Below, in pieces: positions 1 through 64,000 of a stretch of DNA of 64,000 bases. Origin of the DNA: Catajapyx aquilonaris (lineage: Eukaryota). The notes beneath the pieces were generated by a model. The model saw nothing but the letters and a program-made list of their open reading frames with translations, did not search any database and was not told the origin of the DNA. The stretch spans positions 62,001 through 126,000 of the forward strand of contig JYFJ02000410.1 in the NCBI GenBank assembly GCA_000934665.2, given 5' to 3'. Both the position numbers and the translations under genes were made by a program. How positions within the stretch are numbered: the first letter of the stretch is position 1; every line of letters starts with the position of its first letter.

Positions 1-1794
1 GTCGCAGAGGGGGGAGGTTACGTTAAGGAAATTGGACGCCCAGGGATGATCTGGGGCTCAGCTAGCATGCACCCAAAATATTTTGTTCAAAAAAAATTTT
101 TTTTCGAAGTTTAAAAACCGAAAAGTTGTGGTGTGTTAATCAGGAAAGTAGTTAGTGTGTCTGCCATAGATGGCGCACACTCCCTCTCTGCACATTACTA
201 CCACTCGGGCCATGCGGAGGAAAGCGGTACTACATGCAACCTGGGCTAACAGTGGCACAGATTGAAGCCTATTTTTATGTAGAATTTTAAGCTGAAATTG
301 AGCTCAAATTTTTCCATACAGCTATATGCGATGAAAGGACTGAACTTTTGGGACGATTTATTCGTAAGATCAACTCGAAGCGCATTTGGGGAACGGTTAG
401 AGGCTTTGCTGCACTGAGTTAAGGGGAAAGCAGTTGTTGTTTGGAGGGAGTACGAGGAAGGGAGAGGGGGGGTTCGGTAATGTTTCTGTGGAGCCAATAT
501 ATATCGTAGCAGTCGGCTGGAAACGTCTCCAGTGCGGTTTCTGAGGACCCTGCGGTGGACCTCCAAAAAATTTCCCCTGAAAATCACGTGGCGCCACAGA
601 TGTTACCAATAGACGGCATGAATTGTTGTTGAAATTATGCTTTACAAAATATGGCTATAATATAGCTATAATACGACGGAAAAAAATACCAGGCCATGAG
701 AAAAACTTTGCTGTGTTTTGCTCCATTTTCTTCCCAACATTTCGGAGGATTCAGCATCTGCAACTTGGGGCAATGTCGCAACATCTAGGGAAGGATATGC
801 CACATTTACGTTTACTGCTATGGTTTTTTTCTTCTTTTTCTTTCTAACCTCCCCATCCGCATCTCTACAGCTCCTTTTTCCAGCCATTATTTTTCCTGCG
901 GAGCTCCAGACATTAGACCCACCTGCATTGCAGTGTGTATACACATGTAGTACCTTTTATTCATCCCATCTTTCGTGCTCGAAAAACATAAGAGACGAGT
1001 TGGAATGAAAATTGGATTTTAATAATTGATGCTCCGATGTCCTTGCTTGGCTTGCTGATTTAACGTATGTGCAGGTAGAGTAATTAATTATGCCAAGTTC
1101 CAGTTTCAACTTTTGGAACGTAAAACAATGGACGTCACGGTTAAGAGATGATTTAAATTGGGTTTTAAACTGCCTCTAGCAATGTGGGAGTAAGTTTGTA
1201 ATTGCGAGTAATCAGTTGGCAAATTATTGGCCAGACGATTGGAGATTAATTATAGGCGAATCAAGTACTGAGCTTTTACGTAAGGAAGGTATTGTATTAA
1301 ACCAATGAAAATATTTACAAACGAATAGCGCAGATGTAGATTTATATTAAAATGCAACTACTAAAACTTATTTAAAATGGCCTGCTGACATTTTATGTAA
1401 ACGTGAACTGGCATTGTTTTGCACATATTTTTATTAATGCCCTAGTGTGAGAAATATTAAACTTGTAAGAGCCGTTTGAATAATATTATTTTGAAAATAC
1501 CGAGTCATAAGAACCAGTTAAAGAGTAAGAAAAACTCGACTCTGAAAAGTTAGAGAATCCATCAGGCGCAGATTTTCCTCCACTTCGATTTTGCCGCTCA
1601 AGTTTTCAAGCAAAGAGCTATGAAAGTTTCCTTGCAAGTTAACTTCGCCCCAGTCCCAGATCCTAGTTTTCTCTTTTTCCAACTTAAGACACCCCCAAAA
1701 ACTATTTAATGCCTGGCCACTTTTAAGACAAAAGAAAAATCCAGTGACCACCATCGATTATCATTAAACATTTTAAGTGTATGCGACCACATCC

Positions 1795-1899
1795 CCCCCC
1801 CCACCCCAAATCTTGCAACATTGAATGGGAATATAAAAAAAGCGAAGNCCCCCCCACCCCAAATCTTGCAACATTGAATGGGAATATAAAAAAACGAAG
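1795..1899 (+). repeat. Tandem duplication of a ~53-bp unit
   Basis: Two adjacent near-identical copies of C-run + ACCCCAAATCTTGCAACATTGAATGGGAATATAAAAAAA(G)CGAAG at ~1795-1847 and 1848-1899. Confidence 0.9.
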
Positions 1900-3847
1900 A
1901 GTTGGTTCTAGACGCTATTATCTGTATTGGTTACCGTGACAGATAATTGGCTATTAGGCGCACAGCACGTAGCGTTTAGTTGAATCGAACTTCTCGCATC
2001 GATTTGCGGTAATTCTGACTCTCTCCTGGGGTAGAAGCAACTCTAGAGAGGAGGGGGAGGCGAGGCCTTGAATAAACGAAACCCAAATTACCCTTATAAA
2101 AACACACCCCTTGCAACTGCTCCCTATTTTGTCAATTAAGACGGGGAAAAACGTTCCCTTTTTTTCGTCAATTAACCCCAAAAAAAATAATCAGTTTCGT
2201 GTCAAGTGGTGCTGCATATCCCTCAGAGACTGGTGGGGTAAATAATTAAATGGCGTGCCAGATTATTTAATGCTTTTGTCCAGGCTGTTTTTATTCCCCT
2301 GACTGTAGTTTCAAGAGGTGGGTTGTATTGTTGTGGGAGGTGGGGTAGAGTTTAACCCCAATTATTTCCGGAGTCACGCACTTCGTCCACCCCTCTTTTC
2401 ACCCCTTGAAAAACGAATAGGGTTCCCTCGAGATAGTGTGTCCAGAGTTGGAAAGGAAAAAAAATACTTTGTGACACTGGACATTTTGAAGTGTGTACAT
2501 TTGCTAGGACAACGAGTTGCAAGTTTCGATTGCAACAATATTTTTTTTGTCCTCTCCGTCCGGACTAGTACTCTGGACACCTGAAGAGATTTTGACATGG
2601 CATGAAGGGAATGTGTCGCAGCGAGCTTGATGGAATGTGGTTATTATGCCGAGTCCAGTAATGTTTCGTGTTGGAAGTAGTTTCAACTCAATTGTCGAAA
2701 TGCCCTAGTTTTTTCTGTAGTGACATCAAAGAATAAACTACATGTAACACATTCTTTTGCAAATAATTGTGTAAGGAGGCTATAAGTAGCCTACGTGTGT
2801 AAAAATTCATTAAAGTCCATTTCTCTTACGTTATTAACCCAAAATGCGACTGATTTCTCATATTGTTAAATTTTTTTTGTTTAATTAGCAAATGAAGAAC
2901 TAAACCAATAACTAAATACTGTATCTAGCGACTGTACAAGTGTCATATATGTAGGACTCTAGATATATCTGGGTTAATGGAATTGAATCAGGTGTGCATG
3001 CAGCTTAAACTGACCACTACTCTATTGTATAATTTATGTGTCTCACCGCATTTTGCAAATTTATATCCATAAACTGCACGGTAATTCTCTGCAAAAATCA
3101 CATGTTTATATTGCATGTACTTACCATCATAAAGCTGGATGTTGGCCTCTTGCAAAATGGATATTTTTGTAACCCGTCAAATTATGGCTGCACCGATTAC
3201 AAGCCAACGACCTCTTCTCCCTCCACTTCCCATATAAAATATATATACTGTGCTCTGTAAAGGATTTGCCGCAATATACTCTAATAGAGAGCCAGGTTTC
3301 ATGGAGGATTTATCGGATACGCTATCTTCATTTGATTTTTCTACAGTGTAGGCCTGCACTTTTCCTGATTGCAAAGGTTGACCCATTTCTTCTTTTTGTT
3401 GTACTAAAACATTAAAAAAAAGTGTTTCTGTGGACTGCACTGCGCAATCGATCAAAAAAGTAGGTACGTCGCACTTGAAAAGTCAGGCCCGCCTCGAATG
3501 GAAATTAACGTCAGTTCACGGATTGTTTGCTATTTACATATACTCTGCAGTATGTACTGAGTGCTTCTGTTTATTTTACCGAATGGCGTGGCTCCAGACT
3601 GATTGTATAAAAAGGGGCGCTTGCGATAAGTTTAATGTTCCATGCATGAGCAAGCACTTCTGCTGCAATAACCAAACGATGAGCATAATGAAGCAATTAG
3701 GAAAAATTTTGATTACTATTTAATTTAAGTGTGTGCAGGTTCCGGATTAATATAATTTCGTAGGTGGAAAAGTCCGGTCTAGCATTGTTATGTGTTTACA
3801 TTGAAGTTACAAAATATGACTCATTTTCAAACCGTTAACTGTACTTT

Positions 3848-3970
3848 CCTTACCTAACCTGATCTAACCTAATTAGGTTGGGTTAGATAAGGTTAGGTTA
3901 GGGTTAGGTTAGATAAGGTTAGGTTAGGTTACAACCTAACCTTATGTAACCTAACCTAATCTTATCTTAT
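3848..3970. repeat. Degenerate interstitial (TTAGG)n/(CCTAA)n array with two orientation switches
   Basis: CCTAA-type units at 3848-3872, TTAGG-type at 3873-3931 and CCTAA-type again at 3933-3970. Palindromic junction AACCTAA|TTAGGTT at 3872/3873. Confidence 0.85.
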
Positions 3971-5670
3971 GATGTGTTACCTCACCTTTGATTCAGTTTA
4001 ATCTGATCAAAATTGTGTACAAGAAGTGTATGTTCAGTACAAACCAAGTGTTTCATTTTGTGTGTATTCCTCTCACCACAATCCACTTCGAAGCATGTAA
4101 CTCGATCTGATTTGCATTCCCTCACCGAGCATGTGATAAGAAATTGCATGAGCCGCACCCGTTGGGTCGATGCGTGCCTTTCTCCAAACCCCTCGCGTTC
4201 CCCAAAAACCGGGGGCAATAAAGTTTGAAGATAATTTGCCCCCTCCCCCTTCTGCATACCCCCTCCGAATTCTACTGCAAGACAAAGCGCACATAACTTG
4301 CCTTTTTTTGGTACTCGCAATGCACATTTCACTGCCAGAGAGAGAGAGAAAAAAGTGCGGTCCATCACATTTTCCTGGTCTGCACCTGGGAAATGTAACC
4401 TTGCAAGTTCTCTCCGGGCGCATGGGATTTATCCGCAAAGCCCTAAAGCGCCACGTACCCCCGGAGTAGGATCTCCTCTGCAGGTAGACTACGACGCCAT
4501 ATTCCCGCTGGGATTATTGGCAAAATGATGTAAAATGCATGAGAGGCTGCCAATCCTCCCCCTCCCCTCTCCCACCGTTCTTTCCTCAACGACACCCTAG
4601 AGGCTGTTATCACCACTGGTCAGCTCTGGGAGACTCTCCAGAAAAAAATTGAAGGTGGACACCCACCCACTCTGTTTTTAAATATGTATTTTTGAAACAC
4701 AGTGTACATCCGTACACTACACCTGTACGACCCTGAGAGTGGCAATAGTGTGAGCCATTTATGTGAGGGACATTGTATACCACATGGACTATATACACCC
4801 AGTTTACAAGCTGCCACCTAGCTTTACACTAACAATCTTGTCCGACCTACAGTGACCTCAGACATCCATTTTGAAAGAGATGACCTGTTCTCCTCCCATT
4901 TTTATTCCACATTCATGATGACGCTTGAAGTTTCACGACTAAACCCCCTCCGTATCACCCGGAGTCAGATTGGCTCGAAAAAAATGGGCGTAACCCACTT
5001 TCTACAGTGTTGCAAAAAAAATAGTTTGGTCGCACTATCTCCTCCACTAACGAGTGTATGAGGAACGAGCGGATTTATACCCCGGGTACTGCGGGGAAAG
5101 CTCCGGAGTGATTGACGTTTTATGGTGGCGCAAGCGTCAGACGTAACGACGCCTCTCTATGACCAGAGATAGTTTTATCCCGCCAGATGGGGGAGAGAGG
5201 AGGAGGAGAAAGAAAAAAAAGTTGAGTAGAAAATGGCAAAAACATAGTTTGGTCTCGGACAGGAGCCATGAAATATATATAATTCTCACCTCTTGATCTA
5301 TATAAAGTAGCGCAATTGCTGCACCTGAAACCGAATAAGGTCCACGGTGCGGATGAAACCCGATAACCAGGACATGTTCTGCCCGGACTGGTGATCAATA
5401 GGGTCTTCACAGCATGTGATATTCATGCAAGGGACTGGACATAAAATGCGCTTCGTTTACACGGCAGGGATGAAAGTGGGCCAAGCCCGGACCCGGTTTA
5501 AAATATTTAGTTACTCTCAAAGATTTCTCTAAAAGATTTTATTTGCAAGCTAGTGAGGAAGTTGATCAAAATTACGAAAATGTTATTTTTTCCACCTAAA
5601 AAGAGAGCAAGAAACGAACCGAACAAGCGATATACGATAACAACAAAACTAATACAGAAACGATGCAGGA

Positions 5671-5976
5671 AATCAACGAAACAAATAATGTAGGCTACGA
5701 GAACACCAAAAGAATTAATCAAACGATGTAAAACTTAACTAAACAAACGATACAAAACAAAAGAAACAAACGATATGACAACAAAAGTAAACAAACGATG
5801 TAAAAATCAACAAAGCACAAAAAAGTGCTTTGTTGATTTTTTACATAGTTTGTTTACTTTTGTTGTCACATCGTTTGTTTCTTTGGTTTTTGTATCGTTT
5901 GTTTCGTTAATTTTTACATCGTTTGATTAATTCTTTTGCTGTTCTCGTAGCCTACATCATTATAGTTTCGTTGATT
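5671..5976. repeat. ~306-bp foldback palindrome inside a degenerate AAACAAACGAT minisatellite
   Basis: Arm 5671-5818 (AATCAACGAAAC...ATCAACAAAGCAC) is the near reverse complement of arm 5825-5976 (GTGCTTTGTTGAT...GTTTCGTTGATT), with an A6 loop at 5819-5824. The same sub-repeat continues in direct orientation at ~5610-5670 and ~6000-6060. Confidence 0.92.
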
Positions 5977-8840
5977 CGTTGATAGTTTCGATGATGACGA
6001 AAGAAACGATATACGAGAACAAAAAAATGAAGTAGAATTTCAACGAAACAAACGATGTAGACCCAAGTACAGTATAGCTCAACTCGAATTATGACTCCTC
6101 TGTATGCCATGTCTGTACCTACTTCTGAAAGCAGATTCTGCCCACCCCAATATCTTATGTTTGGAGTACGCTGACAACATCGCCCTGTAGATTTCTTTGA
6201 AATCCAAGCTGCTCCCCCATTTGCTATTACTTATACTCGAGAGCAGCTCAGTAACTTGTAAGAAAAACGTGACGCATGTGAGTACCGCAATCCAAGCAAA
6301 TCGCGTGCAGCACGACTCAAATATTTAGTCAGCCCCTGAGAAGCAGGGAGAGAACCCCGTGGTCTTCAATTCCGGGCTCATGACTCTCAGTGCATGTATA
6401 CAGGGTGAGCTAGAAGTAACATTGCATACAGTACAAGCAGTACATTACGTCACGTACTAGACGTTCACTTGCTGCTTCTATCAGCTAAATAACTAACAGC
6501 CTGTGTATGTATACTTTTTTTTAAAGGTAATGTGGGGACTAAATCATGTCGTGTGGAAAATGGCTCTGCTTCCTCTTCTTTTTCATCCCAACGGCGGACA
6601 CTGATTGGATGAGGTGCCAAAGCAATAAGCGTTCGGGAGGGGGGCAGAACCTAACAATGCTATTGATTGCTCTAGGTTTTTTTTCCCCACCCCGTCGTAC
6701 TCTTTCAGGGGGGCGGAGGGCACCAGGCAAGGGCAGGCCTCAAAGGATTGGAAGGGAAAGAAAGGAGATGGGGGAACTCCGCACACCTACAAAAATAAGC
6801 TTAGTTCCGGGAGCAGGGCACAAAATTGGACCGGACAATTCCGGGACACTTGTACCATCCAGACGTAACGACTTGGGTCTGGGAAAAAGGACTGGGAAGG
6901 TTTTTCAATTTACAAGAGGTTCAATCTCGGATGCGGTGTGCCGTTAGTCTTTGATTGATGATTTGTCGCATTCCAGTGAAGGTTGACGCGTGAACATATG
7001 AGAAAAGAAACGATGTGGCGAAAATATTGATGTAGGATTGTGCTAAGATCTGCCCAAATGGACCTTGGACTATCTACAGAAATTAATTAATATATCAGTT
7101 ATTTTTTTCTGAAAACGATGGTAGCATTTTTCTTGTTTATTGCAACATTAATTTTATTTGTCACCTCTAAGCTCCGAAGGATAAGTATACGTGGCCATTA
7201 CATGTGCTATTAACCACTGTTCTTGCAAATAGCTTTTAAGTACTCTAGTGCACCGAAGACTGCACCTGCCCACACTGTAGCCTCTATTGTAACCAATGCA
7301 ATGTCGTGCACAGTGTCTGAATTATATTACTTCAAGTGGAAACGTGTTGTTATACCCAAGCCAGCTTGCACCTGAAGCTCCAGAAAAAGACAAAAAGGCT
7401 CCGGAATTTCAGATTTCCCCAAAGTCTTATAATACTGCACGGGTATATACGGATACGTATAGTACATTGCAACTGGGGACTGCTTTTTGCCTCGGCGCGT
7501 CTTATTGCAAAATTGCGTTAGTTTTTGCATCGTCGCACAATTTTATTCTGTGTGGCTCGCATTTTTCAGATGACATATAGGGTGTTAAGTCGCAAAAAGA
7601 TTCATTTTTAAATGCAACTCAAATTGACCAAACACAATAATTATATTTTGAACGTGTAAGAATATGTCATAACGTGCAAAAAAATGTAGTGAAAAGCTAC
7701 GTCTTTTAATTGCGAATTCGGCACTTTAGAGTCCTGATTTTTTTACATGAAAATTGTCTGAATCCCACACCCTGTACGGGATCGCAGTTTTTTGTGGTTG
7801 CGAATCACGATATTTGTAGGTGTAGCGTGTAGCTAATCCTTATAGCACCGTGGCCTTTCTTGCGAAGTGTGCAATTTTAGACCACTCTATCGATTAACTT
7901 TCCTGCTAGCTGCCTCCCCTCCCCTCCCCCAACCTTTTCCTCCCAGACACACTAATGAGAGTAGAGAAATGAATTACATTTGTCTACGTTTTGTGCATGT
8001 AGACAGACGGCTGTATAAATTGTGAGTGTCATCAGTGTCGAGCACTTGGACACTTTGCTAGGTGGAGAGAAAATTTTCAGATATAGGAGAGAATACCAGG
8101 TCCGAAGAGAGAGAGATTATTCTTATTGTCGTCCCCTCAGGACCGAGCTCTAATGACAGCATTTCGTGAGATGTCGATTCACACACACACACACACACAA
8201 AAACGAGGCCATTACTCAATCCTGATTATTCAACTTCATTAATCATGATTAAGGTTCGACCTACTTTTTTCCCCCAAGCTATAGAGAGAAAATGGAGGGT
8301 ATGCAAAAAAAAGGGGGTCAGGTATTTTTGGGGCTTGGGATTTTTACTGATTCTAATCTTTCGAATTGGTGTTTTCCTGTTTCGAGTATAAGCTTTGCCA
8401 AGGCGGAAATTAGGAATCAGGAGGGGAAAATTGCCAACCTCCTGAAGCTTTGTCGTTTGCTCCATCCTGCTTGCACTGTTAAGATCTTGGGGGGGGNGAG
8501 GGGGGGGGGGAACAGACCCTGAAGCACACTCGCATCCTGGAAGCTCTACAACCAAAGCTTCAGAATGAAAAAAAGAAGTCATCAACATGTTTTTGCTCCC
8601 CTTTTCTTGTAATTACGCTAATGAACTGCACAATCCTAAGCTTCTTATAACGAAAGAAGCAGGATAAACAAAAATCTTGGAATATATTTTTAATTATGGG
8701 CAGTGAATGCACGAGGTCAGTGCACCCACTTGACCGATAGGTTAACTCGCAGACATATTGAGCGAGAATTTCAACTCAAAATGCGCTCTAATATCTGCTA
8801 ACTTATTATAACCTGCTATTTTACTTCACTGCACGTTATA

Positions 8841-9166
8841 CAGGGTGTTTCAGCTTTTTTTGTCCGAACAGTTATCGGAAAATTGCACGTAGCTGCTACT
8901 TTGTAAGCAGTGACTTTCAAACGGTGATTTTTCGGAGGAACGGGGAATACTCCCTGCGAATCGTAGGTTGAAGTGGCATACGTGCCCGCTGAAAATTGAG
9001 GGTCGAGCCTGGAAAAAAGAAGGTCACACATGCCATGGGATGTGTGACCCTCTTTCCTCATTCCCCATTCCTCCGACAAATCACCGGTTGCAAGTCACTT
9101 CTTACAAAGTAGCAGCTATGTGCAATTTTCCGATATCTGTTCGGACAAAAAAGTTGAAACACCCTA
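8841..9166. mobile_element. Tc1/mariner-type MITE, 326 bp, ~108-bp TIRs, TA target duplication
   Basis: TA|CAGGGTGTTTCAGCTTTTTTTGTCCGAACAG... (8841-8948) pairs with ...CTGTTCGGACAAAAAAGTTGAAACACCCTA|TA (9060-9166). Internal hairpin GGTCACACAT-N8-ATGTGTGACC at 9022-9049. Confidence 0.92.
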
Positions 9167-12100
9167 TATAATTATTCTACTTCACTATGTTATTTTATTA
9201 GTTTGCCTTTAGTCTACTATTGTACTTAACTCGACAATATTATTTTATTTAAATTTATCATTTTACTTTACTTTATTTTGTGGGGCGGTTAAGTTGGTCA
9301 GAGGCACACTATAAAACATCTCCTGTAACCTTTGATGTAACTTTTAAAACACAGGCTTCAATACACCCTTCTTTGTCCCATCATGAGTATAGTTCCCATA
9401 TGCCTTGTCCTCCTCCCTTCTCAGCCAATCGATCTTTTGGCAAAAAAAAATAGAAAGAGGAGGAAGAAGAGAGAGGTAAAAAAAAGGTGAGGCCAGGTGC
9501 CGCCGCAATTTATCGTATGGCCATTAGTCGGTTCTTCCTGAAGACGCCCAGCCTCAAAGATGGCCGTCTCTTCGACCTTCTTTCTTTTTTAGGAGGAGGG
9601 CCCACTTTATAAGGATTGACTGCGGAGACGCTTTGCGACGTCCGCAACAGTCAATTAGCAGCATGTGATAAAGAGATCGGGTTTCAAGGCGGCCACTAAC
9701 AGGGGGGGAAGTTGGATGGAGGTTTTAAAAACAGCAATATGTTGATACTTTCCATGATATAGGCTAGGAGGCAATAGACGTCAACAACAGATGCCACCAG
9801 ATGTAACCATTTATAAAACAGTTGATAAATATTTTTTCTCTACGGACTTTCTGGACCTGTCAATTTATTTATTTTATAAATATCTACTTTGTATTTTATT
9901 TTTGATCGTTTATTTTGCTTATTTTATTTCAGGAATTATTTGATTCCATTTATGTTCTGTTATTGCTGCATTTTATTTTAATGACCTGTGCTGTTTGATT
10001 TATTTCATTTATTTATTGCATTTGGTTCATTATTGAGATATTTGGATCCTGTGTTTGTTTGTTTTCTCCAAATTTTGATTAATGTTTTTTACGTCAGTTA
10101 AAAATATTGTCTTCCCCTAGACACTCGCGGCAACCCACATTTCAGGCCTTTACATACGATTTTAGGCAGTTTTCTGATAATTTGGCATTATCGAATAGAA
10201 AATAATAGTCCATGGCCAACATCTTAAGAGCCTGGTTTTACATGACACAATCATAAAATTGGCTCGAAGGGAAACAGCCGGTATTAAACAGCCGAATTTA
10301 AATGCAAAGCGTCTGGTTAGTAGTCATAACGTAATTAATAGCGCCATATTTCTGGTTCAGTTAATTGAACTTGCATTGGGAAAGTGAAACATGTGTGCCC
10401 TAGTATTGATTGTTACCATTACATAAAAACCTGCGACCAGAGTGCCAACAGTTTTCAAACCGTTTCATTAACTTGTGAATAATTCAATTCAAAGCTCGAA
10501 AATGGGGTGCGCGTCAAATCTATTTTTTTCCTATACTTTTTGTGTGTGCTGATATATAGGAATAGAAGTAGCTTCGTGTTATAGGTGCTGGTGGCAGGTG
10601 GAAGTTCAACAAAAGCGGCCAATTTACCTGCCACAGCTGGAGCGTGAAAATGTCATTTTCCTGGCGACAAAACTTGACAGTGACATCACACAAAAAAAAG
10701 AAAGTCGAGCCCAAAATCCTGCCAATAAAAGTGTTTCCCCAAAAAGTTTGATTCGATTCGGCATAACATTAAATCCATCCTTCTCCCAATGGACTTACAC
10801 CCTTCTTTTTTTTAAACTTTTATCGTTTTCTGTCCCGCGTCTTGGGGGAAAAAAAGCTTTTCCCCAAAATCTGAATCCCTTCACCGAGCAATATTATTTC
10901 TGGTCATGAATTCGCAACGACACTTCAATCGGTTCACAGCCGAACGGAGTCGAATTTTCCAGTCCATGGAGCTTCACCGTTGCAGCCATTATTCCTTTCC
11001 TTTCGGTAACGGAGAGAACCCGGAGTGCTCTCGATTACGGGAACTCGAATAATGGAGAGAACCCAGGCCTCCATCCAGTTGTGTCGTGCTGGAATCAAGA
11101 GGGAGTAATTTTTCCAACAAAAAAAATTAATTTCAAAATTTTAATATTAGATCCAACTGAAATCCACAAAGTCCAAAGAGCAAGTTTCAAGATAATGGAA
11201 AGGAAATATTTTGACACTTCTGTAACCCGTGACGGTGGCGCCGCCGCGCCGTTTTTGGTTAGGGTTGCCTGTGATGGTGGCGCCCCCACCTCTTGGATAA
11301 AAGGGGGGTGCTGGTACTGATGAGGGACAGTCGTATTCTGTAGAGAGAGAGAGGAGGTCGAAATAAAAGTCCGTCCAGACACGTACCCCTTTTTCTTTTC
11401 GTGGTGTAGTGGGCCCCGGTGGGGACACACACTATAGTATTTCACCGTAAAGGTGACACTTCTCTATGTGGTTTAGTGTAGACAGAAAATTCGTGTTTGC
11501 TGGCTCGTTATGAGCAGAGTAAATGGACTTCACATGGCGATATATCACAAAGTATGATACCGGTACTATAGTGTAAATTTAAAGAATTAGGGTCATCATG
11601 CTTCATTAACAAACGATACAACCATTTTGTGACGTCAGAAAGTTATAGCTACAGTGCAACCCTGTACTATAGCAAAGGTCCAGAAGTGATGTTTCCGTCG
11701 CTTATTCACACTGTACTGTACTGTACTGGCTAAAATTTGCAGTAAAAAAGAGAGAGAATAATCCACTCGCATGAATTACTGTATGGGCAAAAATATACAC
11801 ACGGAAGTCCGGCATTAAGTACACTCAAGTACCGAGGGATTACAGCTCTGTGTTTAAAGCCTCTTTGAAGCCCGCTCCTGTCCATTTCGCTATATTCAGC
11901 ACTATTCCACCCCATCATAATTCGGGCACATAAGTTTCACTTAGCTGGAATATTTGGAAAAAGCAGCTGGAGAAAAAGTACGACACTCCTTCACCTCCAT
12001 TTTTGGCAACAATAGCCCCTATTGTAATTTCTCATTTTGAATGAAGAAGCATGGAAAAGGAGCTGCCAACAAAAAAATCACACGACCTTCATCGCATTGT

Positions 12101-13960
12101 TAATGATAGAGTGTTGGAGGTAGAGGGGTTGGAATTCAACCTATTCGAAGGCAACAAAGAAGCCAGGAAATTACCAGCTGCAGGGCGTCAAATAGAGCCG
12201 ATGGGAAGGTGACGATTCGCAAAAGGTCTCTTCTCTCTCTGAAGGAATGTAGGTTGGCCCCCAGACCTCTTTTGTTGCTAGGAGAGGTTCCGATATCAAA
12301 ATGGAAGTTTACAGTGTTAAGCCAAGTAGAGGTGACGAATAAAACAGGGCGGTGCAAAATTTGAAGTAAAATTGAGCTGATTCCCAGCCATGCCGATAAG
12401 TTCTGATCAGCCCAAGCAATGATAGGAAGAAAATCCAAATTTTTTATGTTCGCTGTATATGTGGAGAAAGTTTGGTGGAGAAGATGGGGGGCCAGTAGCT
12501 GAAATTTCGATTGGAGTTTTTGTAATGGCAAAACGCATCGAGCCAGTAAGAAGGTTTTAGGAGGGAAACGTTCGTATTGTTGTCTGAGCCCTTATCGGAT
12601 TTGGAAGGAGGGGAGAGAAAATGGGCGTTGGGATTGAGAAATGTTTTGCTTTGGTATATATTGTATCAGGTTCTGGCCAAATGCGCAGGAAGTTTCTCTC
12701 CAGAGGGATTCAATCACTTACGAACTATATACACTCAGCCGATTCGGGCTCAACGTACCGTGTGTCATAATTCAGCTTTCATTCACGGGAGTAGCAAATT
12801 GCTTCTGAATACGGTCTTATACTGTTAGTTCGATCTATCCTAGTCTTGGACTAGCCCACCTATTCCCAGAATCAGCAAGTGCTTATTGAATACCGACCTT
12901 TGACTTAGTCCACATTAGTCTGCCCCTACCATAATCCGGGGGACCACCATTGACATTTCCATCCCATCAATCATGGCGTGCACAATGCGCCTAGTAATCT
13001 CTAAACCATCGGACTTGATTGTTGACGTCGTACCCTCGTCGCAATACTCTCCATTAACGGCTTGCCAATGACGTCACCTCTGTTTGGCTTCCATTAGTCC
13101 CCATTTTTTTCCTCTCTCTCCTTTTTTTTTGTGTGCATGCAAAACCATTAATCTCTAGTTTTTTAGTGGGAGGGGCATCCCAGCAGCACAAATGAAGAGT
13201 CCCGCAATGTGATGTCCAAAAATGGGAAGTTGAATAAGAGGAATGGAACGTCGATGGCTGGGTATTGAAGGTATTTTCCTGATGGTGGTGTGGGTGTGGG
13301 TGGGTGGGTGGTAGGTTGGACATCCATTGTGGGGAAGTGGTGCGAGTTGCCCGCTGCAGCCACCGCGGTCTGTCACTTCCGCCTGGCTTTCAATTATTCC
13401 CTCCCCCCTTTTGCATTGTGCCGGCCGATGAGACGATTAGTGGCCGTGCTTTCTCTCCGACGCTTTCCATCAATGTCTCGTCTCATTGTCAGCGACAAAA
13501 CATCCTCAGCAGTCAGAGAGCCAGAGAGCCAGGTCGCCCACCTATCAAAAGGAAGGGCCATCGGTAATTACTAGGTGGATCAATCTAGTGCAAAGCTCAC
13601 GTGATGCGCAGTAATCGCACTTTAGCGGCAACATGACATGAAAAGTAGCCGTTATTCTCGTGTAACTGCTATGAGTAGCCTCACTGCTAAATAAGCTAGC
13701 CATTGTTATGGGGTGAGTGACCTTCAATGCAGACATCTCAGGGTCACTGACCTTTAACGTGGAACAGGCCACAGGAAATGTAATATAGGCCTACGTAATA
13801 TACAGTATATTTATTTTCAAATTTGGAATTAAATTGATTGTAATTAAGTCATCTACCAGAAACAGTAAAAGCTCTTATTACTAGGTCATACGGAAAGGAT
13901 CCGTGTTGACCCGTTTTGACCTCGTGTCCTAGCTGACATGGCTGCAATCACATGTATTAA

Positions 13961-14057
13961 TATTAGTTAACACTATTAGAATATTGATATTAGTTAACAC
14001 TATCCGAATATTGATATTAGTTAACACTATACGAATATTGATATTAGTTAACAATAT
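13961..14057 (+). repeat. 27-bp minisatellite, ~3.6 copies
   Basis: Unit TATTAGTTAACACTATNNGAATATTGA starting at 13961, 13988 and 14015, with a partial copy at 14042. Confidence 0.92.
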
Positions 14058-16624
14058 GGTATTAATTTATTGGCCTATTAGCCAATAATGCCATATAATG
14101 CTATATAGTATTTGTTAAGAGCTCACTCCTATTATTTGCTAATAATATTATAACAAATTAACAATATAGTAACACAGTACTTTCACGATAATTATTACAA
14201 ATAACCTATAATAACGTAAGCTAAGTCTGTAGTGTAATCAATAACAAACTATTGTAATTAGTATAATATTAGCAGGTTATGCAATATTAGTGTTGGTATT
14301 TCTGTCGCCCTTGAAACTGATTAAAAGCAAATTAACTCCACTTAAACTAATGTGAATCGCTCGTAAATTACCAGAGAGTGAACCACGCCCCTTGTAACGC
14401 CCAATTTTGTATTATTAAAACGCAAACGCACACATTGAAATTGAACTCTTGCATAGTACGATAGCGACATGATTAAAAACTAATTGTGGCCTCGCAGACT
14501 TTGTACTGGTAGTGAGCCATTGTAATGTTGTATTTAGAATGGCGGGGCGGGGGGGGGGGGGCATGAAATGGAGAGAGCCCAAAATTGTGGCATTTTGATA
14601 GCAATGCAGGTTGAAGTCTATTATAAGCACGTAAAAATTCACTCTCCAATGCTGTGTGGGTGTGAGTGTCTGTGTCTGTGTGCTTTTAACGAGAAAAATA
14701 GGTCATGCTGAGCGTATAGTAGAATAAATGTGTGCATTATTCCAGCCAGCCCCCCACCGCCTTTTGTAATAAAACGGCAACCGCGCAACTGTTTTTAGAT
14801 CGAGGTTACGTCATACCCCGGCTACAACGCTACTACGGCCGGCCGCCCCTCAAAAACCTCACTTATTTATTTAAAACTCGGTGCTAAACATAACCCTACA
14901 CTTACAAAATATTATACCCCACCATTTTATTGCAATATTCATCCAAAAGGTCTCTGCCCACTAGGTTGTGCACTACAGCTCTTCTAGACAAAATATTTAA
15001 ACGAAAGTGTGGGCGGAAGTTGGCTAAAATCGCACTAGTTGTAAGAATAAAATTAATGCAATTCTTTAAAATAGATTTATTAATTTCTTCTTAACTGTAA
15101 TTTTTACTTTTATTAATTTAATTCATTTATTTCATATTAATTTTAATTTTTCAGCTCTTATGAACCTCAACTTTGTAAATTGTTGTTAATTTTTATTTAC
15201 GTGTACTAATTCCTATTTTATTATTAATCTTAATTTTTATTATTGCCTTATTAATATTAGCATTTTCGATAATTTTATTCTTATTACATTTATTTCATTC
15301 AGTATTTTTGTCAAATAATGCGAGCCATAATGCGAATATCTCTCCATACCGCATACACTAACTTGGTTATATCTTGACTGGCGATTTACCCCAGCCCCAG
15401 TGCACGTGTCGGGTTTTGCATGGGTATTACGGAGTAATGTTGCACTGGTTGGAGTGCGAGCAAGTAGAATAATATCTTGCACGGCAGCAATATTCCGAGT
15501 CAATATTCCAGACCAGAACAGAGGCCCTGTGAGTACGACTGAGGGAAAGCTTATCGTCAACTTTAATTGGATGTGGCGGAAGTTGGCTCAATTCTGCACG
15601 GTAATTAGGGCCCCGGTTTTCAACTTCTGTCAACAACGTTAGCGTACTTGTGTCAGAGGCAACTTTCACATGGTGGGTGGAAGGGGGTAGCTCCGAATAC
15701 TTTGCGCATTTTTATGCCACTGTGTTGCCCCATTTTCGGGCTATCTGCTGGGGCCTGACACCCCCCTGAACTTTCCCAAGTCCACAGTCCATGAGAGGCT
15801 GTTTACCACAGAAACAACTTTAAAGAGACGCCAAGGTTACTATTTATTTCATTATAACTGTTTCATTAACCGTCACTTCAGCACTGAAAAGTAGGAAAAT
15901 GCACCTTGCTCGAGTGCTGAAGTATAGCGTGTGCCCGAAACATTTTTTGGCAATTATGCTCTAATCTGTCATCAAGCCTTGCCTATACATACCATATACC
16001 TAGCACACATGTCTCACGCATTAATCAAGTGCGGAATCGGACACGGACTAATGACCTCATCCAGAAAAACGATTGGCTAAATTAACTTCACTTAGCGCCT
16101 TAACTGCCTGCAATTAGTCCCAGTTTACCCATGCAAGCCACGCCCAGGCCTCCCCTGCACTTGTCCCCAGCAAAAAGGAAAAGCAAGAAAAAGCAAGGAA
16201 ACTGGCGTGGCACCCAAAAGCCTCGATTAGTGATGTCGGCCCTTCCCCTTTTCCGCAAAGTTTTTGGGGACCTTCCAAGTACCTTGTACTGAACTGCCAG
16301 GAATGTGGTCGCGGTCAGGACAAGGAAGAAAGGGGGGAAGGAGAGAGGGAGGAGAAGGGGCACTCAAGATTTACAGAGGACCTGAAATGTTAAACAGCTC
16401 TGGAGTCTAGGACACGAGGGAGAATAAATAGTGCAGAGGGAGAGATGCACTGGATAAGTCAGCTTCGTCTGGCAACTTGTGTACTGCCCTGTAATTGCCC
16501 CGTAATTGGTAGTGACTCGCATGCGAAATATATAAATCAGTGGTCTAACAAGAAATACATACATACGAAACACGAAACCAAACGGGGACAAACGAACGAA
16601 CGAGCGAACAATATATGCAGCACA

Positions 16625-16745
16625 CTAGCAGGAGAACCAGTTCTTCGCCTGCCTGTTTCCATGGCAATATAATCAACAACAATCAATCATTTTTGTGATG
16701 CCATGGCAATCCCGTTGCCATGGACAAACAAACTTTCTATTATAT
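16625..16745 (-). mobile_element. Non-autonomous mini-Helitron-like element (family B)
   Basis: The minus strand begins ...TATAATAGAAAGTTTGTTTGTCCATGGCAAC, contains hairpin CCATGGCAA-N5-TTGCCATGG (16701-16723), and ends GCGAAGAACTGGTTCTCCTGCTAG|T (CTRR 3' end). A homologous segment lies at ~41385-41520. Confidence 0.6.
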
Positions 16746-19700
16746 GCACAGTAAGCTATGTATAACATACATAATAATGCAACATAGATTTAGATTATGT
16801 CGTGACAGCTGGTGAAATTGCAAAATTTAATTCAATTAAGCTGTTTCATATTGTATTTTTTTAAATAGCATGACGAAATACCTCAAAGCAACTTCTGTAG
16901 TGTGTGTCCATAATAATTTAAAAATCTGCAAAAAATTACTTTCTGGAATTATACGTGATGGGGCAACAGTGTCTATAGAAATGTTGCAGAGAAAATATTT
17001 GACCCAGCCATCTGTCGCCAGGTTTCTCATCAGTACAAAAAAAATTCGTAAACAAAAATATGGAGACCAGGCCTGTACACACACATCCAGTTTTACTCCC
17101 CCACGTTGCATCCCCGGGAGCGCAATATGTTATAATATCCTTGTCACACTTGAGCTCAGCCAGCATTTCAAGCCTGGACTTTATGGAAGAGAAGCTGGGG
17201 TTTTACTGTCACAATCTACAGGCCTCCGAAGGCCCCATGAGCTTGGAGATACCGGGAAGGGAAAATACTTGGGGACGTCAACTCTCTCAGGACCCAAGGA
17301 CTTGCATGTGTGTGTTCCGTATGAGTTATACTACATGTGGAACAAAGTTGATGACTTGCTGTAGGCCCCCAGGAAATTACTCTTCGGGATAAAAAGGACG
17401 GCAGCTGCGACTTAGATATACGCGCTCAGATCGGTGCATGTGTGTGACGTATTCAATCTTGTCTAGGAAGAAGGAGGAAGAAAGGAAAAAAAAAAAATCT
17501 CAATATGTTTCCGGCTTTAGTACTGTGCCTCGGAAGTTCAATATATTGTACAGCGATGGAGAGTTTTAAAGCTCGAGACTGATCACTGCTATTTTTGGCC
17601 CAGCAGTGACTATTTATGCGAGTATTTATCCGTAGCAGTGACAGCTAAAGGCGGTAATAGCAGTTTAACAGTGACTGTAGCAGTTATCATTGTCAGATAA
17701 AAATCAAACAGGTTAAAAGCATATTTTCATTAAAATCAGTAGCTTAATTTAATTTAATTAATAAATAGTCAAACATATCAATCGACAACAAAAAATTTGC
17801 ATGGCAAAAATATTACCTAATGTGCAAAATTTCGTTTTGGGCAAATATGTCAATCACAATTCAAAATTGCTATAGCATCAAAATGTTATTGACAGGTTTA
17901 AAGTTTAGTTGTAAATAATGAAATTTACCAAAGCAAAAATATTATTAGTTAAATTTTTTGGCAAATGAGTGTTTCTTGCTCTTTTTATGGTGCATATTCA
18001 AATAGACATTACTTTTATTTATAATTGTTAAAATTTTAAATATCCAGGCTACAAAATGAGGCGTGAAAATCGCTCCTACTGTACTGTACGTTATTTTTGG
18101 GGACACCACTAAAACCAAGGGTAATTATATTTGCAAGCAACCGTCTGAGGTAAATAAGGTAATAAATTTAGTCTCATCAGATTAATCGCTAACAATGCTG
18201 TAATGACAGGCTTTTGCCGCTACTCCTGTCTCGAGAAGATTTACTTGATATTGGCTTCATTAATGTTTCATGACCTAATCATCGGAAAACTTTTGCAAAT
18301 TCGCGGCAAAGAGCTGTGGCTTTGCACTTTCTGGGGCCAGTAATTAATTGGAAATTTCTTGCTTCAAAGTATTTCAGTCGTCGTCAGATGGCGGTTACCC
18401 GTAACAGAGACGAAGCGAGAATTTATCTGTCGAAACCATTTTGAACTAGATAATCCGGAGATTAATTTGCTATGCGGAACAATATACTGTATTAATTGAA
18501 TGCAACCAAAACATTAGCATCTTCAAACCAGCGCAATGCAATAGTTCAATATTTTAATAAAGATATTATGACGATTTAGGCATCCGTGTTACATGTGCGG
18601 TGTTTACTAATTATTTCCAATGTTTGTCGATGTTTTTACTGTTACAGTGTTGCAATATTTTGAAAGGGGGGGGTGGGGGGAAACCCAACCTTCTGCACTT
18701 TCTTCATACTCGTCCCATTATCCATGTCCTGACGAGGCTTGCAAAACGCAAGGCCTCTTTCTTGGGGTGAGGCCCCTGATGAAGTCCCAGTCGTCATATT
18801 CGCACTGCCAGAGCTCGGGAATGGAATGAAAGAAGTGCAAGGCCCCCACCAAAAAAAACCGAGTGAAGTTTCTGGAGCCATATTTGACTGAGAGCTGAAA
18901 ATGAGAGAGAGGAAAGAAAGAGTAAAGAATAAGAAAAAAAAGATGGTTCAACAAAGGCCCAGTTTCTCCTACATTTTACTCTGCCGTTAATAAAGGGTTA
19001 AGCTAGGTTGGGCTTATTTTGTTGGTTACTTAATCAGTCGATTGAAAGAACTTTAAGTCGCAGTTTTCTGCAGAGTAACTTCATAAAAATAGAATCCCTC
19101 GTCAGATATAGCCACTTTTGGTGTATATTACCCACAATTTAGAAGGTAACCTCTCCACCTCAAAAACATGGTTAGATATTCGTTTTTGGCTCGGAAAATA
19201 GGCAACTAGATTTATTCCATTTGCAGGGGAGGTGCTTTTCTTTTTCCTCCCCTTTTGGGATGTCGCCTGGAAGCAGAATTATGGTCGACCGCCGGGTTAG
19301 CCCTGTGGCAGCCTCTCATTTGCGACTGTTTGCTCTCCATCTCTCTCAGGCGACACTGGATTCACATTCGAAATGAACAGCAATGGTTGGGAGGGAAAAG
19401 CAATTTCCTGGCCTCCCCGAAGGAAAAGGCAAGGGGAAAAAGTGGAGAAAGTTGAAACTCTCTCTATTTGAACTAGACTCCAGATCTAATGTTGTCAAAA
19501 CAGTCACGTATTATCTAATATAACAGTTCAAATCGCTTTGTTGCCACGTATTAGGCAGAAAATTTTCCATCAGAAAAATATTCCAGCCCTTTTTACTATT
19601 CTACTGAATTTTCGGCGGAAAAGTAGCTCCGGCCACAGTGTGACAGGCGCAAAGCTGGTCACGTTTCCGCCAACTAATCGCGCGGATGTGCATGGAGGAA

Positions 19701-22204
19701 AATTGCCTGATTGCAACTAATCAAGCACGAACTTAAAAGGGTGAAGCCATCATTATAGGAAAGAGCATTTCCAGAGAGAGAACTCTTCTTTTTTGGGGGG
19801 GTTACTTCCCCGCAAAAAAATCGTACCGTTTTATAAGGCGAGAGATGTAGCAAGCTGTAATTAACGAACACCCAACTTTAGACTCTGGAGCTGAATGTTT
19901 CAGACATAATTTAAGACCAAGTTCTTCATTTTTTTCTCTCCTGTGTTGTCTTGAGACTGTGGAAAGTGGTCCCAGAGGAAAGAAGACACGGAGTGCTTTT
20001 GACCATCTTAATGCACGGAGGGCGTTTAGGGACCAACGAAGATTATTTGTGGGCCTAGAGTTCCATCAAAGGTCCCAGCAGAAGCCGCTTTGACGATAGC
20101 TCCAGAGACCAGGATGCCATTAGGAAAGTACTCAAGATGGATTATGTGATAAACGTTTCTTTTTTGCAACAGAAAAAAAACTGGACAATTTTTTTTTCTA
20201 CCCCTCTGCAATGGTCAATATTCGACCACGCATGTGTACACATAATAAATGTTGATATTTGGATGTGTAATTAGGTAATTAATGATGATGAAGCTTTAGA
20301 AGGTGGTGCGTAATAGAAGGCAAGACTTTAGGAGGTAATCCATGGTCGTGCTAAGGAATATAATTTGGGGCGTCAGAAAGGAAAGGAGGATATAAAAAGG
20401 AAAAGTGTGCCACTTCCGAGGGCTTTATGTGACGGTGTTAAGATAAGTGGGTGCTCAAACAGTCAATGTTTGAATTTTGACTGGAGAACGTGGAGAGGTG
20501 GGAAATAATTAAGCATTTTTTTCCATTTATTCAAGCGGATAAGTTACTGTTCAACATAAATTTATTTTTAGCAGAAAAATAATAAAATGATATTTTGATT
20601 GGTATATAAGTGCAGGATATTTCTATAATTTGTCCTAAATTTTGCAAAAAATATGTTCTCAAATATTGTTGCTCGGCTGGCGAAAAGCTTTCTGCAAAAT
20701 ACCTGAAGAAGATGAAAAAATATGGTCCTCTTCACTACTGTACTTGTATTAAAACTTTTACAACCACTTAGCAGCTTGGTGTTTCGCTCAAACGGGACCC
20801 GAGCTCATAAATTATTACCCACCAGAAGTGTAAGTAGTTAGAGCCGCCTTTTTTTAAAAAAAACACCTCGCAAGTTCTGAGGACTGCAGAGGAAAATTTT
20901 TGCTCACTATTCAGCCGGTGGTAATTTGTAACCGGTTCTTGAACATGACTCATCTGTTCTCTCCTGAGGGGCTAGTGGTGTGCCAAAAAATTGCGTGCAA
21001 ACTATTTGGTGTGTGCTACTGAGAAATAGCAAATAGCAGTTTAAAATTAATCCGCTCTTTATAATCACTGCTACTTTTTTAAAGAGATCCAGTGATAGCT
21101 GCGGGCCGGAAATCGCCGATTTTCTGGATTTTTTTTTGTTTCTAGTGAAAAAGCTGTCATTGCTTAAATAGCTGGTCTATTTTTGGCAGCCAATTTCCGA
21201 AGGATTGAAGGAATGAGGGGGCGAGGTATAGGGGGAGACACCATCACTCCTTTGCACCAGGGAACCATGCAAAATGTGGAAGTGATCGTTAATTACTCAG
21301 TCAGTCCTAGGCTCTTCTTCAAGGGACTAGAAAAGGGGGGGGGGGTGAATTTAATAAGATTTCGAAGCCATTCCGCTCTCATTACATCAAGAAACATACA
21401 AATCAAAGGAGCTTCTTACTCAAAGAGCGGTTTGGGAAGAGGGGAAAGTTCCAAGTCGCCAAACTTATTTTGCAAGCAATTGCGGAGTCTTAAAGGAGAC
21501 AAAAAGATAAAAAAAAGAGAGGAAGACACAAAAGAATTCTTGAACGTGCCACTCTTTTGAGGCGTTTTTCTTGACGCGAACTTTGACACGTTCTTCTTGG
21601 ATTAAAAAACCACTGATTATTCCCATTGACTTTGTGCATTTGAAATAAGTGCATGGATTGATGACAGGAACTCATTTAGGCACTTTATTGCATCTAATTA
21701 GAGGATTAATCAGTTTTGAAAGAGCTATATAGAGTGGTGCGAAAAAGTAACGGCAGAACTTGAACAATTCGCGCAATAGCTCCAACACTTAGCAGATACT
21801 TAGCGATGTATTTCCTACACAACAATTTAACCCGACAGCAATTTTGCAAAATTAATTTTTGGCTAAAATTGGATCGTGGGCGGAAGAGAGGGGTGGGGGT
21901 AGGGGGGGGGGGTGAGGGTTTCACAAACCTGATTCTGCGGCTATACGTTACTGACCCGTTTTGGACCCGACCAAACGATTCATTAATCATATTATATTGG
22001 CTCACCGGTGTGGACTACACTGCATGCATCGTAAACCTCATTAATCCCACAACCCATAAATATTTTAACCGGGAGCCTGGCCCAACTCGTGTGGAAACCC
22101 CCGATTAATACATAGGCCCGCCCCCAAAATTTATATTTAAAAACATATATATAAATAATACCGTCGCATAGGGTACTTTCTCACAAATTTTGAAATTTGA
22201 GGCG

Positions 22205-22700
22205 ACTTTGTCACTGCTGCAGAATAATAATATTGCACTAATATTTCGCCACTTGTCTCAAGTAACAACGTTGGTTTCAGCCTGCGTGTTTGCACCCTTA
22301 CAATAGCAAATAGCCTAATAACGGCTGATAAAAAATAGGTGCAATCACTGCTGTACAATAACAGGGGTGACAGTAGCAGTTACTTTATGCTATTATCTGA
22401 ATCACGGCTCAACCCAACTTTTATCGATCACTGCTATTTATAAGTAGCGGTGATTTGTAGCGGTTATTTTCAAATAACATAAACTAACTGATACTGGTAG
22501 CCGCTACTGCTGTCATTATCCGAAAATAACTGCGATAGACACTATCTTTAAAGAGCAGTGATGGCTGTTATATTTTTTACAAATAGCAGTGATCAATAGC
22601 AGTTATTTTTGGCCAATAACAGAAAATGACTGCTGCTGGACACGCAGCTACTTTTGAATACCAGTGATCTCAGTCATTCTTTGATCAGCCGTTTTTTTTC
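22205..22700. repeat. Densest patch of a dispersed degenerate repeat built on (T)AGCAGTGA/TCACTGCT(A) motifs
   Basis: Many motif copies occur in both orientations here. Similar patches lie at ~17580-17700, 21025-21190, 23535-24070, 24985-25065, 41630-41705, 43030-43135 and 48075-48205. Confidence 0.6.
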
Positions 22701-23744
22701 CGGCCCCTCCTTCTAATCAGGCTAAATTAAATCCCCCTAGTCTCGCCTTGGTTGTGTCAAGTTTGGAGAGATAATACGTGGAATGGCACAATAGCTGGCG
22801 GTACAAATGCATGTGACAGACAGGCACAGAGTGTAACTTTGCCACAGGAATATTCATTCCTGTCCCCTTCCCCATCCACCCCCTACCCACCCCTCCGTTT
22901 CTCTCTACCTAACTTTTTCTGTTTTTAGGGGTGGCATGGAATGGAAGTGGGGTGAGAGGCGGGTGGGGTGGGGGTTAGGACAGAGCAGAAAAGTTAACAT
23001 GCGCTGCTACATTTGCATCTCCCGGAGTGCCTTGCCACACTGCCTCATCTCTGGGAAGCTCCCAGGAGGCCCAAAAAGCCAGCTGAATAATGCACGCCCC
23101 CTTACCCCCCTCCCCCTCCAACATATATATACTATGGGACCAAATGAGAGTTGTGCAACGGGTCTCTTTGATTGAATTTGCTGATGACATTTGGAGGGAG
23201 AGGAGGGGGGTCCAAAAAGGCAAAGTCCAAAACGGATATGGGCCAACTTTCTCTGGAGGTTGGATCTCTCTGGAAAACACCCTGGAGAACTTATGCCCTT
23301 TTTTGCTAAGACCCCAAAGGATTACGGGGGTGGGGGGGTCAAGTACATGCTAATTTCCATGTTTTATTTGTAATCCCCATGTGTTTTTTTCGTCCCGAAG
23401 CAATGCAAAATTTATGATAGGATAGGGAATTTTTTCTATCCCAAATGGTTGCACATTAAGAGTTCATTATGTCTATGTAGATTTGTTTAATTAAGTGCGC
23501 TGGGTGTAGCGACATTTAACAGGACTGATTATTTATGAAAAGCAGTGGCATTCAAAAATCATTAGTAGGCCTACCAACGGTACTCAAAATTAAGGTGTTT
23601 TTATTCGCTAAAACGTATTGAACAAGCTATCAAGAAGAGGCAGCATTTAAAAATTTAGTATGTTTAATGAAGATTAGCAAGCACTTTAATCTATAAGAGT
23701 TCAATGACGTTAGCTGGTTATGAAGCAGTCATTTTCGGCTAATT

Positions 23745-23974
23745 TTTTTTTTCCCCTGTACCCCGTTATCTGGCCGATAGGCCATTTCTAGGGGGGTGGG
23801 TTACCACCATTTGTGGTTTGGAGCGATACATATACGTATATCTTAATTGCTCCAAGGGTAATTAGGAGGGAATGTGCGAAGTGCAAGTGCGCTGTCGTTA
23901 ATTGGTCATTTTGTGAACTCCCCCGGGTGGCTTAGTCTATCGGAAATTGCCACCCGAAACGAAGCCAGAGATGG
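23745..23974 (-). mobile_element. 5'-truncated SINE copy with poly(A) tail and 14-bp TSD
   Basis: The reverse complement matches the body of the SINE at 45350-45543 (CCATCTCTGGCTTCGTTTCGGGTGGCAATTTCCG...GACTAAGCCACCCGGGG...AGTTCACAAAATGAC). A poly(T) run lies at the left end. Perfect direct repeat ATTTTCGGCTAATT at 23731-23744 and 23975-23988. Confidence 0.9.
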
Positions 23975-24730
23975 ATTTTCGGCTAATTACAGTATGTCAA
24001 CTAATAGCCGCTACTGGTAACTGATACATGTGAAAAGCAGTTATTGAAGTTATTAAAATGTGCTATTATATCCCATTTGTAATTAACTTATAATTGAACC
24101 CACTTACATGCTTCATAGTTGTAAAGAAACTTATGGGTCCTTGCGCCTCCATAACAGACCTTTGCATAAAATGTTCATGCAGAAACTTATTATGAGACAT
24201 TTCAAGCCTGGCAATAACAGGAATTTCTCTTTGCCTACCCGTAATAAACCGCATCCTTATTCTCTCAAAAAATAGACACCGCGAAGATCATCCCCATTGC
24301 TTAACGATGAACAGTAAAAATGTTTCGGGTCGTCACTCAGAATAACCGTGAAAAAATAACAACATTTTTTTTTTGTCGCATTAAAACGGCAGTAGGTTGA
24401 ATGTAATCCTGGGGCATCCTCCAACCAAGAGCTTTGAAAAAAAGGTATGGGGCTGGGCTGAGAAAATAATGAAATCCATGTCGAGGAGGCAACATGGCCG
24501 ACATTTCCTCCCGTAATTTCAATTTTGTGGAGCTATAAAAATCCGAGCTGAGAAGGACACGGGTCGTCATAAATATGTAATAGCTACCCATTCATTTTTC
24601 ATCGCGTCCCATTTTTTCCACCCCTCCTCCTCTCTTTCTCCATGCTGCTGTCCCCCCTACTATCTCTTTTGAACGTTATCCATGGCTCTTCTACAATCCA
24701 GACTCCGGGGCTGCCATGCCCGGATTTATA

Positions 24731-25201
24731 CAGGGTGTTTGGTTAAAAATATGCCATCGGATAGAGGATGAAATTCTGAATCGAAAAGCCCTCTGCCAAT
24801 TTGAGGTGAAACGTACTGCTGAGGCGATACAACTCTGCAAATATTGGGTAAATCAACCGCTATTTTGTAAACAGTATACTCGTAATATTCTCAGTGTGAA
24901 ATTACATTATTGTCTCACTTCATATGTGTTTAAAATGTGAAAAACATTCAGTGTTACCGGTACTCGTTTAGTATTAAATGAGCGATAAATGACAGTGATT
25001 TGAGTCAATAATCGCGTCACTGCGACATATGAATAAATCGCTGCTTACCAAAATCGCTGTTTAGAACTTTTTGCATAAACTTTGGAAGGTTGTATCTCAT
25101 AACCTGTTACTTTTACAACAAAATGGCATATGACTTTTCGATTCAGAATGACGTCCTCTACTTGTGCTATCATGATTATCATATGTTTACTGACCACCCT
25201 G
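24731..25201. mobile_element. Older Tc1/mariner-type MITE, 471 bp, diverged ~120-bp TIRs
   Basis: TA|CAGGGTG...TAGAGGATGAAATTCTGAATCGAAAAG... versus ...CTTTTCGATTCAGAATGACGTCCTCTA...CACCCTG|TA. The two TIRs translate to similar pseudo-peptides in the ORF track (EDEILNRK / EDVILNRK). Confidence 0.85.
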
Positions 25202-27325
25202 TATGTACTTGTATAAAACCAGGCCACTCAAGGTTTGGCGTGCAGTGTAAACACTACAGGCCGCATTTTGTTTATCTGAGGTTTGGAGGGATGCGCAAAT
25301 AGGAATTGCTTGTGTTAGGGGGGGGGGGGNGGGTCGAAACCCAGGCTAATTTGAACGGATGCCTTCCTCCTAGTTAATGGTTAAAACAATAGGCTGCGGA
25401 TAATCTGATTATCCAGGGGTGATCTGGAATCCGATAGATGAGATAGAAAGCATGTGAATAAAATAAAAGTCGCGAAGGCTTGGGGAGAACAAAAGCCTTT
25501 TAAAAACATACGATTCTTTATCCTTTGTGGGATCAACCTTATAGGATCAGCTTTGTGAATTTTGTTTTATGTAATATTAAGTGCAAACATTTTCCTCTTC
25601 CAAAATGATGTACTTGTGTGAATCTCCAGCCTCCTTCCCATACAACCGTTATCTTAACCGATCTGTGACCCCATCCCTTGATAGCCGCACTATTTGGATT
25701 CGAAAAGTGTTCCGCTTCGTATGCCGGAAAAGCAGTGAGTGCCGAGCGAGCCCTTCTTTCGTCCCTCTTAGTATTCTGACAGGGACGTCCGAGCTCGCGT
25801 CTGATAGAGCAAATTGTCAGAAGAACCAACCATCCTACAAATGGAAGGGGGACGCCAAGGTCTGTCTCTCTCCAAAATGTTCAGCCCTTGCAAAACCATC
25901 CAACATCTCAAGAAGAAGAAGAGAGAAAAAAAAAACTTGTTCAGATATCCGACGAAAACTCAGCAACAATGGTACTTTCTAATCTTTCACCTGTGTCTGA
26001 AAATCCAATTACCTAGAGCACAGAGAGAAAATGGACCGGGTCGAGGCCACTTCCAAACATCTAACTCATTTGCTGCCAATATTCACTCTTTATACGTGAC
26101 AGAAGACCTAATTTGTTACCGATTTTCGATACCAAAGTCTCGCAAGCGTTTTACCTTGTGCGCCACATTTATACACTTCCAGCACACAAGGGACCCTGTA
26201 CTTTATTGTGCATGTGTTGTGTCTATTCCACACTTTTTTTAAGGTACAAAATTCACGAACAGCTCTCAAATATGACAAATTGCGACAATTTTTTAAAATC
26301 AGGAAGGTACCGTTGTAATTTGCCAAGTGTTGCTCCTCACGTGGTTATATAACTTTCCGAGAGTAATTTCGAAAATGTGTACCACTCAAGGTAATCAAAA
26401 TCTTGGTTGGAAAGAGAACTTTTATTCCAAAAAAAATAAAAATGGAGGCTGGCAGGTATATACTCCCAAGAATTTTCTCTCTTTTTTTCCAAGCTATGGA
26501 TGGAACGCAATTTGAGATTGGTCATTCCAGAGCTCCGCTTCCTTTTTAAAGCGAAACTGACATTGGATTGCTCCATTGTTCGCTCGTCAGCTGCATTCAA
26601 CGTGACAGTTACGGTGGGGAGGAGACGGAATGAAACTTGATGTTTTCAGATTGATGCCACATGTTTTTCCATCAAGTCTTGGGAGCGAAAAGGTCCTCCG
26701 GTTAGATAGAAAAAGAACTTGGATGGGAAGAAAATGAAAGAAAATTCCAGGATATATTATGAGGAAAAAGAAGGTGACAAATTCGTGCCGGAATTTGAAT
26801 GGAAAAACTGACAAATGTCTGGGGCGTCCTGAGAGACTAATCCTTAAAATTTGAATCACTATGAAACACCCTGTATGCACAGCACAAACAGTAGAGATCT
26901 GTTTAAAAATTTAAACTGCAGCCATGCAAAGCAGAGTTTCATCCCTGAAATTCTTCTGAATCCAATCCAGGAATTCCATCCGTCGCCGAGTTCTTGTGTT
27001 CCTTGGTTGGAAGCTGTGACTTTATGCAGTCAGCCCGAAGAAAAGCCTTACCTAACTCCATGCACAAGCCCAAGGAGTGTTTCGGGATCAGTTTTAGAGC
27101 AAAGGAACCGGGCATGCATACTACACGAGACGCATACCATTTGTAAAGCCTTGTCTCGACACACACTACTAGATTCAGTCTGTTCAGCTCTGCTACAAAG
27201 GATTTTAGTTCAAAAAACTGTTTGTTCTTTTTAATTTATTGCATTGCATTGTAGCACTTATAGGACTGTAAAAATTAACTTGCACATCCCAACATAATAT
27301 GTGTTCGAAGCCCAGTATCTCAAAG

Positions 27326-27373
27326 ACTAAATGACACCTCTACATAATGTTATCCTTTGCTGCTCAGGTATGT
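27326..27373 (+). other. Weaker candidate recursive splice site, or an ordinary 5' splice site
   Basis: TTATCCTTTGCTGCTCAG|GTATGT with AG|GT at 27366-27369, preceded by a ~40-nt AG-free stretch. The pyrimidine tract and branch point are weaker than at 32272. Confidence 0.3.
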
Positions 27374-28351
27374 GTGTCGACAAAGGCCAACATGTGTCCG
27401 TAACTTTTTGTCGGACTGTCTCTCCGCAAAGTATTTGGCAGTCCGCACATTTCACGCAGATTGGACGCATTCCTGTTCTCCACAAACGCATTCTGCAAGC
27501 TTTGTGTGTTGTCATAGATCCTTGTCCTAAAGGTTGATCCCTTTACTCTGTGGGGCTCTTCTCTTACTGGTCGGCCGGCCACATACCACAATCACACCAC
27601 ATCATTAGCAATCGAGTAGAGCCCCGTGTACTGCGAGAATGAACGGCGGCTTGCACAGGATAACTGCGGCGCACTGTACCTGAGAATTAAATTAACATGG
27701 ATTAGTCCGTCTGTGCACCGCAAGGAAGGATCCACCATCCAAAGTACAGTCCTAGTGTATATACGGGAAAGGGGTGGAAATTCCGGAGGTTTTGGCTCCA
27801 TTCCAACATAGATCCTCGATAGACGACAGCTCGGTTAGCTTGCCCCCACAGTAGGACCAGGGAACCTCACTTCGACATTCAATCGATGTTTAGGAACCAT
27901 ATTCGCAGACGCTGTGGGGACCACTCGGATATATTTAATCCGTATTAAGCCACTTTGGTCCGGTTCTTGGCGATACCGATACATCCTCGTTGAAGCTTTA
28001 AGGAGATCAGAAATTGCACGGTGTTCATTTAAGACTTTGTATGATGTACGAGTAGTTGTTGACATTCAGTATAAGGCTTGATTCAATCTTCAAACATTTG
28101 TAGACGGAAAAAGCTGATTTTTTCAAATTTGCGAAAAATTACGACATTTTGCCACTTTTGGCATTTTTACAATAATTCAGTATTTTGGACAGTTTAGCAA
28201 TTTTTAATTTGCAATCTTTTTTTTTGTAATTTTCCCCATTCTGAACATTTTTACAATTTTCAATGTGCAATTAGTGCAAGTTGTACAATTTTGCAATATT
28301 ACATATTTGATTAGTACCTGAAATATAGAATTTTACGTCATAAAAATATTT

Positions 28352-28597
28352 GAAGAGCACAGGGGAAAAACGGGGAATGTCACAGAAAAAATGTCCATGA
28401 AAAATCGAAGAAATAGCTTTATTTCTTCACGTGTCTAAAGAATAATAGGGATATCTTCACGTCATTATATGCAACTGTCACCCTTGTACCCATGGAAAGC
28501 CTCCAGGTATAAGTGTCACCTATGCTACTATTGTACTGTGCACTTGGCAAGAACCCCAACGGAATTTGACATTCCCCGTTTTTCCCCTGTGCTCTTC
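28352..28597. mobile_element. 246-bp MITE with perfect 31-bp TIRs and 4-bp ATTT duplication (possibly Sola-type)
   Basis: GAAGAGCACAGGGGAAAAACGGGGAATGTCA (28352-28382) and its exact reverse complement (28567-28597). ATTT flanks both sides (28348-28351, 28598-28601). The superfamily is inferred from TSD length and composition only. Confidence 0.85.
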
Positions 28598-30624
28598 ATT
28601 TGTAATCTGCGAAATTTCATATTGTGCGATATTTGAAATTTTGCTTTTTTCATATTTGAAATTTTGGCAATTTTTCTAACTGCAATTTGGACAGTGTGGA
28701 TTTGCGACAAAATCTGATGTTTAGAATGTGTGGTTGTTGAGTGGCAGAGTGGGACTTATGTTAATTGCGATAAGCACGGTATAGTAGGAAGGGACGAAGG
28801 TCTGGATCCGCTTTTCGGACACCTCTCCTTGTTCCTCCAAGTGAGTAATGAGAGACCTGGAGTACCCACAATCCTGCTTAATTACCCCCTTTTCTCCTCC
28901 GGCTCTTACACTCCCTTGCTTTTGGCCCCTTCCAAAATATCTGGTCCAGATTGCTTCAGGGACTCGGATTCGCAAAACTGGGCAGCAATTATATCCACTG
29001 CGGCTATATGTCGTCATCAATTTCATTTCCGGGAGGGGGGGGGGGGAAGGTGTGGACTGGCCGTAATTATTTCTGATGCAAATTTACAGTGGCATGTTAT
29101 TTAATAAAGGGAGACACGCGTTGGATGTGATTTTGATTGGGTGTCACCATCGCTGTCCCCTCGAGGGTCGTGTTATAACATATTTCGTAATAGGTATTGT
29201 TGCTGCGACCAGAATTCACAGCTGATGCAAAAAATAATAACTGTAATGCGATATTATATACATTTATGAAAAAGATGTAAAATCGAATAAATTAATATTA
29301 AAATAATTAAATGAAAATGTAGTGGCGGAAAACTACAATATTTTTCAAACCTACACTAGACCTGGAAGTGAGGGGTAAGTTGCCTCTCCAAGTGGATTGC
29401 TGCTTACCACTGACTAATTACCTCAGTGGCGCAACAGGAAAAGTTGCAACTTGTGTGTCCCTTGCAACGTGGGTGTGGAGGGGTACAGGGGGGCGATGAA
29501 TTGAATGCATCGGAAAACCCACTTCACCGGAAAGTTAGAGAGGCACTTTATCACTGGGGGAGGTGAGGTTGCGTCAATGGCTTGAAAGGAAAACAAGAGA
29601 GGGAGGGGAAAAAGAAAAGGGCGAAGAAGAGCCGAAAAAAGTAAGGAAAGGTTAGGTCCATTAGTTACGAGACAAATCCATGGTGTGGTACTTACCCAGA
29701 CAACTTACATACTTAGTTAAAATAACTCGGTGCAACGATAGATATGTCAAAGTGTTGCCCTTACCATCATAATTTTACGAGAATGTCAAGAGCACCCTGT
29801 ACATTATATCATTTGCAGCTAATCTACAGCTTACGATCCACTGATGTTTTGTTGTACACAGTACATCACACAGTGGATGATAGTGTACTCTGTAATACGC
29901 AATTACGACTCGGAAAAAAATGGGACAGACGATCCCTCCGAGGAATACTCTGGTTTCTGACAAAAGTGGAGCAATCGATTCCGGAATCAATTAAATAAAA
30001 GCATATTTGAGAGAACCGCGCCGGTTGATATTACAGTACCTTCCGAATATCCCATTAGGCTCATATGGTAATTACTAATTAGTAGTAGAGAATTGGAGCC
30101 CGGAATATCACAGAGACCAAAAAAAAAATTTGAACCATCTGATTTCTGCTCTAGTTGTAATTTTCTAAGCAGAACTGCACTTTTCGGCACTTCTAGCCCT
30201 CCCGGATATATTTCTAGTAATCTGGCTGCTTTTAATTCACATTCTATCGTAACACTGACATTTTTTGGCGAGTAGGCTAGTCGAACAGGTACGTCACTCA
30301 GCATTGGCCACAAGTAGACAGATAAGCGAGCCCATGTCCTGACAGGCAATGCAACCCACCCCCTCTTCTTCTATTCCTGCAAATCCGACTCTCATAATCG
30401 AGGATTGTGCGGCCAGATTCGTTTTGAGAATCCGTGACAGGAAGATTGATGCAATCTGTCCGGCGGGCGGAGGCTGACGGGGTTGCCGGATCTGGACCTG
30501 GATCCAGACGACCTAGTTTTAACAGGGTGAATCGGAGCCAGGGTACTCATTGGCCCAAAACAATGAGTCAAAATGCAGAGAGAAGTGTCGAAAACCGCGT
30601 GTAGCTAACGAGATATAGTGGCCA

Positions 30625-30800
30625 GAAATGAGTAAGGTTGGTTAGGTTAGGGTTAGGGTTAGGATTAGGGAGAGGTTAGGTTAGGGACAGAATGATTATG
30701 TAAGGTAATTGTTAGGATAGGCTCAGGGTAGACGTGAATTAGAGTTAGAATCGCCTCTCTTGGTGGCTAGTTTCAGCTTCAGGTCTGCTACCATACTCAT
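30625..30800 (-). mobile_element. Small non-autonomous element with short inverted ends and an internal TTAGG/TTAGGG tract
   Basis: Left end GAAATGAGTAAGGT is followed by TTAGG-like repeats (~30636-30690). The right end CTTGGTGGCTAGTTTCAGCTTCAGGTCTGCTACCATACTCAT is homologous to the arms of the element at 51562-51684. Confidence 0.65.
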
Positions 30801-32246
30801 ACCCTTAGACACACGCGGCAACCCATCCGTTGCTATAGGCAAAAGCCCACATCTACATTTTCGACATTTTGATCTCGTGACGATACTTTCGACTACGTTT
30901 TCCGACTCACCCTGCAGTTCGAAGGATGAAAACGGGGTGTCTCTTTTTGCTTGTGGTCCTGTGGGGGCCAGCTTTTCGCTCCGGGGAATCTTTGGGGGCC
31001 TTTCATCATCATCCAATCTCGTTTAGGCCCCGTGACATGGGAAACCAATGACGCCATATTGCTTTCAGTGGGGGGTAGAAGGGGGGGGGGTGCCAAGGCT
31101 TGGAGACTTGGGTGGGTGGGATAGAAGGCTGAGCAATCATGACCTCGGGGATGGAGACGAATCGCGCGCTGGAGCAGAATCTGAATCGGTTTTAATGGCG
31201 CGATCTTGGACTGGAAACTCAACCAGCACAAATTAGCTGGGAGCTGCCTTTTTGTGTCCTGAAGCCAGACGCAACAATACTCCGAAATAATTTTTTGTAG
31301 TGGGAACAATGTGGTTCCCAATTAAGGGCCAATGACTCAAAAAAACCTCAGCAGTAAGGCAAGAAAAAATATTGAATTTCATCCCACTAGCGTTCTATAT
31401 AATTATTATTTTGTACAAGTGTCCTCCATAATAGGACACTTGCACAAAATAATGATAATTAGTCGTTATGTTAGTTTTGCATTATTTGCTAATAGAAATA
31501 TAAACATTTTTAAAATTATACAAAAAAAAAATCAGGTATATCAGGGACATGTTGGAAACGCGTGTAAACTTTAGTCACCCATATTGGAAACTACTCGATC
31601 CTTCAAAATCTTTCTGAATTTATGGCCTGTCAGGTTCTCTCTCCTTAAAGTTATTCCCAGCCTAAGATCCACTCATGTTGAGAAGAGGAAGGATGGGGGC
31701 TAGTTCATAGTCAAGGCTAGACTCTGGTGACACTGATCAACGCGTCCTTCTTATTCACCATTGCGTGCCAGGGAGATTTAACAAGCCGGAGATCAATAAG
31801 GTTCTTCCAAATTATTGAGTTCGGGAGAGAGGAAGGGGCGGGGAAGAGGAGAAAAGAAATGGTTCTTCAGGTTCTTCTCCATGGAAATTCTAAAAAAAAA
31901 GAGAGAGAGAGAGGAATTCCAGACCTCCCCCTACCCTTCACGAAATGATTCAACAGCTGTTTTACAGCAGGGAAGCGATTGGGACACCTCGTTTTTCATT
32001 TTCAGGGAGCTCTGCGTGCGTGTGCCCCGAATTGAAATAACCCTGTAGTACAGGGTGGTTCGTTCTCTCAATTCTATATGTTAAAACACCTTCATGTCGT
32101 GCGGCTATAATATTTTGGAAGGAAGCAGCATGAGCCATCTACTGATTTCTTTTTCAACTTCTTGCACAGGACAATTCTGTGAGATATGCCCTATATGATG
32201 ACATTTGAAGCATAAAGTGAAAAATACTTGCTCGCAAAAAAATGTG

Positions 32247-32278
32247 TTCTAACCACTGTTTTCTCTTTACAGGTAAGC
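32247..32278 (+). other. Candidate recursive splice site (ratchet point, zero-nucleotide exon) at AG|GT 32272/32273
   Basis: Sequence TTCTAACCACTGTTTTCTCTTTACAG|GTAAGC. Branch-point motif CTAAC at 32249-32253, pyrimidine tract 32256-32270, CAG acceptor followed directly by a GTAAG donor. There is no AG dinucleotide from 32218 to 32270. Confidence 0.65.
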
Positions 32279-32893
32279 CTTTCCTACACAGCTATTCGGC
32301 AGCTCAACACCCTCTAAAGTAGGTGGTACTTTTCCTTCCCAAATTAATAATCAGGGAAAGGGGGGCTGCAATCAAATTTCGGAGGGGAACCATCCCCCCT
32401 TCCTTTGATTGCAGCTCTGACGTTAGGCCTCCTAAGCATACATATCATTACTCGTTAAGCATTCGCGAATTAATAATTAATCACAGTTATTTGCTTGCTG
32501 GCTTGGAGAGCAAAGAGCACGAGGCCTCCTGATCCGTTTGGGAGGGCTCCGGCTCGTTCAGTACTCAAGGGCTTGCCCCAGCTCAAATCCGTGGTTAAAT
32601 AACCCCCAGCTCTCACTTGCGCATCGGGGGTTTAAATCCTGCACTACATATCAGGCTTGCACACTAGATTATCGGGTGCACTATATACTGACCGGTGTAT
32701 CATATCTGTGGAGTGAACTGTACTGCGGCGGTGGGAGTAGCATGAATTATTATTGTTAAGCGATACACTGTACTTTGGTTAAGCCGCACTGTGACTTAAG
32801 CCTTACTAATTTAGGGTAATAAGTGCGCATGTTAATTAAATGGAGTGAATTATGTGCTGAGCAGACCGGATGATGGTGTCAACTGCGGTTTTA

Positions 32894-33852
32894 CAGGGTG
32901 GTCCAACAATATAAGTATTGTGTTTGCGTACAATTTGTTAATTATAAATAATAAATTCGTCTCCTATTTACCATCAATTATGTAAGTTTCAGGCCCTGTA
33001 CGCAGGTACTATTCCTCGTAAAATAATGTTTCAATTGTGTTTATTTCAATTTCAAACGAACTGTACGTCAACAATTAATATGACATCTATGTAGGAGATT
33101 TTTTAAAAACGGTGAACATGGAACAAGGCGTACAATAATTTTGGAAACTTAATATTCATTCGTAATTATGCAAAAATTCCCAAATTTCACATTTCAGATT
33201 TTTGATCAGTTTGCCCAAAATCTGCATTTAAAATGTACTGAAACGTAACACTGTGCTATTTTATATACTACTTTTACGTACAGTACTCCATAGAGTATTG
33301 AGAGTGCATGTGTTATTATACTTGTTAGGTTTGGACTACCGAATACTGAAAATGTAAGTGAACAAATAGGGCTGCTATATACGCGTTAAATGGTTTAAAA
33401 CCCTTGTTCCTGTGGGAAAAAGCCGTTGTATCGCTTTCGGTTTTTTTAAACTCTCTATTCAGCGTTAACAAATAGGCTTTTAAATTAGAAACATGGGGCT
33501 CAACTGATCGATACACGTGTTTTTCAAACCGCCTCTTTTTTCCGAGATAAATCCAACACTAACCCTTGGCTTTACAGTACGCTAAGTGGGGTCCAATCCT
33601 CTGAAGAATTGGAATAAAAGGGGTCGCACATTTGGACAAACCTTACTCTTTAATTTTATTGTACCGATGGGCCATCCAATCTTCTTAAACTGTTCACCTT
33701 ACAGTACGTGATGAATAATTATACGTATATAGAATAATATTGGCTCGAATAAAGTATATGCCTCGGCTTGTCCAGTGTGAGTCATGTATATGAGAGATGT
33801 GGTACTACGTCTATAGTGGCTCACTAGTTTCTCTAGAAAGTGGACCACCCTG
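32894..33852. mobile_element. Non-autonomous Tc1/mariner-like element, ~959 bp
   Basis: TA|CAGGGTGGTCCA ... TGGACCACCCTG|TA: a 12-bp perfect terminal inverted match with TA on both sides. The interior is AT-rich with no transposase ORF. The ends could belong to two separate insertions. Confidence 0.6.
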
Positions 33853-36800
33853 TACACCATCCATGCTGGGAAAAAGGAATAGACCAGAGATTGGATTGTT
33901 TCAAGAGACCAAATCGATTTCTAAAGACCTTTTACCTGAAGCTTTCCGGGACACGGAAAGAGCAGACGACATGGGTTAACCATTCCCACGTTTCGTAATC
34001 GGTGTTAAATCCGATTGGGACAGGTTCGAGAATATCCGCAATGCAGGACTTGATCTCTCATGGACTACTCGTGGATTTATTTTTAGATAAAAAAATTCCT
34101 AAAATTTTTCCCCCCCAAAAAGGAGGGCCCCTATCATCCTCTGTTCTCTTTGCGTCGTACTTGAAACCTTCCAAGCCTCTCTAGGGCCATTTTCGTTTCC
34201 CACCTGGTCCTCCGCATGTAAAGTAGATCCAGGATTAAAGCCTAATTACACTTGATCCTCCGAACAGGTCGCTATATCGATCCCATGGAAAATTTTACCT
34301 TTACTCATTTTCCCCTTCCACCTTGGCATTATTTGCCTATACCGAAAGTCGCTCTCTTCAAACACAGACACTTTCGATAGCCCTTAACTCCTGATGGGAA
34401 ACTTTCCAAAGTTTGTCCCAATTTTCTGTCCCCCATACACTGCATAAATTATAAATGGGCGCGCACGTAATCTACAAGTGTGCTGGAATATGCGAAATTA
34501 GTATCGATTGCCAATGCTCCACAGTAATTATTGTCCTCGTTATTTTCCAGCCGGAGTTGATAGTATCGAATTGTTTGATAATTAACCTTCTGCTGCAGTG
34601 AAAACTGTACGAAACAATTTTTTGGATGGGCTTCTTTTCCTCCTGGCAAGGGATGATAAGCGGTCTGACATGTAACTGATTGACCTATCTAATCTGCTGG
34701 GCTGTCAATTAAACGAGGGGTATAATTTTGGGGTGGGGGGAAGTACATGGCACGATTTTCTCCAACACTGATGTGATGGGAGAGAGCCAATGGAGCGAGA
34801 GGCGAAACGAGCATGACAAGGGCAATTTGATTCATGAATAAATATTACTATTGTAATGTGGGTTGACATTTCCGCATAAAACAAATCCGTAAATATTCAT
34901 TGGTTCAGGGTATAGGGTACAATCATTGTGCTTGCGTGATATTTATTTTTATGCACTATGATTTTGGCGTTGTCAGTCAATTTTTTTCCAATAACAATAA
35001 TGTCGGGTCGGCTGTAATCATTGGGGAACAATGAAGTGCTCATTTGGCAAATTGGGGGGACGATCCGGCTTGTTTCAAGCTGGATTGTCATATTAAAATA
35101 TTATTCAGTCATTACTTTTTCATTATTCAAAGTGTTGCAATGACACACTTTTATTACAGTAGTATTTGAAATTCACGCACTGGAACTGTTCATTAACTCG
35201 GATATGCCTGATTTTTTTTTGTTAAACCCTTTAGATATTTTATGAGCAAATTAACTAACATAATGACAAAAAAGCTGACTGTGCAGTGTACTGTACCTGT
35301 AGAGTATAACTCGAGGCAATTATATTTCCGATAATATTAGGATTTAAAAATTTTCATTCCTGGAATTAAAGTAAACGTCTTTACTCTACTTAGCACATCA
35401 ATAACCTTGGAGTTAAGAAGCCTTCTTTAAAAAGATTGGCCTCGTATCTTTTCCCGCACTTTCGATACATGTATATATCTCCACTCTCGCGAGACATAAA
35501 ATCTCATAAAAAAATTTGATGTCCTCCTGTTATGACGCAGTTGACACTCTTGTAACAACGGCAGCATTTTCTGGCGAGACGTTTAATGGCAGCCAAATGT
35601 AGCACACCAGGACGGGGGGCGTTTATAGCTGGCGGATTCTGGGTTATATATATAGTCTATCCCTATAGTCATCGGATCGATAGCTTTTGCCTGCTGGCTT
35701 ATTTACAGCAGTAGGTGATAAATCCGGGGGTAGAAATTTTGTTGAGTTATCTGCAACCGAAGGGTTTGTCAGCACCGCGTCTATTATGCCCTGTTGCTCA
35801 ACGAATTAGCACGGAAATTTGTGAGCGGAGTGTAATTTATGCGGCTAGAAATGCGCACAAATCAGAGTGCCCAAATCACTGTGGACAGATCCACTCACAG
35901 AAGTTGACTGTTTACACTCAAAATTTCGGGTTGGCGATAGTCCCTCATGGCTGGTTCCAACTGGCTGTAAATTTAGTCAACTCCAAAGCGTTTAACAATA
36001 GGAGCCGTGTCCAACAATCTTCCAAATTAATTTCCGCGTTAAATGAAGTACAAGTCGATTGAATCCTGGATGTATATACAACACACCAAAATGGCCCAAA
36101 TGGAGCCAAAATTCGCAGCGTAATAATTGGGGGATTGTCAGGCAAATTTAATATGCATTAAACGCATTATGCTTACGTTAATGTGCTTTTGTGGGTTCAC
36201 ATATGTGATAAATTAATTGCGGGTGACGATACCACAGTTACGGGTATCAATATTCACCTGACAGTAATAGTGTACATGCCGCGGAATTACCACGTTTTGA
36301 TAGACCAGTAATTGCTCAAAAATGGGATATAATAATTGAATATCCTGTTTGACCCTGAGGCTCTGAATTTTGACGCTGATGTTGCTGCAAAATTGTTAAT
36401 ACATTCTGTGATTACCGCTCCAATCGCTTATTTTCCTCATTATTCCCGTTAACTGAATTTTTTTTTAAATGCGTGAATTAAAATTATTTAAAATCGCATT
36501 TTATTGGATTTAATAAAATCTATATAACATTTGCAAATTACATTTTGCAGAAATTTATTATTTTGAAGATCACAGAGAAGACTTACCAATTTACAGTTAT
36601 TTAAAATTCGCAAACATTATTCAAGCAAAATTTTATCAAAATGTCTATTACTGAGTATAATTTTCTCTAATTTGTTCAGAATTTTTGCTCAGGTACCTAA
36701 CATGTTGATGGAGAGATATTTTATCATTTTTGTCCAAGCTTTGCATGTACAAACGTTTATGTTAATTGTACGTACAGTAGCTTGTTTTTGGTAAGGCTAT

Positions 36801-39492
36801 CGAATTTTAATGATTCCCTTGCATTTGAAGGCAGAGATTGAGCACAGTGAAATATCCTTGCAAGGATTTATGTCCATTGATGTTTTTCTTTCTATATAAG
36901 TTAAAATATATTCCTCGCATCCGGCCCTTTTCGCAGGATAAGAAAAATAGAAGAAGCAATACAAATATTCAAATGAAAAGCAGCCGCTTCTTTGTATGGG
37001 TCGGTTCCGGGCTTTTGCCCCTGAAAAGGAATTTTCCCTTTTCCTCTCCTGTGAAGCAAGGAATTTGGAAACTGTGTCTTTATCCATTCTTTGATGATGT
37101 AGGAAGGCTTTGACTGTGGAAAATCGCCCTTTCCTCTTCACTTGGCTCGCAAATAGAGCCACTGCTGGAGGGATCGGGAGGAACACACGCAGTTGAAGAG
37201 AACCTTTTTTCTGATTGGTTGCCTTAGTTGTTCCTTCCCATCCAAGTTGAAGCTCAGATCAAGCCTAGATTGCTCTTTGTCCAACGCCTTCAAAAAAAAT
37301 TTTATTTGAAAGAAATTTCACACCCACTCTTGTTGGCTAGAAATCTAAAAAAAGAAGACCCAGAGAAAGATGAAAAGTGGACTATTTTGTTTCTAAATCC
37401 GATCTTCAGAGTTGCTGTAAGAATAAGTGGAAACAATAAAAGTGGGAACTGGTTTGTTTTGCAAATTTAGCCGTATATTTCTGTGATGTATATGAATTAG
37501 TACATTCTCTAATCGGTAGATTAACTGCTAACATGCCAAATTTGGCTAGACAGCAAGGTTGCCAAGCCAAGGCGGAGACAAAAAAAATTCCACTGGTGTC
37601 ACTGCCACTTTTGTCGACCATTTCAAACAACGCCATTCCGTCCCAATATAAACAGATTGTTCGAACTTCTTTTGTAAGCTACTAAACTGGCAGTTTAACT
37701 GACGGAAACGTTGGTTAAGTGATTTTTATTTTCACACGAGTCTATATGAAGTGCAAGAAAACTTCCTGTTGAATAATCAGCGTGAGAAAATATTGTTGCC
37801 ACATTTTAAGCCTCATTCCCAAACTAGTTTGCAAACTTTCCATTAAATGAGTTAGTGGAGCAATCTCCTTTCCCATAGTCGTCTCCTCCTCCACTCGTTT
37901 CCATAACAACCATCAAGGTTATGGAGAAAAAGAGGAACAAGCTGAGAGGGACAAAGAAGGATCAGAGGTGAGCCAGTGAAGAAGAAAGATGACACGATAC
38001 CCGCAGCACTGAATAAACCTTACATTACTGCACTCTGCCAGGATAAAAAAAGAAGGGTGCTCGATTTCATATCCTTTTTTTTGCTTTTAATAACAACCCT
38101 CCCCTAGTTTTAATGACGTTGTCTGTCATGTTTCTGTCGCAAAGTATAAGGTTGAGAAGGCTCAGAAAACTAACACAAAAAAAATTCGCGAGGCAGAAAC
38201 AACAGGCTTGTTTACAAATCCCATTACCAGACTTATTTTGCCTCCGAGGGGATTAAGTTGCAATCGTATATTGCCAAGGGTAATAAAATTTTCACTGTAA
38301 GCACAACCTGATGCTCGTGCAAATTTATTTTGCAAAAACAGTATGGTTGTGATATTCCATGCACCCCCTTTTTAGCACAAAATAGAAAGAAAGCCTGCTT
38401 TTCTCTAGCTCTTGCATCTGGCTCTATCTGTATTCTGGCGGAATGTATACTAACTGAGTTACTGGAAGTGGAAACAGACGTTGGCAACAATTTGCAACTG
38501 GCAAGTTTCAGCAGAATCCGTAATTAGCAACACAGAGGAGAGGAGAGGGTGGGGAGGTAGGGGGAAAAAGAAGAACCGAAGCGTGAATATAAAGAGGAAA
38601 AGGCACAATGGCTCGTTTGAGTAGCTTTTGAATACCCCCGGTGGAGAGGGGGGCTTTGTCATTCTAGAAAATAAAGCCGATGGCGATGACTTTATTTAGC
38701 GAAATGCAATTGTGCTTGAAATTGCATGCGGCGAAAGCGTAAGAATACCAACTGTATTGATTCAACCTTCTCTTGTTCGCCTCATTTTCACAGGACAATT
38801 GCTCAGCTTCTGTTCGTCCATTCATATCCTGAATGGCGAATTGATTAGACGAATAAGGCGCCGATAGTGCTAATTACTTGCTGGTGATTGTAGTACCATG
38901 TCGCTCACATAGATGACATGCAGACAAACAGAGGCACAGAGGCTTAGTATATAAGGGTGTCATGTCTGGGTCCGGACAATATAATTAACAGAGGAGTGGC
39001 CATATCCGCCGGACTTGATGGCCAAGCCCGAGAGATTGTGGTGAGTAGGAGGGAATCCAGGCCTGCGACCGCAACTCGGGCCCCCACCCCCCTTTTGCTA
39101 TAGTACCAGACTCCACTTTTCCTTTCCTTCATTACACAGCCACTGGTCGCAGTGGCTTCTCCTCCATCCTCCGGATCCAATATTTTGCCTCAATTGACTG
39201 GAAGCAGTGCAGCTTGGCGTAATGAGATCGGGAATGTTCCACCTCTTTCTCTCTCTTATTCTTATTCGTTTCTCTCAGTCTCTCCCCTCCCCCTTCCCTT
39301 CCCTCCAATGCCAGTAATTGGGAATCGGGGAAATAAATGTCAGTTAGTGGAAAATCTTGCCTGCTGTTCTGAGCGACAGTCCTTGCCCATTTCTTCCGGT
39401 TCACAATGGCAGGGAGCTCCGGAAATTCGGGAAATCTGAATATAGAGGAAATGAGTGGATGTGAAGTGTAAAGTGCTTGATGAGGGAAATCT

Positions 39493-39834
39493 CCGTTTAT
39501 GAACTTGGGATTTTAGCCAATTTTATCCGGGTGTGCGACCCCGTATTATTAAGGCTGGATTAAAATGTTGCTGTTGTGGGGGAAATGGACATCTTCAAGA
39601 TTCATGCTCACGCAGATTTTTGAATAATAACGATATACCGAAGTGTAAGTGACTCTCAGAATTACCGTTTATGATGAACTTGCAAATTTAGCACTTTTTT
39701 CCGGGTGTGCGACCCCGTAAATTACTATGGCCGGATAAAAATGTTTCTGTTGTGGAATTACAGGGCATCTTCAAGTTTCATGCTCAGCCAGATTTTACAT
39801 AATTACACGAACAGAATACCAAAGTGTAACTTGA
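39493..39834 (+). repeat. Diverged tandem dimer of a ~172-bp unit
   Basis: Units start at 39493 and 39665 (CCGTTTATGA...TCCGGGTGTGCGACCCC...CATCTTCAAG.TTCATGCTCA...AAGTGTAA) with collinear shared blocks. Confidence 0.88.
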
Positions 39835-41384
39835 TAATCATCAAATTACATCCATATACACTTACAGGCTTTAAATTCCAATCTGCACATATTTCCTTCT
39901 TTTCCCTCAGGTTCATTTATTTTTTAAAAGAAGGAAATTCCATCCCTTGCAATCTTCCAGCCTTCTCCTCCTATTAGCGCCCCCTTGCATGATGCATGAT
40001 TGTGCATCCTGTTGGTCGGAGGAATCCAACAAACAAGATACCGAGGCTATACGAGGTACCTTCTTCAAGGAGAAGAAAAAAAATCGACAACAAAGGAATC
40101 ACTCCTCCATTCTAGCCGAAAATTATTTGCTCATCCAGAAAACTGATTTAAGCTACGTCCTCGGCTCTTTCGAGTCAAAGCCGCGCTGCCTCATTTCCCT
40201 TCTTCGTTTTTTTTAAGAGAAGCTGGGAAGAAGATGGGTGGTGGCGAGGGAAAGAGTAAGAAGAAGAAGAAAAAAAGAAGGGAACACTTATTATTCGCCA
40301 CCGGGCTGTCTTTCATCTCCCGCATTTATTCCAAATCTTGATGCAAAAAAGCTGCAGCTTGAGATTTTTTCTTCTTCTTTTCCTTTTTTTATTATTATTC
40401 CTGCAGAAGCAGAGGCGGTGGGTGCGGCATGCATGATTTAGGCGAGAATATTCGAAGGGTGGGTGGGTGGGTGGCAGCCTCACCACAGCGGTCCAGAGGT
40501 ATATCATCTGCTCTTGCAGGATGTAGATATTGAATTTTTTTTACTTCCAACCCCCCACAGTACCCAGCTACTATTCAGCGTCAGGCCAGAAAAGAATTTT
40601 TTGCCTATCGCATTTTGCCCCCCAAAAATTTTACAACATAAAAATATGCTGCGTTTTTTTGGCATCTTGTAAATAATTCTAGTATTAGTAAGCAAGTGAG
40701 ATTAAAATGCTAACTGATATTGCTCTTTTTTGTGGTGATAGGACAAAAATCGATTCAAGCAACTACTCACGATAAAAGCCCTGTTTGCACCGCCTGTTAT
40801 GTGCTGATTGTGCAATATTATACGAATTGCACGAATTCACAAGGTAATCGTGCCACTAACAAACACAAAGTGCACAAGTTAATTTTGCGATATACAATTG
40901 TATGCAAGAAATAATCACGCAATCATTCTCAATAAAAAATACTCTCCAAACATTTTAACGAATATTTGTGCTGGCAAAAACGAGGCAATTGGAGTGTCCC
41001 AATTTGTAAAAAAAAGACAATGAGAAACTTTTCATTAATAATTTTGCGAAAAGTTTGCAAACTAGCTGATCCAGACTCTCACATAGGAGTATAGCACAGG
41101 TCTGATTGGAATTAATAAATTCAGCTAAAGTAAATTGCCATCAGCAGTTTTGGCGCCGCTGAAAATTTGAGTCAGGATATTTCGCCATCCACTTTTTTGC
41201 AAACTGCTGCGAATGAAATTAATGAAAACTAACCCTCGTCTCGGCCAAAATTGAACATAGGTTCATAGTGGTTTTATCCAGTTGGCGATTATCGCATCAA
41301 ATTCACAAGAGAGTCATGTTATAACTATTCTTTTTTTTGTATGGAAAAGTGATCGTTTTTTCAAGTCTATTACTTACATTACTA

Positions 41385-41520
41385 CAGTCTTCGCAAGGCC
41401 TGTTTCCATGCCAATGTAATAAGCGGAAATCAGCCATTGTTTACACCATGGAAACAGGTTGCCACGAAAAGCAAACCTGGAAAAACAAACAAGCGAACAA
41501 CTTCGCATTTTATAATAATT
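41385..41520 (-). mobile_element. Degenerate copy of mini-Helitron-like family B
   Basis: Shares CTTCGC..GCCTGTTTCCATG.CAAT.TAAT...CCATGG...GTTGCCA...ACAAACAA...TTATA with 16643-16745. Confidence 0.55.
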
Positions 41521-41758
41521 GATATTTGTTAGTTAATTACTGTTGCATATTTTCTAAAAATTTTGTTATCTACGGCTGTGTTCATAGTTACATTTTTTAC
41601 GCAGATTGATATATATTTAGAGGTTATCAATAACGGTTATTTAATAGCAGTTACTACACAGTAACGACTGCTCTTCAATATTCGATTTTCTTAGCTGCTA
41701 ATATTGTGAAAATGCTGCATTTTTCACATCTGCCAAAAGAACCATCGACTCAACCTGT

Positions 41759-41760
<2 letters not shown>

Positions 41761-41798
<38 letters not shown>
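41761..41798 (+). repeat. (CAAT)n microsatellite, ~9.5 units
   Basis: Perfect CAAT tandem run. Confidence 0.95.
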
Positions 41799-44700
41799 CG
41801 ACTCTACCCTTGCTTCCTCCTCCCCACTTTCCCGCAAAGGGGGTTGAACTCCTCTAGTCAAGAAGCTTCTATTTGTGTTTCCTCAGAGGTTTATCCCTCC
41901 CCTCCCACCTTCACTGAAACTGAAGCTGGAATTGCCCCCCTCAAGACGTATTTCTAGTCCGTTGGTTGGAGGCAGGGTTGGGGGGGCAGGTAATAACAGT
42001 TCTTCACCGTTGGTAATACAAGAGAAAGAGGGTAAAATCGTCTCTCGTCTCTCTCTCTCTGTTGCTGAGTCCAGATTGTCCAGGCGCGTGCCGATGGTCT
42101 CCATTATGGCTCCTGAAGGACTTTAATACAGCTTAGCCCAGATTATAGGGGGGTTTCTCCTGACGAGAAGGAGACGTGAGAAATCGGAGCTGTACATGCA
42201 AGCACACGATTTGCATGCACTGCCTTTGATTGAACCCGTCGATACCAAGTCGGGAAAAATAAAGATCAAATAAAGGGAGGTTCATTTGAAGGGATTTTTT
42301 TGGTGAAAATCTTGGGGCTAGTAGGGAAAGGAAAATGGAAGAAGGTTCTGCACTATTGCCCTGTATTAATATATGGATAGTAACATTTGTTTGTTTGTTT
42401 GTTTGGTTGGTTCTTACTTTACGTTACCTCATAGGAGGGCTGAAAAGGAAGGTAAAATTTGAGATTCATTTTGTAAATTTCAAAAATTTAATTTTATAGT
42501 AAAGCGGGATGGTAGTGGGCTTAAATTTGATTTTCTGCTATTGCTGGGATGAGCTGGTGTGCTCTTTATTGAATAAAATAATTTTAGCATTAATTTCAGT
42601 TATTCATACGCCGCGCGCCGTCACTGTAGGGAAAAGCACACATTTGTTGCCAGAAACTGTACATTGGATCAATTAGTTTCAGTAATAAGATAGTAATTAT
42701 TTTAGTGCGGCAATTATGATGCGCATTACAGTCCAAATATAGAGGATTTTTCACTTGTAATGTAATATAAATTTTCCGCAATTATTTTTGGACGATAGTG
42801 CATGTTAAAGTATGTAACTTACGCGTAATTGCACAAAAATTAATGCAATCTAAATTTAAAGGGGCGAAGTCACGAGACTTTTATTATGATAATCGCTGCA
42901 TGCTACTGGAAACCATGAGATGTAGCATTTTGCATAAATTTGTGTGCAAATTTCAAGGCAGGAATTTTCAATTTTGGGAACAAAACTATAACAAGTACAT
43001 CCCAATGCAATAAACAAGTACTGATCCCAGCTATTTTTGAGTGTAGTTATTAGTAAAAAATCACAATATTTTCACTGCTAATTCACACAGTCATGTGGGT
43101 AAGCTGCTTAATTTTTAACTGGTTGAAAATAGCCGATTGTGGTGCCCCCTTCCCCCCACCCCCAAAGAGGCATTGTGATGAACGCAATTAATAATTGCGG
43201 TCAGCACTAATGATGTATGACGTTGTGCATGGTCAGTAAACAATGAAAGTTTAACGCCAAACCATGTGGCCAGCATATGCCGGCATATATAGAGTAGGAG
43301 AACATGCATTATGGGATTTCAGATTAACAATGAATGGTTCAGTTGCCGAAAGTGGAGGTGCGCCATCATGTGAAACTCTGTGGAACGTTGTCAAAACAAT
43401 ACGGCCGGAGGGTAGCGGAGGGGAGCGGGGAGAGGGAGGGCAGCAAATCGGTTACATGTAAAAATAATTAGCGGAGGCTAATTTCCGCCCCTATCATAAT
43501 CAGCAGTTGGGCCAAAAGCTGCCCTGACATCATCGGACACGATCTTGCGAGAATTATTTATAAATATTGACTCTCATGGCGGAAAGAAACGGGCGTTATC
43601 TGGAAACAGTCCAGACATGTCCGTGTATTTGACTGGATTGCTTTTGCCATATTATTTATGAACAGTTCATGAAGTTTGATATACTTTAAAGATTTCGTCA
43701 ACACAAAAATGTGCTGTCAGATTGTTGAGTGTATACGTCTATGAGTAATTGTTGAGTTCTTATCAGTCGATGATAGGCATACTGCGTGTAAGCTCAAAAA
43801 TTAAAATACAAACCGACAAACAAACAAACAAATAATAAAATAATACTGTAGTTATCTAGCTTGCTAAAAATCTATTTGTTAATCAATACATAATAGTGTT
43901 CCATGTAACACGTGAAAACATACATGACAAAGAATCATTACTTGTAAGGTGAACAATCAACTTGAAGAATATTAAAATACCAAAATTAATATCTTACGTC
44001 ATGTAATAACAATACATGGCTGTTATCCGATATTTCGTTCATTGCTACATAAATTAACTTTATATTTGATTCGATTTCCGATTGATTCCTGGTTACATTC
44101 CAATATATATTTATTAAACCTGACATTGAATCAATTTTTAGTAGTATTACTTTAATATTTTGTTTTAGTTGCGAAAAATTTGTCAAAAATGTTTCTTACG
44201 TTTCACTGAACACTAATGTAACCGTCAAATAAAATTGGAAGCAGTTACTTTTTAAAGCGATATTACAATTCAAGAATGAAAAATAATTCACCGTTTTTTT
44301 TACCCCATTGCGAATTACGCAATTAAAAGGAGGTGGACAAATGGTGAAAGTTTTACCACCTGGATCTGCTTCTTTGACAGGGTGATGTATTTGCCAGAAA
44401 ATTGCCATTCTGAGACAGCGGATTTATTTGAATGCCTCGGATTCTGCAGTAGGATGAAAAGAAGAGAGAGAAAAAAAGAAATGTGGAGTGTGATAAAAGG
44501 ACACTCCCAAGAGTTCAATTTAGCGGCTGACCACATCAGAAAATAGTCTTGGCGCGGTTCGAGGTGCAGTTAAAGGCGTGTAAAACCGAACAATAAAAAT
44601 CACACTGGCGGGTACGACCTCATTCCTCTAACAGAAAAAAAAGTGCGAGGTGTGTGGTTTAGTCTATTCAGACAAAAAAGAGGGAACTACTTGAAAATTC

Positions 44701-45246
44701 CACGAAATGCAAACACCTGATAGTAAAATGTGCAATAAAGTGAGTCGTCGTGGTCTAATCTGAGCTGCGACCTCACGCAAAGATCTTCCCGTGCAAGGAA
44801 ACACCATCAAAGAAATGAAATTTTCTTTTTCTTTTCTTCTTCCTTTTCATTTTTTTTTTTTTCTCTCTCCTTCCGATGAACCCCCGTTTCCCATTGGTTT
44901 GTTTGTCGCGTGTGCAAGCCCTTGCATGTACATGGGTTGGGTATACCCTTCTCGAAGCAAACATTCTTTATTACGTGCATGCTACACTCAATTTTTTTTT
45001 TTACCTAAGCTTAAAATCATGCGCGACAGTAAAGTGAGCTGTAATTGTTGTCGTGAGAGGAAATTGCGCTGCTGTGGTATTGTTTTAATTGTTGGCAGTG
45101 TAGGGCACCCCAATGTAAATGTGTGCGGAGATTTATTCGAGTGGTGATATTTACGATTCAGGGGTGAACACACCTGACCTCAGAACAGTGTAATGAACCC
45201 GATTCATTTTTGTACTGAAAAGACTGATACAATATCTCTGCACAAT

Positions 45247-45600
45247 GGGGAGACGGAGTGGCGCCGCGGTAACGCGCGCGCCCACGGAAGTTAAGGTCCC
45301 GGGTTCAATCCCCACCCGGGGTTCCCACCTTCTTTCGTGCAGAGTTGGGCCATCTCTGGCTTCGTTTCGGGTGGCAATTTCCGGCAGACTAAGCCACCCG
45401 GGGGAGTTCACAAAATGACGATTAGAGACATTGCACTTGCACATTGCACATCCCCTCCCACCCACCCTTGGAGCATACTAATTAAGATTCTTCTTAAACT
45501 CGCTCCAAAACAAATTCCAAAGGTGGCAACTCACCCCCCCCTAAGGAGTAGTATAACTCCCCCCGTGGGGTAATGAAATATATATATATATATATATATA
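45247..45600 (+). mobile_element. Full-length tRNA-derived SINE with Pol III A/B boxes and (TA)n tail
   Basis: A-box-like TGGCGCCGCGG at 45259-45269 and B-box GGTTCAATCCC at 45302-45312. The body is shared with the copy at 23745-23974. (TA)n tail at ~45579-45600. Probable TSD TCTGCACAAT (45237-45246) / TCTGCATAAT (45601-45610). Confidence 0.85.
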
Positions 45601-45760
45601 TCTGCATAATTATATAACGCAGAAAGTTTGTCCGTATGTACTGTATGTTACGGCTACCTATAACCCACTTTCTTGCAGACTACTAATCTTGCTGAAATTT
45701 GCCACACCGATTTCTTACATGCCGCTAATTGAGGGAAAAGTCCGAAAACTGCACTTTTTT
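45601..45760 (+). mobile_element. Helitron-like 5' terminal segment
   Basis: TC...TAATTATATAACGCAGAAAGTTTGTCCGTATGTA...CTTGCTGAAATTTG resembles the 5' architecture of insect non-autonomous Helitrons (TC start, TATAA, short microsatellite, CTGAAATTTG). The 3' end was not located. Confidence 0.5.
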
Positions 45761-47997
45761 GAGTCTAAATAGTAATACCCAAAATTTATGATTTTTTTTG
45801 TTTTCGCGGATTTAGACTGGCCTTTAATTCCAGTACCGATTTTGTTCGTAAAAGAACCCCAACTATCGCTGTAAATTAGCAACATGTCAAGGCCACAAAA
45901 AATTGTTGAGCCCTCATGTCCAATAACAACTGGAGCATCCTGTACGACATGCCATATTGTGTCAGGCAAGGTTTTGGACTGCGAATAAACCCTGTTTTTT
46001 TCCCCCCCCTCGCCTCGTTTTCACAAGGGATTTTAAAAAGGAATAGGGCCGGAACGTCACTTGCCACTCTCTACACTACTTTTTTTTATGTCGACAAATT
46101 CACACTACACGCTCTGTTTCATCCGCACTCCAGTGCACGCGCACCGTTGCAAAAACAATGCAGTTGGAGGGTGGCTGGTGTGAGATGTGCACATGAAATA
46201 TAAATTTCCCTCTTCCCTTTTGCAAAAAGAATACTGGACGTGCAACAGTGTTGATAATCTCTGGGGTTAACCTCCAGGCCACGCCTTCATGCACGGTTGA
46301 ATCTCGGTATCGACGTGTCCACGTTGCCTTCCCCCAAAAAATTTGTGCAGACTCTATCCAGTTTTCTGAACACACACACACACACACAAAAAAGAGTGTG
46401 GACTAAACGAGAAACCAATTTGCCCTAGGCTTACATTTACATTCAGCAAAAAAACACTGATTCTATGTTTTTTACTAGGGTTGTACAGAGAGTGAGCCGC
46501 CATTTTGGAGGAAAATTCTCATGAGAAAAAAAAATCGCGTTGGGTTTCGGATTAAATGCGCGTTTTCTGTTTAGTATGGAACAGGTATTCCCCTTTCTAC
46601 TCTGCATATTTAACTGTGGTCCCTAGTGCGATTGAGCGAGCATGTGTGTGTGTGCTTCTATATGTATACCACCTATCCCTGCTGGACAAACTCAACAGCA
46701 AATCGTTGCTACTATATATGGACGGTTGAAAATTTTCCTCTCACTCGGTGTATGTAGTTACGGGCATTTCCATGCCATTTGCCGAACCGACTAATTATGC
46801 AATTGGCGTGCGAATGATGCAATTTACAATTGATGTCTGGGTTGTTCATGTAGTCCCACACTCCCTTGCATAGATGGCACTGCACTGTCAGGGTTTCTAG
46901 ACTTACTCCCCATGGGACACACCCGTCGCATCTAAGGTTTGTTCAATAGCTTTGGCAACGTCGCAAACGTCGACCATATTGCCCCCCTAAGTGTAGCGTT
47001 GGAAATAAGTGCTTTGCAATACTCCCACTATGTCATTGGTAATGCCAACCGTACACGCTGCGCAAACGGTAGTGTGCACTCGGTTTCGTCAGTAAAAAAA
47101 TAATTGGGAACTAACCCTATAGTTCTAATTCGTCATTCCCTTTAATATTTTCAAAGTGATATTTAAATTTTTATTCACGCACTACTGCACTAAACCCCCC
47201 CGTAATTACAGCCTGCAAGTGCACAGCGGATTTGCGCGTATCTCCACTGACGGATCGTGGTTTCCAGCTGCTGAAACTGATAAAAGCTGTGCCCCGTAAT
47301 TTTTATACCTGCGGTAACTAATATCCCAACCAGCTCTTTATGACCTGGATGGTGTGGCAGGGAGTCTGAAACTAGTAAAAAAAAACGAGAAGCTCCGGCC
47401 GATTTACCACGCCACAGCCGCATGCCCCCCAAAATAAGTTGAGAAACAATTACAAAACAATGTCTAAACCACATGCGCTCTCGACACTGCAGGGTTGGAA
47501 ATATGCAGGATTGGCAACACTGGTGGTAAATACCGATAACAGGCTGTGTGGCTTATTAAAACTATCGATTTCGTAAAGGGCCCCAAAAATGTATCCATTT
47601 GGATATGACGTGAGGTTTTTTTTCGGATTCATTGTTATACCGATGGAAGGGGACGTTTGTTGTGTTTTAATTATGTAAAATCCACGTCCATGGGAATAGG
47701 GGTTGGGCCCTAGAGTTAATTAAATGAGCGATATGGGAGGTGGTAGGGGTTATTATCTGTCAAGATTCACTTTACTCAGCAGTGATCACGCAAGGAGACG
47801 GGGTATAGTGTGTATGACTAGGGGTGATGCGTGCCTGTGTGTTATGATGTCATGTTCGGAATGCTTTGATAGAGGGCGGGATTATTTGACCAACCATTTT
47901 TTGAGGGGAGGGGCCAGGTATCAGTGATTTTCATTTCGATTTTTTTTTCTAACCTCGAGGAGAATTGGGTGGAGTCTGTGCCTCTATTTGTCCACGT

Positions 47998-48060
47998 GTA
48001 TGTAGTACCACAACTCACACAGGACCCTGAGAGTGGCAGGATGCGCCATCTATATGGGCA
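47998..48060. repeat. Member of a short dispersed family (GTAGTACCACA / CCCTGAGAGTGGCA / GCGCCATCTA)
   Basis: Related copies at ~160-236, 4705-4787, 46846-46920, 52107-52139 and 62960-63000. The 14-mer CCCTGAGAGTGGCA is exact at 4731, 48025 and 52107. Confidence 0.7.
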
Positions 48061-48628
48061 GCCAGGGGATTAAAGCGATTTTTTGCCCGATTTCTGCTGC
48101 TGTACAAAACTAGCAGTGATTAATATTAGTTCGCAGCACTTAAAATTGCTATTTTTGGTCACTCCATAGAATAATCCAGAGTAACGATTTTATAGCCACT
48201 TGCTAGTCCTCGTGAGGGAATAATAATAAGAGAAGAGCCTATGGGCTTGTCCTTTTGTTTACCCTGGATAATGGAGGTGTCAGCTGCGCCTCCAGTTGCG
48301 TCAGTTCCAACCCCTCTCCCCCCTCTACCCTTTTGTGGGTAAATAGAGCCTTGGTCAGTCGATGCCTATAGACTCTCCCCATGCTATTCATGGGGATGTT
48401 GGGGAGGGAGAGGGGTACAAATGGTACGGTTTCAAAAGAGATTCCAGCGGAGGCTTTTCTCTCTGGGATTTGCCTTACCAAAAGTCTGGCGCTTCGAAAT
48501 GCATTGGAGTGGCAATTGGGGGAGAGAATTCTGCTGGATACACCTACAGTAGAATGGAGGTTGATAATCGCGTCTGCTGAGTCTGCTAGCCAAAGATTAA
48601 GCCAATTTATTTTACTATTTTAATTATA

Positions 48629-48821
48629 CCAGAAAAACCCTCGCTTCGCACGAGTTTTTTTTTCTAGGCCTACTGCTGTTTGCTTTCTGCCCCACAGAAA
48701 GAAAATGAATAGTACAGCCTTCCATCCACCAGAGGCGCTGTTAGGGTCATATCTTTTTCCCCTTGCGCAGTCGCAGAACAGGGGCCAATCGGAAACATCA
48801 CTAGGATTTTAATAGTATAAA
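48629..48821 (-). mobile_element. Apparently complete ~193-bp mini-Helitron (family A)
   Basis: Minus strand 5' end A|TTTATACTATTAAAATCCT (canonical TC altered to TT). 3' subterminal hairpin-like CTCGTGCGAAGCGAG, then ...CTGG|T. Insertion is between A and T with no TSD. A second copy lies at ~63043-63190 in the opposite orientation. Confidence 0.7.
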
Positions 48822-51561
48822 TCGTTTATGCCAGTAATGTCAAAAAAATATAAATAAAGATCCTCCAGGGACTGGACATAACTTCAGTTGGCGTCACTTT
48901 GATAGCATTACTGCCAGTCTAGTTTTCGTAGACATCCTCGAAATGGTGATGTATAATCCGGCAATCTTACATTTGCCAGCTTGGAAAAAGGAAAATCCTG
49001 TTTTCTGTACCTCAGGTCTTTTTCTTCGGTTTGGAGGATAGCAAAAAAAAAAAAAGGCGCGGCTTCATAAATTTCAGTTTGCATTTAGCTTTGCCTTCTA
49101 CCGCTTTATTCAGAAAGCGCTTAGAAAGAAGGAGCCCTCGATCGCACCATCAGGATATTGGAATTTTGTGTACTCAACCGATAGATCTTTTTGGAGACCA
49201 ATTGATATTGCCTGGTGGTAAGTGAATGTTCGGATATATCGAGATGTTCTGGTCTAATATTTATTCTCATTTAATACATTTTGATTAGTAACCTAACCTA
49301 ACCTGTTCATCCAACCATTTTGTAAGACATAATGACAATCAATTGTTAATTACAAATTAATGCAAAATTCGCTTCATTAATTCTGACAAAATCTGTACCT
49401 CGCCCTCGATTCTTCCTCCATTTTTTTCCCTCGAATTTCTTTTCTCTGTCTCCGGAAGGAAAGTGTAGGAAAAAAAATCCGGTCGCATCAACCTTTCCCT
49501 CCAATTACCATGATGGGAAGGAGTTTCCCCATCCCCCTCATTCATTTAACTGCCGAAAAACGCATGATAAATTGGCTTATCTCCTCCGTCCGAATCTTCC
49601 CCCGTCTCTACTGTCAAATTATCGGGAGGAGAGGGGAAGAAATAGAATTCTTCTTCTTTCCTTCACCTTTTCCCCTTCTAGTTGAGTAGCCTTACTCTTT
49701 TTTTTGCTTTTAAAGAAGGGGCGTGGGCATGCGGGAGGGATTAATCATTCCAGGAGACCGCCATGTTCGACTTTTCCGACCACTTTAACTCCATTTTTGT
49801 GAGCCATGCACGTGGCTTAGACCGTTTAAGAAGCATTGAATTCAAGTAATTAGAAGGGTAAAATTTCTGGGCCAATCGACATTCAAATCATCAATTAGAA
49901 TTATTGGGCTCCAATGATAATGTGATCTTGAGAAATTTAAACACTATCGGCATTTTAAATCTGCTAGAATGTTACAATGTTTTTTTTTTTGAAAAATATT
50001 CACTAAAATTATAGCGCCAGAAACCATACCTTTAACCGCCATCGTGCCACGCTGCAAAACCGCCATTGTTCTATTTTCTCCAATAATATTGTTACTCCGG
50101 CTGTGAGTTCGGGCAGAAATTAAAACTTTTGAACAATGGAAAAGTTTTCACCATATTTTTTTTCACCGGGTAACATTGGAGTGGGTGAGGCCATTGTACG
50201 ATGGGTTGTATTCTAGTTTTTTTAAATAAAAAAGACGGGTTAGTTTCCACTGCCTGAGCTGCTCACAATGACGAAGATAGATCGAAACGTAAATAATTCT
50301 GCGTGGAACATCAGCCCGTGTGAATATACATTGTTCCCTGACCTAAAATCATTCCCACGTGCAGAATTTATCAGCAGAAAAAAGCGAGGTTGCCATGTAT
50401 AAGCACAGATCTAGCTAGTATTTAAATTATTCGTTATAATTTTTTTCTCTCTCTCCTGGAAACGAGAGCCTGCGTGATTCGACCCTTACCTTTGTCAAGA
50501 GACAAATTGCATGCTGCACCACCTGCCCCATTTATCTGGGGTTCTGGCCCGGGGCCATAGTTGTTTATCCGATATTCAATAGCCAAATGGTTTCCCCCCC
50601 AGAGTCGGTCAATATTATATCCATAGACTTTGCGGCCTGTGACGGATACGGCACACACACAAGTAGGAGAGAACAAAGGTTCCATTTGAGTGGAGGTTTA
50701 TGGTTTAATTATTGCTCGAATAATTACAATTCCATGTGCGGCGAAAGTTTTTTGTGTGTGCGGAAAAAACGGTATGAAATATTTCTGTGCATGATTACAC
50801 CTTAAAAATGGAATCTACCACATTTGAAAACGTGTTACTTAATTGCTTTTCTTTGACTATATTATTAGTAAGGCCTGTTGTTGAACAAAATATTATAATT
50901 ATTAAAGGCCAAGGCTGATGTGTCTCTCATCTTAACCAAAAGACACAAACTGTAATTTTTTTTGGACATAGTCCTTGGTCATGTACTGTAGTACTCTGTC
51001 TCTCTGCTCAAAAACATGCTGTACCGTAGAGTGAGCAGTAGACATCAAAGGGGGTATGATGAGGACCATAAAGGAAGGTTTCGCATGTGACGTGTACTAT
51101 ATTCCCTCCTGTGCTTGCAAGTGCACCGATTTCTCTCTGGCAAGTTAGAAATTCAGCAGCCCAGGCAGTGCACTTGGCATAGCTTCTCAACTGTTCTCTG
51201 CTTCTTCGGCAAGAGTCGGAGGGGGTTTCTCTTTTTTTGGGGTCTCCTCCTACCCCAGAGTTGGCCAGAAACACGAAATTAGTTCCGCGAAAGAGCTCGA
51301 TTCCGCAGCTAAATCCCTTCAGCAGGAGGAGAAAAGGGTTCAAAGGCACATGCTGTTGGGTATTCAGCTCAGCCCCCTTCCATTATCCAGATAGTGGAGC
51401 TGAAATGAGACTGAAATCGAGACCTACCCGACGTGTGGTGCCGTCGATGGAGCCGCAGATGTCCACATGGCCTCCATTTTCGACTCCTCGTTTGATTAAA
51501 AAAGTTCATAGGCTCTAGCCCGCACTGGTCTACTCCATATCACGCCTCTGTGTGTACAGTA

Positions 51562-51684
51562 GAAATGAGTAAGGTAGCAAACCTGAAGCTCAAATTAGCC
51601 TCCAAGACGGGAGATCCTTTACCTCATCAGTTGCGATGAGTAGGAGGCTAATTTGAGCTTCAGGTCCGCTACCTTACTCCTTTC
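51562..51684. mobile_element. 123-bp hairpin MITE with 42-bp inverted arms
   Basis: GAAATGAGTAAGGTAGCAAACCTGAAGCTCAAATTAGCCTCC (51562-51603) versus GGAGGCTAATTTGAGCTTCAGGTCCGCTACCTTACTCCTTTC (51643-51684), with 3 mismatches. The spacer contains mini-hairpin CTCATC-N6-GATGAG. Confidence 0.85.
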
Positions 51685-54600
51685 ATGGAATGGTATCAGT
51701 AGATCCGTTTCATACCCGTTTAGTAAGCAGTAATTCGTACAAGTGCTGCACATTTTTCTGCAAGTAAATGTCAGTGCACAGTGATGTATGATGGGTCCTT
51801 TGGCTCCCAAACTTTGACTATTAATATCCATGGTCGTGTGCAAAAAGGTGATTCACCTCCTGGATCTCTCAGCTCCCTCGACCCCCCGTCTTAACAGGCG
51901 CAAACCATTAATAACCCAAGGCTTTAGCTCAATTCCCTCAGGCAACTCGTCACATGTACACCTCAAGACATATCCTGACTCCACCTCGCCTTAGTCCCCC
52001 AGAATAATAGAAAGGGGTGGTGACATGTCTAGAGTCCTATTAGACCCAGCCCCTTTCATTTATACAGGGTGTTTCGTAAGCTCCTTGTTATCATCTGTGC
52101 CTCTGTCCCTGAGAGTGGCAGTAGTGTGCATCTATGGCGATTTGTAATTAGTTATATCCAGGTGAGTTTCAAGACAAGGCAAGGCATGAGAGTTAGGCAG
52201 ACTGGCGCCCTTTTTCTCTCCAAAGGTTTGGGGAGGATAGGAAAGGAAGGTGATGGGAGAGAGGGAGAGAGAGAGAGAGAGAAATGATCCATGGGCCTGA
52301 GTGAGATGATGGCAAGAAGGGGGGCTTGCAGGCACTCTGGGAGCGCTCCTGTCCAACTCAAGCCTGGATTATAAATGGATCCACGCCAAAAAGGAAGGAA
52401 ACGGGAGTAAGGTGAAGGAAAAGGAGGGAAGGAGGGGGGGGGGNGCTTAATAACAGCATGTGTTGCTAGCTAGGGATAAATGGACTGGGCAAAGTTGAAG
52501 CGAGGGCGTGAAAATGTTTCTTGGTTCGTTCCATGGGATTAAACAAGTGCACTTACACTAGAGTGGGCAGGGATTAATCTTTGGGAGGGTGTATCTAGAG
52601 CAGATGTGAGAGTATTGTTATGACTGATCTGAAGGAAGTGTAGTGTAGTGTACTACACTGGTCATATGATAGGTAGGCCCTATTAGATTTTGACATGAGA
52701 ATTTCAGGTGACATTTACAGGGCGTCAAATTTCACAAATTATTGCGCTTTTACCTCCGGATTAGTACGGTCATGCAGTCCAGTGTGAAAATAACTTGTGC
52801 TGCAGGGGCTAGTCGATATGTTTTTTTGGGGGGGGCGAGAGGCAACACCTGTTCTGACATATGTCCATATGGTGATGGAGTAATTAATTTAGTGCACTAA
52901 CTTGCATTAAACACGTCGCTTAATGAATTTATACAATGTAACTAATTGATCGCATTTGAACAAAATGGCCAAATGCAACATGTGTCAGAGAGTCAACAAT
53001 AAAATTATAACAATTGGTGAAAAACTTGCAGGGTATTTCATGAATCCTTATTTGGCACACTCCATGTAGGGCTGTAAAATAAAAAAATGGGCCGTGGCTT
53101 TTTTTTTGTTACTTCGGAAAGAGCTACAGCTCCACACGACCAATAAGGTAAAAAAGTGGGTTATGGGAAAATAAACCGTGCAACAACTGGTACCTGGTGT
53201 CACGAAAATGGCCTAATACCTTAGCCGACACAAGCAACGACTCACTTGTCGCCAAAATAACTGCGCTCCAAGCTCGTTTCAGGGTGAGCCAAACAGGCCT
53301 GCAATGGCACACACAACATATTGTTGCAGTCAATAGGCGCAAAATCCGGAAAAAAATACATTATCGCATTGCGGTCGTCCAGGAAAGTCGGCATTGCAGG
53401 TTATTTAAAAAGCATTATCTGCTCTGCTGATTTTTCGCGAACCACACACCATAGCTAATTGACTAATTCGTCAATAATATTTTGCTCGCAAAATTTAGGC
53501 AAACAATACCGTTGGCTTGTCATGTGGCAATAAATAATTGCTTGCAGTACTTATTATTTTTGCTTGTTTTACAGTCATCAGAAAATTATTTTATTCTATT
53601 TAAAAAAATAAGGGACTAATTATTATTACTAGTGAGATTAATACTATTTTACAATTCTTCTCCTGTGGTGGAGATTGGTTTTTCTGTAGATTTTACAACT
53701 AGACGTAAGACCTGTAAAATTAGCGATAAATTTTTCGCCCAATAATTTGCGCTTCCCACCTCAATGTTTGTAAGGCGTGGCAGCTTCCAAAAAGAAGCAT
53801 GGCCTCCTCCAAAAAATCAGCACTAAATCACAACCCCTCGTTTTCCACTCTTTTACCTCCCTTTTACCGCAGTATTTCTCTCTTTTACTGTACCTACTCT
53901 CTCCCTCTCTCTTCATGATAAATCCTCCACCGGAGACCCCCTTTTGGTATTTATTGGAATTGGAGCAAAGGTCAATTGCTGTCAAGCTGCATTATGCCAT
54001 TAGAGGTCTCCTACTCTTTTCTTCTGACCTCTTCTCTTCCTCTCCTACTTTTTTTGTAATCTTGGATTTCGAGGGACTTGTGCCAGAGAGACGAACTCGA
54101 TGGGGTCCAATCGCCATCATCACGATGCTGATGGGATCTTGGCCAAGAGGACGCCTTGCTTTGGCACTGGATCAAACCCACGCCCACAGATACTTAGGGG
54201 GCTAGATCTATGGCCCAGATTAAGACCCCGGGACTCGGCCAGATTGTTGCTCGTCTTCCAATTGGTTGATTTTCCACCTAATTAATGTTGCGGTAGGGTC
54301 TGGTGAGAGGGCGGATGGGGGTTACAAATTTTGAGGAAATACGAGGGGTGTAATTATGGGCTGGGAAAATAATGGGAGAAATTTGTCAAAAAATATTTCA
54401 GACATTGTCACTGCGAAATAATACAGTAGGCTTAATTTTATTTACGTTATCCTAACCTATACATTCAACTAACCTAACCCAACCTTACCTGACCTATATT
54501 TACTGTTGTTATGCATTTTACTTGGAACGTATGTTGGATACCGTAGGCTAGATGATGGATGTCCTTACTTGCCTAAAGGTTAACCAAGCATATTCGTTGC

Positions 54601-55707
54601 ACATACGTTTCTCATCATCTCTATAAAATATTTTAGACTATTAAAGTTGTGGTAGGGCTTGAGTGACAGGATATCTCCAGGGTTAAAAATTTGGGAAAAA
54701 CATGGCACGTAATTATTTGCTTGTGGTTTTTCAATTATTTGGGATGAGAAGTGCATAATGGTATTTGCAAAAAATGACTGTAGGCATCAGTCAGTTTCTC
54801 ACCCTGAAGCTCTTGAGAGAGATTTTTTTTTTTTTCCTCCAGAGTTTTCCTGGTGTGGGAATATCCTGACTTGCTCCTTGCATGCACTTACTATAGACCT
54901 AGAAAAGTCCACAGAAAAAGAAAAAGAAAAGGAAGAAGAACCGGAAGGAGAGAGAAAGTTCAGTCGATCGATCTCTCGAAAAGTAGTGAAGTACGGAAGT
55001 CTTTTTTTAAAAGTTCAAACCACGTTTTGTTCTCTCTTTTTTGTTAAGCAGTGCCTTTTTTATTTTTAGAGGGCTCAATATATCTACTGTAAGGTTTATG
55101 AGGTTAAACTTTTCTGAAAATGCAGGCAGAGCTAATCAAGAGTGCTGTGGGGGCTGCGGACAAATTTTTTTCTCCATACATATAAGAATGGGGGGCAGTG
55201 CTGGTTTTTGATCAAATACCCTTAGGGTTACATGTACCGCGCAGTTAGGTCAAAAGTGCAATTAATCCCTCCATAAATCACATCCATCTGTACAAACCTA
55301 GCCTTATGCAACTTACATGGATCCACGCTTTTGTATAGCATATGACTATTAAATAACTATGCCATATAACTAAACGTGATGATTACCGGTAATAAAAAAA
55401 AATAATTAACAAGACGCGCAAGATTACCTGCCTAAAAGAATGTTAGTACCTAAATTACTAAAATGTTACTATAAAAGTCACAGTAAACTATACGTATTAG
55501 AATAATACTTTTAGTAAATAGTATTAGTATCATTAAATAAAACCATGGCTTAATAGTAAAATAATTAATATAATTAAACAAGTGATGTAATAAAGCAATT
55601 GAATAAGCCAATTGATAAATAAAACGTGCACACAAAATAAAATGAATGAATAATAAAATTTCATTTTTCATTTTCAAACATTTAATGTCTTAAAATTAAA
55701 AATAAGA

Positions 55708-55821
55708 AAATTAAACAAATAACGAATATAATAAATACTGAAATTAAACAAATAACGAATATGCTAAATACTGAAATTAAACAAATAATTAATATAATAA
55801 ATATTGAAATTAAACAAATAT
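55708..55821 (+). repeat. AT-rich 33-bp minisatellite, ~3.4 copies
   Basis: Unit AAATTAAACAAATAACGAATATAATAAATACTG starting at 55708, 55741 and 55774, with a partial copy at 55807. Confidence 0.9.
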
Positions 55822-57639
55822 ATTATATTTTATTAAATATAATATAATAATACAGGATATTAAAATTTATCTTTAATTATTAAGTAAATTAAGGCACAAT
55901 TTGCAAACATATTGAGTGATTAATTTGATTGGCAGTTATTGTTTAGTAAGTTGATGTCAAAGCCTGTAATACCCTACTAACATGCATTGTTCCCACCTGT
56001 TAATTAATTCCGAGTTATTTTCTCGTCCATTAAGATGCAAATCGCATTGGTTACGAGCATAGCGTCGTATCCATAACCAGCGCAACGTCATTCTTTCTTC
56101 TTCTTTATTTTTGTCCTTCTGAAGTTGAAGCATTTCCTTCGGTGTGGTTTACCCCCCCCCCCTCTCCCCTCCCTCCTTCTCCTATACCATCCCCCCCCCC
56201 CCCGGAATCCTGGCCGCTTTTCCTCATTTTGAGCTCTCTCTGCTCTGAAGTTGGTGGGCTCTTGTCATGAGAAGAGGTTTCGTCTGGTTGCGAGCGCCAA
56301 AGAAATCACAGCACAGCCTGCGAGACAAAGATAAGGGGAGGGGAGTATTGTGAGTGCCCGGATTTACTTTGTCAGGGGATACATCCTCGGGACAAGAATC
56401 GCGATACCAGGTGGCATTAAAGCTGCATTTTCAAGCTCGAAATTAACGTTCGGAGAGAGAGAGAGAAACGCAAAAGCAATGCGCCATATAAGGCGATATA
56501 GCCATTCATTTAATTAACGCTTGCCTCATTTGTTTGCACAGAAAAGACGGTGTTGCCACAAATGAATGACTTACGTTTTGCACAGCCATGTCAAAAGCTA
56601 TACTCGGAAAATTAATGGCAAGCCCCAGTTTTCGGGCATCGAAGTGAAAAGCAGTCAGATAAGCCCGTGACTTACGATCGTAATCGCAGTGGGACGGATG
56701 ATTATTTTAGGGCTTTTCCATTTTGCAGTTTTTGGGGCTTCAAGGAGAAATAGATGTGTGGCTGTTGCTGCAGGTTATACTCTGTTAATTAGCACTAAGC
56801 TTGGGCTTTAAGCTTGCTTAATAATAATTCGAGGTCCCTTTCATGTTTTCTTGCAATTCCATCTCTTTTTTGAAATATAATTTGTGCCATTAACTAATTG
56901 TAAACTATGAGGAAAAATGAGATGTTTTGTGTTGCGGGGGCAAAATGTGATATTAAGTTTTCCAGTGCGAAATATTGTAAATATATGTTAATTTATGCTA
57001 TATTGTAAATGTGTTGTCTGTCAGTAAAATGAGCTGACTTCATGATGCCAACAAGTGAATCCCGCAATGCGCCAATTTATTTTTGATTATGTCTAATTTG
57101 AGGTTACATCAAAAAGAACTAGTTAATGACAAGACAGGTAAATGACACTGTGAGCAACATTACGACGTCACTGTACAAGCAACAATTACAGAATCATGTG
57201 TCACAGTTGTACGTAGATAAAATCATCAAATAAAACCTCTCTTCGGAACTGTTCTCGGTGCCAGCGTTTTACTGTTAAAATATTAATTTCGCGCATGTGC
57301 TAAATCCCAGGTCAGGGTCTCATGACTGGTTCACCTCGATGGGTTTCCATCGTTTAATTGCCGGCCACTAGGCACATTCCCCTTGAACTGTAAGTGCGCT
57401 AAATATTTCAAGCACTACTGCAGTATACCGGTATAGAGGCCACGCTATATCTGGTTGCACAGTTCAGACACGCTATTTTCATTTGCGGTTATCACAAAGC
57501 TCAGAATGTTTTAAGTCTGCACATTTGCTCTCGAACAGTGGAGCAAAAAAAAATCGCAAATTTCCCATTAAAGCCTGTCTGCAATATTATTTTAGTTAGA
57601 TCCGGATACACTGTATTTTATCCCAAACAAGCAAATTTT

Positions 57640-57743
57640 GACTTTAGCCGATGGGTACGAAATGGGTGTAAAATTGACACACAAACAAACAAACCAACAC
57701 ACACACAAACGTTGCTTTTTATATATCAATATAGATATAGAGA
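57640..57743 (-). mobile_element. Helitron-like 5' terminal segment
   Basis: The minus strand reads A|TCTCTATATCTATATTGATATATAAAAAGCAACGTTTGTGTGTGTGTTGGTTTGTTTGTTTG, similar to 61785-61860. The 3' end was not found. Confidence 0.55.
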
Positions 57744-60700
57744 TTATACTTGTGTCCGGAACTGTTCCACAGAACTCTCTGTATGCCGGTTATTCTTATC
57801 AGTTGCGCCTTCTGACTCATACGCAAACCTATGGTATGGGTCCCATAAAAACCGATAAGGAGAATCACCCCTTCCAAACCTGAAACCCATCCTGGAGGGT
57901 AACAGCCATGTCCATGAATCCCTCTTAACAAGAGGATAAGACGACACGGAGCGAAGGTCCCATAGAGGAAGTTGACATGTCGTTCTGGGGACGCCATTTT
58001 GGAGCTCTCCCTGCGGGTTGTTATGAAAGGAAGTTTTTTTTCTGCTGTGTGTTGTTGGTTGGGAGAGGTCGGGCTGAAATTCTGGAGGAGAAAATGTAAT
58101 AATGGTCGTCTTTCTGGGCCCAGTTTTTTTGGTAGAGGGAGTTCCCCCCTCTTTGTTGTGTTTGTGTCTTGGGACAGATGGTTGGGCACTCAGGGGAGAA
58201 GAGCGTCGATGAAGTTTTCAAACTCTCCCCCCAACACTGTGAGGTGGACCAAACAGCAAGACCACCTTTGATGTGTCTCAAACCCTTCCCTCCATTATGT
58301 ACGTTCTCCGAGGAAGAGGCAAGTTTGATGAGGCATCATGGGTCCACCCATGGGGCATACCAAAATTGTGGAGGAGAAGGTTCCCTAAATTAGAAGCCAA
58401 GTTATATTCGTCCCCCCCTTTAAGTTTATATGGAGTCGGAGTTTGGGCGAATTCCAGACACAGTTTTGCGGCGCCATCTTGAGCATTACGATTGTTACGA
58501 GTCAAGTAGTTGGAAAGGAAAGCTGTGAAAAAATTTCGCTCATATTTTTCTGTTACTGTCCAACAATTACTATTTCCCTAATTTACTTCTTTACACATTG
58601 AGATGACTTTTGTTCCATCCATGTGACTTTAAAAAATTATGGACATTCTGAAACAATTTTTTCTTACTATTGCTAGTGCTGTGCATACAGTATATGCGGA
58701 TATATTTAAAGCAAATAGTGTATAGTGCGATGACAGCATTTTGGAAGCCGATGCATGCTTGATGATGCGGTTGTTGCTAGGTGATATCTAAACCGCGCTT
58801 CAACTGCGGCTGGCTGCTGCAATGCCGACAAAGGCAACCCAGGCTTGGAGTCCTGACTGATGACGAAAATGCCCACTTAGATTCCCCAGCAATGCGGTCT
58901 TTCCGAGTAACGGAAGTACAGTCGAGGCAAATTAACACGCTGCTAATATCTTCAAAGAAAATTAGTGAGAAGGGAAATGGCATTAAGAAGCAATGATTAA
59001 ATTCAGCATAATTATGTACCAGATGTTTTACAAATACAGAATATATATGAAGTGTTAATTACACTCAATAATAATAAACCTATGGATAAATAAATAAATA
59101 AATAAATAAGTAGGCCTGATGTTGTCCTAAATAAGAATTTTATTCAAAAAATGTTTCAGGAATACATGATTTCAATATAAGAATTTGGCTTTAATAGACT
59201 ATGTTTTATAGTGTAGTACTACTTGAATTATTTTAATCTTACTTTATTTTAAGATATACTGTATTGAAGATAATGAGAATTTGATATGTGTATCATTCTG
59301 TGTTGTAAGGTTACCCGGTATGAATATTGAAAATGTCGACTCAACACCTCCGTATACTGTGTGTCCCATCCCCAATTAATTCCTCCATCGCAAATATTCC
59401 AACCCTAGAAACCGCAAACGCCTCAAAATTACTCCTCAGCGCTTAACCTACTCCCACTGCAAAGCCTCGAAATCGATACATTATTTTTGAAACTTGTTCA
59501 CACTGCAGTATTTGCATTAATTGGGAACCGACTTTTCGCCTAAAAATAGTGCGCAGTATCGCAATTAACGCCGCGATTTTCGCTCGGTTGGCTATGCAAA
59601 CTTACGATTGCAGATTTTTTTTGTACCCAGCAAGTTTTTAAGCGTTTAAAAATTATGCAGGCAGCCATGTAAATCCCCTGGCATATCCTTGACCCGCTTC
59701 ATCCTTAGGGAGATGACACAGCATAAGCCTCGGCTTCTTACTCCTCGAGAAACGAAAAGGGGCAAACACCATCCAAGACTCCGGAAAAGGAGCTCGGGCG
59801 ATGTTTGCACTTGGCATTCCTTTGATGTGACAAGATTGTGGTAGTCAAAGGCGGGCCTTTACCTCCCGAGATTGAGTTTTCGCTGGGGTTGGGGAGGCAG
59901 GGAAGAAGGGAGGTGGGGGGGGGCTATATAGTTGGTGANGGGGGCTATATAGTTGGTGAAAATCAGAGCACGTGCACTGCTTGTTTAAAGGCCCTTCACG
60001 CTGAGAAGGATCGGATCGAGGGAGAGTTATTTTGATTTATTCATGCTTGTAGACCTACCGCAGCCTTTCATGCATCACTTTTCGTCAAAGGTGGTACAAG
60101 TCAGGGCTTGGGTTGTGTCATATTATGCGGATAAGGCTGCTCGAGAGAGAGAGAGAGAGAGAGGAGGAGAAGCAATTATTTCATGCTTCATCTTGTGGTG
60201 ATATTCAGCCTCGTACAGTTTGTGCATAAATGTAAAATAGTTTGCTAAAAGAGACATCAAACGTAGCATGAAAATATGGTGCATACAATAAATGTAAAAT
60301 TTAAAATATAAGCCAAATTTTTATTATAACCAAAAGCAGCCTTTTATAGAATAGCAATGAATTTTATTTATTATTTAGATTTTTAGGCAAATTTCAAAGA
60401 ACGCAAAAATATTCTCCGTTTAGTGAAAAATCGCAGTGAATTTTATTATTTTTTAAAACCCATGTATATGCCTAGTGTCCTACATAGAGGATACTTGTAC
60501 AGTTGTTAGATTTTTAGCCATTATGTTAGTGCATTTAAAAAAATCTAAAAATGTAACAAATAATAATTCAGGCATATTTTGAAAAAACTTGCAAGACGTT
60601 TACCAAAACTATATACGTGATGTTTTCTTCCATATGAAAAAATATGTGCGAACTCGTACGCTCTAGAGTTACTAACTGTGCAAGCGTGAAACATCCCCAA

Positions 60701-61684
60701 TCTTGCCTAGAAATCTCAACACGGATGTAACTAATCCAGAAATCTTGTAACCATTAAAAAAAGAGTGGAAGACCGTGCCTCCTCCCCCACTGAAACATTA
60801 TCTCGAAATTAGCCAGAAAAAAAAAGTTTCTTTTCACGATAAAAATAATTGCCAACCATTTTCTTTCATCCTCCTTCTTTCTGAGCTCCGGAGATAAAGC
60901 CAGTTGAAGAAGCAAGCAATACAAATTACTCCACCCCTCCTCTAATTTTACTCAACTTCCTTAATTTGAGAATCTCGATGGTATACGGTACTGGAATTTT
61001 CTCGGGAGATATCTTAAAAAGTTTTTTTTAAAGGATTTACAAGCCTCCGGTGACAGAGCCCACCTTGTCTCTCTTGGAAAAGTAAAGTCCATTAATGTAA
61101 GCGTCCCATAAGAAGCTCCTGTCCTCATCTTCTTTTTTTCGTGTGCGAATAAAGCGGTTGGAAAAGATGTAAAAGACAGGAGAAAAGACGGAGTTAAGAG
61201 TCTTACCTGCTGTCGGTCTGCCAAGTGTGAAGCCTGATCCCCTTTTCAAGTGCTGCAAATTCCATGTTACCTCTTCACCATTCAACCAGTAGGAAGTGGA
61301 GGAAGGAGAGGAGAGGAAAAGGATGAATATTCAGGATATGCAAATATGTTTGTCGGAAAAAAAGGACCAGGAGAAGGAGTGGTCACAACTATTTGCATGT
61401 ACCGAATGCCGGTTATGCAGAGGAGACCGATGCAGTTGTATACGACACTTGTTGGGAATGGTGGGCTCGAGTTTTTTGGAGCCGTAACTTATCCGGAAGT
61501 TTGAACCACGAGGTGTTACAACGAAGGAATTACAAGCGTAAGTTAGCTGCAAAAATATATATGTTTAGGCCAAAAGTCGGCTACGAGCAACTCTTAAAAA
61601 ATTGATTCGGATTTTCTCATGAGGCTTCCTTGGGCGCTGACTGCTGTATAGCTCCAGGATGATGTTATATTTATTATTTAGCAA

Positions 61685-61885
61685 AATTAAACCAAACATG
61701 AACAAACAAACACACAATCAAGCAAACTTTGCCTTATATAATAATAATACTCATCATTTTATTATACACACAATACCTTACATAATATTATAAAAGGCAA
61801 CGTTTGCTTGCTTGCTTGCTTGTCCAGGACATTATGTGTTTGTTTGTTTGTCCAGGTTTTGTTTACTTTGGTTCGTCCATGGCTC
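61685..61885. mobile_element. Two divergently oriented Helitron-like 5' segments (related to family B)
   Basis: The reverse complement of 61685-61745 (TATTATATAAGGCAAAGTTTGCTTG..TGTGTTTGTTTGTT) matches 61785-61885 (TATTATAAAAGGCAACGTTTGCTTG..TGTGTTTGTTTGTTTGTCCAGGTTT..GTCCATGGC). Confidence 0.55.
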
Positions 61886-63042
61886 TTGTCAATTTGAGGA
61901 ATTGTTTCACGCTCCAGACCACCTGTGTACATACGATGTCCCCAACTTTTTGTCCTCTCCAGCAACCGCATAGTCATAATCAATAGCCGTTGCCGGACTG
62001 GTGTGACGTAGCCCCCCCTCCCAAGTTATTAATGGGGCCCATCTGTAGGTGTTTGGTTGGCTCTAAATGCACATAAGCTTCCCCCCCCCTCCTCCTCCTC
62101 CTCCTCTTCTTGTCTACTCCGGTTTTAGTCTTGATTTACAGGCCAGGTGAAGCCGAGACGTGTTGGCCGCCCAAATAACGGGCCTTCTGAGAAAACAGAT
62201 TCACCTGTTTGCTTGCTATAGACTTGGCTTGCTAGGGAGGGGAAAGACTTTTCCCTCCCTGAATGCAAACTGCTGCTCTTGTTAGAGTTTTAGAAGGTGG
62301 CCCTAGCTGTTTGGGAGGAATACCGGCTATTTATCTTCCACGCTATTTACTTTTTAAACTTTATCATCGCTCGAGGACAAACTTATTACATGCGGCTCCG
62401 GGAATTGCCAAAATTGGTTTCGAGATTATTAACCAAGCGTAACCCCCCCATCTTCTAACCCTGGAGGCTGTTTCTTGCTCTGTAACTGCATTATACATGT
62501 CTGCACAAAAACATGTGGAAGAGCACAGGTGCGCGATGTAATTGTTTTCTGCTCGTTAACACCGCTCATACCCAAGAAAATTCAGTACACCATGAATAAA
62601 AGGCAACGACCTGGTATCATGGTAGAGTTGGCACAGAGTCATGAAAACACTCCAGTTCGGAGCCATATCCCCCCCGCTTTCTAGTCGATTGAAAATGAGC
62701 TCCCCCCCTAGAGCATATTCCTCCCCCCCGAGGGCCAGAAGAAGGACAGGGAATGAAAATTTGGCACCGCTAAGCGGACATTGGGGCTCGCAGTTGATGC
62801 TGCCCGAGAGTCCTCTAAAAGGAACCGAGGGCGATAAGGAATAAGAGAGGAGACACAGTTATTCCCATTGCTTCGAGGTCCGACTCGCAGGTTGCTAGAG
62901 ACGATTTTGTATTATTATTTTAGTATTGAAAACTTGGCAAAAAAAAAATCCCCATACTGTTCACGTAGTACCACATACCTCGCACAGATGGCGCATCATC
63001 CCATCCGGACAAACAGAAGTACAGACTAAGGTGTGTTTTACA

Positions 63043-63190
63043 CATATAATATTCAAATCCTTATTTGTATGACCGAGGCTTCTGATTGGCCCACCGTATA
63101 TTGATTTTGCGATGCTTCCGATTGGCACCCGTTCTGCGTCTGCGCAATGGGGGGAGGCAGCGAGCGCCTCTGGTGGGCGGGAATAGGAAC
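63043..63190 (+). mobile_element. Second copy of mini-Helitron family A
   Basis: GATGCTTCCGATTGGCACCCGTTCTGCGTCTGCGCAATGGGG...AGCGCCTCTGGTGG is the reverse-complement homologue of 48727-48800. Its start TATAATATTCAAATCCT matches the family A 5' end. Confidence 0.7.
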
Positions 63191-64000
63191 TATTAATATT
63201 TATTAATTTATTTGCTGTAATGAATTTGATATTTTGTTAATTATTTAATACGCTTTATTTAATATTTAACATTCTGCTAATTTATTAATTTTAACGCTTA
63301 TTGGGTAACGCTTCGGGGTATGCAGCGTACCATTAATGACGTAATGTGTGCATTATTCATGTTGCTATGTTATGTTGAGATACTCTGGCCTAATGGGCAA
63401 ATTCCGAGGTAAAAAAAAAAAAATGTCCCGTGTCGAATCTTCATAAGCTAAATTCAAAAGCAGCAGTGTTCAAATCCTTCTCCTGTGAAAATACATGGAT
63501 GATTTACATAAGTAATTTACATTCTGATATGAAAGTAATGCACTAGTAGATGTGGCTTGAGGGGAAAGCAAAGTAATACTATCGGAAACTGTATAAACAG
63601 ATATTACTGTACACATTTAATTCCAACATATCATTTTTGATCCTGCATAAACTCATTATTTTCAACATGTGGCGTTGACTCTAGTAGCTTACAGGTATTT
63701 TATCAGAATTTAATGAAAGTTTATTCCAGCGCAACGTCTTGAACTTAATGCGCCCTCGGCAATGTTCATTCTTCTTTGGCGCTTCGCAAAATTATGTCCT
63801 TAAAACTTCATTGCAAAATCTCGTTGAGAGAGTAAGCATGTTGCTTTAATGAGATATGAAGCAGACATTTCCTGCTTTTAAAATATTTATTACAAATTTG
63901 GATTCAAGATTGAATATTTTTTTGATGCAGTACGCATAACAATGGGTACATTTTTATCCTGACTATCGAGGGCAACCCAAGCGTCTCTATTGTTACGCGG

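Follow-up and report, generated by a model that had tools for sequence, protein, structure and literature searches.

On its sequence, the site at position 32273 of the + strand is a competent splice motif, in which an acceptor runs directly into a donor, and it fits every criterion of a Drosophila ratchet point that can be read from DNA, with its candidate branch-point A at one end of the range reported for flies. The reading that we rate highest is nevertheless that the site is a fortuitous, unused splice-site look-alike (probability about 0.45); we infer its non-use from base rates, not from observation. In the 64-kb stretch of DNA analysed here (the window), a pyrimidine-rich non-coding patch would happen to have put a good acceptor (CTAAC, pyrimidine tract and CAG) directly 5' of GTAAGC. 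A mediocre donor would lie 46 nt further on by chance and would have no programmed role, and either the + strand would not be transcribed as an intron at 32273 or the site would be used at noise level only.

On the + strand, ACAG ending at 32272 comes next to the run TTTTCTCTTT and is followed directly by GTAAGC (32273-32278; Table 1, where, as in the text, a slash within a motif marks the splice boundary). Pyrimidines occupy 10/10 positions over -14..-5 and 14/16 over -20..-5, with C at -3, and a survey of the AGGT sites found both a CTRAY motif and the 53-nt AG-free zone at this one. Measured against the consensus MAG/GTRAGT, the donor at 32273 matches at 8/9 positions vs 7/9 for the weaker donor at 32319. 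Folded against shuffles, the surrounding RNA shows no stable structure (z +1.26). The first-pass annotation had described a branch point, an AG-free zone, a pyrimidine tract and CAG/GTAAG, and each lies exactly where it had been placed; the second donor, AAA/GTAGGT at 32319, and the 46-nt interval that it would close were likewise exact on rereading.

Upstream, an acceptor-like sequence opens an interval that runs to the donor at 32273 (32006-32272, 267 nt). This interval had been called closed by stops in all three frames, and a frame check agrees. The frames open at 32272 extend back merely to 32216 or 32221, within the AG-free zone, and an open reading frame up to the donor at 32273, as at an ordinary coding exon boundary, was not found. 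On this frame check, neither candidate exon was accepted as coding.

Table 1. Sequence features at and around the candidate site at 32273 (positions in the window).
Feature	Position	Strand	Remarks
Acceptor-like TTTTTCATTTTCAG/G	31992-32005, boundary 32005/32006	+	9/10 pyrimidines, TT at -5/-6
13-mer TACAGGGTGGTTC, MITE-terminus-like	32049-32061	+	224 nt upstream of the 32273 site
AG-free zone, 53 nt, 5' of the acceptor AG	32218-32270	+	direct sequence reading
CTAAC, branch-point-like	32249-32253	+	candidate branch A at 32252, which is -21 with the G of AG as -1
Pyrimidine tract TTTTCTCTTT	32259-32268	+	TT at -5/-6 (T32267, T32268)
Acceptor/donor juxtaposition TTTTCTCTTTACAG/GTAAGC	boundary 32272/32273, part 32271-32278	+	
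Candidate cryptic RS-exon	32273-32318	+	46 nt, not a multiple of 3
Second donor AAA/GTAGGT	32319-32324	+	GT at 32319; 7/9 match to MAG/GTRAGT
Stable hairpin	32362-32418	+	43 nt 3' of the second donor; -39.3 kcal/mol, z -4.28, 0/200 shuffles as stable

The motif is rare by any count made within the window. A strict pattern, YYYYYYNCAGGTAAG, has a single match on both strands vs 0.04 expected, and at least one match arises in 4/100 shuffles. The looser pattern YYYYNYAGGTRAG also has one match, the 32273 site, vs 0.52 expected, and finds a match in 43/100 shuffles. AGGT occurs 403 times in the window, 205 times on the + strand and 198 times on the - strand, and 32273 alone combines GTRAG with at least 8/10 pyrimidines at -14..-5. 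The window's own frequencies give a similar picture. Of its 7248 AG sites, 25 have at least 9/10 pyrimidines, a pyrimidine at -3 and TT at -5/-6, and GTRAG directly follows AG in 12, from which 0.041 coincidences of a good tract with GTRAG are expected per 64-kb window. With the downstream donor added the expectation falls to ~0.003 per 64 kb; a donor of at least 7/9 is found 30-80 nt 3' of 10% of random anchor positions. Of 400 windows drawn from a third-order Markov model, 14 contained the fly-type core, one the core together with a donor of at least 7/9 at 30-80 nt downstream, and none the full composite (core, donor, CTRAY and at least 30 nt free of AG), the features behind these strictest figures having been picked post hoc with the site already in view.

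Rarity in one window reads differently at the scale of a genome. With 0.035-0.041 cores expected in every 64 kb, one Gb of similar DNA would hold ~600 by chance, and ~40-60 chance matches per Gb would remain when the downstream donor is included. The 32273 site would on this reckoning be an outlier for one window, yet one to be expected many times in a large genome. The + strand has 36 strong acceptor-like sites, of which three, at 32006, 32273 and 32292, fall within 290 nt of one another and are the only ones in 28-37 kb. The site at 32273 sits in a locally pyrimidine-rich patch, and the cluster could reflect a real exon or recursive unit, or a compositional patch. The survey of AGGT sites found no second fly-type site on the + strand in the 64 kb. 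A weaker AG/GT at 27368 (+), reading TTATCCTTTGCTGCTCAG/GTATGT with 8/10 pyrimidines and without TT at -5/-6, is the sole other AGGT on the + strand whose tract and donor are passable.

The surroundings carry no recognisable gene. Stop-to-stop open reading frames of at least 55 aa on both strands (438 in total, 104 of at least 90 aa and 334 of 55-89 aa) were compared with Pfam at E<=0.01, except for one batch of 55-89 aa frames held to E<=0.001, and none of the 438 reached the cutoff; no transposon protein was detectable among them in the 64 kb. The best scores were noise below the cutoff (in bits, Nrap_D3 18.3 vs 23.1, ARM_LIN 17 vs 27, BILF1 16 vs 50, gp37_C 17.6 vs 22.5 and SLX1_C 17 vs 27.2). 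A further 81 open segments bounded by splice-like sites gave no Pfam match and divide into 40 on the + and 41 on the - strand, with no strand excess. These results bear out the first-pass view that the window is without a recognisable coding exon. Rfam at gathering scores over the whole window and an ARAGORN tRNA scan each returned nothing. The longest open reading frame, 16840-17361 (+), had one match in a full HMMER search (E 7e-8), to a 493-aa repetitive low-complexity frame without a Pfam family; the match was read as compositional and the frame was rejected as a gene. A word-index homology search found no relatives of the 69-aa frame adjoining the site, and the exact 24-mer of the site core had no match in metagenome contigs.

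Two measures of strand bias give a weak hint of + strand transcription, namely AATAAA, with 68 occurrences on the + strand vs 92 on the - strand, and GC skew, at +0.022 +/- 0.010 with 12/16 blocks positive. TA skew is +0.007 +/- 0.008. The observed/expected ratio of CpG over the window is 0.75 at 41% G+C, which speaks against both a vertebrate and Drosophila. A landscape in which no transposon protein can be detected is of the kind seen in the long introns and deserts of developmental genes.

In flies, Duff et al. (10.1101/006163) reported 197 ratchet points, the host introns being 11-133 kb long. TT stands at -5/-6 in 196 of the 197, and most branch points, usually an A, fall between -36 and -21, peaking at -30; conservation is far above that of other intronic AG/GT, and recursive segments average 18 kb. 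According to Joseph et al. (PMC8605326), a fly ratchet point requires a cryptic RS-exon of ~50 nt that is little conserved and mostly out of frame, and the donor of this exon is out-competed by the regenerated one. Pai et al. (PMC6110457) add that most fly introns longer than 40 kb carry recursive sites. Comparison with the S1 table of the latter was by string counts, and its row-by-row figures come from part 1 of 11. A hand count over the first 47 rows gave GTRAG in 42/47 and GTAAGC in 11/47; across the whole table, AGGTAAGC occurs 43 times, AGGTAAGT 37 times and AGGTGAGT 51 times among 560 AGGT strings. The 14-mer CTTTACAGGTAAGC is common to the 32273 site and one high-confidence fly site in that table (PMC6110457).

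Feature by feature, the candidate follows the fly pattern closely. The juxtaposed (Y)n-NCAG/GTAAG of fly ratchet points is present at 32273, their TT at -5/-6 is matched by T32267 and T32268, and the GTAAGC donor that is frequent at fly sites is the donor here. Read as a motif, the candidate branch A at -21 coincides with the proximal limit of the fly range of -36..-21. The fly RS-exon, of ~50 nt, out of frame and with a weaker donor, has its counterpart in the 46-nt interval with donors of 7/9 vs 8/9, a likeness to be read against the 10% of random anchors that have such a donor. Both the fly sites and the candidate stand in a setting without nearby coding exons. Fly sites, however, are defined by host intron, junction reads, saw-tooth patterns, lariats and conservation, whereas the candidate is a motif read from DNA.

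A second reading, tentative but serious and already proposed in the first-pass annotation, would make 32273 a true recursive splice site, with the window lying in a long + strand intron. Recognition of the TT-rich tract and CTAAC would fall to U2AF and U2, and the acceptor ending at 32272 and the 32319 donor would be paired through exon definition. Joining of the upstream exon to 32273 would regenerate a 5' splice site (exon/GTAAGC), which would out-compete the weaker GTAGGT, and the 46-nt cryptic exon would be removed with the next intron segment. What was observed is the motif, and each step of its recursive use is carried over from the fly mechanism. The TT dinucleotide shared with all but one of the fly ratchet points, the GTAAGC donor, a candidate branch A inside the fly range and an out-of-frame interval with a weaker donor, as the fly RS-exon model requires, all argue for recursion, as do the unstructured RNA, the smaller number of AATAAA on the + strand and the positive GC skew. 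The site is moreover the best of the 403 AGGT sites, and its composite turned up in 0-1 of the 400 simulated windows, although the strictest of these chance estimates uses post hoc features. The candidate branch point is as close to the acceptor as the fly range allows, and there is a single candidate in 64 kb vs the 18 kb of the mean fly segment; both count against recursion. The fortuitous look-alike is favoured by the want of any gene sign on either strand in the Pfam, Rfam and tRNA scans, by a chance rate that is small per window and large per genome, by a pyrimidine patch that alone yields 3/36 of the strong + strand acceptor-like sites, and by the lack of a second fly-type site on the + strand. 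The motif may also ride on inserted DNA, because a 13-mer resembling a transposon terminus is found 224 nt 5' of 32273. A fortuitous origin has to contend with a full composite that no simulated window reproduced, with a match to the fly ratchet point that is complete on the criteria legible in DNA and extends to the 14-mer shared with one fly site, with the weak + strand hints, and with 64 kb free of Pfam-detectable transposon protein. How the two readings weigh against each other would depend on the density of true recursive sites in the host organism. Were the fly abundance of such sites in very long introns to hold here, true sites of this kind would be more numerous than chance ones; were they as sparse as in the early vertebrate catalogues (PMC5126111), chance would dominate.

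Two further readings give the site other roles. The donor at 32273 could be the ordinary donor of a non-coding exon, 32006-32272, in a 5' UTR or lncRNA, with ends TTTTTCATTTTCAG/G and CAG/GTAAGC; the pyrimidine tract and CTAAC inside the 3' end of that exon would then be coincidental. We consider this, the alternative offered in the first-pass annotation, unlikely. Both of its ends are strong (the acceptor with 9/10 pyrimidines and TT at -5/-6, the donor 8/9), 267 nt is a typical length for an internal exon, and a second strong acceptor within 300 nt would be expected only ~0.06 times by chance, as estimated from 25 sites per 128 kb. Such an exon cannot be coding, however, with three frames closed, and its interior would have to carry by chance a tract found at only 25/7248 AG sites; the AG-free zone and CTAAC suit an acceptor better than the interior of an exon. 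More remote still is the reading in which the splice-like motif is borne by a mobile element, the DNA from 32049 onward being a decayed, non-autonomous Tc1/mariner-like element and one of many copies. The TA + CAGGGTG ends would be those of the Tc1/mariner-like superfamily. The terminus family TA+CAGGGTG(G/T)T(T/C)C has 12 matches at <=2 mismatches vs 1.84 expected, a number that 0/100 shuffles reach, and its 13-mer bounds two clear, palindromic MITE-like elements, 8839-9168 (330 bp; listed also as 8836-9171) and 24729-25203 (475 bp). At 32049 the terminus of this CAGGGTG family is solo; an inverted match of 21 nt at 81% joins 32048-32068 to 33835-33855. Four weak negatives speak against an element: self-BLAST of the window returned nothing over 31000-33500 and no other copy of that segment, as the first-pass annotation had held in placing the site outside detected repeats; local alignments among the stretches 3' of TACAGGGTG termini did not rise above shuffles; and neither the exact core 24-mer in metagenome contigs nor the adjacent 69-aa frame brought up a relative.

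Outside flies, comparable systems share parts of this pattern. According to the review PMC5126111, human recursive sites do not have the fly consensus. Vertebrate RS-exons (Sibley et al. 2015, as reviewed in PMC5126111; see also Blazquez et al., PMC6224609) have YAG/GT followed by a short exon, like the candidate. As there (PMC5126111), a downstream donor would compete with the regenerated one and an out-of-frame exon would act as a poison exon if included, but of the two only the candidate has the fly consensus with TT at -5/-6. In the locust, the fly position matrix predicts a recursive site in the 230-kb intron 2 of NPF1, and U2AF65 RIP supports it (PMC8892266). That site resembles the candidate in being a non-fly case with a branch point and a polyT/C tract, but it lies in a known gene and is backed by the RIP result, whereas the candidate is a sequence motif. 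This locust case was the one instance of recursive splicing in arthropods outside flies that the literature search returned (PMC8892266), and the earlier remark that the process is poorly documented there was a fair one. Pseudo-exons and decoy splice sites of long introns (the subject of a DMD pseudoexon review, PMC7175933) are good-looking, normally silent pairs of acceptor and donor in deep non-coding DNA. Such decoys have no reason to obey the fly ratchet-point grammar, which the candidate does obey.

It is possible, if short of probable, that a giant intron of a non-drosophilid invertebrate is spliced through 32273 as a functional zero-nucleotide ratchet point, the 46-nt interval serving as its cryptic RS-exon. 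If this were true, the full fly grammar (TT at -5/-6, GTAAGC and short out-of-frame exon definition) would subdivide very long introns outside flies. Good maps of recursive splicing exist for Drosophila and a few vertebrates only. Use of fly-type ratchet points in other invertebrates with much larger introns would make intron subdivision a general means of splicing over tens of kb, and such sites could in that case be predictable from sequence. A real site at 32273 would add another case of a known mechanism and not a new mechanism. A single motif is no proof of generality, and its value is that of a precisely specified, cheap test case.

Other structures occur close to the site. The stable hairpin 3' of the second donor, with a 15-bp outer stem plus an inner stem, has no Rfam match and no further copy in the window. 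A palindrome at 32040-32056, ACCCTGTAGTACAGGGT, looks like a head-to-head junction of two transposon termini and folds into a small hairpin (z -2.43, 5/200 shuffles as stable). A perfect 14-nt pair of termini of the CAGGGTG family bounds a 963-bp stretch at 32892-33854. On the - strand, an AT-rich hairpin at 31381-31476 has 27-nt arms that are 89% complementary; searched by E-value, Rfam returned two miRNA models alone over 31000-34000, both on this hairpin and far under gathering scores (for one of them, 31.7 bits vs a gathering score of 90), and it is probably a mere inverted repeat.

Elsewhere in the window, a near-perfect palindrome at 5671-5976 (306 bp; 90% over 310 nt, with 74-nt arms at 95%) is a probable MITE of another family. 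A dispersed repeat of ~190 bp has inverted copies at 23791-23974 and 45350-45539 (80% over 194 nt, with a 70-nt core at 97%), and AT-rich minisatellites lie at 13955-14057 (period 27 nt) and 55700-55853 (period 33 nt). Two identical 46-nt copies, 53 nt apart, occupy 1796-1894; one N, at 1848, separates the copies, and this duplication may be an assembly seam; four further single Ns stand at 8497, 25330, 52444 and 59939. An interstitial telomere-like array at 30640-30686 mixes TTAGG and TTAGGG units (TRF period 6, 8.3 copies, 79% matches).
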